Below are positions 1 to 36,837 of a stretch of DNA of 36,837 nucleotides, piece after piece. The stretch spans positions 1 through 36,837 of the IMG/VR virus record IMGVR_UViG_3300044557_000138; one strand, written 5' to 3'. This stretch comes from a virus. Within the stretch, counting starts at the first letter, position 1. Each line of letters begins with the position of its first letter. Below the pieces are notes generated by a model, which saw only the letters and a list, made by a program, of their open reading frames with translations, did no database searches and was not told the DNA's origin. The position numbers and the translations under genes were made by a program.

Positions 1-320
1 AGCAGTCGTCCCTGCGAGTCGACCACGGCCCGCAGATACTCCGGATTGTTCTCGTAGCTTCCATAGGCGTCACGCACCTGCCGGGGCACGCCAACGCCGA
101 AACGCATGTCACCGTCGCGTGTCACCCCATACAGCAGTCGTCCCTGCGAGTCGACCACGGCCCGCAGATACTCCGGATTGTTCTCGTAGCTTCCATAGGC
201 GTCACGCACCTGCCGGGGCACGCCAACGCCGAAACGCATGTCACCGTCGCGTGTCACCCCATACAGCAGTCGTCCCTGCGAGTCGACCACGGCCCGCAGA
301 TACTCCGGATTGTTCTCGTA
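1..320. repeat. 132-bp tandem repeat, 2 full copies plus 56 nt (other end of the array at 36447..36837)
   Basis: Copies starting at 1 and 133 are letter-identical. The copy starting at 265 is identical through ctcgta (320) and then diverges. Confidence 0.95.
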
Positions 321-662
321 TCCGCCCAGTTTCGCGGCGTCGTCGACGGCCTTCTGCTGGTCGGGCGTGAGGGCCTGCGCCTGGTAGACGCCGCCCTTGG
401 TCCATGTCACTCCGTTCCAGTAGTACAGGTGCCAGTCCGAGGCGAGCACGTAGGCCGCGTCGTCGCCCGTGGGGTGCGCGGCCTGCAGATCGGCGATGGT
501 CGGGTACACCTTGGGCGCGCCGCTGGCATTCTCCGCCGACTGCTTCGCGTCCCGGGCGGCCGCCACGGCCTCGTCCCTGGCCTGCGAGGCGGCGGGCGTC
601 ACGTCGCCCATGGGCCCGGGGATGGCGACGGTACGTTTGTCGATGATCTGATCCACGTTCAT
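1..662 (-). CDS. Tail fibre / receptor-binding protein with C-terminal SGNH esterase, N-terminal segment. The ORF leaves the left edge and is completed by 36837..35642 after circular closure.
   Basis: Hand translation from ATG 662..660 (AAGGAG at 672..667) gives MNVDQIIDKRTVAIPGPMGDV...KLGGYENNPEYLRAVVDSQGRLLYGVTRDGDM..., open down to base 1. Same 44-aa repeat and phase as ORF 35642..36835. Absent from the ORF track because it has no in-window stop. Confidence 0.8.
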   Translation of the reverse strand, partial: MNVDQIIDKRTVAIPGPMGDVTPAASQARDEAVAAARDAKQSAENASGAPKVYPTIADLQAAHPTGDDAAYVLASDWHLYYWNGVTWTKGGVYQAQALTPDQQKAVDDAAKLGGYENNPEYLRAVVDSQGRLLYGVTRDGDMRFGVGVPRQVRDAYGSYENNPEYLRAVVDSQGRLLYGVTRDGDMRFGVGVPRQVRDAYGSYENNPEYLRAVVDSQGRL

Positions 663-680
663 ATTGCTCCTTGATTTAAG

Positions 681-1031
681 CTATGCGAGATGCCAGTACC
701 CGGAGCCGAGAAGCTCCGTGATGTCGTTCTTGGATGCGGTCATGCGCCACTCGCCGGTATGGCGAGCCGCCCAGTTCGGGTCCTTGAACGCGTCGGGTGG
801 GATGTACACGGCGGCGACCCCGTCGATACCGTGAGCGTCGCAGGCGCGGGAGTACACGACATCCTCCGAGCCAGGCAGCAGAAGCTCGAATGTGCACATA
901 TAGTCGGTGAGGTCCACGGGCTGGAAGCCCGAACCTGAATCACGCTGCCATCTGACCGCCAGACTATTGGTGATGCCGCGTAGCAGCAGGATGTCACCGC
1001 GACCAGCGGTCTCTGCCAGTACTCCGCTCAT
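681..1031 (-). CDS. Hypothetical tail-region protein (116 aa)
   Basis: ORF track. Stop lies 18 nt upstream of the fibre ATG, within the fibre gene cluster. No motif recognised. Confidence 0.6.
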   Translation of the reverse strand: MSGVLAETAGRGDILLLRGITNSLAVRWQRDSGSGFQPVDLTDYMCTFELLLPGSEDVVYSRACDAHGIDGVAAVYIPPDAFKDPNWAARHTGEWRMTASKNDITELLGSGYWHLA

Positions 1032-1041
1032 GATGGTCTCC

Positions 1042-1698
1042 TTATACGTAGTAGATGACGGTGAACCAGCTCGTGATGTTCCTGACGAGCGCCGATCCGA
1101 CGCCGGTGGCGATGCGGATGGTGTATGAGTGGTTCTCGGTGACGGTCTGGCTGAAACTCAGGCCGTTGGCGGGCAGGATGTCCGGGATCGTCATGAGACT
1201 GACGAGGGTGCCGTCCTCGTAGATCTCCAGGAACGGGGTCGCGCCCGAGTCGGTGGTGGAGGCCGTGGCGCTGATCGCGACGAACGCGCGCGTCTTGCCC
1301 GCGGGGATCGCGATGCCGTACGTGTGCAGCGTGTTCGGCGTGGTGCCCGCCTGCGCGCTGCCCGTGGACTGCGTGCGCCCCTCGGGCTGCGGCGTGCGTC
1401 GGACCATCTCCGTCTGCTGGTCCGCCAGCGCCTGCTGCTGTTTGGCGAGCTGATCCTGCAGCGCCTTCAACTGCTCCTGCTGCTCGTAGCGCTGCTGGTT
1501 GAGGGCGCGCAGTTTGGCGGTGATCTGCCCGATCTCCGTGCCGGTGGGCCGGTTCGCCTCGCTTTTCTCACGCTCCCGCGTCTCGGCGGCGCGTTGGGAG
1601 GTGAGGATCATGTCCGCAGTGCCCGGCGCGTACCGGCGCTCCGGCGTCCAATCGTCATCAGCCACCGGGGTATCGGTCGTTGTGGTGGTGTCGCTCAT
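1042..1698 (-). CDS. Coiled-coil fibre-like protein with beta-rich C-terminal head (218 aa)
   Basis: Track ORF 1042..2052 trimmed to ATG 1698 (MSDTTTTTDTP...), which forms an ATGA overlap with the stop of 1695..2813. Q/L-rich heptad-like stretch LRALNQQRYEQQEQLKALQDQLAKQQQALADQQ, then a beta-rich C-terminus. Confidence 0.65.
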   Translation of the reverse strand: MSDTTTTTDTPVADDDWTPERRYAPGTADMILTSQRAAETREREKSEANRPTGTEIGQITAKLRALNQQRYEQQEQLKALQDQLAKQQQALADQQTEMVRRTPQPEGRTQSTGSAQAGTTPNTLHTYGIAIPAGKTRAFVAISATASTTDSGATPFLEIYEDGTLVSLMTIPDILPANGLSFSQTVTENHSYTIRIATGVGSALVRNITSWFTVIYYV

Positions 1699-2813
1699 GA
1701 CCGCTCCCTGCATTGGATGGTGCGCCAATCCGAGTCCGCGGACCCGGATACGTCGGTGACTTTGAGTTTCAGGAGCCTGCGGCCAAGGTAGTCGTCCTCG
1801 ACGCGCAGGTCGAGGTGGTCGCCCACATGCGGGTCGTGTTCCTCGCCGAGCAGCACCTCGTACGTCTCCGACGGCCACGCGCCCAACGCGGCCTGGGTGC
1901 GCGCGTAGGTGCGCAGGGTCTTGAGGACGCTCACGGTGGTGTGCTCCGTGTTCGAGGATTGCAGGAACGGCATGGCGGAGTCTCGGTATGGGGCGGGCAG
2001 GGTGGCCCGGGTCATGACGGTCTTGTCGTCGTTCTTGCCTCCAGCCGCCCACACCTGGACGGTCAACGGGCTGCCGTCCTCATCGGAATTGGAGAGCATG
2101 GCCCGCACGCCCGGCAGCGTCGCGTTGAGACTCAGCTCGTGATCCACCAGCTCAGTCGCGGACTCCAGGGTGAACGACAGGCGGCCGGTCGTGTCGAGCG
2201 TGGGCGTGAACCGGTATTCCTGGGCGTTCTCGAGATTGGCGAGGTCGCGGATCCTGTCCGCGCACGTGGTCAGATCCCAGCCCCCGTACGTGCGGGTGAA
2301 CGACCCACCCTGCAACGGTGGCAGAGTGAATGGCAACGGCCCCCACTTGAGGGTCTCCTCGATCAGTCCGCATGCGATGTCGCGATACGAGCCGGTGATG
2401 GTCAAGGCCCAGTCGCCGGCGGGGTGATCCTCGTCCACCAGCACATCGCCCTCACGGAAGCTCTTATCCAATCCGTGGTTGAGCACGAGACGCTTGCCGA
2501 GCAGCGTCCAGCCTCCCCCGCACGTGAAGCTCAGCTTGCGGCTCCTCGCATCCCATTTGCGGCCCGTGACGGGACCCGCGTGCAGGATACGCTGCCCGTA
2601 TTGCACGGCGAGGATCACCCGCCACGGACGCAACGCGTCATGCAGATTTAATCCGTTCACGGTGAGATCGCGTGCGGTCGAGTTGAATGTGATGTCGACG
2701 TTCAACTGTCCGGGTTCGTTGATGGAATCCGACCACGTGCACGCCGTGTATGGCAAACGGGTCAGGTGAGCGCCCGTCACCGCATTGTAGGCGTGCACCG
2801 TCAATCCACGCAT
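1695..2813 (-). CDS. Minor tail protein at the Tal position (372 aa)
   Basis: ORF track. Lies directly after the Dit-like gene, as in siphovirus tail modules. No enzymatic motif seen. Confidence 0.6.
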   Translation of the reverse strand: MRGLTVHAYNAVTGAHLTRLPYTACTWSDSINEPGQLNVDITFNSTARDLTVNGLNLHDALRPWRVILAVQYGQRILHAGPVTGRKWDARSRKLSFTCGGGWTLLGKRLVLNHGLDKSFREGDVLVDEDHPAGDWALTITGSYRDIACGLIEETLKWGPLPFTLPPLQGGSFTRTYGGWDLTTCADRIRDLANLENAQEYRFTPTLDTTGRLSFTLESATELVDHELSLNATLPGVRAMLSNSDEDGSPLTVQVWAAGGKNDDKTVMTRATLPAPYRDSAMPFLQSSNTEHTTVSVLKTLRTYARTQAALGAWPSETYEVLLGEEHDPHVGDHLDLRVEDDYLGRRLLKLKVTDVSGSADSDWRTIQCRERS

Positions 2814-2820
2814 GGGCGCC

Positions 2821-3549
2821 TCACTTCCAACACGATCGGACCATCAGCGAAGCCTGACCCGCATCGACGTTCACGGACACGCTGCTGCGGCCAGGCGGGA
2901 TGGGGAACGCGTCATCCAGGGTGACAAGCCCCTGCGAAGGCTGCATGTCGGCGAAGTCCAAGGTCAACGGGCTTGTGGAGCCTTGCCAGATGACCGCCTG
3001 GTCACCCAGGGAGCAGGTCAGACGTGAGACGCCCGACGCATGGACGATGGGCCATGTTGGCGCGTTACCTGTGTTCTCCACAAGCGCCACACCATTAGCC
3101 GCGGGGTATTCCAGCCAGGGACCGTACTTGTGCGGATCCGGGCAGTGCACGATCAGCGAACAGTCGAATCCCTGCTCGCCCCACCTCATCGTCGGCTCCG
3201 GATCATCCGCGAGCGCCCCGGTGAGTGTCCGTTCGCCGTGCGCGTCGTGGACGATGAGGGTGAGCGGTCTGCCGAGCAGGTCGCAGAGTCGGTCGGTGAG
3301 GGCGGCGTTGTCGACGCTGCTGTGTCGTTTGGCGGTGATGTCGATGGTGATGTCGCGCGCTTTTTGGGTGAAACGGCTGGGCCAGTATTCGCCGTCCTGT
3401 TGGGGTTTCGACTCGAAGGAATCCTTGTAACCCGGGGTGCCGTGGAGTCCTTTGATGCCGTTCTTGCGGATGCCGAGGATGCCGTCCGGCCTAATCCAGT
3501 GGTCGGACAGGGTGATGGTGTCGACGTCGCTTTGGATAGTGATGCGCAT
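2821..3549 (-). CDS. Distal tail protein (Dit)-like siphovirus tail component (242 aa)
   Basis: ORF track. Immediately downstream of the tape measure gene; size and position are typical of Dit. Confidence 0.6.
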   Translation of the reverse strand: MRITIQSDVDTITLSDHWIRPDGILGIRKNGIKGLHGTPGYKDSFESKPQQDGEYWPSRFTQKARDITIDITAKRHSSVDNAALTDRLCDLLGRPLTLIVHDAHGERTLTGALADDPEPTMRWGEQGFDCSLIVHCPDPHKYGPWLEYPAANGVALVENTGNAPTWPIVHASGVSRLTCSLGDQAVIWQGSTSPLTLDFADMQPSQGLVTLDDAFPIPPGRSSVSVNVDAGQASLMVRSCWK

Positions 3550-3552
3550 GGT

Positions 3553-6500
3553 CTACCACCTGTCCACTGCTGCTTTAGTGCGTGCGCTCCATATGTCGAG
3601 CACCGTGTCAGGGTCGGTGCCGCGCGCGTCGATTTTGGTGGTGACGGTCACGGTTTTGCCGAATGACCCTGAATTTAAGTTGGTACGCAATCTCGATGAA
3701 TCGTACTGTATACTTCCTGTCCGATTCATTTGGTTGAGGTTATCGATGCCGATGCGTTTCGCCGCCCACGCGCGCACGACATACTCCTGGTCGGACAGCA
3801 TCGTGGGGATACTGTCGCTCGTGGTCGTGCCCGGACCCATCACATACCCGCTGGGGCCGCCGGCAGCCAGGTGTTGGACTACACCACCTTCTGACCGGCG
3901 AACCAGACCGCCCGTAGAGTAGCCGAAAGCGGCTTTGACTTTGCCCCAGGCGTTGCCGACGAGGTTCGCGAAGAAGTTCGTCGTGTGGCTTTGCGGCACC
4001 GACCGCACGGCGCTGCTCGCGCTGCTTGCGCTCGACCAGATGCCACCGCTGTCGCCGCCGAAACCCGTATGGTGGTAGCCGGGCACGGACCTGATGTCGC
4101 CGCGTGCGCCTCCCGACGCGCCCGATACGCCACCATGGTCGCCACCGAAACCCGTGTGGTGATACCCCGGTACTGAGTAGATGGATCCCTTGGCTCCGTT
4201 TGAGGCGTTGTTGACGCCGTTTTTGTCGCCTCCGAATCCGGTGTGGTGGTAGCCGGGCACGGTTTTGATGGCGGCGCAGGAGCCGTTGACGACGTCTCGT
4301 ACGCCTTTGTTGCCGCCGGTGAGCTCGGTGTGGTGGCCTTTCGGGACCGCGTCGATATCACTGTGTGCCTTCTTGGCTTTGCTGACGGCATCATTGTTGT
4401 CGGCGGTGAGTAGTGACTTGACCTCCTTCGGGAGCTTGTCGTAGTTGATGTGCAGGTTGTTGGTATCACCGTTGGCCTGTGCGGTGAGCGCGTTCATGAC
4501 CGTGGTCTTCTGCTTCGGGGTCAGGTTGAGCGTGTCGAGATACGCTTGGACCTGACCTTTGGTCATGGCGGAGTTCTCCGTGATCTTCGTGCCGACGTTG
4601 CCGGGGATGAGTCCGAGCGTGTCCGCATAGGCGCCGGCCTGCTGTTCACTCATGCCCATGCTTTCCAGCGTCTGCATGAGCTGGTCGCGCATCTGCTGGA
4701 CTTCGTTCTTCGCCGCCTGCGTTGACTGCGCCATGGTGCCGTTGGCTTTCCCGTAGGCGAGCTGCTGCTGCACATTGGCCATGAGGGAATCCGTGGCCGA
4801 CTGGATTGCCTGGCTGCTCGCATCGGTCAGACCCTTGTTGTTCGACAGGTCGTCACCATTGGCTTTGAGCGTCGTGGACAGCTCGGAGAACTTCGACTGC
4901 ACCATAGAGGATGCCGAACTGATGCCCTGCGCGGTGGTGGAATAGTCGACCATCGCCTTGATGGTTTCCTTATAGGAGTCGCGCAGGCCTGACACGGTGT
5001 CCTTGATGGACTGCATCTTGGCCTTATACGTGCCGTTGATGGTGATACCGCTTCCGGCCGCATCGTTCAGCTGCTTCAACGCGCCGGAGTTACCTTCGAC
5101 CGCCTGTTGCACGGTGGACAGACTCGTGCCCGTGTCCCTGAGAAGAGCGGAGAGATTCGAGTCCTTGCCGAAGCTCGAGAGCTTGTCGATGAAACCTAGG
5201 TCACCGGTTTTGCCGGATTGCACGCTGCTCCAGAACGCGGTAGTGCTTTCCGCGCCACCACGCATCGCCTGACTGAACGCATCCGTCGTGGCCTTCGACT
5301 TCTCCTGCTGGTCGGCCATCGTCGCGAGATACCCGGTGACACCAAGGGCCGCGGCACCGAACATGACGCCCGCCGCGCTGAAACCGCCGACCGAAGATGA
5401 AAGCACGCCGGTCTTACCCGCGGCCCCTGCGGCCTTGGCACCGACCTGCTCTACTTTGCCTGCGGTGTGACCGAGACTCCCGGCGGCGGATTCGGCATTG
5501 CCCGCGGCGTCGGCCAGGGTGTCGGACAGCCCTGTGATGGCCTGCGTCTTCGACAGACGCTTCGACACCAGGTCGCCGATGGCACCGGATACCGAGCCGA
5601 TGCCGCCGGTCACGGTCTTGAGGATGTTGACAACGCCGCTGATCGGCGTGATGACGCTGCGCATCTGACCACCGAACAACACTGTCGCCGCGATGCCGGT
5701 CTGCACCGGCTGAGGCAGACGCTCGAATGTCTTGATGAGATCAGCGAGAATCGGCAGCACCGGCCGTACAAGATTCAACGTGGAACTTAACCCGTTGAGT
5801 CCGCGGTTGAGCAGGGAGAATCCCGAGTTCGCGCCCGTGAACGTCGACTTAACCGGTGAAACCGCGTCGATGACCTGCTTGACGCCACCAAGGATTCCCG
5901 AGAACGAGTCGAGCAGACGGTTCATGGTCGCGTCATCGATGTGGAATGCGGTCTGGAATGCTTTGGCGAACTGGTGCTTCTCCACCATGCCGCTGACGGA
6001 ATCCCAGGTCTTCGTGAACCATGAGGTGAACCCGGACAGTTTGTCCGTCGCGAAGTTGATGGCGCCGGTCAGCTGCGGTTTCAACGCGGTCAGCACGCTC
6101 TGGCCGAACCCGGTGACGGCGGCATGCCAGTTTCCGATGGCCCCTTCGAACGTGCTCGTCGACTGAGCGGCCTGCTTAGCCGCATCGGTCATGCCGAGAT
6201 CCATGATCGCCTTGTTGAATTCGTCGGCGGTGATCTGGCCCTTGGCCATCGCGTCACGGAAATTACCCGTGTAAGCGCCGTTCTTCTTCATCGCCTCCTG
6301 GAGCTTGCCGGAGGCTCCAGGGATGGCGTCGGCCATCTGATTCCAGTTTTCGGTCGTGAGCTTGCCCGCGCCGGCGGTCTGCGTGAGCACCATGCCCACG
6401 CTTTTGAACGTGTCGGCGTTGCCGCCCGCCACGGCATTGAGATTGCCGGCCGCTTCCGCGAGATCCCCATATCCTTTGACGCCGTTCGCCGCGAGCTGCG

Positions 6501-7350
6501 AGGTGACATTGCGGATGTCAGCGATGTCATACACGGTCAGATCTGCGTACCGTTGCGTGCTCTTGATGAGTTTTTCGATCGTGCCGTTGTCGATCTTCGC
6601 GAAATCGAGCGTGCTGCGGAACTTATCGGTGGAGTCCGAGGCGTCCATGGCGCTCGATGCCATGCCCGAGAACAATCCCATTATGCGTTGTGCGCCGGCT
6701 TGCGCGATGCCAGCGACGACGCCCCATTTGACGCTGAAGCGATTGAGATTGCCGGTTACGTTGTCGACCTTCTCGCGGTCAAGGCTCTTGACGCTGCTTC
6801 TGATCCGGTCGATGGCCCGCGTGAACAGGCTGGTCTTCGGAGCCTCCACCGGCCCAGTCTTCACGTCGGCGACGGCCTGCTTCGCGTTCTTCAACCGCTC
6901 CTGGGCAGTGGTGAGCGTCTGACTGGCTGTCTGCTCCCTGCGCTGGGCGGACGCGAGGCGTTCGGATGCTGCTATCGCCTGAGAGGATCCCTCGCCATAC
7001 TTGGCGACAGCCTCGTTGAGCTTCGCCTGTGCCACACGCACGCTACCGGCGGCATCCTGCTGCTTGAGCAGTGCGGAGGACATGGAGCGGGCCGCGGACG
7101 ACACCTCGCTCTTGAGCCTTCCCATCGCCTTGGAGCCGAGATCGCCCGTGGACCCATCGAACGACGTCTTGAGATTACGGCCGAGCTCGTTGCCGGTCTT
7201 CGAACCCACACCCTTGAAGAGACGCGAGAACAGGCTCGAGGACTCCTCGCCCGCGCTCTGAGTCTCCTTGAGGACGGTGGAGCGGAATCCCTTCATGGTC
7301 GCGAAAATACTCACATGACCGGTGCCGAGTTCTGCTCCGTTCGCCATCAT
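3553..7350 (-). CDS. Tail tape measure protein (1265 aa)
   Basis: Largest ORF. A/G/S/T/Q-rich and helical in style; follows the G/G-T chaperones. ATG 7350 forms an ATGA overlap with the T-ORF stop; GGAGGTGA at 7358..7351. Confidence 0.9.
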   Translation of the reverse strand: MMANGAELGTGHVSIFATMKGFRSTVLKETQSAGEESSSLFSRLFKGVGSKTGNELGRNLKTSFDGSTGDLGSKAMGRLKSEVSSAARSMSSALLKQQDAAGSVRVAQAKLNEAVAKYGEGSSQAIAASERLASAQRREQTASQTLTTAQERLKNAKQAVADVKTGPVEAPKTSLFTRAIDRIRSSVKSLDREKVDNVTGNLNRFSVKWGVVAGIAQAGAQRIMGLFSGMASSAMDASDSTDKFRSTLDFAKIDNGTIEKLIKSTQRYADLTVYDIADIRNVTSQLAANGVKGYGDLAEAAGNLNAVAGGNADTFKSVGMVLTQTAGAGKLTTENWNQMADAIPGASGKLQEAMKKNGAYTGNFRDAMAKGQITADEFNKAIMDLGMTDAAKQAAQSTSTFEGAIGNWHAAVTGFGQSVLTALKPQLTGAINFATDKLSGFTSWFTKTWDSVSGMVEKHQFAKAFQTAFHIDDATMNRLLDSFSGILGGVKQVIDAVSPVKSTFTGANSGFSLLNRGLNGLSSTLNLVRPVLPILADLIKTFERLPQPVQTGIAATVLFGGQMRSVITPISGVVNILKTVTGGIGSVSGAIGDLVSKRLSKTQAITGLSDTLADAAGNAESAAGSLGHTAGKVEQVGAKAAGAAGKTGVLSSSVGGFSAAGVMFGAAALGVTGYLATMADQQEKSKATTDAFSQAMRGGAESTTAFWSSVQSGKTGDLGFIDKLSSFGKDSNLSALLRDTGTSLSTVQQAVEGNSGALKQLNDAAGSGITINGTYKAKMQSIKDTVSGLRDSYKETIKAMVDYSTTAQGISSASSMVQSKFSELSTTLKANGDDLSNNKGLTDASSQAIQSATDSLMANVQQQLAYGKANGTMAQSTQAAKNEVQQMRDQLMQTLESMGMSEQQAGAYADTLGLIPGNVGTKITENSAMTKGQVQAYLDTLNLTPKQKTTVMNALTAQANGDTNNLHINYDKLPKEVKSLLTADNNDAVSKAKKAHSDIDAVPKGHHTELTGGNKGVRDVVNGSCAAIKTVPGYHHTGFGGDKNGVNNASNGAKGSIYSVPGYHHTGFGGDHGGVSGASGGARGDIRSVPGYHHTGFGGDSGGIWSSASSASSAVRSVPQSHTTNFFANLVGNAWGKVKAAFGYSTGGLVRRSEGGVVQHLAAGGPSGYVMGPGTTTSDSIPTMLSDQEYVVRAWAAKRIGIDNLNQMNRTGSIQYDSSRLRTNLNSGSFGKTVTVTTKIDARGTDPDTVLDIWSARTKAAVDRW
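3971..4347. repeat. In-frame repeat of about 87 nt (29 aa) near the tape-measure C-terminus, encoding VPGYHHTGFGGD motifs
   Basis: Three close copies of SVPGYHHTGFGGD..G....GA.G.I (DNA cores near 4051, 4138 and 4225, 87 nt apart), plus degenerate flanking copies AVPKGHHTELTGG and SVPQSHTTNFF. Confidence 0.8.
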
Positions 7351-8053
7351 TCACCTCCGATGATCATTTCGTCCATGGCCAGCATGCCGGCGGCCATTGT
7401 CTCTTCGTCCGACGGTTCGTCGGACGGCGGATGGTAGGGGAGCAGGGATTGCGGTATCCCCTCGCGTAGGAGCCGCAGGTAATCCGGCCACGCCATGGGA
7501 TATGCGAAATCGTTGTGTTTCGCGCCCGTCATGGTGCCCGTGTCGGACAGGAGGGATGCGTACAGTGCGATCGCATCCCCGTAGCGCAGCCGGTCTCCCA
7601 CGTCCGTGGTCAGCGACCAGCCGAGTCGGGCGAAGTCCGCCGCTACTTCGCTGCGGGCCTCTTTGACTTGCCGGCGGAAGGCGAATATTTTCCCAGGCTC
7701 GCCAACTGCACCTTCTCGATGACGTCGGCGTACTTGTCGGCGATGCCGAGCAGCACGACCGACGGCTCAGCTTTGATGGTGTCGACCTGCTCCCGGTTCG
7801 CTTTGACCAGCAGCATGCGGATCTGCTCCACCGGCGTCATGTTCTCATCCGCCCCATCGAAATCACCGTCCGTGAGGTTCAGGGGAAGCCTGTACGTGTG
7901 ATCCGTGTACGTCCGTGCGAACAGGCTCGGATAACGTACGATATAGCGGCTGCGGGCCGATTCTCCCGCCTTGAGGATCTCATCGTCGAGGCTTTTCTCG
8001 TCCGCATGGACGAAATCGAGGTCGGTGGGTATGGTTTGCGTATGGTCACTCAT
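7347..8053 (-). CDS. Tail assembly chaperone G-T fusion made by a -1 programmed frameshift
   Basis: ORF 7347..7601 is in the -1 frame relative to 7643..8053. Reading from the GGGAAAA slip site in the -1 frame is open (GKIFAFRRQVKEARSEVAADFARLGWSLTTDVGDRLRYG...) into the 84-aa track ORF. Confidence 0.75.
7643..8053 (-). CDS. Tail assembly chaperone (G-like, 136 aa)
   Basis: ORF track. Lies between the major tail and tape measure genes; acidic protein. Canonical G/T arrangement. Confidence 0.8.
   Translation of the reverse strand: MSDHTQTIPTDLDFVHADEKSLDDEILKAGESARSRYIVRYPSLFARTYTDHTYRLPLNLTDGDFDGADENMTPVEQIRMLLVKANREQVDTIKAEPSVVLLGIADKYADVIEKVQLASLGKYSPSAGKSKRPAAK
7688..7694 (-). promoter_or_regulatory. 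-1 slippery heptamer G GGA AAA
   Basis: Plus strand ttttccc at 7688-7694. In the zero frame the codons are ctG GGA AAA, matching the X XXY YYZ pattern, 15 codons before the G stop. Confidence 0.75.
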
Positions 8054-8148
8054 GGTTCACTCCATTGGTTGTTCCTCCCACTCATATGATCCCCGTAAGG
8101 GGCCCGTCCGCAGGCTGAGTGAGAGACCCACGGACGGGAGAATAAAGG

Positions 8149-8748
8149 TCAGCCCTGCGTGGCCGGCTTCGGAACGGCGGGGCCGAACTGCTTGTAGGGC
8201 GACCCTTTGAACAGCGGATCCTCCTGCCATTTGAGCGTGATCTTCACACCCGGGTTCTCACCACGGGAATCCTGACCGGGCTCGACCTTGGTGACCTGGG
8301 CGACGCCGTTGCGACGACGCTCCACGCCACCGTCACGGTACTTGACCAGTTCGCTGAGTATGATGCGGGCCGCGGGCAGCGAGGAATCGACGTAGATGAT
8401 GCCATTGGCATCCGGCGTCTTGCCTTCGGTGAGCTGGAGCACGGCGGGATTGTCCTCCGCTGCGGTCACCTCGACCGTACGGGTCGCGTCGCCGGGCTTC
8501 TCATAGCCCTTCTGCCAGAATTCGGTCGCATCCTCCTGGTCGATGGACGTCTGCGGCGCACCATCCTTCTTCATCAGACCGAGCGTCTTGTAGGCGGCGG
8601 GCAGTTTCAGCGGCGTCGCGCCGAGATCGGCATCGGCGATGACGTTGGCCGCATCATAGGGCGCGAACGCCAATGCTCCTCCGATGGGGATGTTGACCTT
8701 GCTGAGGTCGTTGCCGGCGGTGTCGGCGGTGGGTATGGGGTCTACCAT
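8149..8748 (-). CDS. Major tail protein (199 aa)
   Basis: ORF track. Position between the tail-terminator-like gene and the chaperones; typical size. Confidence 0.7.
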   Translation of the reverse strand: MVDPIPTADTAGNDLSKVNIPIGGALAFAPYDAANVIADADLGATPLKLPAAYKTLGLMKKDGAPQTSIDQEDATEFWQKGYEKPGDATRTVEVTAAEDNPAVLQLTEGKTPDANGIIYVDSSLPAARIILSELVKYRDGGVERRRNGVAQVTKVEPGQDSRGENPGVKITLKWQEDPLFKGSPYKQFGPAVPKPATQG

Positions 8749-8790
8749 GGTTTACTCCTTGGTTGATGCCATCCGGTTTGGATGGTCGGG

Positions 8791-9201
8791 TTATTGGATG
8801 ACGCCGACGACCGTGTATTCGACGGTGAGGTATCGGCGCGCATAGTCGTGGTCGTCGGAGACCCCGTAGGGTCCCCGGCATCCCGTTTCCGTCGTGTCGC
8901 AGACCGGTGAGGTGGCGTCGTCGATGATGTCGGGCGAGGTCAGATGCGCGTAGACGAGTCGGGCGAGATCGTTCGCCGGCCTGTCGTTGGTTTTCGACCC
9001 GGCCAGGACGGTGACGCCAAGAGACCGGTCGAAGGTGCGCATGTCGAGTTGCGGGCCGCCGTCATCACGGATGACGACCAACGGTTGGGAGAGCGGCGTC
9101 GAAAGGTCGTCGGGCTCCTTGTTGGTCACACGCACGCCATTCAGGCGAGCGCGCAGCCATGTGGTGAGCCAGAGTTCCATGTCGGGTGGCAGGTAGATCA
9201 T
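8791..9201 (-). CDS. Tail terminator / tail completion-like protein (136 aa)
   Basis: ORF track. Last of four head-tail joining genes before the major tail gene; ATGA overlap with the upstream gene. Confidence 0.5.
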   Translation of the reverse strand: MIYLPPDMELWLTTWLRARLNGVRVTNKEPDDLSTPLSQPLVVIRDDGGPQLDMRTFDRSLGVTVLAGSKTNDRPANDLARLVYAHLTSPDIIDDATSPVCDTTETGCRGPYGVSDDHDYARRYLTVEYTVVGVIQ

Positions 9202-9542
9202 TTGCCGGCCTTCTTGAGTGCTCGGGCCAGAGTGCCGCGTTTCGATTCGACGAGCATCGCATGGTCGCTGTCCGCAACGACCATGTATGTTCTGCGGTGT
9301 GCACGCTCGACGGTGGCGATGTGCAGGCTTGCCTTATAGGCTCCGGGGCGTTCCGGGTGTTTTGCTGGATCCGCATACCAGTGTTCGGTTTCCGCGTCAC
9401 CAACGGGAGCGGTCGCCTTGGCTTCGGCGAGTACCGCCTCGGCTTTTCTACGGCACAGTCCATCGACTGGAGCGGAGTGCAGGATGCCATCGAAGAAATC
9501 GTCGTTGAGATTCACGACGGTGTTTCCATGGAAACTTGCCAT
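9198..9542 (-). CDS. HK97 gp10-like head-tail joining protein (114 aa)
   Basis: ORF track. Size, position and sequence style (…AKATAPVGD…YKASL…VVADSDHAMLVE…) resemble the gp10 family. Confidence 0.55.
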   Translation of the reverse strand: MASFHGNTVVNLNDDFFDGILHSAPVDGLCRRKAEAVLAEAKATAPVGDAETEHWYADPAKHPERPGAYKASLHIATVERAHRRTYMVVADSDHAMLVESKRGTLARALKKAGK

Positions 9543-9934
9543 CAGCCGACCACCTCCTGTAATGCGGCCACCAGCGTGGGCTGCCAGCCGGTGAAGGCGT
9601 TCATGTCACGAGTCGGATAGCCGACCACGTTCCATTTGCGCCCATCAGAAGCCAGTAGTCGGTCGCCACGTCTGACATCAAGATCGGGAATGTCTGAAAC
9701 GAACTGTGCGGTGCTGAGCACCTCGCTGCGTACCGCATCATCCTGTTCGGTACTCGTAAGAGATGCCAGGGCGCCGTTCACTTGCAGATCGTCCGTGTCG
9801 GTCCAATCTCCAAGCGTGCTGCTATCTGGATCGTATGGGTCAACGACCTGTTTTCTACGCTGACGTGTGAACTGTTCCGTGTACCGCAGCGAAAACGTTG
9901 AATTCTGCTGTACGTAGTCGATCGCGGTGCTCAT
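9542..9934 (-). CDS. Head closure / head-tail adaptor protein (130 aa)
   Basis: Track ORF 9542..9946. I prefer ATG 9934 (MSTAIDYVQQ) because it forms an ATGA overlap with the stop at 9931. The alternative start at 9946 is not excluded. Confidence 0.55.
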   Translation of the reverse strand: MSTAIDYVQQNSTFSLRYTEQFTRQRRKQVVDPYDPDSSTLGDWTDTDDLQVNGALASLTSTEQDDAVRSEVLSTAQFVSDIPDLDVRRGDRLLASDGRKWNVVGYPTRDMNAFTGWQPTLVAALQEVVG

Positions 9935-10461
9935 GACACCCCCCATGTCAGCCTGTACGGCGCTAACGCATTCTTCTCAATCTGCAGGAGCGGAATGCTC
10001 AATGGTGCTCCGCCTGCTGTGATGAAGGTGACGCTCGAACCGTTCGTGGACTGCGAACCGATAACTCCAGGGCCAGTCGAACCGCGTTGCGCGAGCTTCA
10101 ATATCAGCGATGTCACGTCTGCGACTTCACCGGCATCGAAACCGTGCGACAGCGTGACTTGTACGGCTCCTGGACAGTCGGGGAAACATCCTTCACGCAG
10201 GCGCACGGTCCCTGCGATGCCCCAATCGATGCTGTCCTTCATTTCAACGCCGTTGACCAGCAGGCTTGAGATGTCGGTGACGTGCATGGATGGCAGCAGC
10301 AGGGTGCGAGCGCCGTAGGAGTCGAGTTTCAGGGTCTGTTCGATGTTTGGGGCGATGTGCCAGCCGCAGTAGGATCGCACGGATTGCTGTGCGGCCTTGA
10401 GCCAGATCGATGAGTCCACCGTCGTGTCACTGGATACCAGGTCTGGAATCGTTTCAGCCAT
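9931..10461 (-). CDS. gp6-like head-tail connector protein (176 aa)
   Basis: ORF track. First sizeable gene after the capsid gene, the usual connector position. Confidence 0.5.
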   Translation of the reverse strand: MAETIPDLVSSDTTVDSSIWLKAAQQSVRSYCGWHIAPNIEQTLKLDSYGARTLLLPSMHVTDISSLLVNGVEMKDSIDWGIAGTVRLREGCFPDCPGAVQVTLSHGFDAGEVADVTSLILKLAQRGSTGPGVIGSQSTNGSSVTFITAGGAPLSIPLLQIEKNALAPYRLTWGVS

Positions 10462-10473
10462 CGCCCCGTCACC

Positions 10474-10629
10474 TCACTTCTCTTGCTTGACGGTGGAGGT
10501 TTTGCGCTTCACCGTTTTTGACGCGTCCTTGTTCTCTGGTGCTCGCTGTACAACCTCGACCGCGTCTTTCGGCTGCTGACCTTCCCTATACAGGAAGGTG
10601 CGGCCGTTGAGTTCATAGGATTTCATCAT
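10474..10629 (-). CDS. Small hypothetical protein (51 aa), below the ORF-track cutoff
   Basis: Hand translation gives MMKSYELNGRTFLYREGQQPKDAVEVVQRAPENKDASKTVKRKTSTVKQEK. GAGGTGAT lies 5 nt upstream of the ATG. Fills the gap between the capsid and connector genes. Confidence 0.55.
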   Translation of the reverse strand: MMKSYELNGRTFLYREGQQPKDAVEVVQRAPENKDASKTVKRKTSTVKQEK

Positions 10630-10640
10630 CGGCGATCACC

Positions 10641-11882
10641 TCATGCCGCAGCGCCAAGAGTCACCTTGGCGATGGCTGCCGGATACTTGACCTGCATCCC
10701 GAGACGTTCGCGCAGACGCACGGTGATCTGGTCGCTGGTGAAATCATCGCCATGCGAGTTGGTGGATTCAATGCGTACGCCACCCTTGCGGAACACCTTC
10801 GCGGCGGTTGAGAACGCGCCGACGACGACAGTGCCCTTCGGGATGCTGGCGGACACGACGGTACGCAGACCCCAAAGCAATGGCTGCTGCATGATTCCAC
10901 CATTGCCGTACTGACCAGCGAAGAAACCGCCACCAAAGTACTGACCGTTCGCATCCTTGGACAGGCGGATGGTCTGATAGTCGGCGGGGTTGATGACGAT
11001 GCCGTCAGCAGCGAAACCGGTGACCTCCTGCACCGCGGTGATGGCCTTGAAGATAAGATCAGGATCGCTGACCTTCTCGCCTGTGGCATTCGCCACGGTC
11101 TGGATGCCGTCGCGGCTGAGCACACCCTTGATGGAGTTGCTGGTGCCGTCCCCGGACAGCAAGGCAAGTTCCTCACGCAGCTGCAGATCATAGAGTGCGG
11201 TCGAGTTGATCTCGGACACCACATAGTCGGCATCCTCAGCCATGTCATCGGTGATTTTGAAGAATCCCGCAACCTCAGCCAGAGAATCGGTCACCCATGT
11301 CGGGTCAGCCAAATGAATCTGAGGCTTCGCGCCACCCTCGGCCACGAATGCCGTGGACCCCTCGAGCGCTCCGAACACCGGATACTTGATGCTGTTGCCG
11401 GAAACCGTGCCCGATCCGAGAATGTCGGCGAACATGAGCGGACGCTGGTATGGCATGACGAAGTTCGTGTCAATGTCGGTAACCAAAGGTCCGAAAGCGC
11501 CTGTCGCCTGGCCGACATGCTGCACGTCGGTTGCGGACTTGAACTCCGTGGTCTGGAATCCACGGGTCTTCGTGTCGAGAACGGTCATACCAGCGTTCTT
11601 CAAGCTCTTCATGAAGAACTCGCCTGGAGTCTTGGCGTCGATCACGCCAGACTTGGCCTCATTGTCGACCTTGGATTCCTTCTTGCCGAGGGAACCGAGC
11701 TGATCGAGCAGGGTCTTCTTCTCAGCAGCCTTGGCCAGCTGTGCGTCCAAGTCCTTCACTTCGGCGAGAATTCCCTTCAAAGCGGTGACATCCTCTTCGC
11801 CGAGTTCCTCGCCGTTCTCGATCCGGTCGTTGAACTTCTGCGCCTTGGCAAGTGCCGCAGCGCGTTTCTCCTTGAGATTCAT
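10641..11882 (-). CDS. Major capsid protein, HK97 family (413 aa)
   Basis: N-terminal coiled-coil delta-like region followed by HK97-style core motifs (e.g. LLSGDGTSNSIKGVL). Follows the prohead protease gene. Confidence 0.9.
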   Translation of the reverse strand: MNLKEKRAAALAKAQKFNDRIENGEELGEEDVTALKGILAEVKDLDAQLAKAAEKKTLLDQLGSLGKKESKVDNEAKSGVIDAKTPGEFFMKSLKNAGMTVLDTKTRGFQTTEFKSATDVQHVGQATGAFGPLVTDIDTNFVMPYQRPLMFADILGSGTVSGNSIKYPVFGALEGSTAFVAEGGAKPQIHLADPTWVTDSLAEVAGFFKITDDMAEDADYVVSEINSTALYDLQLREELALLSGDGTSNSIKGVLSRDGIQTVANATGEKVSDPDLIFKAITAVQEVTGFAADGIVINPADYQTIRLSKDANGQYFGGGFFAGQYGNGGIMQQPLLWGLRTVVSASIPKGTVVVGAFSTAAKVFRKGGVRIESTNSHGDDFTSDQITVRLRERLGMQVKYPAAIAKVTLGAAA

Positions 11883-12676
11883 TGTGAATCCCCTTCCTGA
11901 GCCAATTGCTCATAGATGTGTATTAACTGCGACATGGCCTCCACGGACGGATTGGCTTTCAGCTCCTCGGCCTTGGCCTGTTCAGGCTCCTCGGTCTTGG
12001 CCTTGGCATTACCGCTGGCTTCATCCACATCAAGATTGGTTTTCTCCCCATCCAACTGGGACAGGACATTGTTCAGGCTTTCCGCTGCCGCAGTAATCTG
12101 GGACACGGATTCACGAAGAGAACTCTCATTCTTCGCGGAAATAACCCGTCCGGACTTCACCTCGGCAGTGAGCATGTCAGCAGCCGACTTGACCGCCACG
12201 ATCGACGTGTCCTGATTCGCTCCGACTGGGACGAACGAGGCCTCATACACCTTGAGCTTCCTCAGCTCATTGGCTGTGGTCACATCATCCAGTTCCACAG
12301 TTCCTTCATCGAGCACGTCGAACGCGAATGAAAGCTGCGAAAGCCGCTTGCCCTTCACCAGCCTGTACACTTGGGCTGCTTTTGGAGAGTCCATGTCGAA
12401 CTGGCCCTTGACCCACCATCCGTGATCGTCGGTTCCCATGTCAATCGCGCCGCCGACATTAAAATCAGGGTCGTCCATGCGATGCCCGTACATGATCGGC
12501 ATCACGTTCCCCGACTGCTTCCACTGCTGGATGGTATCATCGAACGCATTCTTTGCTACGACGTCACCATACGAGTCAGGTTTCCGCGTGAACGTCGAGG
12601 GGTAGACCAGAAACTGGCCATCCTCCAGATCGTCACCGTCGGTCCTGAACGATACCGGCATGTCCTTGAGCTTCAT
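11879..12676 (-). CDS. Prohead serine protease, HK97 family, with acidic C-terminal tail (265 aa)
   Basis: ORF track. Lies between the portal and capsid genes. Motifs YGHRMDDP and LSQLSFAF resemble the prohead protease family. Confidence 0.8.
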   Translation of the reverse strand: MKLKDMPVSFRTDGDDLEDGQFLVYPSTFTRKPDSYGDVVAKNAFDDTIQQWKQSGNVMPIMYGHRMDDPDFNVGGAIDMGTDDHGWWVKGQFDMDSPKAAQVYRLVKGKRLSQLSFAFDVLDEGTVELDDVTTANELRKLKVYEASFVPVGANQDTSIVAVKSAADMLTAEVKSGRVISAKNESSLRESVSQITAAAESLNNVLSQLDGEKTNLDVDEASGNAKAKTEEPEQAKAEELKANPSVEAMSQLIHIYEQLAQEGDSQ

Positions 12677-12678
12677 GG

Positions 12679-14118
12679 CTATGCTTCCTTACTGTCAAAA
12701 TATTTCATCGCCGCAGCATTCGCCTGATTTGCGAGCATGCCCGCATTGAACTGGTCAATACCGGAAGACACGAGGTCGGCTTGCAGCTCACGTTCCCAAC
12801 GTTTCCAATCGATACTTTCACCAGCTGCCTTACGGGAGCTATTGGAACGTTTCATGCGCGCAAACCAGCGTTTCACCACATCCTCAACCTCGGCCGGAAT
12901 GGGTTCCCCGCCATCCTGCGGGCTGGACTGGCCACCTTTGGTTACATTGAGTGGTACCACGAGTTGATTCCCGCCATCAAGTTCAGGAAGATTCTGCCTT
13001 GCGCGCCCCTCGTTCACCGTCATCCAGGGAGCGCCGATGCTGGTGGACAGCACACTCGCCTGCTCCTCGAAATCACCGGCGAGCTTCGATTGGATGTTGA
13101 ACTCCAGATATGGGTTGCTGGCGGTGCTCACTTTGGGAACGAGGAACGTGTTGAGACGGTCCTGCACCATCTGCATCAACGGCCCCAATGTCTCCGAGTA
13201 GAGCATCTTGCGGAACTCACGGGTGTTGCTGAAGTTCGCGTTGTCGAGGATGCCGACCATGACGGGATTCACGTGATACACCTGGGCAACGGTCTGGAGT
13301 GAGAGCTTCGTGACTTCCGAGAACTCGTCCTCGCGAGCCGAGAACCCGACGCGGTTCATGGTCATGCCATCCTCAAGCAGTGGACTTGAACCAGCCTTGC
13401 CACCGTTGTCCTGGTATTCCTTCCAATCCCTCTGGAAACGTTCACGGGCCTTGTCATCCCAATTCGGCGCATCCTTCGGACGCGACAAGTACATGCCGAT
13501 GCGACCGCCACGCTTCCACATCTGCGTGCGGTATGACCACGCCTGAATCTGCTCCGCCACCACGTCCTTCAACGCATTGATAGGTGAGACTCCGGACGCT
13601 GGGTCGCAGGGATTCCACCCGTGGAATACGATCATGTCCTCGGCTTTGATGTCGACTGCATGCCCCTGCTCGGGATCGACCGTGAACACCTGCGGGGAGA
13701 ACACGTCTCCCTGCTTCTTCATTGTTACCCACGATGGAGGGATCGGGCGGATCATCCACCCCGAGGGGGAATCAGCCTGTACCACGATCCAGTATGCGAC
13801 GTCATAGAGCGCGATATCGCACACCAGTGAACGCAAAAGTTCGAACTGCGTCATGTCCGGATTCGGCCTATTCAGCAAAGCGTTCAGTGGATCGTCAGTA
13901 ATACGTATCCTGTTCGTATCGGATTCACGGTTGAACAGCTGCAATCCGACCTGTGCGACGTTGTCTCCCATGAATGAGATGACCGTGCGAAGATGCGGCT
14001 GTGTGGCATAGAGTTCCGCCGGAGACTGCCCCAGCACCTGAGTCACATCATCCTGGGTGAAAGTGATGTTTACCAGGGGACGATTGAACCAGCCCGAAAT
14101 AGTGGACCAAACACTCAC
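12679..14118 (-). CDS. Portal protein, HK97 family (479 aa)
   Basis: ORF track. Immediately downstream of terL; size and order are typical. Confidence 0.85.
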   Translation of the reverse strand: MSVWSTISGWFNRPLVNITFTQDDVTQVLGQSPAELYATQPHLRTVISFMGDNVAQVGLQLFNRESDTNRIRITDDPLNALLNRPNPDMTQFELLRSLVCDIALYDVAYWIVVQADSPSGWMIRPIPPSWVTMKKQGDVFSPQVFTVDPEQGHAVDIKAEDMIVFHGWNPCDPASGVSPINALKDVVAEQIQAWSYRTQMWKRGGRIGMYLSRPKDAPNWDDKARERFQRDWKEYQDNGGKAGSSPLLEDGMTMNRVGFSAREDEFSEVTKLSLQTVAQVYHVNPVMVGILDNANFSNTREFRKMLYSETLGPLMQMVQDRLNTFLVPKVSTASNPYLEFNIQSKLAGDFEEQASVLSTSIGAPWMTVNEGRARQNLPELDGGNQLVVPLNVTKGGQSSPQDGGEPIPAEVEDVVKRWFARMKRSNSSRKAAGESIDWKRWERELQADLVSSGIDQFNAGMLANQANAAAMKYFDSKEA

Positions 14119-14132
14119 ACGATCCCCCCTTC

Positions 14133-15710
14133 CTAGAGAACCATCAGACCATGCTCCGCATAAGCGGAAGCGGTCATCGAAGAATTCGAAGCTTCGAACA
14201 TCTCAAGCCCATACAATGCGTACGTCTCCGCGATCAGCCCTGAGATATCCATCATGGAGTTGTTGCGATCCCACACCTCGACATCACCGAGCTTGCGTGC
14301 GATTCCAGCGGATACTGCCTCATCGATCGCAGGCTGGGGCAGGTGACGCAGCTTTTCCTCACGTACACGGTCACGGAACTGGCCCGTGGACGCCCCCAGA
14401 CGAGGCCCGTCTATTGAATCAACCTGGAAGCCAAGCTCGGCCAAGGGGTCGATCAGATCCACAGCACGACAGCCACGCCCCTGGATGGCAACCTCATTGG
14501 CACCGGTGGTGTCACGGATGCGTTTGAGCAGGTTGGGAACCCACATCATCCCATCCCTACGAGTCACCACCTCCACGTGAGGCAAGCCATCAGAACGCAG
14601 ACCAGCGGCAGCCACCCACGTGACCGAACCATCCGCGGTAGTGTCTATGCCAAGAACGATTCTTCCGCCTTCCTCGATGGAAGAGCCTGCGTCACTGCCT
14701 CGCTTCCACTTCTCAGGATCGAGATACGTGTCCACATCGGCGGTAACCCACTGGCATAGCACCTCAGTACGGAAACCAGCCTCGGTCATACCTGCCGCAT
14801 CGGAAGCCAGAGACTGCACCGTCATACCACCGAAGCCAATGCTCGGATTCGCCTGGCATAGCGCATCGGGATCATCCAACGCACACCCGTCATGAGCGGA
14901 CCATTCGAACAACCCGATACTCACATCATGCGAATTCGCATACTCCTGGGAACTCTGCAGACCGGCCCCCACATACTTGTCCCACTCGGCAATCTGAGCG
15001 AGACCGGCATCTCGCTGAGCTTTCAATACCACGCTGGTCCCATCCCCCGTATTGGAGATACCCCACAACTGCCCGCTCCAGAAGCTCTTCGTGGTCTGGG
15101 AAGTCGCATTCCACGCCACCCACGTCTGCTGCTCACGAAGCTCATCCATCAGCACACGGGCAGCAGGCTTTCCACGAGCGTTCTTCGCCGCACGAATCTC
15201 ATACTGTGCAAGCTTCTTCGACTGGATATACTCCTTGCCGTTCGTATCCGAAACCTTCGCGGTATTCCCCTGCAAAGCAGGAATCGCCAGATCCTCAGCC
15301 TCCTCGGTATCAGGCTCAGGATCACACCACATCTTCACCTGCGCCCAAGGCTCACGCGCAATATCCAGATTCTGGGCAGTACCGACGATTTTAAATTTCA
15401 CGGGCGGCACACGCTCTGGATGACGCAACGAATCCACAAGCAGCCACCAGCAGGCGAGGACACTCGCCAGCATCGTCTTGCCATTCTGACGAGCGACAAG
15501 CACAATCACGCGACGAAAACGATACGACCCGTCAGGCATCAGCTCCAACGCATGCTTCAACAACCACTGCTGCCACGGACGAAGCTCAATACCCAAGATC
15601 GCACGTGCGAAATCAATGACCTCGAAACCAAGAGAAGTCTCAGGTGTAAGCTTTCGTAAAGGACGGGTCCAAATACGAGGCTCCATATTCCCAAACCGCT
15701 GTGAAGACAT
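14133..15710 (-). CDS. terL: Terminase large subunit (525 aa)
   Basis: Walker A-like VLVARQNGKT. Track ORF trimmed to ATG 15710 (MSSQRFGNMEPRIW), which is preceded by AAGGTGGTGG. Confidence 0.9.
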   Translation of the reverse strand: MSSQRFGNMEPRIWTRPLRKLTPETSLGFEVIDFARAILGIELRPWQQWLLKHALELMPDGSYRFRRVIVLVARQNGKTMLASVLACWWLLVDSLRHPERVPPVKFKIVGTAQNLDIAREPWAQVKMWCDPEPDTEEAEDLAIPALQGNTAKVSDTNGKEYIQSKKLAQYEIRAAKNARGKPAARVLMDELREQQTWVAWNATSQTTKSFWSGQLWGISNTGDGTSVVLKAQRDAGLAQIAEWDKYVGAGLQSSQEYANSHDVSIGLFEWSAHDGCALDDPDALCQANPSIGFGGMTVQSLASDAAGMTEAGFRTEVLCQWVTADVDTYLDPEKWKRGSDAGSSIEEGGRIVLGIDTTADGSVTWVAAAGLRSDGLPHVEVVTRRDGMMWVPNLLKRIRDTTGANEVAIQGRGCRAVDLIDPLAELGFQVDSIDGPRLGASTGQFRDRVREEKLRHLPQPAIDEAVSAGIARKLGDVEVWDRNNSMMDISGLIAETYALYGLEMFEASNSSMTASAYAEHGLMVL

Positions 15711-15740
15711 GGAACCACCACCTTGAAAGAAGAGAGCAAC

Positions 15741-16070
15741 ATGCAACCACAACAAGAACCGATTCCAGCATCAGCTCCGACATCAATTCAGCAAAAGCCA
15801 CGATCGTCAAGCGCAACCACCGGTCTCATTCTCGGCATCGTCGCATTTCTGCTGATAATGATTGCGGTAGCAATACGTGGGGCTGGCATATTCGCTGGAC
15901 TGGGAAGCATAGCTGCATTCGCCGCCATCGTCTTTTCGATAGTTGGAGCCGTATCCTGTCGCGCCACAGGAGTCAGAAGAGGCATGGGGATCGCGATCGC
16001 CGGAATAATCGTGTCGCTTTTTGTTCTCATGCTTGGCATATATGCAATACAGTGGGTCCAACAGATGTAA
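15741..16070 (+). CDS. Small multi-pass membrane protein, DUF4190-like (109 aa). Opposite-strand moron between terS and terL.
   Basis: MQPQQEPIPAS..., a P/Q/S-rich N-terminus followed by three hydrophobic helices (GLILGIVAFLLIMIAVAI, GLGSIAAFAAIVFSIVGAV, GIAIAGIIVSLFVLMLGIYAI). One hand-counted line (15841-15900) is 30/60 G+C. ATG 15741 lies after GAAAGAAGAGAG. Confidence 0.7.
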   Translation: MQPQQEPIPASAPTSIQQKPRSSSATTGLILGIVAFLLIMIAVAIRGAGIFAGLGSIAAFAAIVFSIVGAVSCRATGVRRGMGIAIAGIIVSLFVLMLGIYAIQWVQQM

Positions 16071-16391
16071 CTAGCCTGTTTTACTGTGTTTCTCACGAAA
16101 TGCCGAGAGCATGTCAATCTGAGAGCCAGATTTTGACTTCGCAGGCGCTTTCTGAGCCACCTCAACAGTCAATCCGAGCGCCTGCAAGTATTTCAGAAAC
16201 GTCGGAATGGTGACATTGTCCAATTTTCCGTTTTGATCGACGAAACCGTTATCGGAAATCAAGTCAATCCGCTTGGCAAGTACTCTCGATGCCGCCACAA
16301 GCGCAGAATTCTTAGCAGAAAGCCCGGAAGCGTTACGCAAAGAGCGTTCAAACGCATCAGCAACGCTCAAAAACTCAAATTTTGCTGCCAT
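16071..16391 (-). CDS. terS: Terminase small subunit (P27-like, 106 aa)
   Basis: ORF track. Position between the HNH genes and terL. C-terminal FLKYLQALGLT motif resembles the P27-family small terminase. Confidence 0.6.
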   Translation of the reverse strand: MAAKFEFLSVADAFERSLRNASGLSAKNSALVAASRVLAKRIDLISDNGFVDQNGKLDNVTIPTFLKYLQALGLTVEVAQKAPAKSKSGSQIDMLSAFREKHSKTG

Positions 16392-16454
16392 GTCTAACCT
16401 TAACCAGTCTCGCGCGCGACCCCATGTAAAAAGTTCGGGGAGAGGGGAACACCG

Positions 16455-16940
16455 TCACGCGGAAAGTAAGCCGCCGGACAGGTTTCCAGCGATGTCAACG
16501 CCCCTGGGGTGGGCAGCTCTTTGAAAATGTTTCTCTCTCCATTTTGTTTGGGTTATTCTTCGGCATATTTTGCATACCCTGTACCCGTTTGGAGTAATAT
16601 AACTGTTCTCTTGTGTGATCGGGTGGCCGTTTCTGCAACAGTCTCTTGCTGCGACGCCGCGTCTTGTATTCTCTTGTGTTGTTACAGGTTCAAGGTGGTC
16701 TTGGTTTACACAAGCTCTGTTTCTACATAGATGGTCAAGCTGTAGTCCTGCTGGAATATCACCAATGAATGCACAATAGGAAATCCTATGTGCAGCGTAT
16801 AGCTTATGTCTGATTGATATAAGCCCATATCCGTCTCTGTCCAGATGTTTCTGCCATATCCAACAGCCATTGTGATCAATGACAACACTGTTTTCGACTC
16901 TGCAATGGAGGTGCTCGTTTGTTTGGAAACCTTTACGCAT
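16455..16940 (-). CDS. HNH_3-type (homing-like) endonuclease (161 aa)
   Basis: Track ORF 16455..17171 trimmed to ATG 16940 (MRKGFQTNEHLH...). Motif LDHLCRNRACVNQDHLEPVTTQEN. Hand-counted lines 16741-16860 are 25/60 G+C each. Confidence 0.8.
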   Translation of the reverse strand: MRKGFQTNEHLHCRVENSVVIDHNGCWIWQKHLDRDGYGLISIRHKLYAAHRISYCAFIGDIPAGLQLDHLCRNRACVNQDHLEPVTTQENTRRGVAARDCCRNGHPITQENSYITPNGYRVCKICRRITQTKWREKHFQRAAHPRGVDIAGNLSGGLLSA

Positions 16941-16950
16941 TATCCAATCC

Positions 16951-17250
16951 TTAGTACCATTGTCTGCTGTGTGTGCCGAGGCTGAGCTTGGGTGGCTTGT
17001 TGCTTCGTAGCACGTTGCATATTTTGTGGGCGTGCCTGAAGTTTGCTGGGTCGTATTGCATTGTTGGGTCGACTGATACGGGGACGTAGTGGTCGAGTTC
17101 GTGTGAGTCGTCGGTGCTTCCGGGCTTTGCTGCGTAGTCGATGGGTTGTCCGCATAGCCAGCATGGTTCATTGTCGCGTTGCCCTTGCGCGAAGAACTGA
17201 TCGCGTTGTTTCTGGAATGCTCGCGTGCTGACGCGCTTCTTCGTTGCCAT
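16951..17250 (-). CDS. Terminase-associated HNH endonuclease (99 aa)
   Basis: CWLCGQPID...SHELDHYVP...NFRHAHKICN, an HNH motif. This is the usual partner of HK97-like cos terminases. Confidence 0.85.
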   Translation of the reverse strand: MATKKRVSTRAFQKQRDQFFAQGQRDNEPCWLCGQPIDYAAKPGSTDDSHELDHYVPVSVDPTMQYDPANFRHAHKICNVLRSNKPPKLSLGTHSRQWY

Positions 17251-17527
17251 GCGCTCGCCTCCTAGGTGGTGTTGCCCTGCTCTCGTCTGCCGGGGCGCTG
17301 AATGTTGTGGCGAGGCAGGGCAAGTGGGTGCCTGGTGGGGAAAGGTTGTAAAGACAACCAGGCAAGAATGTGCAGGCAGAGGCTTGGATACTGCTCTCGG
17401 AGTTATCCATTTGAGCTTGCCTGCTGGTACTGGCTCGCATTGCTATGTCAACGTTCGCCAGCGACATGCGCCCCGGACGCACCGGAGCGTGTCTGCGTTA
17501 GGCAGCACTTCATAGATGTGTTGCCAG

Positions 17528-17595
17528 TTCCTCTGGCGGGAATCGAACCCGCATACCCGGCATGGAGCCGGAGTCGCCTAACCGACCACAGAGGT
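17528..17595 (-). tRNA. tRNA-like element, non-canonical. Best read as Trp (CCA anticodon loop CUCCAUG).
   Basis: Minus strand: ACCTCTG TG GTCG GTTAGG CGAC TCCGG CTCCATG CCGGG TAT GCGGG TTCGATT CCCGC CAGAGGA A. The T-arm is perfect and the acceptor has 6 bp plus an A:A mismatch, but the D-loop is short, position 37 is U, the variable loop is 3 nt and no CCA is encoded. Confidence 0.4.
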
Positions 17596-17775
17596 ACTTC
17601 ACTGTTCTTCGCATTTGTTACCCGGTTTCGGAGTCCGGATTCAGTTTTTTGCCGCCCGCTATATGACGGCAAGAATGTTTGGTCGGCTTGCATGGAGTTG
17701 CACCGTGCCCGTTCCATGCCTGCAAGATTTGCAGGATGGGGTTTCTGGTTAAGCCTATTGCGCTCGCATGCGAAA

Positions 17776-17795
17776 GGCCGGTATTCCTACCGGCC
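17776..17795 (-). terminator. Perfect 8-bp GC hairpin downstream of the early/middle operon
   Basis: GGCCGGTA ttcc TACCGGCC. On the minus strand it is followed by TTTCGC, and it lies 72 nt after the stop at 17867. Confidence 0.4.
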
Positions 17796-17866
17796 CTGCA
17801 TACACTGAAATCAATAATACAAACATACCGCAATCGAATGACATTGGTGTAATTTGCTTGGGCGTG

Positions 17867-18649
17867 TCACCGCATTCGCTCGACGCAATCTAAGAGTTCG
17901 ATCGGGTTGAACGTCCACTTGCCGCCTCCTATGCTCCTGCTGGCGGGGAGGTCGCCTCGCGTGAGCCAGTTGGATACGTTCGAGCGTTTTGCTGGCAGGT
18001 TGGTTTCTTGTCGTATCCATGCGGCGGCTTGTGCTGGCGTGCACGTGAGCGTGCGGTCGTGTCCTTGGGAATCGGTGGGGTCATTGCGCAATCTGGCTCG
18101 TCTCGCATCCTGCAATGCTTTGACGTTCCAGATGCTGCCGCAGTATTCGCATTGGGCTTCCTTGGCTCCTTTTGGCGCGCGTACGGGGCGTCGGCAGACG
18201 TCCGATAGGCATGGCCCAAATATGATCATGTCTTCGCTTGAAGTGGTGCGCCGTTTGACTTTGGCTGCGATGGCGGTGACTTCTCGATAGGTGGTCTTGC
18301 AGTCGGGTGCGCTGGCGAGCTCGGCGACGTGGCTGATGCATAGGCGTATGAGCTGCTGGGGCTTGCCGCCGTACCTGTTGATGCTGGCTGCTGCTTGGCT
18401 GAGCGTGTCGGACGCCTGATCGATGAGGTCGGCGGCAGCGAGGTCGAGTGGTGTGGGCGCTTCGGCGGGGTGCGAGTGGCCTTGGCTGCGTCCGCCCAGT
18501 TTGACCTCGCGGCGTGCTATGGCGGTCAGCTCGTAGATGCCGAGGCGCAGGCCGTGCAATGCGTCGGCAAGCTCAGTGCGATGCTGACGGCATAGCACTC
18601 CACCGCGCACCATGCCATCGCACACGGGGCACTTCGATAGTTCGCTCAT
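17867..18649 (-). CDS. Zinc-ribbon plus C-terminal HTH DNA-binding protein (260 aa), a possible late-gene regulator
   Basis: Track ORF trimmed to ATG 18649 (MSELSKCPVCDG...), which forms an ATGA overlap with the stop at 18646. Contains CxxC...C and CEYCG pairs, and an HTH-like C-terminus (TPAQAAAWIRQETNLPAKRSNVSNWL). Confidence 0.6.
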   Translation of the reverse strand: MSELSKCPVCDGMVRGGVLCRQHRTELADALHGLRLGIYELTAIARREVKLGGRSQGHSHPAEAPTPLDLAAADLIDQASDTLSQAAASINRYGGKPQQLIRLCISHVAELASAPDCKTTYREVTAIAAKVKRRTTSSEDMIIFGPCLSDVCRRPVRAPKGAKEAQCEYCGSIWNVKALQDARRARLRNDPTDSQGHDRTLTCTPAQAAAWIRQETNLPAKRSNVSNWLTRGDLPASRSIGGGKWTFNPIELLDCVERMR

Positions 18650-18990
18650 AGGATCAGTTCCCCTTGCTGGCAGTAAGTGCTGCCTTCGTCTCCGTAGTCG
18701 TTTTCTTCGAGGATCCATTCATTCCAGACATCGCCCTCGTCTGCGTCGTCGATCTCCATGACGGTGGTGTATCCGCAGGTCATGCATCGTAACAGCACGA
18801 GTGAGTGTGGCTTGTGGTCGCAGACCTGGCCGTTGATCATGCGGGGAAGGACGCGGGTGTGGCATTGCTTGCAGCCGCGCCAGCCCAGTTTCGAGATTCC
18901 GCCGCCGAATGTGAGACCATCTATGGGCATCCACTTGTCCCAGATGACCGGGTTCCCGTCCCATTTGGGCGGTAGGGCATGCCTGATCAT
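18646..18990 (-). CDS. Cys-rich hypothetical protein (114 aa)
   Basis: Track ORF trimmed to ATG 18990 (MIRHALPPKWDG...), which forms an ATGA overlap with the stop at 18987. Confidence 0.6.
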   Translation of the reverse strand: MIRHALPPKWDGNPVIWDKWMPIDGLTFGGGISKLGWRGCKQCHTRVLPRMINGQVCDHKPHSLVLLRCMTCGYTTVMEIDDADEGDVWNEWILEENDYGDEGSTYCQQGELIL

Positions 18991-19145
18991 TGCGCTGCCT
19001 CCAGTATTCGTTTCGCGTTGTCGATCATGCTTGCGGCGTACCGGTGCGCGGTGGACTGTTTGTCGTCGTGCTGCTGCTGGTATACCTGGGCCTGCTGCCT
19101 GCATTCCTCGGCTATGGCGCCGATCCGTTCGAGAAGATCAATCAT
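18987..19145 (-). CDS. Small hypothetical protein (52 aa)
   Basis: MIDLLERIGAIAEECRQQAQVYQQQHDDKQSTAHRYAASMIDNAKRILEAAQ. ATG 19145 forms an ATGA overlap with the stop at 19142. Confidence 0.5.
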   Translation of the reverse strand: MIDLLERIGAIAEECRQQAQVYQQQHDDKQSTAHRYAASMIDNAKRILEAAQ

Positions 19146-19348
19146 GCATCCTCCTTGGGCTTGGCATCGCGTCGTGGTTTGCGCATTCGCTGGATGAGCA
19201 GGTAGGTTTCGTGATCGTCCATGTCGACCTTGACGGTCGGGAGCTCGCGCGCTTCGAGGTTGGCGAGCATCTTCTCCTCGCGCTTCCTTTTCCGGTATTC
19301 GCGCTGGTATTCGCGCTGGTATTCTGCGTATTTGCGTTGGTCTCTCAA
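19142..19348 (-). CDS. Basic hypothetical protein (68 aa) containing a 12-bp in-frame tandem repeat
   Basis: ORF track (TTG start in a TTGA overlap). ggtattcgcgct is repeated 2.6 times at 19294-19324, encoding EYQREYQREY. Confidence 0.5.
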   Translation of the reverse strand: MRDQRKYAEYQREYQREYRKRKREEKMLANLEARELPTVKVDMDDHETYLLIQRMRKPRRDAKPKEDA

Positions 19349-19488
19349 AAGTACGGCCCCTTGTCACGCGCGGTTTCGATGACGGCTTTGACGAGCGCGA
19401 TGGGCTGTTTGAGCAGGTGCGCGGTCTCCTCCGGCGAGTAACCGGAATCGGCCCATTTGAGGATCATGTCGATCGTTGACTGCTTCAT
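19345..19488 (-). CDS. Small HTH-like protein (47 aa), below the ORF-track cutoff
   Basis: Hand translation gives MKQSTIDMILKWADSGYSPEETAHLLKQPIALVKAVIETARDKGPYF. ATG 19488 forms an ATGA overlap with the stop at 19485. Confidence 0.55.
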   Translation of the reverse strand: MKQSTIDMILKWADSGYSPEETAHLLKQPIALVKAVIETARDKGPYF

Positions 19489-19835
19489 AATTCACGCTCC
19501 TGGCTCTCCGTCACCGCTTTGCGAGCAGCGTTCAACACACGCTTGGCAAGCAACTCGAAAGAGCGACTATTGAAATCAGCGGAAGCGCCATGTATTGTTG
19601 CGCCTGAGTTCATCGCGACATCGAAATTCCATGCTGCTAACTCGTCTGCCACGGCTTTCACTTCCTCTTCCGTAGGCTCGGCGGTACGACCAGCGACATA
19701 CCCCTCAGCCCTCAATCTGACCTTCTGCGGGTAATTCTGCACAGACACGGCATGCCCGTCATGGCGCTCAATATGGGAAGAACCGAAATACCTAGATTGC
19801 GCCCACTGCTCCGCTTCATCTGTTGCGATACTCAT
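19485..19835 (-). CDS. Hypothetical protein (116 aa)
   Basis: ORF track; overlap-coupled to its neighbours. Confidence 0.6.
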   Translation of the reverse strand: MSIATDEAEQWAQSRYFGSSHIERHDGHAVSVQNYPQKVRLRAEGYVAGRTAEPTEEEVKAVADELAAWNFDVAMNSGATIHGASADFNSRSFELLAKRVLNAARKAVTESQEREL

Positions 19836-20164
19836 TGCTGCTGCTCCTGTCGGTATTTAGCTACTGCTTTCAATCCGATGCCCATTGCTCCTATGCCGTC
19901 GTCCTCCCGGTCGTTGATGGAGGCGTCGAAGGCTGCCTCCATGACGGCCAGCTCATCGTCCGTCGCCGTCAGCGCCTCCCGTCGTATACGCTTGTCATGC
20001 TCGGCCAGCCAACGATGGAAAGCCGCATAGCATTTAGACCCGTAGTTCGAGCCGATTGCGTCTATCGGCTCTCCGGCCTGCTCGAATTTCCGAGGGTCGC
20101 CTCGAAAACCATTGCACACGTCCTCTGTCGTCGGCACATACCTTCCCTGCATCATGTTGCTCAT
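19832..20164 (-). CDS. Hypothetical protein (110 aa)
   Basis: ORF track; overlap-coupled to its neighbours. Confidence 0.6.
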   Translation of the reverse strand: MSNMMQGRYVPTTEDVCNGFRGDPRKFEQAGEPIDAIGSNYGSKCYAAFHRWLAEHDKRIRREALTATDDELAVMEAAFDASINDREDDGIGAMGIGLKAVAKYRQEQQQ

Positions 20165-20592
20165 TTCGTCTCCTTGGTTTCGTAGTTTTCATAAGGGTTT
20201 GGCGTCGCTCCTGCGAGCAGTCTTGAGGCCATGGTGTCCGACTGGACTGATTCCATAGCGTCCATCCACCCGCGCTCGTGCCCTTCTTCCCATGCGTTGT
20301 GGCGCACAGTCTCGATCATCTGGTCGAACTCGGCATGGATTTCCTGCGAGAGCTTGGCGTAGTCCGCATTACGCCGGTCAGGATTCGAAAAGAATCCGTG
20401 GAATCTAGACGCGCATGATGGGTCATAGTAGCCTCGCGCCTCATCGATGTCTGGCGTGTAAACCACATGCGTGTCATTAGACGCTTCATGCTCTGAGGCT
20501 TGCGTAATGGGGGTGTCCTGCGTGTTTCCTGTTGAATGCGGTAAGTTATCGCTCTCTTGATTACTGGGCGCTCCTAGGGCCGTTTCTGTCAT
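20161..20592 (-). CDS. Hypothetical protein (143 aa)
   Basis: ORF track; overlap-coupled to its neighbours. Confidence 0.6.
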   Translation of the reverse strand: MTETALGAPSNQESDNLPHSTGNTQDTPITQASEHEASNDTHVVYTPDIDEARGYYDPSCASRFHGFFSNPDRRNADYAKLSQEIHAEFDQMIETVRHNAWEEGHERGWMDAMESVQSDTMASRLLAGATPNPYENYETKETK

Positions 20593-21077
20593 TTCGTGTC
20601 CTTTCCGATGATGTCGTTGAGCTGCAAGCGCCCGGCGAAATGGTGGTTATTGGTTGGTTTGGGTTTTTCCGGTGCTGCTGGAAGCAAGTGGCCTCGCGCC
20701 GATTCGAGCGCCTTGGCGAGAGCCTGCTCGCGGCTCATGCCCGCGTTCGCATTGGCGATCAACGCGCGCCTGGCCGCCCACTGCTCATCGGAGCTCAGGT
20801 CGAGCGGCTCCAGCATGCGCCCAATCTCAGCCTCAGACAGGCGCGAGCTGGGACGGCGCGACTTGACGATCTCCACCACGTCGCCCGGCTGTATGCGCCC
20901 GAAGTCATGGCGGCGCCCGTACCATTCGGCGACAGCGCTCATAGCATGCCCGTAGTCGGTGTCGACGCTGCTGTTGACGACTCCAGCGAACAGCACTGCG
21001 TCGTCGATGTCGGCGCTGCGGCCGTCAAGGTGTTTGATGGCGGTCATGAGCTTCCAGGCGTCGGTCTTCGATAGCAT
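20589..21077 (-). CDS. Hypothetical replication-module protein (162 aa)
   Basis: Track ORF 20589..21227 trimmed to ATG 21077 (MLSKTDAWKLM...), which is preceded by GAAGGAGG. The longer form would overlap the replication gene by 200 nt. Confidence 0.6.
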   Translation of the reverse strand: MLSKTDAWKLMTAIKHLDGRSADIDDAVLFAGVVNSSVDTDYGHAMSAVAEWYGRRHDFGRIQPGDVVEIVKSRRPSSRLSEAEIGRMLEPLDLSSDEQWAARRALIANANAGMSREQALAKALESARGHLLPAAPEKPKPTNNHHFAGRLQLNDIIGKDTK

Positions 21078-21945
21078 GATTGCCTCCTTCGTTTCTCCGT
21101 TGGCTGGCTTCCTCGGCTTCGAGCTGGGCGAGTATGCGCCGGTCGTTGTCCCACTCGGCCTGAGCTCTCTGCGTGCGGGTGACGATCCCTCCAGACCGCA
21201 TCCGCTGGCTGATGTCTGGTCCGTCATTCCATGAGTCGGTTTTCAACCATTTCGCGGGGTAGGGCGCATAGGTCACATCGCCGGTCAGATACGCTTGCAG
21301 CCCATTGATGATCTGATTGGGTGATGCCCGCTTGATGGCTTTTTTCCACTCTGCCCATGCCTTGGGTTTCTCTTTGCGCCGGAAGGACGGGTAGGTCTTC
21401 CAGAAGAATTCGAATTCTTCGGAATATGCGGGCGACCGTGAAACTTGTTTCGCGGGAATGTTTATACCCTGTTCCCCTGTTCCCCTGTTCCCCTGTTCCC
21501 CTGTTCCAGTCGCTGTGTTTCCGTCGCTGTGAACGGAAATTCCGTGACGGTCGTCGGAAAAACCTTGATTGCCGTAGAACTCCTTATCTGGAGCCGATTC
21601 TGAATCGTTTGGACCGGGGAGCCTAGATGATGCTCGACGTTCGTTCCTTTGGTGTTCATCCCACCGGGTGATCGAATAAAAACGACGGTTGTCGTTGGTG
21701 TAGAACTCCACCGAAAAGGTGTTTGCAACTTCCGTGAGAATGCGCGGAAATTCCGCGATAAACGTCGGAGATTCCGAGTCGTGTGGGAAAGCAAACGCCA
21801 TCAGCTCCATCGGAGTCCACTCTGCGCGTCCGTGGTCATCGGCCCAATTCCACATCGCTATATAAAGGAGTCTTGCCCATGGAGACGCTTTCGCAGTTGA
21901 TGGAGACCGCCAGAACTCAGGCTTGATTGTCCTAATCCTTGCCAT
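21025..21945 (-). CDS. Replication initiation / replisome organiser-like protein (306 aa)
   Basis: N-terminus MARIRTIKPEFWRS and internal FEFFWKTYPSFRRKEKPKAWAEWKKA are motifs I associate with phage replication organiser proteins. Position follows the recombination module. Confidence 0.55.
   Translation of the reverse strand: MARIRTIKPEFWRSPSTAKASPWARLLYIAMWNWADDHGRAEWTPMELMAFAFPHDSESPTFIAEFPRILTEVANTFSVEFYTNDNRRFYSITRWDEHQRNERRASSRLPGPNDSESAPDKEFYGNQGFSDDRHGISVHSDGNTATGTGEQGNRGTGEQGINIPAKQVSRSPAYSEEFEFFWKTYPSFRRKEKPKAWAEWKKAIKRASPNQIINGLQAYLTGDVTYAPYPAKWLKTDSWNDGPDISQRMRSGGIVTRTQRAQAEWDNDRRILAQLEAEEASQRRNEGGNHAIEDRRLEAHDRHQTP
21467..21506. repeat. 8-bp tandem repeat ccctgttc x5 inside the replication gene
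   Basis: Read directly: ccctgttc repeated five times without interruption. Encodes GTGEQGNRGTGEQG on the minus strand. Confidence 0.9.
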
Positions 21946-22345
21946 ATGTCACCGTCAATTCCCTATTCATATAGTGCTTAGGCCTTGAAATATTCCGTGA
22001 TGGATTGAGATTGGCGATACAGAGAGCCTCAAGAAATCCTTCTCGAATCTCGGTCTCATAAAAATCATTCATATCCAAACCAACTACTTCAAGCCATGTA
22101 ACTAGATGCCACCACGCCTTGCGTCTGTGCTTATCCAGCCTGTCTTTCACATGCCAGGTCTTCCCAATATAAGAAAGTTCATCGCCGCAAAACGCAAAAT
22201 ACACAAACCCACGAGCGTACTTAGTTGGGATCAATTCATCGCAAACTCGCTGTGATGGGAGCGGACCTGAATAGCAGTCGAACACTGACAGTGCGTCAAT
22301 GTCGTCGCTGCGCCAGAACTCGGGCTTGATGCTCCGTATCCTCAT
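21932..22345 (-). CDS. GIY-YIG nuclease-domain protein (137 aa) fused to a duplicated replication-gene N-terminus
   Basis: GFVYFAFCGDELSYIGKT...KDRLDKH...ETEIRE...NLNPSRN, a GIY-YIG pattern. The first 14 aa MRIRSIKPEFWRSD mirror MARIRTIKPEFWRS of the next gene. Hand-counted line 22021-22080 is 23/60 G+C. Confidence 0.7.
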   Translation of the reverse strand: MRIRSIKPEFWRSDDIDALSVFDCYSGPLPSQRVCDELIPTKYARGFVYFAFCGDELSYIGKTWHVKDRLDKHRRKAWWHLVTWLEVVGLDMNDFYETEIREGFLEALCIANLNPSRNISRPKHYMNRELTVTYGKD

Positions 22346-22748
22346 CGCTGTCCTCCTTCTTATCCGGCCCTAGTTCAATCCCGCTGTTCAACAAGCGAGC
22401 GAGCGTTGACAGGGTCATGAATACGTATTGGTTCCCGATGCCAGCCATGGAATCGATGCCGACTCCACGACGCTTCTGCACGACGATGGGATACGGGCTG
22501 CCATTGTTGCCAGCCTCATCCTCCGCCTCGCTCAAATAGCCTGCGATACCCGTCTTGCTGGTGTTCTTCACTTCGAGAGTGACCCGCTCACCGTGGAAAT
22601 ACACGTTGCCCACGTCGCCGATATCCTTGGCGCCATGCAAGCGCATACGCATGATGCGCTCGTCCTGCAAAGCCCATTGCAGGTAATCCTGCACGGCTTT
22701 CTCCATCGCACGACCAGCCGCCTTCGCACTCGACCTGTTTCTAGTCAT
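22296..22748 (-). CDS. PD-(D/E)XK nuclease, putative Holliday-junction resolvase (150 aa)
   Basis: The GAKDIGDV...VTLEVKNTSK spacing fits the D...ExK nuclease core. Position follows the recombination genes. Confidence 0.5.
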   Translation of the reverse strand: MTRNRSSAKAAGRAMEKAVQDYLQWALQDERIMRMRLHGAKDIGDVGNVYFHGERVTLEVKNTSKTGIAGYLSEAEDEAGNNGSPYPIVVQKRRGVGIDSMAGIGNQYVFMTLSTLARLLNSGIELGPDKKEDSDEDTEHQARVLAQRRH

Positions 22749-22909
22749 TCCCTAGCCTCCCTCTCGCGCAGTGTGGCGGACAGTCGCAGGATCGTGTCGG
22801 CAGCCTGATCCAAGAAGTCGTCGACCTCGTCCATGTCGTATCCCTCGATGAACCGGTGCGTGCTGAACCGCTTAGCCTGAACGTCGCCCGGAGTCAACAA
22901 GTCGCTCAT
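22745..22909 (-). CDS. DivIVA N-terminal-domain mini-protein (54 aa)
   Basis: MSDLLTPGDVQAKRFSTHRFIEGYDMDEVDDFLDQAADTI closely follows the DivIVA/Wag31 N-terminal signature (LTPEDV..K.F......GYD..EVD.FLD.V). ATG 22909 forms an ATGA overlap. Confidence 0.65.
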   Translation of the reverse strand: MSDLLTPGDVQAKRFSTHRFIEGYDMDEVDDFLDQAADTILRLSATLREREARE

Positions 22910-23076
22910 GCCACCATCCCCTTCCACTCGTCCAGCGACCGCTGCTCCACGGCATCTTCACGCGCTTCCTGGTCGCATTGCGGGCAGTCGCCCAGCACGT
23001 TGAGATAATGGCCTTGCGGGCATGTGGGCTGCACGTCAGGCGGCGTCTCACTCGAAGTCTCATCGCCTACGTTCAT
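22906..23076 (-). CDS. Small zinc-ribbon protein (56 aa)
   Basis: MNVGDETSSETPPDVQPTCPQGHYLNVLGDCPQCDQ... GAGGAAGG lies upstream. ATG 23076 forms an ATGA overlap with the newly found ORF 23073..23234. Confidence 0.55.
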   Translation of the reverse strand: MNVGDETSSETPPDVQPTCPQGHYLNVLGDCPQCDQEAREDAVEQRSLDEWKGMVA

Positions 23077-23234
23077 TCCCCAAGCACCTTCCTCATCTTT
23101 CGTTCGTCGGCGAAATGCAGTACGAGCCGAATCTGGTCGTCCGACCACTCCAAACGCCGCAACAGGTCGACGAACTGCCATAACGGAAGAACACCGCCAG
23201 GAACGCCTACCGGCGTCTCTCTAGTAACTCGCAT
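23073..23234 (-). CDS. Small hypothetical protein (53 aa), below the ORF-track cutoff
   Basis: Hand translation gives MRVTRETPVGVPGGVLPLWQFVDLLRRLEWSDDQIRLVLHFADERKMRKVLGE. GGAGG lies 7 nt upstream. Both ends overlap the neighbouring genes. Confidence 0.5.
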   Translation of the reverse strand: MRVTRETPVGVPGGVLPLWQFVDLLRRLEWSDDQIRLVLHFADERKMRKVLGE

Positions 23235-23457
23235 AATCAGCCTCCGGGTTGCCGATGGATTGCACGGCCTCAGCCAATTGCCTGGCGAGCTTTACCGCAT
23301 CGTCCGGGTACAGGCGGTAGATGCGCGTCGTGTTCGCTACCGGCCCGACCGCATAGGATTCGGTCACTGAGAGCAGCAGCTGATTGCCGCTGCGCCCGAG
23401 CTTCGCGCGGAAGGAGACCGCGTGCTTCGGCAAATTCCTAGAAGGCTGGCTCGTCAT
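23221..23457 (-). CDS. Hypothetical protein (78 aa)
   Basis: Track ORF trimmed to ATG 23457 (MTSQPSRNLPKH...), which is preceded by GGGAGG. The longer form lies inside ssb. Confidence 0.55.
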   Translation of the reverse strand: MTSQPSRNLPKHAVSFRAKLGRSGNQLLLSVTESYAVGPVANTTRIYRLYPDDAVKLARQLAEAVQSIGNPEADYASY

Positions 23458-23959
23458 CGTCGCCTCCCACGAATCCGTCGCCGTTGAAGCCGCTCTGCTG
23501 TGGCGCGCCCCACGGATCATCCTTAGCCGGGCTGGATGCTGGCGCATGGTTGCGCGTAGCCTGCTGCGTCTGCTGCCATTGGCCATTGCCCTGCTGGCCC
23601 CGCTGCTCTTTGACCACCTGCGCTGTCGCATACATCAGGCTCGGCCCGATCTCGTCCACGGTCATTTCCATCGAGTAGCGCGTGCTGCCGTCCTTCGCCT
23701 GATACTGCGTCTGCCGCATGCGCCCTACGGCGATGACGCGCATGCCCCTGGCAAGGCTCGCCATCACATGCTCGGCCAAAGCGCCGAAGCAGCTCACGCG
23801 CATCGGGCACCTGTCCCCGTCCACCCACTGGCCGGACTGGTCCTGACGGCGCGACTGGGCGATGATCGTGGCATGCGCGAACGCCTTGCCGTTGCGGCCA
23901 GTGCCGCCCTCCGGGTCACCGGCGAGATTCCCGGTGATCGTCAAAGTTGGTATGCTCAT
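23438..23959 (-). CDS. ssb: Single-stranded DNA-binding protein (173 aa)
   Basis: OB-fold style N-terminus (TITGNLAGDPE...), a Q/G-rich linker and the acidic tail DDDEPAF. Confidence 0.85.
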   Translation of the reverse strand: MSIPTLTITGNLAGDPEGGTGRNGKAFAHATIIAQSRRQDQSGQWVDGDRCPMRVSCFGALAEHVMASLARGMRVIAVGRMRQTQYQAKDGSTRYSMEMTVDEIGPSLMYATAQVVKEQRGQQGNGQWQQTQQATRNHAPASSPAKDDPWGAPQQSGFNGDGFVGGDDDEPAF

Positions 23960-23969
23960 TGTTTTTCCT

Positions 23970-24128
23970 TCAGCTTCCGATGTGTTTGATGATTTCGCGG
24001 CGTTTCAGCCGCTCAGGGTCTTGTGGGCACTGATAGCGTTTTTCGATGGCGTGAGGGCATCTGTCCACGCCCGTGTCAGGACGGTGGCAGATCTCGCAGT
24101 GGTGCTTGATGAGTTGATTCGTCAGCAC
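23970..24128 (-). CDS. Small Cys/His-rich protein (52 aa), below the ORF-track cutoff
   Basis: GTG start 6 nt after GAGGAG. Translation: VLTNQLIKHHCEICHRPDTGVDRCPHAIEKRYQCPQDPERLKRREIIKHIGS. Fills the gap between 24122 and ssb. Confidence 0.45.
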   Translation of the reverse strand: MLTNQLIKHHCEICHRPDTGVDRCPHAIEKRYQCPQDPERLKRREIIKHIGS

Positions 24129-24484
24129 GACGTGGGCTCCTCGTTGATAGTGACCGTCTTGAACTCATAAGATGCAGCGACGTTTTCAGCGAGGGAGTAA
24201 CGACTCACGTCATCTAGGATGGTGCCGTCGTTAGCAGTGAGCTTCTGCCATGGGAGCGGGGCGGTGCTCTTCTTCCAGATGGCACCGTACTTGTCCTTGT
24301 AAAACCCAGGATCGGTCGGCGCCTTCAGACGCGGACGCTCCGCTTCGGATAATGGGACCTCATTGCCGTCCTTCATCTTCCGTTCCTTTCGTTGTGTCAT
24401 TCCGCTGAATGCGACTCCGGCGATACCGTTGATGGTGTTCTTCCCGCCCATGCGCGGATGCGCGAAACCAATCGGATCAAGCAT
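24122..24484 (-). CDS. Hypothetical protein (120 aa or shorter)
   Basis: ORF track. The start is uncertain: an internal ATG (MKDGNEV...) has the better AAAGGAACGGAAG context. Confidence 0.5.
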   Translation of the reverse strand: MLDPIGFAHPRMGGKNTINGIAGVAFSGMTQRKERKMKDGNEVPLSEAERPRLKAPTDPGFYKDKYGAIWKKSTAPLPWQKLTANDGTILDDVSRYSLAENVAASYEFKTVTINEEPTSC

Positions 24485-25361
24485 TGTGAGCCTCTTCTGT
24501 CTGCGTAGCCTCGGCTGCTTCCGGCTCCTGCGCTTCCGGCGCGGCCTCGATTGCCGCCTGAGGCTCGTCGTCGATGACAGGGCGGAACACGTCCGAATAG
24601 TCGGGCGTGGTCTCGTCCACTACTGTGGATTTCTTCGCTTCGACGGTCACTGGAAGATATTTGAACGATCGGCGTATCAGCGTTTTTAGACCCATTGCAA
24701 CGAAATCCGTCGCCCACGGGCCCGTGATCTGATTCCCCTTGTACTTGCTGCGCGGAGCGAAGCGCTCGCGGTAGGACGCAAGGTCCTTCGCGCTCATATA
24801 GTCCGCATATCTTCCTCCGTTCGGCAGCGCGACGGAAAGATAAACGAACGAAAGGTTTTCCACCGAGTGGTCGGCGTCGAGGTTGACCGACTCGGGGCAC
24901 TTGATGACTGGGTTGCCGTCGTCACCTAGGGTGAGCGTTATCCCGTCGTCTTTGTACACCGCTCTCGGCTGCGCGTATATACCGCTGTTCTCAAGCAGCT
25001 TGAGCATGCCCTTGAATCCGATAATGAACGTGGCTTCCTTCTGCCCCGTCTTGTAGTTCTTGTTGCCATACGGAAGGATGTACGCCTGTCCCAGACCGTC
25101 AACATTGCTTGGCTTCAGGCCAAGAGCTGCGCACTGCATGAAGCAGCTCAGCACTGAAACCGGGGTGCATTCCGCGAGCATGGGTTCGCGGTTTATGGCG
25201 CTTATACAGTATTGCAGCAGCGCGTCCGGGTCGAGGTTGTTGCCTATGACTCGCTGTATCTGCGGCCATGAGCGTCGCACCATGTCCTTGAGCTCGCGGC
25301 TTGGGTCGAGCCTCTGCATCTGCTGGCCTTGTGTCGCTTGTGATAGGTTCCCCATAATCAT
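24477..25361 (-). CDS. recT: RecT-family single-strand annealing protein (294 aa)
   Basis: RecT-like core (…ILPYGNK…, …GPWATDFVAMGLKTLIRR…). Paired with the upstream YqaJ exonuclease. Confidence 0.8.
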   Translation of the reverse strand: MIMGNLSQATQGQQMQRLDPSRELKDMVRRSWPQIQRVIGNNLDPDALLQYCISAINREPMLAECTPVSVLSCFMQCAALGLKPSNVDGLGQAYILPYGNKNYKTGQKEATFIIGFKGMLKLLENSGIYAQPRAVYKDDGITLTLGDDGNPVIKCPESVNLDADHSVENLSFVYLSVALPNGGRYADYMSAKDLASYRERFAPRSKYKGNQITGPWATDFVAMGLKTLIRRSFKYLPVTVEAKKSTVVDETTPDYSDVFRPVIDDEPQAAIEAAPEAQEPEAAEATQTEEAHNA

Positions 25362-26308
25362 TTCTCCTTGATCTCACTCGTTCGAAGAACCCGCGCATCA
25401 TGAGCCGGTCTGAACGATTCCTTGTAATGCGTTGTCTTGTAAGTGACCTGATACCGTGCCGATCTCAACCCTGAATGCTCACCGACCATCGGCTTCAACT
25501 GATTGGAGATGGCCTCTTTCCGTTTTTTCAACTCGGATTGTTCGCTTGAGATGCGCGTGTACTCTTCCGCGAGACTGTCGAATTCATTCGAATCGGCATC
25601 CTCGATATCGCCATCATCCTGCGGGTAGAGCTCGTCCACGTCCATGCCGGTGAGCTGGGGCGTCTCGTCGCGCTCGACGAAACCCCAGAACGTCTCGGCC
25701 GCTTTGACCACGGCCGCGATATCATCCTCGTCGCGTGTGAACTCGACCTCGACGGGGCTGGACTCCCCGATGTCGGCCACGAAAACGCCCCACGAGAAGC
25801 CGGTGACCGCCAGATAGTGGGTCACCTGCGCCATGTAATACGAGGGCGCTATCAGGTTCCCGTCATCGTCATACCAGTCGTTCGAACGGTAGGCGCTGGC
25901 GGTCTTGCATTCCAGGACGCCGAGGCCGCGCGAATCGCCTGCGATAACACCATCCAGCGAGGCGATCATATGAGGGTGCTCCCTCGACGTGAGGCTCACA
26001 TCCGTGCCCGAAACCACTCTGAGATCGCGGTGATTACGCCGATACCAGCGGCGCAGCTCATTCTCCAGAAGATTGCCTTTGATGATGGGCCAGTGTCCCG
26101 AGATGTCCTTGGGATCGACACGACCCGTCTTCTCAAGCCATAGCTCGTAGGGCGACGAATACTTGTTGAGCCCCATGATCGTGCCCATATCCGAGCCGCC
26201 GATGCCTTGGCTGCGATGGGCGAGCCACTGGGCCTCGCGCTCCGCCGCCGTTCGAGCCTTGAAACGCCGCACAGCGAACAAGCTGTTGCTTTGCAATATG
26301 GCGCTCAT
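25358..26308 (-). CDS. YqaJ / lambda-Exo-like recombination exonuclease (316 aa)
   Basis: GIGGSDMGTIMGLNKYSSPYELWLEKTG is the YqaJ signature. I prefer ATG 26308 (GAAGGAAG upstream) to the track start at 26377. Confidence 0.8.
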   Translation of the reverse strand: MSAILQSNSLFAVRRFKARTAAEREAQWLAHRSQGIGGSDMGTIMGLNKYSSPYELWLEKTGRVDPKDISGHWPIIKGNLLENELRRWYRRNHRDLRVVSGTDVSLTSREHPHMIASLDGVIAGDSRGLGVLECKTASAYRSNDWYDDDGNLIAPSYYMAQVTHYLAVTGFSWGVFVADIGESSPVEVEFTRDEDDIAAVVKAAETFWGFVERDETPQLTGMDVDELYPQDDGDIEDADSNEFDSLAEEYTRISSEQSELKKRKEAISNQLKPMVGEHSGLRSARYQVTYKTTHYKESFRPAHDARVLRTSEIKEK

Positions 26309-26432
26309 GCTTTTCTTCCTTCGTTTCGTAGTGTTTTGATTAACCGGTAGATCGCGTTCGGATAGTTCTCGAACCATGCGAGCGGATACGGGCTTTCCGC
26401 GAGACTGCGGGCGAGCTAGATATCGGAATATC

Positions 26433-26654
26433 TCATGATTCGACGCTTCTCTCGCGTGACGCCTTCTCGATGTCCGTGCTCCGGTAGCGTTTCATGCGTA
26501 TCTCGTGCCCGTCCGAATCCAATGGCGTGAACCCGAGGTCACCGAACCGCCGGTCGAAGATACGAGGGTCTATGTGGAGCCGTTCTGCTGCTGTTGCACG
26601 ATCCCATTCCTCATATGGAGTGACGATATGGATTACCGCGTTCCTTGCCATCAT
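26433..26654 (-). CDS. Hypothetical protein (73 aa)
   Basis: Track ORF. The TTG at 26663 sits inside the GGAGG, so ATG 26654 or 26651 is the likely start. Confidence 0.55.
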   Translation of the reverse strand: MMARNAVIHIVTPYEEWDRATAAERLHIDPRIFDRRFGDLGFTPLDSDGHEIRMKRYRSTDIEKASRERSVES

Positions 26655-26739
26655 GACCTCCAAACAGTTGATAATCCGCTGCTGTTAAAATCTGTCATTG
26701 GGACTCCTTGCTGGTTGCTTTCCTTTAACGGTGTCGCGC

Positions 26740-26916
26740 TCATGCGTGTTTTCCTTTCCCGGTCAGATTGAATAGTGCGCAGCCGCTCGCGCAGTAGGCA
26801 GCTAGCAGGATGATGTTGCGCAGGGGCGTCACGTTGCCGTCACTGCCCACGAGGAGCAAGAAGTTGGTGATGACGGCGAGCGCCAGCAGGATACGGAGAA
26901 GACGTTTCATGCTCAT
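26740..26916 (-). CDS. Small two-helix membrane protein (58 aa)
   Basis: MSMKRLLRILLALAVITNFLLLVGSDGNVTPLRNIILLAAYCASGCALFNLTGKGKHA. ATG 26916 forms an ATGA overlap with the antirepressor stop. Confidence 0.55.
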   Translation of the reverse strand: MSMKRLLRILLALAVITNFLLLVGSDGNVTPLRNIILLAAYCASGCALFNLTGKGKHA

Positions 26917-27698
26917 GCCGTCGCCTCCAAGGTTTTCGTAAGGAACTTGTTGACGAAATACTGCTGGCCCTTGCCGGTGACTAGGGTGACGTGGTTGACG
27001 AACTGTCTTCCATCCGCACCGATCACGGTGTTGGTGCGAATCTGGAAGAGCTTCATCCCCATCGCTTTCTGAGTTGGCGTGTTCCAGTCGTCGCCACGAC
27101 GTGAGCTGAGATAGCCGTGGTCGCGAAGCCATACATAAAGACGGTTCTGGCCGATCTCCACGCCGTTCTGCTTCAGCAGCTTCGCCAATTGGCCGATCAG
27201 AATGCTGTCCTTGGATGTCTCCAAGGCGTTTGCGAACAGGACTTTGGGAGCTTGCTCGGTGATCTGCGACTGCTGGCTGGCGATCAGCGCCTTCTGCTCC
27301 TTGAGCTGGGTGGCGAGTTGGATGAGGTAGTCCGGGTCAGTCAGCGTGCGCTCGATCACCGCATCGGTCATGTACGCGCCATGCTTGCGAATCGAAGGCA
27401 GCACCTCGTGGGTGACCCAGCGCTGGAATTCCTTGGCTTCGGGCTTGCGTGAGCGCATCACCAGCTTGTAGAAGCCTGACTCGGATACGATCAGTGGTTC
27501 ACGGCCGCCGTTTTCACCAACCTCCGTAATTCGGAGGTTCGAGACCTCATCCTCGTCAAGCGCCTCGCGAATGTGATTGGTGGCAAGACCTAGCACGTCG
27601 CACACGTCCTTCGCCACGATCCATGGAGTGCCATCCTTGTCGGCGAGCGCCCGGATTGGGGTACCCTTGAAATCGAAGGGTTTCACTAGACTGTTCAT
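26913..27698 (-). CDS. Antirepressor (Bro-N domain plus KilAC/ANT-like C-terminus, 261 aa)
   Basis: N-terminus FDFKGTPIRALADKDGTPWIVAKDVCDVLGL...SESGFYKLVMRSRKPEAKEFQRWVTHEVLPSIRKHGAY is a Bro-N pattern. Confidence 0.8.
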   Translation of the reverse strand: MNSLVKPFDFKGTPIRALADKDGTPWIVAKDVCDVLGLATNHIREALDEDEVSNLRITEVGENGGREPLIVSESGFYKLVMRSRKPEAKEFQRWVTHEVLPSIRKHGAYMTDAVIERTLTDPDYLIQLATQLKEQKALIASQQSQITEQAPKVLFANALETSKDSILIGQLAKLLKQNGVEIGQNRLYVWLRDHGYLSSRRGDDWNTPTQKAMGMKLFQIRTNTVIGADGRQFVNHVTLVTGKGQQYFVNKFLTKTLEATA

Positions 27699-27715
27699 TA
27701 GATTCCTTTCATATG

Positions 27716-27741
27716 AGCCCCGTTGCAGCGGGGCTTTTTTA
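27716..27741 (+). terminator. Canonical intrinsic terminator oriented for the plus strand, between the Cro-like and antirepressor genes
   Basis: 7-bp stem AGCCCCG/CGGGGCT (27716-22 / 27729-35), 6-nt loop, then T6 (27735-40). On the minus strand there is no U-tract after the stem. Confidence 0.6.
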
Positions 27742-27978
27742 TGCTGCGAGCTTCTGCTCTTGTCTTGCGAGGTCGAGCAGTTCCCATGAAGTGGCGAGGC
27801 CGAGCGAGTGAGCGAGCTTCTCGAAATCTTCGGAATCCCACGGAACTCGATTCGACAGCCGCCGCCAGAACGCGTCGCGGCTCAATCCCATTGACTTGGC
27901 CACCTCTTTGTTCTGTAGACCCAGACGCGCCGTCTGGGTTCGGACTGCTGACGAGATCGCCTCTTGGAACGTTGCCAT
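27739..27978 (-). CDS. Cro-like XRE-family HTH regulator (79 aa)
   Basis: Track ORF trimmed to ATG 27978 (MATFQEAISS...), preceded by AAAGGAGAA. HTH: NKEVAKSMGLSRDAFWRRLSN. The TTG at 28014 would lie in the promoter/operator. Confidence 0.75.
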   Translation of the reverse strand: MATFQEAISSAVRTQTARLGLQNKEVAKSMGLSRDAFWRRLSNRVPWDSEDFEKLAHSLGLATSWELLDLARQEQKLAA

Positions 27979-27993
27979 TGGTTTTCTCCTTTC

Positions 27994-28009
27994 TACCGCA
28001 TATGCGGTA
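27994..28009. promoter_or_regulatory. Operator O1: perfect 16-bp palindrome TACCGCATATGCGGTA
   Basis: Read directly. Lies between the minus-strand promoter and the Cro-like start. Confidence 0.7.
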
Positions 28010-28021
28010 ATCAATGATTAC

Positions 28022-28050
28022 ATTATTACAATGTTTATTGTGGTTGTCAA
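28022..28050 (-). promoter_or_regulatory. Early lytic promoter (TTGACA, 16/17-nt spacer, TAATAAT)
   Basis: Minus strand reads TTGACA (28050..28045), accacaataaacattg, TAATAAT (28028..22). Confidence 0.6.
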
Positions 28051-28062
28051 CGCATATGCGTT
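28049..28062. promoter_or_regulatory. Operator O2: perfect 14-bp palindrome AACGCATATGCGTT
   Basis: Read directly. Overlaps the -35 of the lytic promoter. Confidence 0.7.
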
Positions 28063-28113
28063 ACGGCGTGTCGCGCGTCTAGGATTTCTTCCCATCTCAC
28101 AATGCGACACGTG

Positions 28114-28142
28114 TTGCATATTTAACGCATATGCGGTATCAT
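28114..28142 (+). promoter_or_regulatory. Repressor promoter (TTGCAT, 17-nt spacer, TATCAT)
   Basis: TTGCAT at 28114-19 and TATCAT at 28137-42. The spacer contains O3. Confidence 0.55.
28123..28138. promoter_or_regulatory. Operator O3: TAACGCATATGCGGTA (15 of 16 positions palindromic)
   Basis: Read directly. Shares the core CGCATATGCG with O1 and O2. Confidence 0.7.
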
Positions 28143-28166
28143 GAAGACGTGGTTAGAAACAATGAG

Positions 28167-28412
28167 ATGGCACCCGTAAGTGCCACGACAAAGGTAATAG
28201 CGGAAACCACGCGCGGGCTGATCGAAGCCGAGGGACTATCCCAAGAACAGGTGGGAAAGCTGCTAGGCAGGTCGCAAAGCTACGTATCCACGAGGATCAA
28301 AGGCTTGCAACCTTGGACCACCGAGGATATAGACGTATTGGCCAAGCACTTCGGGCTTGGCAATGCCTTTGGCCTAATCGATAAGGCTCGCGGGATAATA
28401 GAAAGGAAGTAG
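28167..28412 (+). CDS. XRE-family HTH repressor (CI-like function, 81 aa, no peptidase domain)
   Basis: HTH: SQEQVGKLLGRSQSYVSTRIKG. The track start at 28131 lies inside O3 and the -10, so ATG 28167 (MAPVSATTK...) is preferred. Confidence 0.7.
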   Translation: MAPVSATTKVIAETTRGLIEAEGLSQEQVGKLLGRSQSYVSTRIKGLQPWTTEDIDVLAKHFGLGNAFGLIDKARGIIERK

Positions 28413-28492
28413 TAAGATTACATCGCGCACCTCCGGGTGTGTCTCATCGGGGCTTGTTTGTTCTTACCGGGATTGGCAAGCCCCATTACATT

Positions 28493-28534
28493 GTCTTCAC
28501 ACTTTGTTCGAACGTCTTCACATTTTGTTCGAAC
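28493..28534. repeat. 21-bp tandem direct repeat GTCTTCACA(C/T)TTTGTTCGAAC x2 upstream of the Ltp-like gene
   Basis: Read directly; one mismatch between the copies. Each copy contains TTCGAA. Confidence 0.85.
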
Positions 28535-28643
28535 AAGTGATTTGAGATTACGACGGAAACAAGACAAACACAGCACGCCAAACCAGCGTGTCGCGTTATG
28601 ATTTTCCCGGGCGACAGCGCCCGAGAATGAGGAAGGAATAATC

Positions 28644-29213
28644 ATGAGCGAAGCTCAGCAACCAATACAACAGCCGACACAACCACAGGGACCACGGAAG
28701 AAGGCGAAGAAGCCTCTCCTCAAGCGCGTGTGGTTCTGGCTGCTGGTAATCGTCGCGGTTTTCGTCATCTACTCGATAGCCACGTCCGGCAACTCGGGTT
28801 CGACGGCCAGCAGCACCGGCACCACCTCATCCGCGAGCGCACCAGCCAGCAGCAGCGCGAAAGCCCCTGCGAGCGCGACCCCCAGCAAAAGCGCCACGGC
28901 GTCGGTTCCAGCCGAGTATACGAGCGCGTTGACCACTGCCGGTCAGTACTCCGACTCCATGTATATGAGCCGTCAGGGCATCTATGATCAGCTGACCAGC
29001 GCGGACGGCGACAAGTTCTCGGCTGCGGCGGCACAGTACGCCGTGGACAATCTCAAGGCGGACTACAACGCCAACGCGCTTGCCACTGCGAAGCAGTACC
29101 AGTCGCAGATGTCGATGTCACCGGCTGCGATCCACGATCAGCTCACCAGTCAGGATGGCGACAAGTTTACCTCGTCGGAAGCCGATTACGCCGTTCAGCA
29201 CCTCAACGACTGA
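28644..29213 (+). CDS. Ltp-like superinfection-exclusion protein, membrane anchored (189 aa)
   Basis: N-terminal TM helix (VWFWLLVIVAVFVIYSIA), S/T/A linker, then two Ltp-type repeats (QYSDSMYMSRQGIYDQLTSADGDKFSAAAAQYAVDNL and QYQSQMSMSPAAIHDQLTSQDGDKFTSSEADYAVQHL). Confidence 0.75.
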   Translation: MSEAQQPIQQPTQPQGPRKKAKKPLLKRVWFWLLVIVAVFVIYSIATSGNSGSTASSTGTTSSASAPASSSAKAPASATPSKSATASVPAEYTSALTTAGQYSDSMYMSRQGIYDQLTSADGDKFSAAAAQYAVDNLKADYNANALATAKQYQSQMSMSPAAIHDQLTSQDGDKFTSSEADYAVQHLND

Positions 29214-29232
29214 CCACGCCGTCCCGTTGCAT

Positions 29233-29258
29233 AGCCCCGTTTCGGCGGGGCTTTTCCT
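29233..29258 (+). terminator. Intrinsic terminator after the Ltp-like gene
   Basis: AGCCCCG tttcgg CGGGGCT followed by TTTTCC. Confidence 0.7.
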
Positions 29259-29271
29259 TTGCCTGTGATTT

Positions 29272-29291
29272 TGTGGTACCACTGTGGTACC
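29272..29291 (+). repeat. Arm-type direct repeats TGTGGTACCAC x2 (left arm of attP candidate 1)
   Basis: 11-bp period. The same motif recurs at 29531-29557 on the other side of the tRNA-Lys fragment. Confidence 0.7.
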
Positions 29292-29396
29292 TTTTCGTGT
29301 TTCCGGGGGTTTTCGTGCGCGTGCTAGGATTGGTCTTAGCCCTTGTCGCGCAAGCGGTTGGGGCGCATCGGCATTTTGGCCCGCGGGTTCCGTAGC

Positions 29397-29447
29397 AGCT
29401 GACTCTTAATCAGCGTGTCCGGGGTTCGAATCCCCGCGGGGGCACCA
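29397..29447 (+). other. attP core candidate 1: 3' part of a tRNA-Lys (anticodon CTT) including CCA
   Basis: A GCTGA CTCTTAA TCAGC GTGTC CGGGG TTCGAAT CCCCG CGGGGGC A CCA. There is no proper D-arm upstream, so this is a fragment and not a gene. Confidence 0.7.
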
Positions 29448-29530
29448 GCCAAATGGCCGGAAACGTTGAAATACCAACGATTCCGGCCATTCCCATTATG
29501 CAGGTGCCATACACTTGATACACACTTGTT

Positions 29531-29557
29531 TGTGGTACCACTGTGGTACCACTGTGA
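29531..29557 (+). repeat. Arm-type direct repeats TGTGGTACCAC x2.5 (right arm of attP candidate 1)
   Basis: Read directly. Ends 13 nt before the integrase ATG. Confidence 0.7.
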
Positions 29558-29569
29558 TGGGAGACGCGA

Positions 29570-31042
29570 ATGCCGCACCGCAAAGCATCCAACGGACGAA
29601 TAAACCCGTTCAGGGTAGCCAAGAAACGCAGTATCAGGGACGGGACCGAGAAGGAGTACACGGTCTGGCGGGCCAAGATCGATGTCGGTGAGACCAGAAC
29701 TGGGGCGCGCAGGCAGCGCACGGTCGAAGCGCCCACCCGGCGCGAATGCGAAGCCAAGGCGCGCGACATGCTCAAGGAGATACGCGACTACGGCGTAGCC
29801 GCCGACCGGCACGCGACCCTCGGCAAGTACGCGCGGCAATGGCTCAAGACCAAGATGGAGATGGTGGACCACAAGTCGTACCAGACCTACGAGACCGCCG
29901 TGTACGTGCATCTCGCCGACTATCTCGACACCCCGCTATCCAAATTCACGCCGACGATGGTCACCGGCATCCTGCGCGACGCGAAGGCCCATGACAAGCG
30001 CGGACGGGAGACCGGGCCGGCCGGCACGAGCGCGCGGCGCAAGATCAAGACCACGCTCGGCCAGATCATGAAGCTCGCCGTGGCCGACGGCATCATCAAA
30101 AGCAATCCCGTCGATGCGGCGGTCATCCCCGTCAGCTCCGACGTGGCGGCGAAAGAGCTGGCCCGTCAGCGCGAGGCGTTCACCGAACAGCAGGTGCGCG
30201 CCATGCTCGACGCGGCGGCGGGCCTCGGCATCGTCAGGCAGGCGAGGTGGTGGATGCGCATACTGAGCGCGATGCGTCAGGGCGAGACGCTGGGCGCGCG
30301 CATAGACGATCTCGCGTTCGTGCCGCAGGTCGTGCCCGTCGAGGTCGAGACGCAGGAGCCGCAGACCGTGACCATCACCGACGATCAGGGCGTGGAGCGG
30401 ACCGGCACCATCATGCGCAGGAGCGTGAAGAGCGTGGACAAGCGCGTTCTCGCAGCCGAATACCAGGTCAATTGGAAGCTTCAGGAGATTCCGAAGACGC
30501 ACGGCTGCGGGGAGCCGGAGAACGGACGCTACCCGTGCGGGCGGAAAAGGGGCGTGGACTGCCCGTATTCCAGGTGGCGCGTCCCCGAGGGGTACGACAT
30601 GCTGCCGGTGCGGGGAAGATGGTGCCTGAGCCGCCCGAAGAGCCATACAGGGCGCATCGTGCCATTGGTGCCCATGCTCGCGCAATTATTGGCCGCTTAC
30701 ATGAAGGAGACGGAGCAGTGGCCGAATCCTGCTGGCCTCCTGTTCCGGCACGAGGATGGTTCGCCCATCACGCCGAGGGAGGACTCCGAGGAGTTCCAGT
30801 CGCTGCTTCTCGCTGCCGGGGTCGAGCATCCCGAGCGGCGCACCACGCATGAGCTGCGGCATTCGATAGTGACGCTTCTGGCGCGCATGGGGGTGCCGTA
30901 TTCGATGATCAAGCAGATCGTCGGCCATTCCAGCGATGCGATGATCGAGCATTACCGTCATGCGGATGCCGGAGAGCGGCTAAGGGCGATGGAGACGCTG
31001 GACGGCGTTCTGGGCTTGAAGGAATTAGACGATTGCCGATAA
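29570..31042 (+). CDS. int: Tyrosine integrase (490 aa)
   Basis: C-terminal HELRHSIVTLLARMG...GHSSDAMIEHYRH (HxxR, GH, catalytic Y pattern). GGGAGA lies upstream of the ATG; adjacent to the att-like sites. Confidence 0.9.
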   Translation: MPHRKASNGRINPFRVAKKRSIRDGTEKEYTVWRAKIDVGETRTGARRQRTVEAPTRRECEAKARDMLKEIRDYGVAADRHATLGKYARQWLKTKMEMVDHKSYQTYETAVYVHLADYLDTPLSKFTPTMVTGILRDAKAHDKRGRETGPAGTSARRKIKTTLGQIMKLAVADGIIKSNPVDAAVIPVSSDVAAKELARQREAFTEQQVRAMLDAAAGLGIVRQARWWMRILSAMRQGETLGARIDDLAFVPQVVPVEVETQEPQTVTITDDQGVERTGTIMRRSVKSVDKRVLAAEYQVNWKLQEIPKTHGCGEPENGRYPCGRKRGVDCPYSRWRVPEGYDMLPVRGRWCLSRPKSHTGRIVPLVPMLAQLLAAYMKETEQWPNPAGLLFRHEDGSPITPREDSEEFQSLLLAAGVEHPERRTTHELRHSIVTLLARMGVPYSMIKQIVGHSSDAMIEHYRHADAGERLRAMETLDGVLGLKELDDCR

Positions 31043-31055
31043 TCCCCTTTCGCGC

Positions 31056-31083
31056 GGAACAACGCGGCTTGCCGCGTTGTTCC
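31056..31083 (+). terminator. 12-bp perfect hairpin after int
   Basis: GGAACAACGCGG cttg CCGCGTTGTTCC. Only a weak T-tract follows. Confidence 0.55.
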
Positions 31084-31108
31084 GCGTTTGGCGGCGTTTG
31101 GCGGCGTT
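31074..31108 (+). repeat. GCGTT motif repeated 4 times at an exact 10-bp period
   Basis: GCGTT at 31074, 31084, 31094 and 31104 (GCGTTGTTCC GCGTTTGGCG GCGTTTGGCG GCGTTCCGCC). Confidence 0.8.
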
Positions 31109-31190
31109 CCGCCATTTTCGGTTGGCTGTAGAAATTGAGCTATGGCAGCAGTCTGACGCTCAAGAATGGCGGAATTGCAACGTTTTCAAA

Positions 31191-31240
31191 GGAGCGGATG
31201 ACGGGAATCGAACCCGCGTAATCAGTTTGGAAGACTGAGC
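31191..31240 (-). other. attP core candidate 2 or att scar: 3' part of a tRNA-Gly (anticodon TCC)
   Basis: Minus strand: TCAGT CTTCCAA ACTGA TTAC GCGGG TTCGATT CCCGT CATCCGC T CC. The U73 discriminator is typical of bacterial tRNA-Gly. There is no D-arm upstream. Confidence 0.65.
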
Positions 31241-31282
31241 ACGATACGCAGTGACACACTCTCCTAATAAACATTCGCAACG

Positions 31283-31304
31283 TAACTACGGCCTAACTAC
31301 GCCC
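31283..31304 (+). repeat. 11-bp tandem direct repeat TAACTACG(G/C)CC x2
   Basis: Read directly. Lies 42 nt beyond the tRNA-Gly fragment. Confidence 0.8.
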
Positions 31305-31344
31305 TATTATTATTCGCACCTAACACATCTGCTACGCTTATCCC

Positions 31345-31554
31345 ATGATCGACGACGAGGCCGAGCAGCTGGAGCAGCTGAGGCGAGACAGGCTTGCCGA
31401 GGCCGAGCGTTGGTTGCGGAAGCTGGTGCGCGATGGGCTGCTGACGGCGGAGACTTACGGCAGGATATGGATGGTGTTGCATACTGAGTCGGCGCGGCTC
31501 GTCGAGATCGAGCGGGCGCGAGGGGTACACGGGGCGCGGGAAATCGAATTGTGA
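31345..31554 (+). CDS. Hypothetical helical protein (69 aa)
   Basis: ORF track. No clear RBS. Charged, helical sequence. Confidence 0.4.
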   Translation: MIDDEAEQLEQLRRDRLAEAERWLRKLVRDGLLTAETYGRIWMVLHTESARLVEIERARGVHGAREIEL

Positions 31555-31651
31555 AGGTTTTCGGATTCCATGCCATCTGACTTGCATTACTCGGTTAAAC
31601 GAGTATTATAAGGAGTGTCAGCAAGGATACACACCAAGCAAAGGACATGAC

Positions 31652-31933
31652 ATGCAGCAAGTAAACAGCACCAAGGAAGCCATCGACTACATCAACGGCA
31701 TGATCGATTTCCTCAAAGCCGACTACGATCCCACGAACCAGCTCTTCCCCGGAACACCGAACGGCATCTTCGCCGCCATCCGCGTCGATGAGGACGGACT
31801 GCCCCACGATTACGTTGCCCACGTCGACTACTCCGCCGAAAAGGACATGATCTCCGCCGACGACGGCAAGTGGGTCGGACGCGACCAGCTTACCGGCATC
31901 GTCACCAAGGCCCTCGCTGGGAGCAATCGATGA
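31652..31933 (+). CDS. Hypothetical protein (93 aa)
   Basis: ORF track. AAAGGA lies 7 nt upstream. The stop overlaps the next ATG (ATGA). Confidence 0.55.
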   Translation: MQQVNSTKEAIDYINGMIDFLKADYDPTNQLFPGTPNGIFAAIRVDEDGLPHDYVAHVDYSAEKDMISADDGKWVGRDQLTGIVTKALAGSNR

Positions 31934-32412
31934 GCGACATCACGCTGGCGGAATACGCCAAAAGAAACGGGCGTACGGCCGACACCGCCACGCAAAGGGC
32001 GAGGCGAGGCGCGTTCGCCACCGCGCACAAGGTCGGCAGACAGTGGATGATCGACGAAAACGAGGAGTGGTCGGACGCGCGAAGGAAAGAGGAGCCGAGA
32101 AAAATGATGTGGTTCGGAGTCGAGGCGCTACCGCCGTACGCCGTCAACATGGTCAACAGCAGCGGCAACCCGGTGGGCGACCTGCACGCATTTGACAGCG
32201 AGGAGGAGGCGAAACGCTGGAATCAGGAGGACCGATACATCGGGGGCACCTACAACCGCTATCTGCTCGACCGGCGCAAAGCAAAGAAGATGATGATGGC
32301 GCGCATTATGGGAAGAATCGACGACCTGCCCGAGGAGATGCGCGGCGACGTCAAGAAATGGGATGACGAAAGCCTCTACAGCGCGTACAGCTGGGTGACG
32401 GTCCGGCAATAG
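31930..32412 (+). CDS. Excisionase/MerR-like HTH domain protein (160 aa), a candidate recombination directionality factor or regulator
   Basis: Track ORF trimmed to ATG 31930 (ATGA overlap). The N-terminus ITLAEYAKRNGRTADTATQRARRGAFATAHKVGRQWMIDENE fits the excisionase-type winged HTH pattern. Confidence 0.5.
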   Translation: MSDITLAEYAKRNGRTADTATQRARRGAFATAHKVGRQWMIDENEEWSDARRKEEPRKMMWFGVEALPPYAVNMVNSSGNPVGDLHAFDSEEEAKRWNQEDRYIGGTYNRYLLDRRKAKKMMMARIMGRIDDLPEEMRGDVKKWDDESLYSAYSWVTVRQ

Positions 32413-32548
32413 GTGGTATGATATCCAGTGTCACCCGTTTAGGCGGGCGCGGACTGAAAAGAGATTTGATAGGCGAATGCCTTTGTCTGGACTGGAGACA
32501 GTCCAGTGGATTGAAAAGTTGTGCGGTATATGCTGCAGAACGCAGAAA

Positions 32549-32582
32549 ATCGCCCCCACCTCCCGTAGGAGGTGAGGGCGAT
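32549..32582 (-). terminator. Terminator of the late (lysis) operon
   Basis: 15-position stem with one mismatch (ATCGCCCCCACCTCC cgta GGAGGTGAGGGCGAT). The minus strand continues ATTTTCT. Lies 40 nt after the stop at 32622. Confidence 0.7.
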
Positions 32583-32621
32583 TCGCGATACTGAACCATC
32601 AACTATAAGTTAAAGGTTCTG

Positions 32622-33053
32622 CTAGGCGGCGTGCTTGGGCTGCGCCGGATCGGGCAGGGCTGCGAGCTGACTGCGCCTGGCGACGCTGAGCGGATTGTAC
32701 GCGGTGCCCAGAGCCGAGGCCACGAGCGCGGCGGCGGAGCCGATGAACGCGCCCACGTCCGGGTTGCCGAACGCGGTGAACCCGGCCGCCGTGATCGAGG
32801 CGGCCAGGCCGAGGATGTAGACCACGGTGCGAACCGTGGGGTTGAACGCGGGCGTGTAGCCGCCAGCTCCGAATCCGGTGCCGTCAGTCTCGCCGCCAGA
32901 CTGCGCTTCGGTCTGCGTCGTTGGCTGCGCGGGCGCAGCGAGCTGCGCGAGGCCCTCGTCGGGCTTCGCAGTCTCTGCTGTCGTATCGGGTTCGCCTGCC
33001 AGCCGGCCCACCTCAGGGTCCTGCGCCGCTGTTTCCGTCGTGGTGTCGCTCAT
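32622..33053 (-). CDS. Holin-like membrane protein (143 aa)
   Basis: Track ORF trimmed to ATG 33053 (ATGA overlap with the endolysin stop). Acidic low-complexity N-terminus, then two hydrophobic helices (VVYILGLAASITAAGFTAF and AFIGSAAALVASALGTA). Confidence 0.6.
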   Translation of the reverse strand: MSDTTTETAAQDPEVGRLAGEPDTTAETAKPDEGLAQLAAPAQPTTQTEAQSGGETDGTGFGAGGYTPAFNPTVRTVVYILGLAASITAAGFTAFGNPDVGAFIGSAAALVASALGTAYNPLSVARRSQLAALPDPAQPKHAA

Positions 33054-33916
33054 TTCTTCTCCTCTGCTCTCATGGTGATGGTGGTGGCGTCCAGCTTGGC
33101 CTTGACCGCGTCCCCTACCGCTTTGGCGATATCTGCTGGGTTGCTTCCCAGTGCCTTGGACAGGGCTTCGATGGCGGCGGCCTGCGCGGTGATGGTCGCG
33201 GTCATCTGGCGCACCCGGTTGTCGATGTAGCACACTCTCGTGTACAGGTCGCCACTAGTGCCGTCCTTGGTGCCTCCGTCGTCGTTGCGCAGCAATGTCT
33301 TGACGAGCCTCGCGGTGTCGTTGTGCATCCAGCTCAGCCGCACCCACGCCAGCTGATTGGCCTTGTTGACCGTGCCCTGCGAGCCGATGGGATAGTTCCA
33401 GATGTCTCCTGCATTTGTCATGTCTGTGTCTCCTCCGTTGAGTAGTTGGTTGGCTTTGTTGATGATGTACGCCCAGTTCAGGCCGTTGGGGCACTGGTCC
33501 GGGCAGGCTGGATGCGTGTGCGGTGGCACCTCGCGGTGCAGGAACACGTTGACCCCGTGCACGAGCTTCCCCCACCCGTATCTGCGGGCGATGTCCGCGC
33601 ACAATCGGGCCGACGCGTCCAGACAGGCCTGCGTGCATGGGATGAAGTCGAGTCCTCCCTCGTGCTCGATGCTGATGGTGCGGCAGTTGGAGTCGTACGA
33701 CCCGTCCGCCCACGCGCCGTCGGCCTCGCTCACGTACTGGTCGATGCGCCCGTCCCCGCCGACGCCGTACGTGCTGGACGCCTGATAATTGGGATTGCTG
33801 AAGATGCTCGCGGTGCCGGCGCGGTATCCGGCCATGATGTGCAGGGTGATGCGGTCCACCTTGTAGCCGTTGCGCCCGGCGTAGTGATTGGGCGACGGCA
33901 CTTGTATGATGTTCAC
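33050..33916 (-). CDS. Endolysin, N-acetylmuramoyl-L-alanine amidase (amidase_2/PGRP type, 288 aa)
   Basis: …ITLHIMAG…SSTYGVG.DG…ISIEHEG…HREV…CP… matches the amidase_2 zinc-site layout. Located in the lysis position. Confidence 0.8.
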   Translation of the reverse strand: MNIIQVPSPNHYAGRNGYKVDRITLHIMAGYRAGTASIFSNPNYQASSTYGVGGDGRIDQYVSEADGAWADGSYDSNCRTISIEHEGGLDFIPCTQACLDASARLCADIARRYGWGKLVHGVNVFLHREVPPHTHPACPDQCPNGLNWAYIINKANQLLNGGDTDMTNAGDIWNYPIGSQGTVNKANQLAWVRLSWMHNDTARLVKTLLRNDDGGTKDGTSGDLYTRVCYIDNRVRQMTATITAQAAAIEALSKALGSNPADIAKAVGDAVKAKLDATTITMRAEEKK

Positions 33917-33996
33917 ACGAAAACCTCCCTAGATTTTCTGGTATGCGAAATCCTCGCGGCTTTGACGGCCATGGGGCTTGGGAATGATTGCGAGAG

Positions 33997-34416
33997 CTAC
34001 GGGACGAGCTTGGGGAAGTCCGGGCGCATCGACTCAGGCAAATGGGGCTTCGGGTGGCTCTTTGTCCATGGAACCTCGCCGGACTCGCACAAACCGTCCA
34101 GCCAGTGGAACAGCTCGCGCAGGTAGCGGGTGCGCTCGATGTCGCGGTCCTCGAACTGCCGCTCCTCGGCCCGCAGCCAGTCATTGTCATCTAACAGTGC
34201 CTTGAGCTTGGCGTCCTGCGCGTCGATCTCTTCCTGCATCTTGCCCTGCGCGGACGCGAGCTCGTTGTAGGCGTGCGCGAGGTTGCCGCGATGCGCCGAC
34301 ACGATGTTGAGCACGCCCACCACGAGTCCTCCCACGACCGCGCCGATCAGACCGATCAGCGCGACCGTGACGTCCTTGTCGAGTGATGAAAGCCATTGCG
34401 TCACCTGATCCGCCAT
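33997..34416 (-). CDS. Membrane-anchored coiled-coil protein (139 aa), lysis-associated
   Basis: ORF track. N-terminal TM helix VTVALIGLIGAVVGGLVVGVLNIV followed by a charged helical region. Confidence 0.55.
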   Translation of the reverse strand: MADQVTQWLSSLDKDVTVALIGLIGAVVGGLVVGVLNIVSAHRGNLAHAYNELASAQGKMQEEIDAQDAKLKALLDDNDWLRAEERQFEDRDIERTRYLRELFHWLDGLCESGEVPWTKSHPKPHLPESMRPDFPKLVP

Positions 34417-34541
34417 CCCGTTTTCGAGACCATTCCACGGCGGCGGCTCAGATGCTGGGTGAGCCAGCCGGTGAACCCGCCCAGACCGCCCGACCCGATG
34501 ATGGCGGTTATGATCGCCACGAGATTGTCCTCAGACAGCAC
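34401..34541 (-). CDS. Small single-TM protein (46 aa), holin-like, below the ORF-track cutoff
   Basis: GTG start after GGGGG. Translation: VLSEDNLVAIITAIIGSGGLGGFTGWLTQHLSRRRGMVSKTGWRIR, one TM helix plus a basic tail. Confidence 0.4.
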   Translation of the reverse strand: MLSEDNLVAIITAIIGSGGLGGFTGWLTQHLSRRRGMVSKTGWRIR

Positions 34542-34551
34542 GATGCCCCCG

Positions 34552-35619
34552 TCAGAGCGTGGAGCCGTTGACGATGACCGTGTACCCCTTGCCCTTCAAC
34601 GTTGCCACGGCCGGGTCGGACGCCGACGTGCGGGGTCCCACGATGTTGATCGTGCGGGACGACGTGTCCGAACTGTAGAACTTCGCCACGCACTTCGCCT
34701 GGTCGATGAACATGTCGTCGGGGTTGCTCAGCCGCACGCCCTGCAAAGCCATGATGGTCGCCGAAGCCGCACGACGTCCCGCCGTCCACGTCAGCGACTG
34801 GGATTGCGCGCCGTTCACGTTCACGATCTGGACCCCGGACGGCAGCGCGGAAAGGTCGCCGGACACCGACCGCGCGTTCCACAGGTAGCACGTGAGCAGC
34901 GCCGTGCACCCGTCGAGCTGGTCGAGGTTCAGGTCGTTGCCCGCGAGGTTCTGGACCCGCAGATCCGTCATGAGTTTCTTGTCGGCGAGGTTCGACAGGC
35001 TCCCCGTGACCGGGGCCCCCATGGTGTTGCCCCAAAACAGGGCCGTGAGGCCAGACGCCGCCGACAGGCCACCGAGGTCGAGCCCCAGTTTCATGACGTT
35101 CCACACTTCGACTCTGACCGTGTTCGACCCGAGGGTGTCGCCAAACCGTCCCGTCATGGTGGAATCGACTACCATGTACACGCTCCGCAGGTTCCGTCCG
35201 GCGAGCGCGGTGATGTCGCCGGTGGTTCTTGTCAGTCTGAGGCTGCGGAGCGTGGGGGCGTATGTGAATTTCTCGACGTCGACGGGCGTGTTGAATGTGA
35301 TGTCGGATCCGAAGGAGATGGAGCGCAGTGTGTATATGGGGATAGTGAGTATGTGGCGTCCGACGGCGAGGTAGATGGTGGTGGTCGTCAGGTCGCCGTC
35401 TGCGGTGGCGGGGATCTGTGTGGAGGATCCCTTGGCCGTTCCGTTGGACGTGGTGAATTGGCTGCTGGTGCCGATGATGGTGGTCTGCGCGTAGGCGATG
35501 TTCATGGTGTTCGAGCCCGTGGCGTCCGATGCCGTGACGTCGATCGTGGCCACTCCCATGGTCGGCAGGCTCATATTGGTGGCGGCCTCCTGGAGGCGAG
35601 TGATGAGTGCTTCTGACAT
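34552..35619 (-). CDS. Leucine-rich-repeat-like tail/host-recognition protein (355 aa)
   Basis: About 7 units of 22-26 aa with an L..L.L....G.L..L rhythm (LRSLRLTRTTGDITALAG, LTALFWGNTMGAPVTGSLSNLADKKL, MTDLRVQNLAGNDLNLDQLDGCTA, LLTCYLWNARSVSGDLSALPSG). AGGAGAAAAAAACA precedes the ATG. Confidence 0.55.
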   Translation of the reverse strand: MSEALITRLQEAATNMSLPTMGVATIDVTASDATGSNTMNIAYAQTTIIGTSSQFTTSNGTAKGSSTQIPATADGDLTTTTIYLAVGRHILTIPIYTLRSISFGSDITFNTPVDVEKFTYAPTLRSLRLTRTTGDITALAGRNLRSVYMVVDSTMTGRFGDTLGSNTVRVEVWNVMKLGLDLGGLSAASGLTALFWGNTMGAPVTGSLSNLADKKLMTDLRVQNLAGNDLNLDQLDGCTALLTCYLWNARSVSGDLSALPSGVQIVNVNGAQSQSLTWTAGRRAASATIMALQGVRLSNPDDMFIDQAKCVAKFYSSDTSSRTINIVGPRTSASDPAVATLKGKGYTVIVNGSTL

Positions 35620-35641
35620 TGTTTTTTTCTCCTGACTTTTT

Positions 35642-36837
35642 CTACTTCATTCCGAATTGGATGAAATAAGTGGGATTGTCCACGATGCATCGGATGATGA
35701 GCCGTCGGATGGCGCAGGCCATCCCGGAGTATCCGATGGCTCGGGGATGGCCTCCTATCATCATCCCCGTGTAGAGGGAAGACGAGAAGAACGGGTCGTC
35801 GAGCTGGTGGATGTAGCGGATGTCGTAGTGGTCGGCGATGGCGACCATCGCCGTGTTGAACGGTCTGCACACCGGGTCCATCGACGCCATGTCCATCATG
35901 ATGATGAAGGCGTCGGGAGCGTGCTTCTGGATGCTCTCGATGATGGTAGCGAAGTTTCCGTAGAAGCTGTCCGCGTGGGTGATGATGTCATCCTTGGTCC
36001 CCAGGTAGCCTATCCCATTCGAATAGGCGTCGTTGATGCCGAGTGCGAGAACGTACAGATCACATGGATCGGTGGACTGCATGAGCGTGAGCCCATGGTT
36101 GTCGGTCAGCCATGTGTCTGTCCTTAGGCCCGCCTTGCTGAAGTTGACGGCGGTGAGGCCATTCTGCCGTGCCATGATCTGCGGCCAGCTCAAATCGTAG
36201 TGGTCCGATCCCCAGCCGTTGGTCTGAGCGAGGTTGCCGCTCGCGTAGCTGTCGCCGACGACGCCGATAGTGGACAGCATGGCGAGGGACAGCCGGTCGA
36301 GCGTGGCTCTCATCGGACTCTCCAGTCGCGTCGTGAGAGAGTCGACAAGCTGACCGGACAGTCCGTCCACGTCCGAGACGGTGAGACTCCCGTCCACGGT
36401 CACGTCGCCCGTGAACCGTTTCGACCCGTCCCTATGCGTCCCCTCGAGCAGTCGTCCCTGCGAGTCGACCACGGCCCGCAGATACTCCGGATTGTTCTCG
36501 TAGCTTCCATAGGCGTCACGCACCTGCCGGGGCACGCCAACGCCGAAACGCATGTCACCGTCGCGTGTCACCCCATACAGCAGTCGTCCCTGCGAGTCGA
36601 CCACGGCCCGCAGATACTCCGGATTGTTCTCGTAGCTTCCATAGGCGTCACGCACCTGCCGGGGCACGCCAACGCCGAAACGCATGTCACCGTCGCGTGT
36701 CACCCCATACAGCAGTCGTCCCTGCGAGTCGACCACGGCCCGCAGATACTCCGGATTGTTCTCGTAGCTTCCATAGGCGTCACGCACCTGCCGGGGCACG
36801 CCAACGCCGAAACGCATGTCACCGTCGCGTGTCACCC
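35642..36837 (-). CDS. Tail fibre / receptor-binding protein, C-terminal segment: 44-aa repeats plus an SGNH/GDSL esterase domain
   Basis: Track ORF 35642..36835 (its GTG start is an edge artefact). GDS block VVGDSYASG, GxND block LGINDA, and GGHP near the C-terminus. Joins 662..1 in frame. Confidence 0.85.
   Translation of the reverse strand, partial: VTRDGDMRFGVGVPRQVRDAYGSYENNPEYLRAVVDSQGRLLYGVTRDGDMRFGVGVPRQVRDAYGSYENNPEYLRAVVDSQGRLLYGVTRDGDMRFGVGVPRQVRDAYGSYENNPEYLRAVVDSQGRLLEGTHRDGSKRFTGDVTVDGSLTVSDVDGLSGQLVDSLTTRLESPMRATLDRLSLAMLSTIGVVGDSYASGNLAQTNGWGSDHYDLSWPQIMARQNGLTAVNFSKAGLRTDTWLTDNHGLTLMQSTDPCDLYVLALGINDAYSNGIGYLGTKDDIITHADSFYGNFATIIESIQKHAPDAFIIMMDMASMDPVCRPFNTAMVAIADHYDIRYIHQLDDPFFSSSLYTGMMIGGHPRAIGYSGMACAIRRLIIRCIVDNPTYFIQFGMK
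36447..36837. repeat. 132-bp tandem repeat, 2 full copies plus 127 nt (other end of the array at 1..320)
   Basis: Copies start at 36447, 36579 and 36711, identical to each other and to 1-132. Confidence 0.95.

Follow-up and report, generated by a model that had tools for sequence, protein, structure and literature searches.

Why should a phage genome with a single integrase gene carry, on either side of that gene, the 3′ part of a different tRNA gene? In the window, by which we mean the whole 36,837-nt stretch of viral DNA analysed here, the integrase gene is preceded by a tRNA-Lys(CTT) fragment and followed by a tRNA-Gly(TCC) fragment in the opposite orientation (Table 1). The initial annotation read both as attP-like sites and offered three explanations: an integrase of dual specificity, a scar of imprecise excision, or a swapped integration module that left its old attP behind. 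Our results argue strongly for the last. The window very probably represents a temperate Bifidobacterium siphophage in which recombination has replaced the integration module, so that a working Lys attP now lies beside the orphaned remnant of a Gly attP.

Table 1. Features of the integration region and associated genes, with positions in the window
Feature	Position	Strand	Remarks
RecT annealing protein and YqaJ exonuclease	24477-26377	-	
Terminator hairpin after ltp	29233-29252	+	left edge of the Lys cassette; L002-type homology starts at 29234
P-arm pair of 11-bp TGTGGTACCAC repeats	29270-29291	+	~2 copies, the second truncated; candidate arm-type Int sites
Weak likeness to tRNA-Lys 5′ half	29339-29364	+	18/26; p ~0.0013 by shuffles
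attP core, 3′ part of tRNA-Lys(CTT)	29395-29447	+	D-stem 3′ strand plus anticodon arm to CCA
Hairpin, 17-bp stem	29452-29491	+	directly 3′ of the tRNA-Lys end; holds AACGTTGAAATACC (29462-29475)
P′-arm TGTGGTACCAC repeats	29529-29561	+	2 full copies plus a partial third (~2.7 copies)
Tyrosine integrase (Int), 490 aa	29570-31042	+	sole integrase in the window
int terminator hairpin, perfect 16-bp stem	31053-31086	+	mosaic junction within the 3′ arm
Retained core-proximal P′ arm of Gly-type attP (~105 bp)	31083-31190	-	
Orphan attP core, 3′ part of tRNA-Gly(TCC)	31191-31240	-	nt 26-75, anticodon arm to C75
P arm of Gly-type attP	31241-31344	-	tandem pair GGSCGTAGTTA (plus strand TAACTACGSCC) at 31283-31304
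69-aa ORF	31345-31554	+	travels with the Gly-type P arm; 80% identical to the L013 homologue
160-aa ORF	31930-32412	+	N-terminal excisionase-like helix-turn-helix; PHROG 629 excisionase, E = 3e-4

The tRNA-Lys site and its integrase

The Lys core had been annotated as the segment of a tRNA-Lys(CTT) from the anticodon arm to CCA, and comparison with host DNA confirmed this assignment. From AGCAGCTG to GGGGGCAC its sequence agrees at every base with the intact tRNA-Lys(CTT) gene of Bifidobacterium tibiigranuli (L098) and with the attL tRNA of a metagenomic contig, L006; positions 29395-29445 form a 51-bp identity block with the unoccupied B. tibiigranuli attB, in the 3′ part of the gene. In L006 a complete tRNA-Lys(CTT) is followed by phage sequence and then by an int gene 99% identical to ours, an attL junction in which host DNA supplies the tRNA 5′ half and the flank upstream of it (~90% identity to the flank in B. 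tibiigranuli). Judged by its Int, L006 represents a sibling phage and not the window phage itself. The first base of a 59-kb contig, L005, is exactly that of the identity block.

Analysis of the arms showed that the TGTGGTACCAC repeats reported on both sides of the Lys core are far in excess of chance, with 8 matches at ≤1 mismatch against 0.33 expected, a number reached in 0/100 shuffles. The P-arm pair is identical in L002/L003. The P′-arm copies, which end 9 bp 5′ of the int start codon, stay the same across relatives at 75% and 88% Int identity, although the adjacent bases vary. These repeats are putative arm-type sites to which Int would bind. Since L006 carries an attL, L005 starts at the identity block, the host attB shares 51 bp with the core and TGTGGTACCAC is both enriched and invariant, we conclude on sequence grounds that the Lys site is the working attP of the phage.

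Other searches were less productive. No attR junction was recovered for the Lys site, scans of viral contigs for Int relatives and for the P-arm junctions of the Lys and Gly sites gave 0 matches, and so did a scan for the P-arm/core junction in a metagenome collection that evidently lacks the JGI samples concerned. The exact 54-nt tRNA-Lys core including CCA had 0 matches among genome contigs; the host gene has no encoded CCA. A pattern search with the tRNA-Lys 5′ half matched many Streptomyces sequences, and with them B. tibiigranuli and B. stellenboschense.

Int matches Pfam PF00589 (E = 2e-21, residues 349-467) and a PHROG integrase family, and is 99% identical to P0001; an exact-sequence lookup of the window's own Int returned no record. 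Read directly from the translation, its C-terminal part contains MRQGE, HELRHS, GHSS and EHY, which fits the pattern R...HxxR...H...Y. In a tblastn search of the window with the Gly-type integrase described below, neither a remnant nor a second integrase was found, in agreement with the earlier statement that only one such gene is present. The 160-aa ORF, for which a Pfam search gave no match, is from its sequence a weak candidate for a recombination directionality factor. A consensus scan of the arms detected no sigma-70-type promoter for int or for the 69-aa ORF.

Int would recombine the Lys core with the host tRNA-Lys(CTT) gene. Judging by other integrases that target tRNA genes, the crossover probably falls within the anticodon loop, which the two halves of the anticodon stem enclose. 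The phage copy would restore the 3′ part of the tRNA and add an encoded CCA. As the phage copy rebuilds this part, the prophage int would come to lie just downstream of the rebuilt tRNA.

The two fragments had also been described as tRNA mimics with weak acceptor-like 5′ strands, and neither description was upheld. ARAGORN called neither fragment a tRNA (its sole call was a tRNA-Trp at 17527-17595), and the Rfam tRNA model scored the Lys site at 34.5 bits over 29386-29444 with the D arm deleted. A tRNA-like fold of the Lys attP was rejected, the MFE structure (z = -0.55) showing no cloverleaf around 29339-29364, a region that may derive, by decay, from a tRNA gene once captured whole. The acceptor-like 5′ strand in the Gly arm is not above chance (p ~0.26), and the GGTTCCG strand of the Lys site lies within chance by our own estimate, which is not a computed value. 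Acceptor-strand mimicry as a general property of Gly-type P arms was likewise rejected (p = 0.2-0.87 in six arm families). Beside the Gly core, the 5′ half of tRNA-Gly is absent (11/24, p = 0.96). Rather than mimicking tRNA structure, both fragments simply copy tRNA 3′ parts, as an attP usually does.

A remnant of a tRNA-Gly attP

The assignment of the second fragment to tRNA-Gly(TCC), as the stretch between the anticodon arm and the 3′ terminus, was equally sound: its core matches a full tRNA-Gly(TCC) gene in contig L008 at 50/50 positions and shows 95.9% identity to a tRNA-Gly gene from an actinobacterium. Positions 31083-31542 are 89% identical to two Bifidobacterium phage contigs, L013 and L025. 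In L013 this P arm, core and P′ arm are followed by the gene for an unrelated 409-aa tyrosine integrase, which begins ~200 bp downstream of the core; the enzyme is only ~30% identical to the window's Int over 117 aa. The matching Gly attL is found in L008, where the full tRNA-Gly is followed by TTTGAAAACGTTGCAATTCCGCC and then by a 418-aa int. tRNA-Gly(TCC) is a common target of Bifidobacterium phages; its core occurs in 25 viral contigs, whose P arms are of at least 5 unrelated kinds, and attL and attR are both present in two contigs.

Comparison with L013 shows what the window has lost. L013 carries a tandem pair of GGSCGTAGTTA-like sites on each arm (7421-7442 and 7652-7674), whereas the window keeps the P-arm pair alone, without the distal P′ arm repeats and without a cognate int. 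The P-arm pair, noted earlier as TAACTACGSCC twice, is real; it is marginal when taken alone (6/100 shuffles give 2 matches) and is kept in L013/L025, which repeat it on the other arm. The retained P′ arm holds a terminator-like hairpin (31099-31114) and the motif AACGTTGCAATTCC (31171-31184). Of the two attP-like sites proposed, one is a working attP and the other an orphan.

The Gly core shows 0 differences from the host tRNA, and its flanks differ by 11% from L013. An undiverged core could hint at retained function, and is equally explained by a recent swap with an L008-like donor; L008 has the same TTT variant as the window. We consider the orphan Gly site most likely inert.

Origin of the two-site arrangement

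The Lys cassette spans 29234-31078 (1,845 bp), has terminators at both ends and is 98.7% identical to phage contigs L002/L003/L004, in the order P arm, 51-53-bp core, P′ arm with the same TGTGGTACCAC repeats, and tyrosine integrase. Its right boundary is a break in homology inside the int terminator: the sequence is L002-like to 31078 and L013-like from 31083. Four copies of GCGTT (31074, 31084, 31094 and 31104) had been taken for a phased array of the Gly site. The copies exist with the 10-bp period reported, but copy 1 belongs to the 3′ arm of the int terminator in the Lys cassette and copies 2-4 to the Gly-type P′ arm, with copies 3-4 overlapping the hairpin at 31099-31114. A single designed array was rejected, as the copies straddle the swap junction; the claim that each site has phased repeats of its own stands for TGTGGTACCAC and TAACTACGSCC and falls for GCGTT.

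These homologies favor the swapped module among the explanations first offered, a cassette of 98.7% L002 type adjoining a block 89% identical to L013, which has a different integrase. The Gly fragment would be the remainder of a Gly-type attP as in L013/L025/L008, and an incoming Lys cassette, in the opposite orientation, would have replaced the Gly integrase together with its two P′ arm repeats. The cassette is 98.7% identical to its donors, compared to 76-92% for the remaining genome to either relative, which points to a recent import. We infer both the direction of the swap and its mechanism, for which the RecT/YqaJ pair is a plausible engine, acting at short homologies.

The two-site arrangement rests on one assembly, and a chimera in which an L002-type phage was joined to an L013-type phage has to be considered, improbable as we think it is. 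No independent contig was found across 31078/31083, and the swap-junction pattern had 0 matches in the metagenome collection, again evidently without the JGI samples concerned. Both parent types are present in the same sample series, and L155, which is identical to the right side of the window, begins at 31100, 17 nt from the junction. However, the parents have only ~6 nt (CGCGTT) in common where they meet, much less than the k-mers that assemblers use, and the int terminator of the window is no splice of two parents but a variant of the L002 hairpin in its own right. The left edge, at a terminator, is moreover a natural exchange point, since in L159/L160 ltp (protein 100% identical to the window's) and the same terminator hairpin precede a different, tRNA-Phe-type attP cassette.

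That one integrase serves both tRNA-Lys and tRNA-Gly sites is very unlikely. Both cores do begin at the anticodon arm and extend to the tRNA 3′ end, with AACGTTGNAATNCC just 3′ of each, but the core sequences are unrelated, as are the arm repeats (TGTGGTACCAC versus GGSCGTAGTTA), the Gly P′ repeats are lost, phages with 99% identical Int lack the Gly fragment, and the cognate integrase of the Gly site, so different from Int, exists elsewhere. Still harder to sustain, and in our opinion scarcely credible, is a scar of imprecise excision that would have brought in host DNA from the tRNA-Gly locus. The fragment is indeed identical to the 3′ part of the host tRNA, but its two flanks match the phage arms of the L013/L025 attP and are unlike the host sequence that follows tRNA-Gly at attR junctions (e.g. 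ACTATATAGG... and ACTGCCACTT...), and the missing tRNA 5′ half speaks against it as well. There is also a slim chance that the orphan still serves in trans as a substrate for the Gly-type integrase of a co-resident prophage, with a tRNA-Gly attB, attL, attR or the attP of another phage as partner, which would lead to occasional second-site integration or phage-phage recombination. The intact core and P-arm repeat pair would allow this, and the Gly-type phage L013 and the Lys-type prophage L006 come from one JGI sample, 3300044537. Integrative recombination in lambda and L5 requires sites on both arms, which counts against such use because the P′ arm-type pair of L013 is missing in the window; nor is there evidence of a Gly-site junction for the window phage.

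The arms of the Lys and Gly attPs share only weak homology, confined to the P′ side (p = 0.024). Both sites have the motif AACGTTGNAATNCC just beyond the tRNA 3′ end, between each core and its int; the 17-bp-stem hairpin on the Lys side is kept in L153/L154. Together with the orphan attP, the motif raises the idea, to which we give little credence, that the relic is a docking site for the integrase or an accessory factor of a co-resident Gly-type prophage. If so, second-site integration or site-specific cassette shuffling among Bifidobacterium phages could result.

Relation to known integration modules

Taken together, the data are best read as module replacement, and the Lys cassette resembles known integration systems. 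Tyrosine integrases that target tRNA genes act on a complex attP of lambda-type architecture; mycobacteriophage L5 is said to integrate at tRNA-Gly and pSAM2 at tRNA-Pro, and a classification of such systems is attributed to Williams (2002). The Lys site shares several features with these attPs: a core that covers the tRNA from its anticodon arm up to its 3′ terminus, whereby the gene is reconstituted on integration; short direct repeats in both arms, within ~290 bp; a neighbouring tyrosine recombinase gene; and an int that comes to lie just downstream of the rebuilt tRNA. Unlike typical tRNA-targeting integrases, the window's Int is long, with an insertion in the catalytic region. The study PMC6109161, which cites L5, lists tmRNA, tRNA-Met and dnaJ2 as bifidoprophage sites, from which the tRNA-Lys(CTT) target differs.

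In the accessible text of a study of Oenococcus oeni phages (PMC8074189), several Int/attP types that use different tRNA genes occur in one phage population, the putative arm sites are 10-bp direct repeats, and there is evidence for reshuffled attP regions with common ancestry. Compared to what that text describes, the window physically keeps a partial attP of the replaced module beside the new cassette, and no retained attP relic was found in the same text. A literature search for remnant or second attP sites yielded mainly genome-engineering papers. Temperate-phage mosaicism, as in the Hendrix/Hatfull model and in De Paepe et al. 2014, reportedly has its junctions where genes meet and is promoted by Rad52-like/RecT recombinases. 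The window fits this picture in its sharp homology breaks at terminators, its RecT and YqaJ genes, and a cassette whose donor identity far exceeds that of the backbone. It is an instance of a known process of module exchange, from which nothing essential differs: ordinary phage mosaicism, unusually well documented.

The conceptual weight of this case is therefore modest, mosaic module exchange being well known. The 1.8-kb cassette of core, arm repeats and int is a possible starting point for integration vectors in kefir-type bifidobacteria. For Bifidobacterium phages the window documents a tRNA-Lys(CTT) attP/Int pair, alongside the tRNA-Gly(TCC) and tRNA-Phe(GAA) genes used by sibling cassettes, and the relic attP is a molecular fossil of the swap that fixes its place, at terminators, its orientation and its recency.

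Genome setting and mosaic blocks

The 36.8-kb sequence reads as the complete, circularly permuted genome of a temperate siphophage with a Bifidobacterium host. Late genes (portal, capsid, tape measure, amidase) lie on the minus strand, RecT, YqaJ and an antirepressor are among the early genes, and the homologues of the single integrase (Int) are all bifidobacterial. Amid the early and packaging genes lies a tRNA-Trp(CCA) gene, the sole complete tRNA that ARAGORN called over the window, with no call at the Lys or Gly site.

A blastn comparison between the window and the retrieved relatives defined sharp mosaic blocks. The Lys cassette is 98.7% identical to L002, L003 and L004 (JGI 59-kb phage contigs with a 99% identical Int), and the next block is 89% identical to the Gly-type phage contigs L013 (IMGVR_UViG_3300044537_000117) and L025. 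At the swap junction we found short microhomology only (CGCGTT).

Features of the window and of the Gly-type attP in contig L013
Feature	Position	Strand	Details
tRNA-Trp(CCA) gene, complete, phage-encoded	17527-17595	-	ARAGORN; Rfam 33.5 bits
RecT and YqaJ-exonuclease recombination pair	24477-26377	-	
Lysogeny block	28131-32412	+	HTH repressor-like gene, Ltp-type superinfection-exclusion lipoprotein, int, three small ORFs
Ltp-type superinfection-exclusion lipoprotein (ltp)	28644-29213	+	just upstream of attP; PF07553, E = 1.5e-40; PHROG 4980
Left edge of Lys cassette	29233-29252		in terminator hairpin after ltp
Lys cassette	29234-31078		
TGTGGTACCAC repeats	29270-29291; 29529-29561		
tRNA-Lys(CTT) 3' part	29395-29447	+	AGC-A-GCTGA-CTCTTAA-TCAGC-GTGTC-CGGGG-TTCGAAT-CCCCG-CGGGGGC-A-CCA
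Right edge of Lys cassette	31053-31086		in 3' arm of perfect 16-bp int terminator hairpin
GCGTT copies	31074-31108		exact 10-bp period
L013-type block	31083-31542		
Second terminator-like hairpin	31099-31114		overlapped by GCGTT copies 3-4
tRNA-Gly(TCC) 3' part	31191-31240	-	nt 26-75 of the tRNA
TAACTACGSCC x2	31283-31304		
L013 P arm			carries GGGCGTAGTTA-GGCCGTAGTTA
L013 P' arm			runs beyond the window's break into GGACGTAGTAA-TGGCCGTACTTT
L013 409-aa tyrosine integrase	starts ~200 bp from core		same direction as tRNA

The tRNA-Lys(CTT) site

Sequence comparison indicates that the Lys site is the phage's working attP. Its tRNA fragment is genuine, as the initial annotation had proposed, matching the intact tRNA-Lys(CTT) gene of Bifidobacterium tibiigranuli TMW 2.2057 (L098) base for base from AGCAGCTG to GGGGGCAC. 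Which tRNA carries the att junctions, a check that the annotation had asked for, can be read on the attL side from L006, a 6.8-kb metagenomic contig in which a complete tRNA-Lys(CTT) is followed directly by the same int. Identity to the window begins exactly at AGCAGCTG (29395), and upstream of that point L006 continues with a genuine tRNA 5' half and flanking sequence ~90% identical to that of B. tibiigranuli. Since a host tRNA 5' half and host-like flank are thus joined to phage sequence, we conclude that this is an attL junction. Another contig, L005, starts at the same base, as an assembly-graph branch at the core would produce. The host gene (L098 2618-2692) ends ...GGGGGCACTT, with CCA not encoded, whereas the phage copy encodes CCA (29445-29447), so integration would make the host tRNA-Lys gene CCA-encoding. 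The Gly case is reversed, with CC-TTT in the window and in the attL contig L008, and CCA in the host and L013.

The direct repeats described on both sides of the Lys fragment were borne out, TGTGGTACCAC having 8 matches with at most one mismatch, compared to 0.33 expected. The site spans ~290 bp, with repeat pairs ~115-145 bp either side of the anticodon loop, and at the sequence level it has the layout of a complex attP of the lambda/L5 type. In relatives with a 75% (L153) or 88% (L154) identical Int, the tRNA T-arm and acceptor sequences differ and the P'-arm TTTGTGGTACCACTGTGGTACCAC is unchanged. The anticodon loop would be the probable place of strand exchange, the stem halves serving as core-type sites, by analogy with tRNA-targeting tyrosine integrases as Williams reportedly described them in 2002. 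Distant Int relatives (~45% identity) likewise adjoin tRNA genes, an intact tRNA-Phe(GAA) in L157 and an inverted tRNA-Lys(CTT) fragment in L158 (Bifidobacterium sp. ESL0745). The bifidoprophage sites given in PMC6109161 are tmRNA, tRNA-Met and dnaJ2; tRNA-Lys(CTT) is not among them.

[quoted passage not shown] It is also found in the Gly-type attP or attL of L013 (7541-7554) and L008 (134-147), and at L158 2399-2412, beside the 45%-identical Int. It could be bound by an accessory factor, act as a promoter element or reflect common ancestry.

The suggestion that the fragments act as tRNA mimics did not hold up. The Rfam tRNA model reached 34.5 bits at the Lys site only with the D arm deleted, the region folded no better than shuffles, and acceptor-like 5' strands showed no enrichment across six Gly-type P-arm families; with no such trend, a 5' acceptor strand was rejected as a general trait of Gly-type arms. 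In the P arm of L013, GCGGATGT (7447-7454) is an exact tRNA-Gly 5' acceptor strand; in the window the equivalent position reads GCGAATG. Despite an unrelated D-arm region, ARAGORN reports L013 7462-7535 as a full tRNA-Gly. Positions 29339-29364 (+), ~30 nt upstream of the Lys core, match the tRNA-Lys 5' half (acceptor strand and D arm) at 18 of 26 nt (p ~ 0.0013 by shuffles), the best such match in the whole window, and might be what is left, after decay, of a whole gene captured in an ancestor.

The tRNA-Gly(TCC) site

The Gly site appears to be an orphaned partial attP. Its tRNA identity was likewise correctly recognized, complete copies being present in L008 and one actinobacterial contig. 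The counterpart in L013 has a full attP layout, and the L013 integrase shares only ~30% identity with Int, over 117 aa. L008 holds the matching attL: its complete tRNA-Gly runs into TTTGAAAACGTTGCAATTCCGCC, the variant that the window also has, with a 418-aa int after it. The window keeps the Gly-type P arm, the core and ~105 bp of the P' arm; the P' repeat pair of the L013-type attP is absent from it, and a search of the window for traces of an L013-type integrase found none. The site thus lacks two defining features of a functional attP.

Two repeat claims stood in part. The TAACTACGSCC pair is present, its enrichment by count alone being marginal. The GCGTT period is exact, but the four copies are not a single array: copy 1 lies in the Lys cassette and copies 2-4 in L013-type sequence, which natively holds three, so the array is a composite across the swap junction.

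Bifidobacterium phages often target tRNA-Gly(TCC). Its core occurs in 25 viral contigs, linked to no fewer than five unrelated P arms, and every P arm bears its own tandem pair of ~11-bp repeats; two contigs contain both attL and attR. The stretch examined of L001 (GenBank MT835782.1, 'Bacteriophage sp.', 'UNVERIFIED') resembles actinobacterial chromosome; full tRNA-Gly and tRNA-Pro genes adjoin a 507-aa, putatively trigger-factor-like ORF, and by eye the ORFs listed for 6 kb of it included no recognisable phage genes. Downstream of the same Lys int in L002 (11520-11680), L003, L006 and L007, an AT-rich stretch and then ~5 tandem copies of a ~21-bp unit, CTGCGGTCGTACAACCGTACC, occupy the place of the Gly relic.

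Probable cassette exchange and its alternatives

The two-site observation was correct and careful, and a module swap explains it in an ordinary way. Among the options originally offered, a swapped module that left the old attP behind is supported by the two sharp homology blocks and by the Gly fragment serving a separate integrase in L013. That cognate integrase contradicts dual specificity of one Int for both sites, as do the unrelated arm repeats and the sibling Lys-Int phages (L002, L003, L006, L007, L154), which carry no Gly fragment downstream of int. A scar of imprecise excision is contradicted as well, both flanks of the fragment being phage arms and not host DNA. With the P' sites missing, a co-resident Gly-type Int is unlikely to act on the relic in trans. 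We looked for a second contig spanning 31078/31083 and found none, and the relative L155 begins at 31100, as might fit an assembly chimera; but no repeat common to the two parents is long enough to have misled an assembler, and the cassette begins and ends at natural module edges, making this reading unlikely.

As to the module swap, the identity of the Lys cassette to its donors (98.7%) far exceeds that of the neighbouring backbone to either relative (76-92%), from which we infer that the cassette was imported recently, in inverted orientation, into a Gly-type backbone. Int/attP units have been reshuffled among tRNA targets in Oenococcus phages (PMC8074189), the same kind of reshuffling. Two Logan contigs, L159 (3958-4527) and L160 (393-962), encode an Ltp 100% identical to the window's. 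Beyond the same terminator they have a third cassette, with TGTTGCAYAA repeats and a tRNA-Phe(GAA) 3' fragment, which indicates that exchange recurs in the slot behind the ltp terminator. RecT/YqaJ-type systems are known to favour recombination between short or diverged homologous stretches, and the phage's own pair may have driven this int-cassette mosaicism. Taken together, the Gly relic would be a tidy fossil left by a module swap.

Follow-up and report, generated by a model that had tools for sequence, protein, structure and literature searches.

Perfect tandem repeats at both ends of an assembled viral genome raise the question of whether they belong to one gene, how many copies the phage carries, and what the repeated segment does in the encoded protein. 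The window analysed here is the whole of IMG/VR virus record IMGVR_UViG_3300044557_000138, a stretch of 36,837 nt with a 132-nt repeat at both termini. A first-pass annotation, made by a model from the letters and the open reading frames, described an in-frame array of 44-codon units in the shaft of a tail fibre, between an N-terminal region and a C-terminal GDSL/SGNH esterase. It now appears probable that the two ends form one minus-strand gene whose product is a baseplate fibre-type appendage, with a stalk of recently duplicated modules and an SGNH esterase tip. The features of the locus are listed in Table 1.

Table 1. Features of the fibre esterase gene, by position in the window. Type 1 denotes the identical units of the array and type 2 the unit that flanks them; the family HMM was made without this window.
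Feature	Positions	Strand	Remarks
Array, left-end part	1-320	-	Two full type-1 units in gene frame (189-320, 57-188), 52 bits each with the family HMM, then 56 nt across the contig junction
N-terminal beta domain (residues about 49-100, YVLASDWHLYYWNGVTWTKGG) and helix to the array (to residue 114)	321-518	-	
Start codon (660-662) and N-terminal anchor, residues 1-48 (MNVDQIIDKRTVAIPGP...)	519-662	-	Matches in related phages
Ribosome-binding site AAGGAG	668-673	-	5 nt upstream of the start codon; read from sequence
C-terminal esterase helix and stop codon (35642-35644)	35642-35728	-	
SGNH/GDSL esterase domain, residues 371-548	35729-36262	-	Pfam, block residues, fold
Putative linker or neck from array to esterase, residues 335-370 (576-aa numbering)	36263-36370	-	
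Terminal type-2 unit, YENNPEYLRAVVDSQGRLLEGTHRDGSKRFTGDVTVDGSLTVSD	36371-36502	-	42 bits with the family HMM
Array, right-end part	36503-36837	-	71 nt of a unit, then full type-1 units 36635-36766 and 36503-36634, 51 bits each with the family HMM

The gene and its predicted esterase

Joining of the contig ends produces one minus-strand open reading frame, from the ATG at 660-662 to the stop codon at 35642-35644, that comprises an N-terminal anchor, the repeat array and the SGNH esterase. The arrangement proposed in the first-pass annotation, with the array in frame between the two flanking regions, is thereby borne out. The contig is permuted relative to a prophage and the gene frame closes across the junction; the ends are read as halves of a single gene in a temperate siphovirus whose genome, assembled as a circle, is about 36.7 kb. 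A contig that spans the array with both flanks was found nowhere, and no full-length copy of the joined protein is present among 5.8 billion proteins, so that one gene across the junction is the parsimonious reading rather than something seen directly on one molecule. A search for the partial product encoded in the window itself (P0220) returned no record.

The tail module lies entirely on the minus strand, in the order tape measure (3553-7350), Dit (2821-3549), Tal-like (1695-2813), two small open reading frames and then the fibre esterase gene. An integrase is found on the opposite arm from the tail module. The G + C content of the phage is roughly 60%. The host is probably Bifidobacterium, on the basis of one 3.1-kb contig of a Bifidobacterium MAG in which 40 residues were matched in the genome contig search.

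The anchor residues alone are matched in related loci (L002-L005 and L007) and proteins (P0064 and P0214-P0219) at 56-95% identity; related phages thus bear this anchor on fibre proteins with other C-terminal parts. Residues 50-100 are modelled by AlphaFold2 with a pLDDT of about 90. Residues 38-104 match PHROG families of virion-structural and of unknown function, and residues 43-166 display 30% identity to the 'baseplate/receptor binding protein' of Lactococcus phage proPhi6. For the linker, strands and a short helix are predicted (AlphaFold2, pLDDT about 60-75). The similarity to known fibre and receptor-binding proteins is weak to moderate, and consists of these PHROG and proPhi6 matches together with BppU_N or collagen repeats on the esterase homologues.

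The C-terminal domain matches Pfam PF13472 (Lipase_GDSL_2) at 49.3 bits against a cut-off of 32.9 (1e-12) and PF00657 at 26.6 bits against 23.6 (7.7e-6). Its four block residues, found in GDSYASG (Ser375), at Gly415, in GINDA (Asn447) and in GGHP (His542), are nearly invariant, each being at least 90% conserved in 52 homologues. The Asp that precedes the catalytic His by three positions in the DxxH motif is absent, the sequence here being MMIGGHP and the homologue consensus MxGGHPTA. Some SGNH enzymes are active without that Asp, so its absence does not exclude activity. The domain is modelled by AlphaFold2 with a pLDDT above 90, Foldseek aligns it with many GDSL esterases (E about 1e-7, probability 1.0), and the sequence matches in the PDB are 7bxd and 6v8i. 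Most likely, the predicted esterase removes acyl groups, probably O-acetyl, from a host surface glycan at adsorption.

SGNH domains of this kind are found on several phage appendages. Gp63.1 of Escherichia coli phage G7C (PDB 4qnl; Foldseek E 2.6e-5) is, as here, an SGNH esterase on a fibre or spike, but identity is about 15%, and G7C is a podovirus with another fibre architecture and without the NPE[FYW] modules described below. The tail-associated lysin gp59 of Staphylococcus phage 80alpha (6v8i; E 0.027), a baseplate protein of a Gram-positive siphovirus, carries a C-terminal GDSL/SGNH domain. The same is true of proPhi6 ORF50, the 'baseplate/receptor binding protein' (E 7e-4), which also has in common with the window's protein an N-domain of the form ...Y.W.G.W..GG.YQ. 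The repeat module is absent from both 80alpha gp59 and proPhi6 ORF50, and the similarity of both is weak.

The position of the gene, at the boundary of the tail genes and the downstream unannotated genes toward the presumed lysis region, would also suit a non-virion esterase of the lysis module, released at the end of infection in a role analogous to that of mycobacteriophage LysB. Such a lysis-enzyme role is very unlikely. The N-terminal domain matches virion-structural and receptor-binding proteins, homologues of the esterase domain occupy the C-terminal end of proteins of 500-850 aa that bear BppU_N or collagen repeats, tail-fibre N-termini are seen on proteins of the repeat family, and the similar SGNH domain of the 80alpha lysin is part of a baseplate.

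The repeat array and its copy number

Tandem Repeats Finder reports a period of 132 with 100% matches and 0 indels at both ends of the window, with 2.4 copies in 1-320 and 3.0 copies in 36447-36837. Full 132-nt units without a mismatch begin at positions 1, 133, 36447 and 36579. Two partial copies accompany them, one at 36711-36837, which is the opening 127 nt of another unit, and one of 56 nt at 265-320. Each unit has 44 codons, the copies are 100% identical, and the minus-strand translation of every type-1 unit is YENNPEYLRAVVDSQGRLLYGVTRDGDMRFGVGVPRQVRDAYGS. A perfect 132-nt repeat of this size cannot have arisen by chance, and the perfect in-frame tandem array of the first-pass annotation is confirmed, in one joined open frame. 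The flanking unit, previously termed degenerate, requires another description. Its first 56 nt (36447-36502) are identical to those of type 1 (56/56) and the other 76 nt match at just 35 of 76 positions; the unit is not a product of decay and represents a second subtype (LEG...DG.K...GD.xV.G) that is conserved across the repeat family.

How many type-1 units there are is a separate matter. The first 127 nt of the contig are the same as its last 127 nt (36711-36837), and this terminal 127-mer, which equals the last 127 nt of the tract, is the vertex at which a de Bruijn loop branches, the next letters being either GTATGG or CGAGGG. The terminal overlap is equally exact at 127 nt and at 259 nt. 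Circularisation with the 127-nt overlap gives 4.42 units and a protein of 576 aa, with the 259-nt overlap 3.42 units and 532 aa; the linear contig contains 5.4 units, and a count of 4.4 is one among several readings of equal validity. As this overlap lies inside the tandem repeat, copy number, protein length and a call of 'complete circular genome' are all provisional. About 259 nt of perfect periodic sequence with k = 127 generates a graph loop, and each extra traversal repeats identical sequence. The zero divergence over about 4.4 units that had been cited for very recent expansion or ongoing slippage is consequently not independent evidence and is largely a property of the assembly graph; for the count itself, 4.4 and 3.4 are equally exact.

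A lower limit can nevertheless be set. The B-A-B context, in which B is the 76-nt segment, is present both in contig L006 and in the window, which requires at least two type-1 units. Duplication of a single genomic unit by the assembler, put forward in the first-pass annotation as a reading that would overturn its own, is ruled out by this context and by a second argument: a single unit together with the 56-nt half would repeat only 56 nt, which is shorter than 99 or 127, so that no loop could form from it. Two or more full identical units, and only that, are proven.

The break at the array is present in four of four assemblies, i.e., the window (k = 127) and three more of the same sequence (k = 99, 31 and 31). 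The others likewise end at their own branch vertex, L001 and L006 at 99 nt and L009 and L010 at 30 nt, and the four assemblies agree letter for letter wherever they overlap. The break had been taken to suggest copy-number heterogeneity or at least unresolved copy number. The latter part stands, with four assemblies ending at the array; heterogeneity is not implied, since a fixed perfect repeat longer than k breaks assembly alike.

It is possible, although doubtful, that the array is small and fixed, with exactly two type-1 units and the type-2 unit forming the three-unit stalk usual in the family, the extra copies being loop traversals and meaningful variation being absent. The contig ends fall on the k = 127 branch vertex and fit both overlaps exactly, a join of L006 to L001 over their 10-nt overlap yields exactly two type-1 units, family proteins most often have three or four units, and no assembly has read-level support for more than two. 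SPAdes-type assemblers are able to set loop multiplicity from coverage, however, and if this was the case, three to four units may reflect real depth. Perfect 132-nt tandem repeats are also unstable in phage replication, so some heterogeneity would be expected.

Close relatives that carry the array were not found in IMG/VR, metagenome and genome contig searches. An exact DNA scan for the unit yielded no match in IMG/VR and none in JGI metagenome contigs, and the protein-based locus search returned only relatives of the N-terminal anchor from IMG/VR and nothing from metagenome contigs.

The NPE[FYW] repeat family and the predicted fold of the module

A search with a profile of the unit detected 821 protein clusters at E <= 1e-3, 376 of them at E <= 1e-10. 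The family motif is NPE[FYW]..D..GK.L.G...DG. Family proteins usually have 2-9 units (2-8 in the best 149 by local re-count, up to 9 stretches per protein in the profile search itself), most commonly three or four, and spacings of 37-48 aa are common, but irregular spacers from 37 to >100 residues also occur. Head-to-tail arrays with periods of 42-48 residues are found in P0082, P0198 and P0212. The proteins are of the phage fibre type, with tail-fibre N-termini and varied C-terminal enzymes: SGNH, as in P0072, GDPD and, by eye, CotH-like. As judged from the sequences, the composition of most members examined is unlike that of this phage.

An independent family HMM was constructed from 601 units of 149 other proteins, with the window left out. 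It assigns 51-52 bits to the type-1 units (i-E about 1e-15) and an E-value of 1.6e-12 to the type-2 unit, whose LEG-type subtype recurs in many members. By these profile scores, the unit belongs to a large and widespread fibre repeat family that is without a curated model. Neither a single unit nor nine multi-unit members match a Pfam model on the repeats, NCBIfam has none, and PHROG phrog_1263 reaches only 13.5 bits. A Pfam match to Pox_A12 (8e-15) was rejected as a sum over identical repeats, a single unit having no Pfam match at E <= 10; the remaining sub-threshold Pfam matches of the full protein all fall on the repeats and were rejected likewise. A word-indexed protein search with a 94-aa query of the unit gave nothing at E <= 10, this query being too short for a database of that size, and a tblastn search of cultured phage genomes with one unit found no match.

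The window's protein differs from other family members in the identity of its units. Within one family protein, units have a median identity of 36% and a maximum of 97%, compared with 100% here, and this difference points to a recent duplication. Near-identical duplicated units are also present elsewhere in the family, in P0086 (97%), P0068 (86%) and P0129 (86%).

When the full protein was modelled with AlphaFold2 from an alignment of esterase homologues, the array had a pLDDT below 50. With the family alignment the mean pLDDT is 81 and each unit displays three strands and a helix; the pTM is 0.37, so the packing of unit against unit is undefined. The module is thus modelled as a three-stranded beta-meander with a short helix, of about 44 residues. 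Fibre proteins are usually oligomeric, which makes monomer models unreliable for quaternary arrangement. In a Foldseek search of the PDB with the three-unit model, nothing scored below E 0.01, the best match being RHS/YD repeats at 0.014; kinship with YD repeats, which the VDxxGRL motif had prompted, is not supported.

A likeness to PQQ-like propeller blades is seen in profile comparisons. The unit profile matches designed and natural PQQ-like propellers in the PDB, 8prj (5.5e-11, a sum of six weak stretches) and 3hxj (1.3e-5), and in an hhalign comparison with three Bagel blades the family alignment reaches a probability of 85% and E 6e-6, the blades being in register. The unit shares with such blades (3hxj and the Bagel and Cake designs 8prj and 6tjg) a repeat length of about 40 residues and a hairpin with the pattern Y-L-x-A-I-[DN]-x-x-G-K-L. 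The PQQ-like blade is four-stranded, however, whereas three strands and a helix are predicted for the unit.

These matches, and a period of 40-44 residues similar to that of propellers, suggest another role, in which the modules would be ligand-binding, PQQ-type blade-like beta-meanders that bind host glycan, and duplication, instead of lengthening the fibre, would raise avidity or complete a propeller-like ring of the oligomer. This is rather unlikely. Each single stretch of the profile match contributes 10-16 bits only, Pfam PQQ models have no match, the AlphaFold2 model displays no ring closure, and Foldseek finds no propeller at E < 0.01. Arrays of 2-9 units with such irregular spacers would suit a closed propeller poorly, and the conserved residues (the N-P-E cap, D..G and the DG turns) are structural turn positions. 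The likeness of the profile to PQQ-like blades nevertheless weighs against the proposed stalk or spacer role of the modules.

Proposed origin and role of the array

For the protein as a whole, its place in the virion, its substrate, a spacer role for the modules and the way in which they were duplicated may be inferred as follows. The gene product would be a baseplate-attached fibre-type appendage consisting of the anchor, a small beta domain, a stalk of modules and the C-terminal SGNH esterase. The stalk would be made up of n identical type-1 modules and, after them, a single type-2 module. Recent in-frame tandem duplication would have given rise to the identical modules, probably by unequal recombination or replication slippage between the first 56 nt of type-1 and type-2 units, which are identical. 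Once two copies were in place, at least 188 nt of perfect homology would make further gain or loss easier, always in frame. The earlier suggestion of a length-variable spacer for the esterase would be compatible with the range of 2-9 units among family proteins, and an experimental parallel exists (PMC6365445).

In phage T4, the gene 37 duplications of Tetart and colleagues are reportedly of small domains. Both in-frame tandem duplication in tail fibres and SGNH esterases on fibres are already known. Duplications in T4 gene 37 have been described (Tetart et al., 1996, cited in PMC6365445), and Enterococcus phage EfV12-phi1 acquired in-frame tail-fibre tandem duplications during coevolution, with mixed copy numbers of one to five tandem copies detected by long reads in a single isolate (Wandro et al., 2019; PMC6365445). 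Common to EfV12-phi1 and the locus described here are perfect in-frame tandem copies in a fibre gene, upstream of a distal functional domain, and a unit number that can change without loss of frame. They differ in that the EfV12-phi1 unit measures 1.8 kb and appeared under selection in the laboratory, whereas the present unit is a 132-nt module of a conserved family and comes from a metagenome.

The EfV12-phi1 isolate with its mixture of one to five tandem copies (PMC6365445) also invites the view that the locus is hypervariable and contingency-like, the unit number differing between virions of the population and being selected to fit the reach of the esterase to the thickness of the host surface layer. 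An in-frame 44-codon unit with perfect identity, homology long enough for slippage or recombination, variation in unit number across the family and the near-identical duplicates of P0086, P0068 and P0129 would all agree with it. Hypervariability is improbable on present data, as the four assemblies are identical in all overlaps and a fixed repeat longer than k fully accounts for the assembly break. A 'telescopic' stalk is similarly improbable; here slippage or recombination would keep varying the number of modules among virions, esterase reach would be tuned to the thickness of the surface polysaccharide, and NPE[FYW] would be a general duplicable block for fibre length or avidity in gut phages.

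The locus matters for annotation as well as for phage biology. A curated model of the 44-residue unit would improve the annotation of many unannotated metagenomic fibre proteins. If copy number does prove variable, the locus would be a natural counterpart of the laboratory-evolved EfV12-phi1 and T4 fibre duplications, and a tractable case for the effect of stalk length on an enzymatic fibre tip.

The repeat array and the esterase of the fibre protein

The fibre gene reads from an ATG with AAGGAG 5 nt upstream; its frame leaves the left contig end and resumes at the right end, the left-end part having no stop and the right-end part no start. At both ends, Tandem Repeats Finder detects a 132 bp period whose copies match at 100% and are free of indels. 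The first-pass annotation had described the repeat sequence correctly (see table). The identical (type-1) units are translated from the minus strand as YENNPEYLRAVVDSQGRLLYGVTRDGDMRFGVGVPRQVRDAYGS, and the terminal (type-2) unit as YENNPEYLRAVVDSQGRLLEGTHRDGSKRFTGDVTVDGSLTVSD. In their DNA the two agree at all of the first 56 nt but at only 35 of the other 76. The terminal unit had been taken for degenerate, but it is a regular LEG-type unit that recurs in P0086, P0110 and P0149 among many family proteins, and the window stalk therefore consists of n type-1 units and a single unit of type 2. The array is genuine, a set of recently duplicated modules within a fibre esterase.

Features of the contig discussed in the text
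Feature	Coordinates	Strand	Remark
Periodic tract, left end	1-320		2.4 copies
Periodic tract, right end	36447-36837		3.0 copies
Exact full units	starts 1, 133, 36447, 36579
Partial unit	36711-36837		first 127 nt of unit
Partial unit	265-320		56 nt
Type-2 unit	36371-36502	-
Direct terminal repeat	1-259 / 36579-36837
Fibre gene start	660-662	-	ATG
Fibre gene stop	35642-35644	-
N-terminal anchor	519-662	-	first 40-48 residues
Flanking ORF	34552-35619	-	355 aa
Flanking ORF	1042-1698	-	218 aa
Flanking ORF	681-1031	-	116 aa
Tal-like protein	1695-2813		upstream of fibre gene
Dit	2821-3549		upstream of fibre gene
Tape measure	3553-7350		upstream of fibre gene
Capsid gene	10644-11414
tRNA-Trp	17527-17595	-	anticodon CCA
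Short tandem repeat	21467-21507		CCCTGTTC x5.1
Short tandem repeat	19294-19324		12-mer x2.6
Short tandem repeat	28493-28534		21-mer x2
Short tandem repeat	29531-29556		11-mer x2.4
Integrase	29570-31042	+

The C-terminal GDSL/SGNH esterase recognized at first pass is upheld. Pfam GDSL models score above their thresholds, 52 homologues conserve the block residues S, G, N and H, and the domain, modelled with pLDDT >90, matches the fold of GDSL esterases, among them the G7C fibre esterase (4qnl). In sequence it matches the tail-associated lysin of 80alpha. The Asp of DxxH is absent. Homologues of the esterase are found C-terminally in proteins of 500-850 amino acids, some with BppU_N or collagen repeats, and none of them carries the repeat unit; among all the proteins returned by that homology search, the unit occurs only in P0063, a fibre-type fragment, and in P0001, a fragment of the window's own protein.

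Copy number and the assembly loop

The two contig ends overlap exactly at 127 nt and at 259 nt alike, giving 576 amino acids with 4.42 units or 532 amino acids with 3.42 units. The direct terminal repeat of the contig lies wholly within the tandem array, and terminal-repeat and completeness calls, as well as the genome length (36,710 or 36,578 nt), hang on an arbitrary choice of overlap. In gene orientation, one and the same 127-mer, with which the periodic tract ends, opens and closes the contig. Inside the contig it is followed by either GTATGG (another repeat round) or CGAGGG (exit into the type-2 unit), so that at k = 127 it forms the vertex where a de Bruijn loop branches. The largest k of JGI metaSPAdes runs is 127; the argument stands without this point.

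Three further assemblies contain the same sequence, with 100% identity throughout their overlaps with the window. In JGI 3300044857, contig L006 carries the N-terminal part and 132 + 99 nt of the tract before it ends, and L001 opens with the last 99 nt and continues through the esterase. Logan contigs L009 and L010 (SRR16378546 and SRR16378547) open with its final 30 nt, the length that k = 31 predicts. Each of the four assemblies, at three values of k, stops at a branch vertex of its own; the read sets may not be independent samples.

The only hard inference on copy number is at least two type-1 units. With a single unit and the 56-nt half, just 56 nt would be repeated, too little for a loop at k = 99 or 127, and L006 and the window both contain the context B-A-B, where A is the shared 56-nt half and B the remaining 76 nt of the type-1 unit. 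The loop and this context rule out assembly duplication of a single unit. Beyond n = 2, copy numbers cannot be told apart by reads shorter than the tract. As extra loop traversals are identical by construction, the zero divergence over 4.4 units invoked at first pass is mostly not evidence, and the copy number and heterogeneity put forward with it lack support from the data. Since perfect arrays break assemblies, they will be under-represented in short-read data.

Genome context and the N-terminal anchor

The tape measure, Dit and Tal-like genes and two small ORFs precede the fibre gene, an order in which a fibre gene is expected here. This order, the integrase and the frame across the junction show that the contig is a circularly permuted temperate siphovirus genome, cut within the fibre gene and not at the attachment site. 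The capsid gene, 72% identical in DNA to those of Propionibacterium freudenreichii phages B3, Anatole and E1, is the only DNA-level similarity to cultured phages, among which no close relative was found; the single host hint from genomes is one Bifidobacterium MAG. The three ORFs that flank the fibre gene have no PHROG match. The 355-amino-acid protein, conserved exactly across four assemblies, may help to assemble the fibre or may itself be another distal component of the tail. The tRNA-Trp gene lies within the part of the genome lowest in G + C (0.52 versus 0.62-0.66 in tail genes). Short perfect or near-perfect tandem repeats are also present, and the 21-mer and 11-mer, near the integrase and divergent region, may be operator, attachment-site or origin elements.

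The anchor recurs, with 56-95% identity, on proteins that otherwise differ, both in related phages (L002-L005, L007; P0064, P0214-P0219) and one Bifidobacterium MAG, so that, from sequence comparison, distal parts look to have been exchanged on a common baseplate anchor. In P0064 the SGNH domain directly follows the anchor, with no repeat units. In L002-L004, the Tal-like gene shows 78% DNA identity.

A family of fibre modules and the growth of its stalks

A single unit has no Pfam match; a Pox_A12 match of the full protein is an artefact, its score being summed over identical repeats. The HMM search suggested by the first-pass annotation was run with a 44-position profile of the two window units and the single unit of P0063. 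Against 1.84 billion representative proteins it matched 821 at E<=1e-3 and 376 at E<=1e-10, with two to nine stretches per protein among the best 150 of the 821. The family consensus is xxxNPE[FYW]xx[VA]xxDxEGK[IL]LxGIKxDGxxx[FY]GxG[VI]PxQ, with two subtypes, type-1 and LEG-type, and the repeats of its members have no Pfam or NCBIfam model. Unit starts are often spaced by 37-48 residues, i.e., head to tail, with longer spacers elsewhere. The N-termini of family proteins are of the tail-fibre type, whereas the C-terminal domain varies, being SGNH in P0072, GDPD in P0068 and, by eye, CotH-like in P0065 and P0108. An independent HMM of 601 units from other proteins, window excluded, gives the type-1 unit 51-52 bits and the terminal unit 42 bits, and finds no unit in other ORFs of the window. 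The minimal n = 2 makes three units in total, close to the family mode of 3-4.

With esterase homologues only in the alignment, the array has pLDDT <50. Structure prediction of several units, also proposed at first pass, gave for a three-unit construct with the family alignment (40 multi-unit segments) a mean pLDDT of 81 and unit cores near 90. Each unit is predicted to fold as a beta-meander of three strands that leads into a short helix; the pTM of 0.37 leaves the packing of one unit against the next undefined. The unit model has no Foldseek match among solved structures below E 0.01; among predicted viral structures an uncharacterised protein of a siphovirus ranks first (7.9e-10), and tail fibres, spikes and esterases come next. 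The family alignment A4 is in register with PQQ-like beta-propeller blades (8prj, 3hxj, 6tjg; hhalign probability 85%). On this profile match, a rival reading of the modules' role is that they might function as PQQ-like propeller-type units; the sequence likeness suggests a distant relationship between fibre module and blades, or convergence.

Fibre-gene tandem duplication and fibre SGNH esterases are both already documented, and the array is therefore of a known type. The changes in T4 are reportedly duplications in gene 37. In Enterococcus phage EfV12-phi1, in-frame tandem duplications within fibre genes have been shown experimentally, with variable copy number (PMC6365445, which cites Tetart et al. 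1996 for T4).

Unit pairs within family proteins are 36% identical at the median, and the perfect identity in the window therefore marks very recent duplication or homogenisation. The array probably arose by unequal recombination or slippage between the shared 56-nt first halves, with which the sharp 56/76-nt identity boundary and the tract length of 132n+56 agree. Near-identical unit duplications recur in other family members, with highest within-protein identities of 97% (P0086), 86% (P0068) and 86% (P0129). A two-unit block is duplicated in P0086, the matching units accounting for the 97%; P0068 has three super-repeats of ~93 amino acids each, and P0129 has six units, of which some pairs reach the 86%. 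P0082 and P0198 likewise carry near-identical duplicated blocks. Of the secondary results, the most useful is that a large repeat family without a curated model has been recognized, and tandem duplication seems to be a recurrent route by which its stalks grow.
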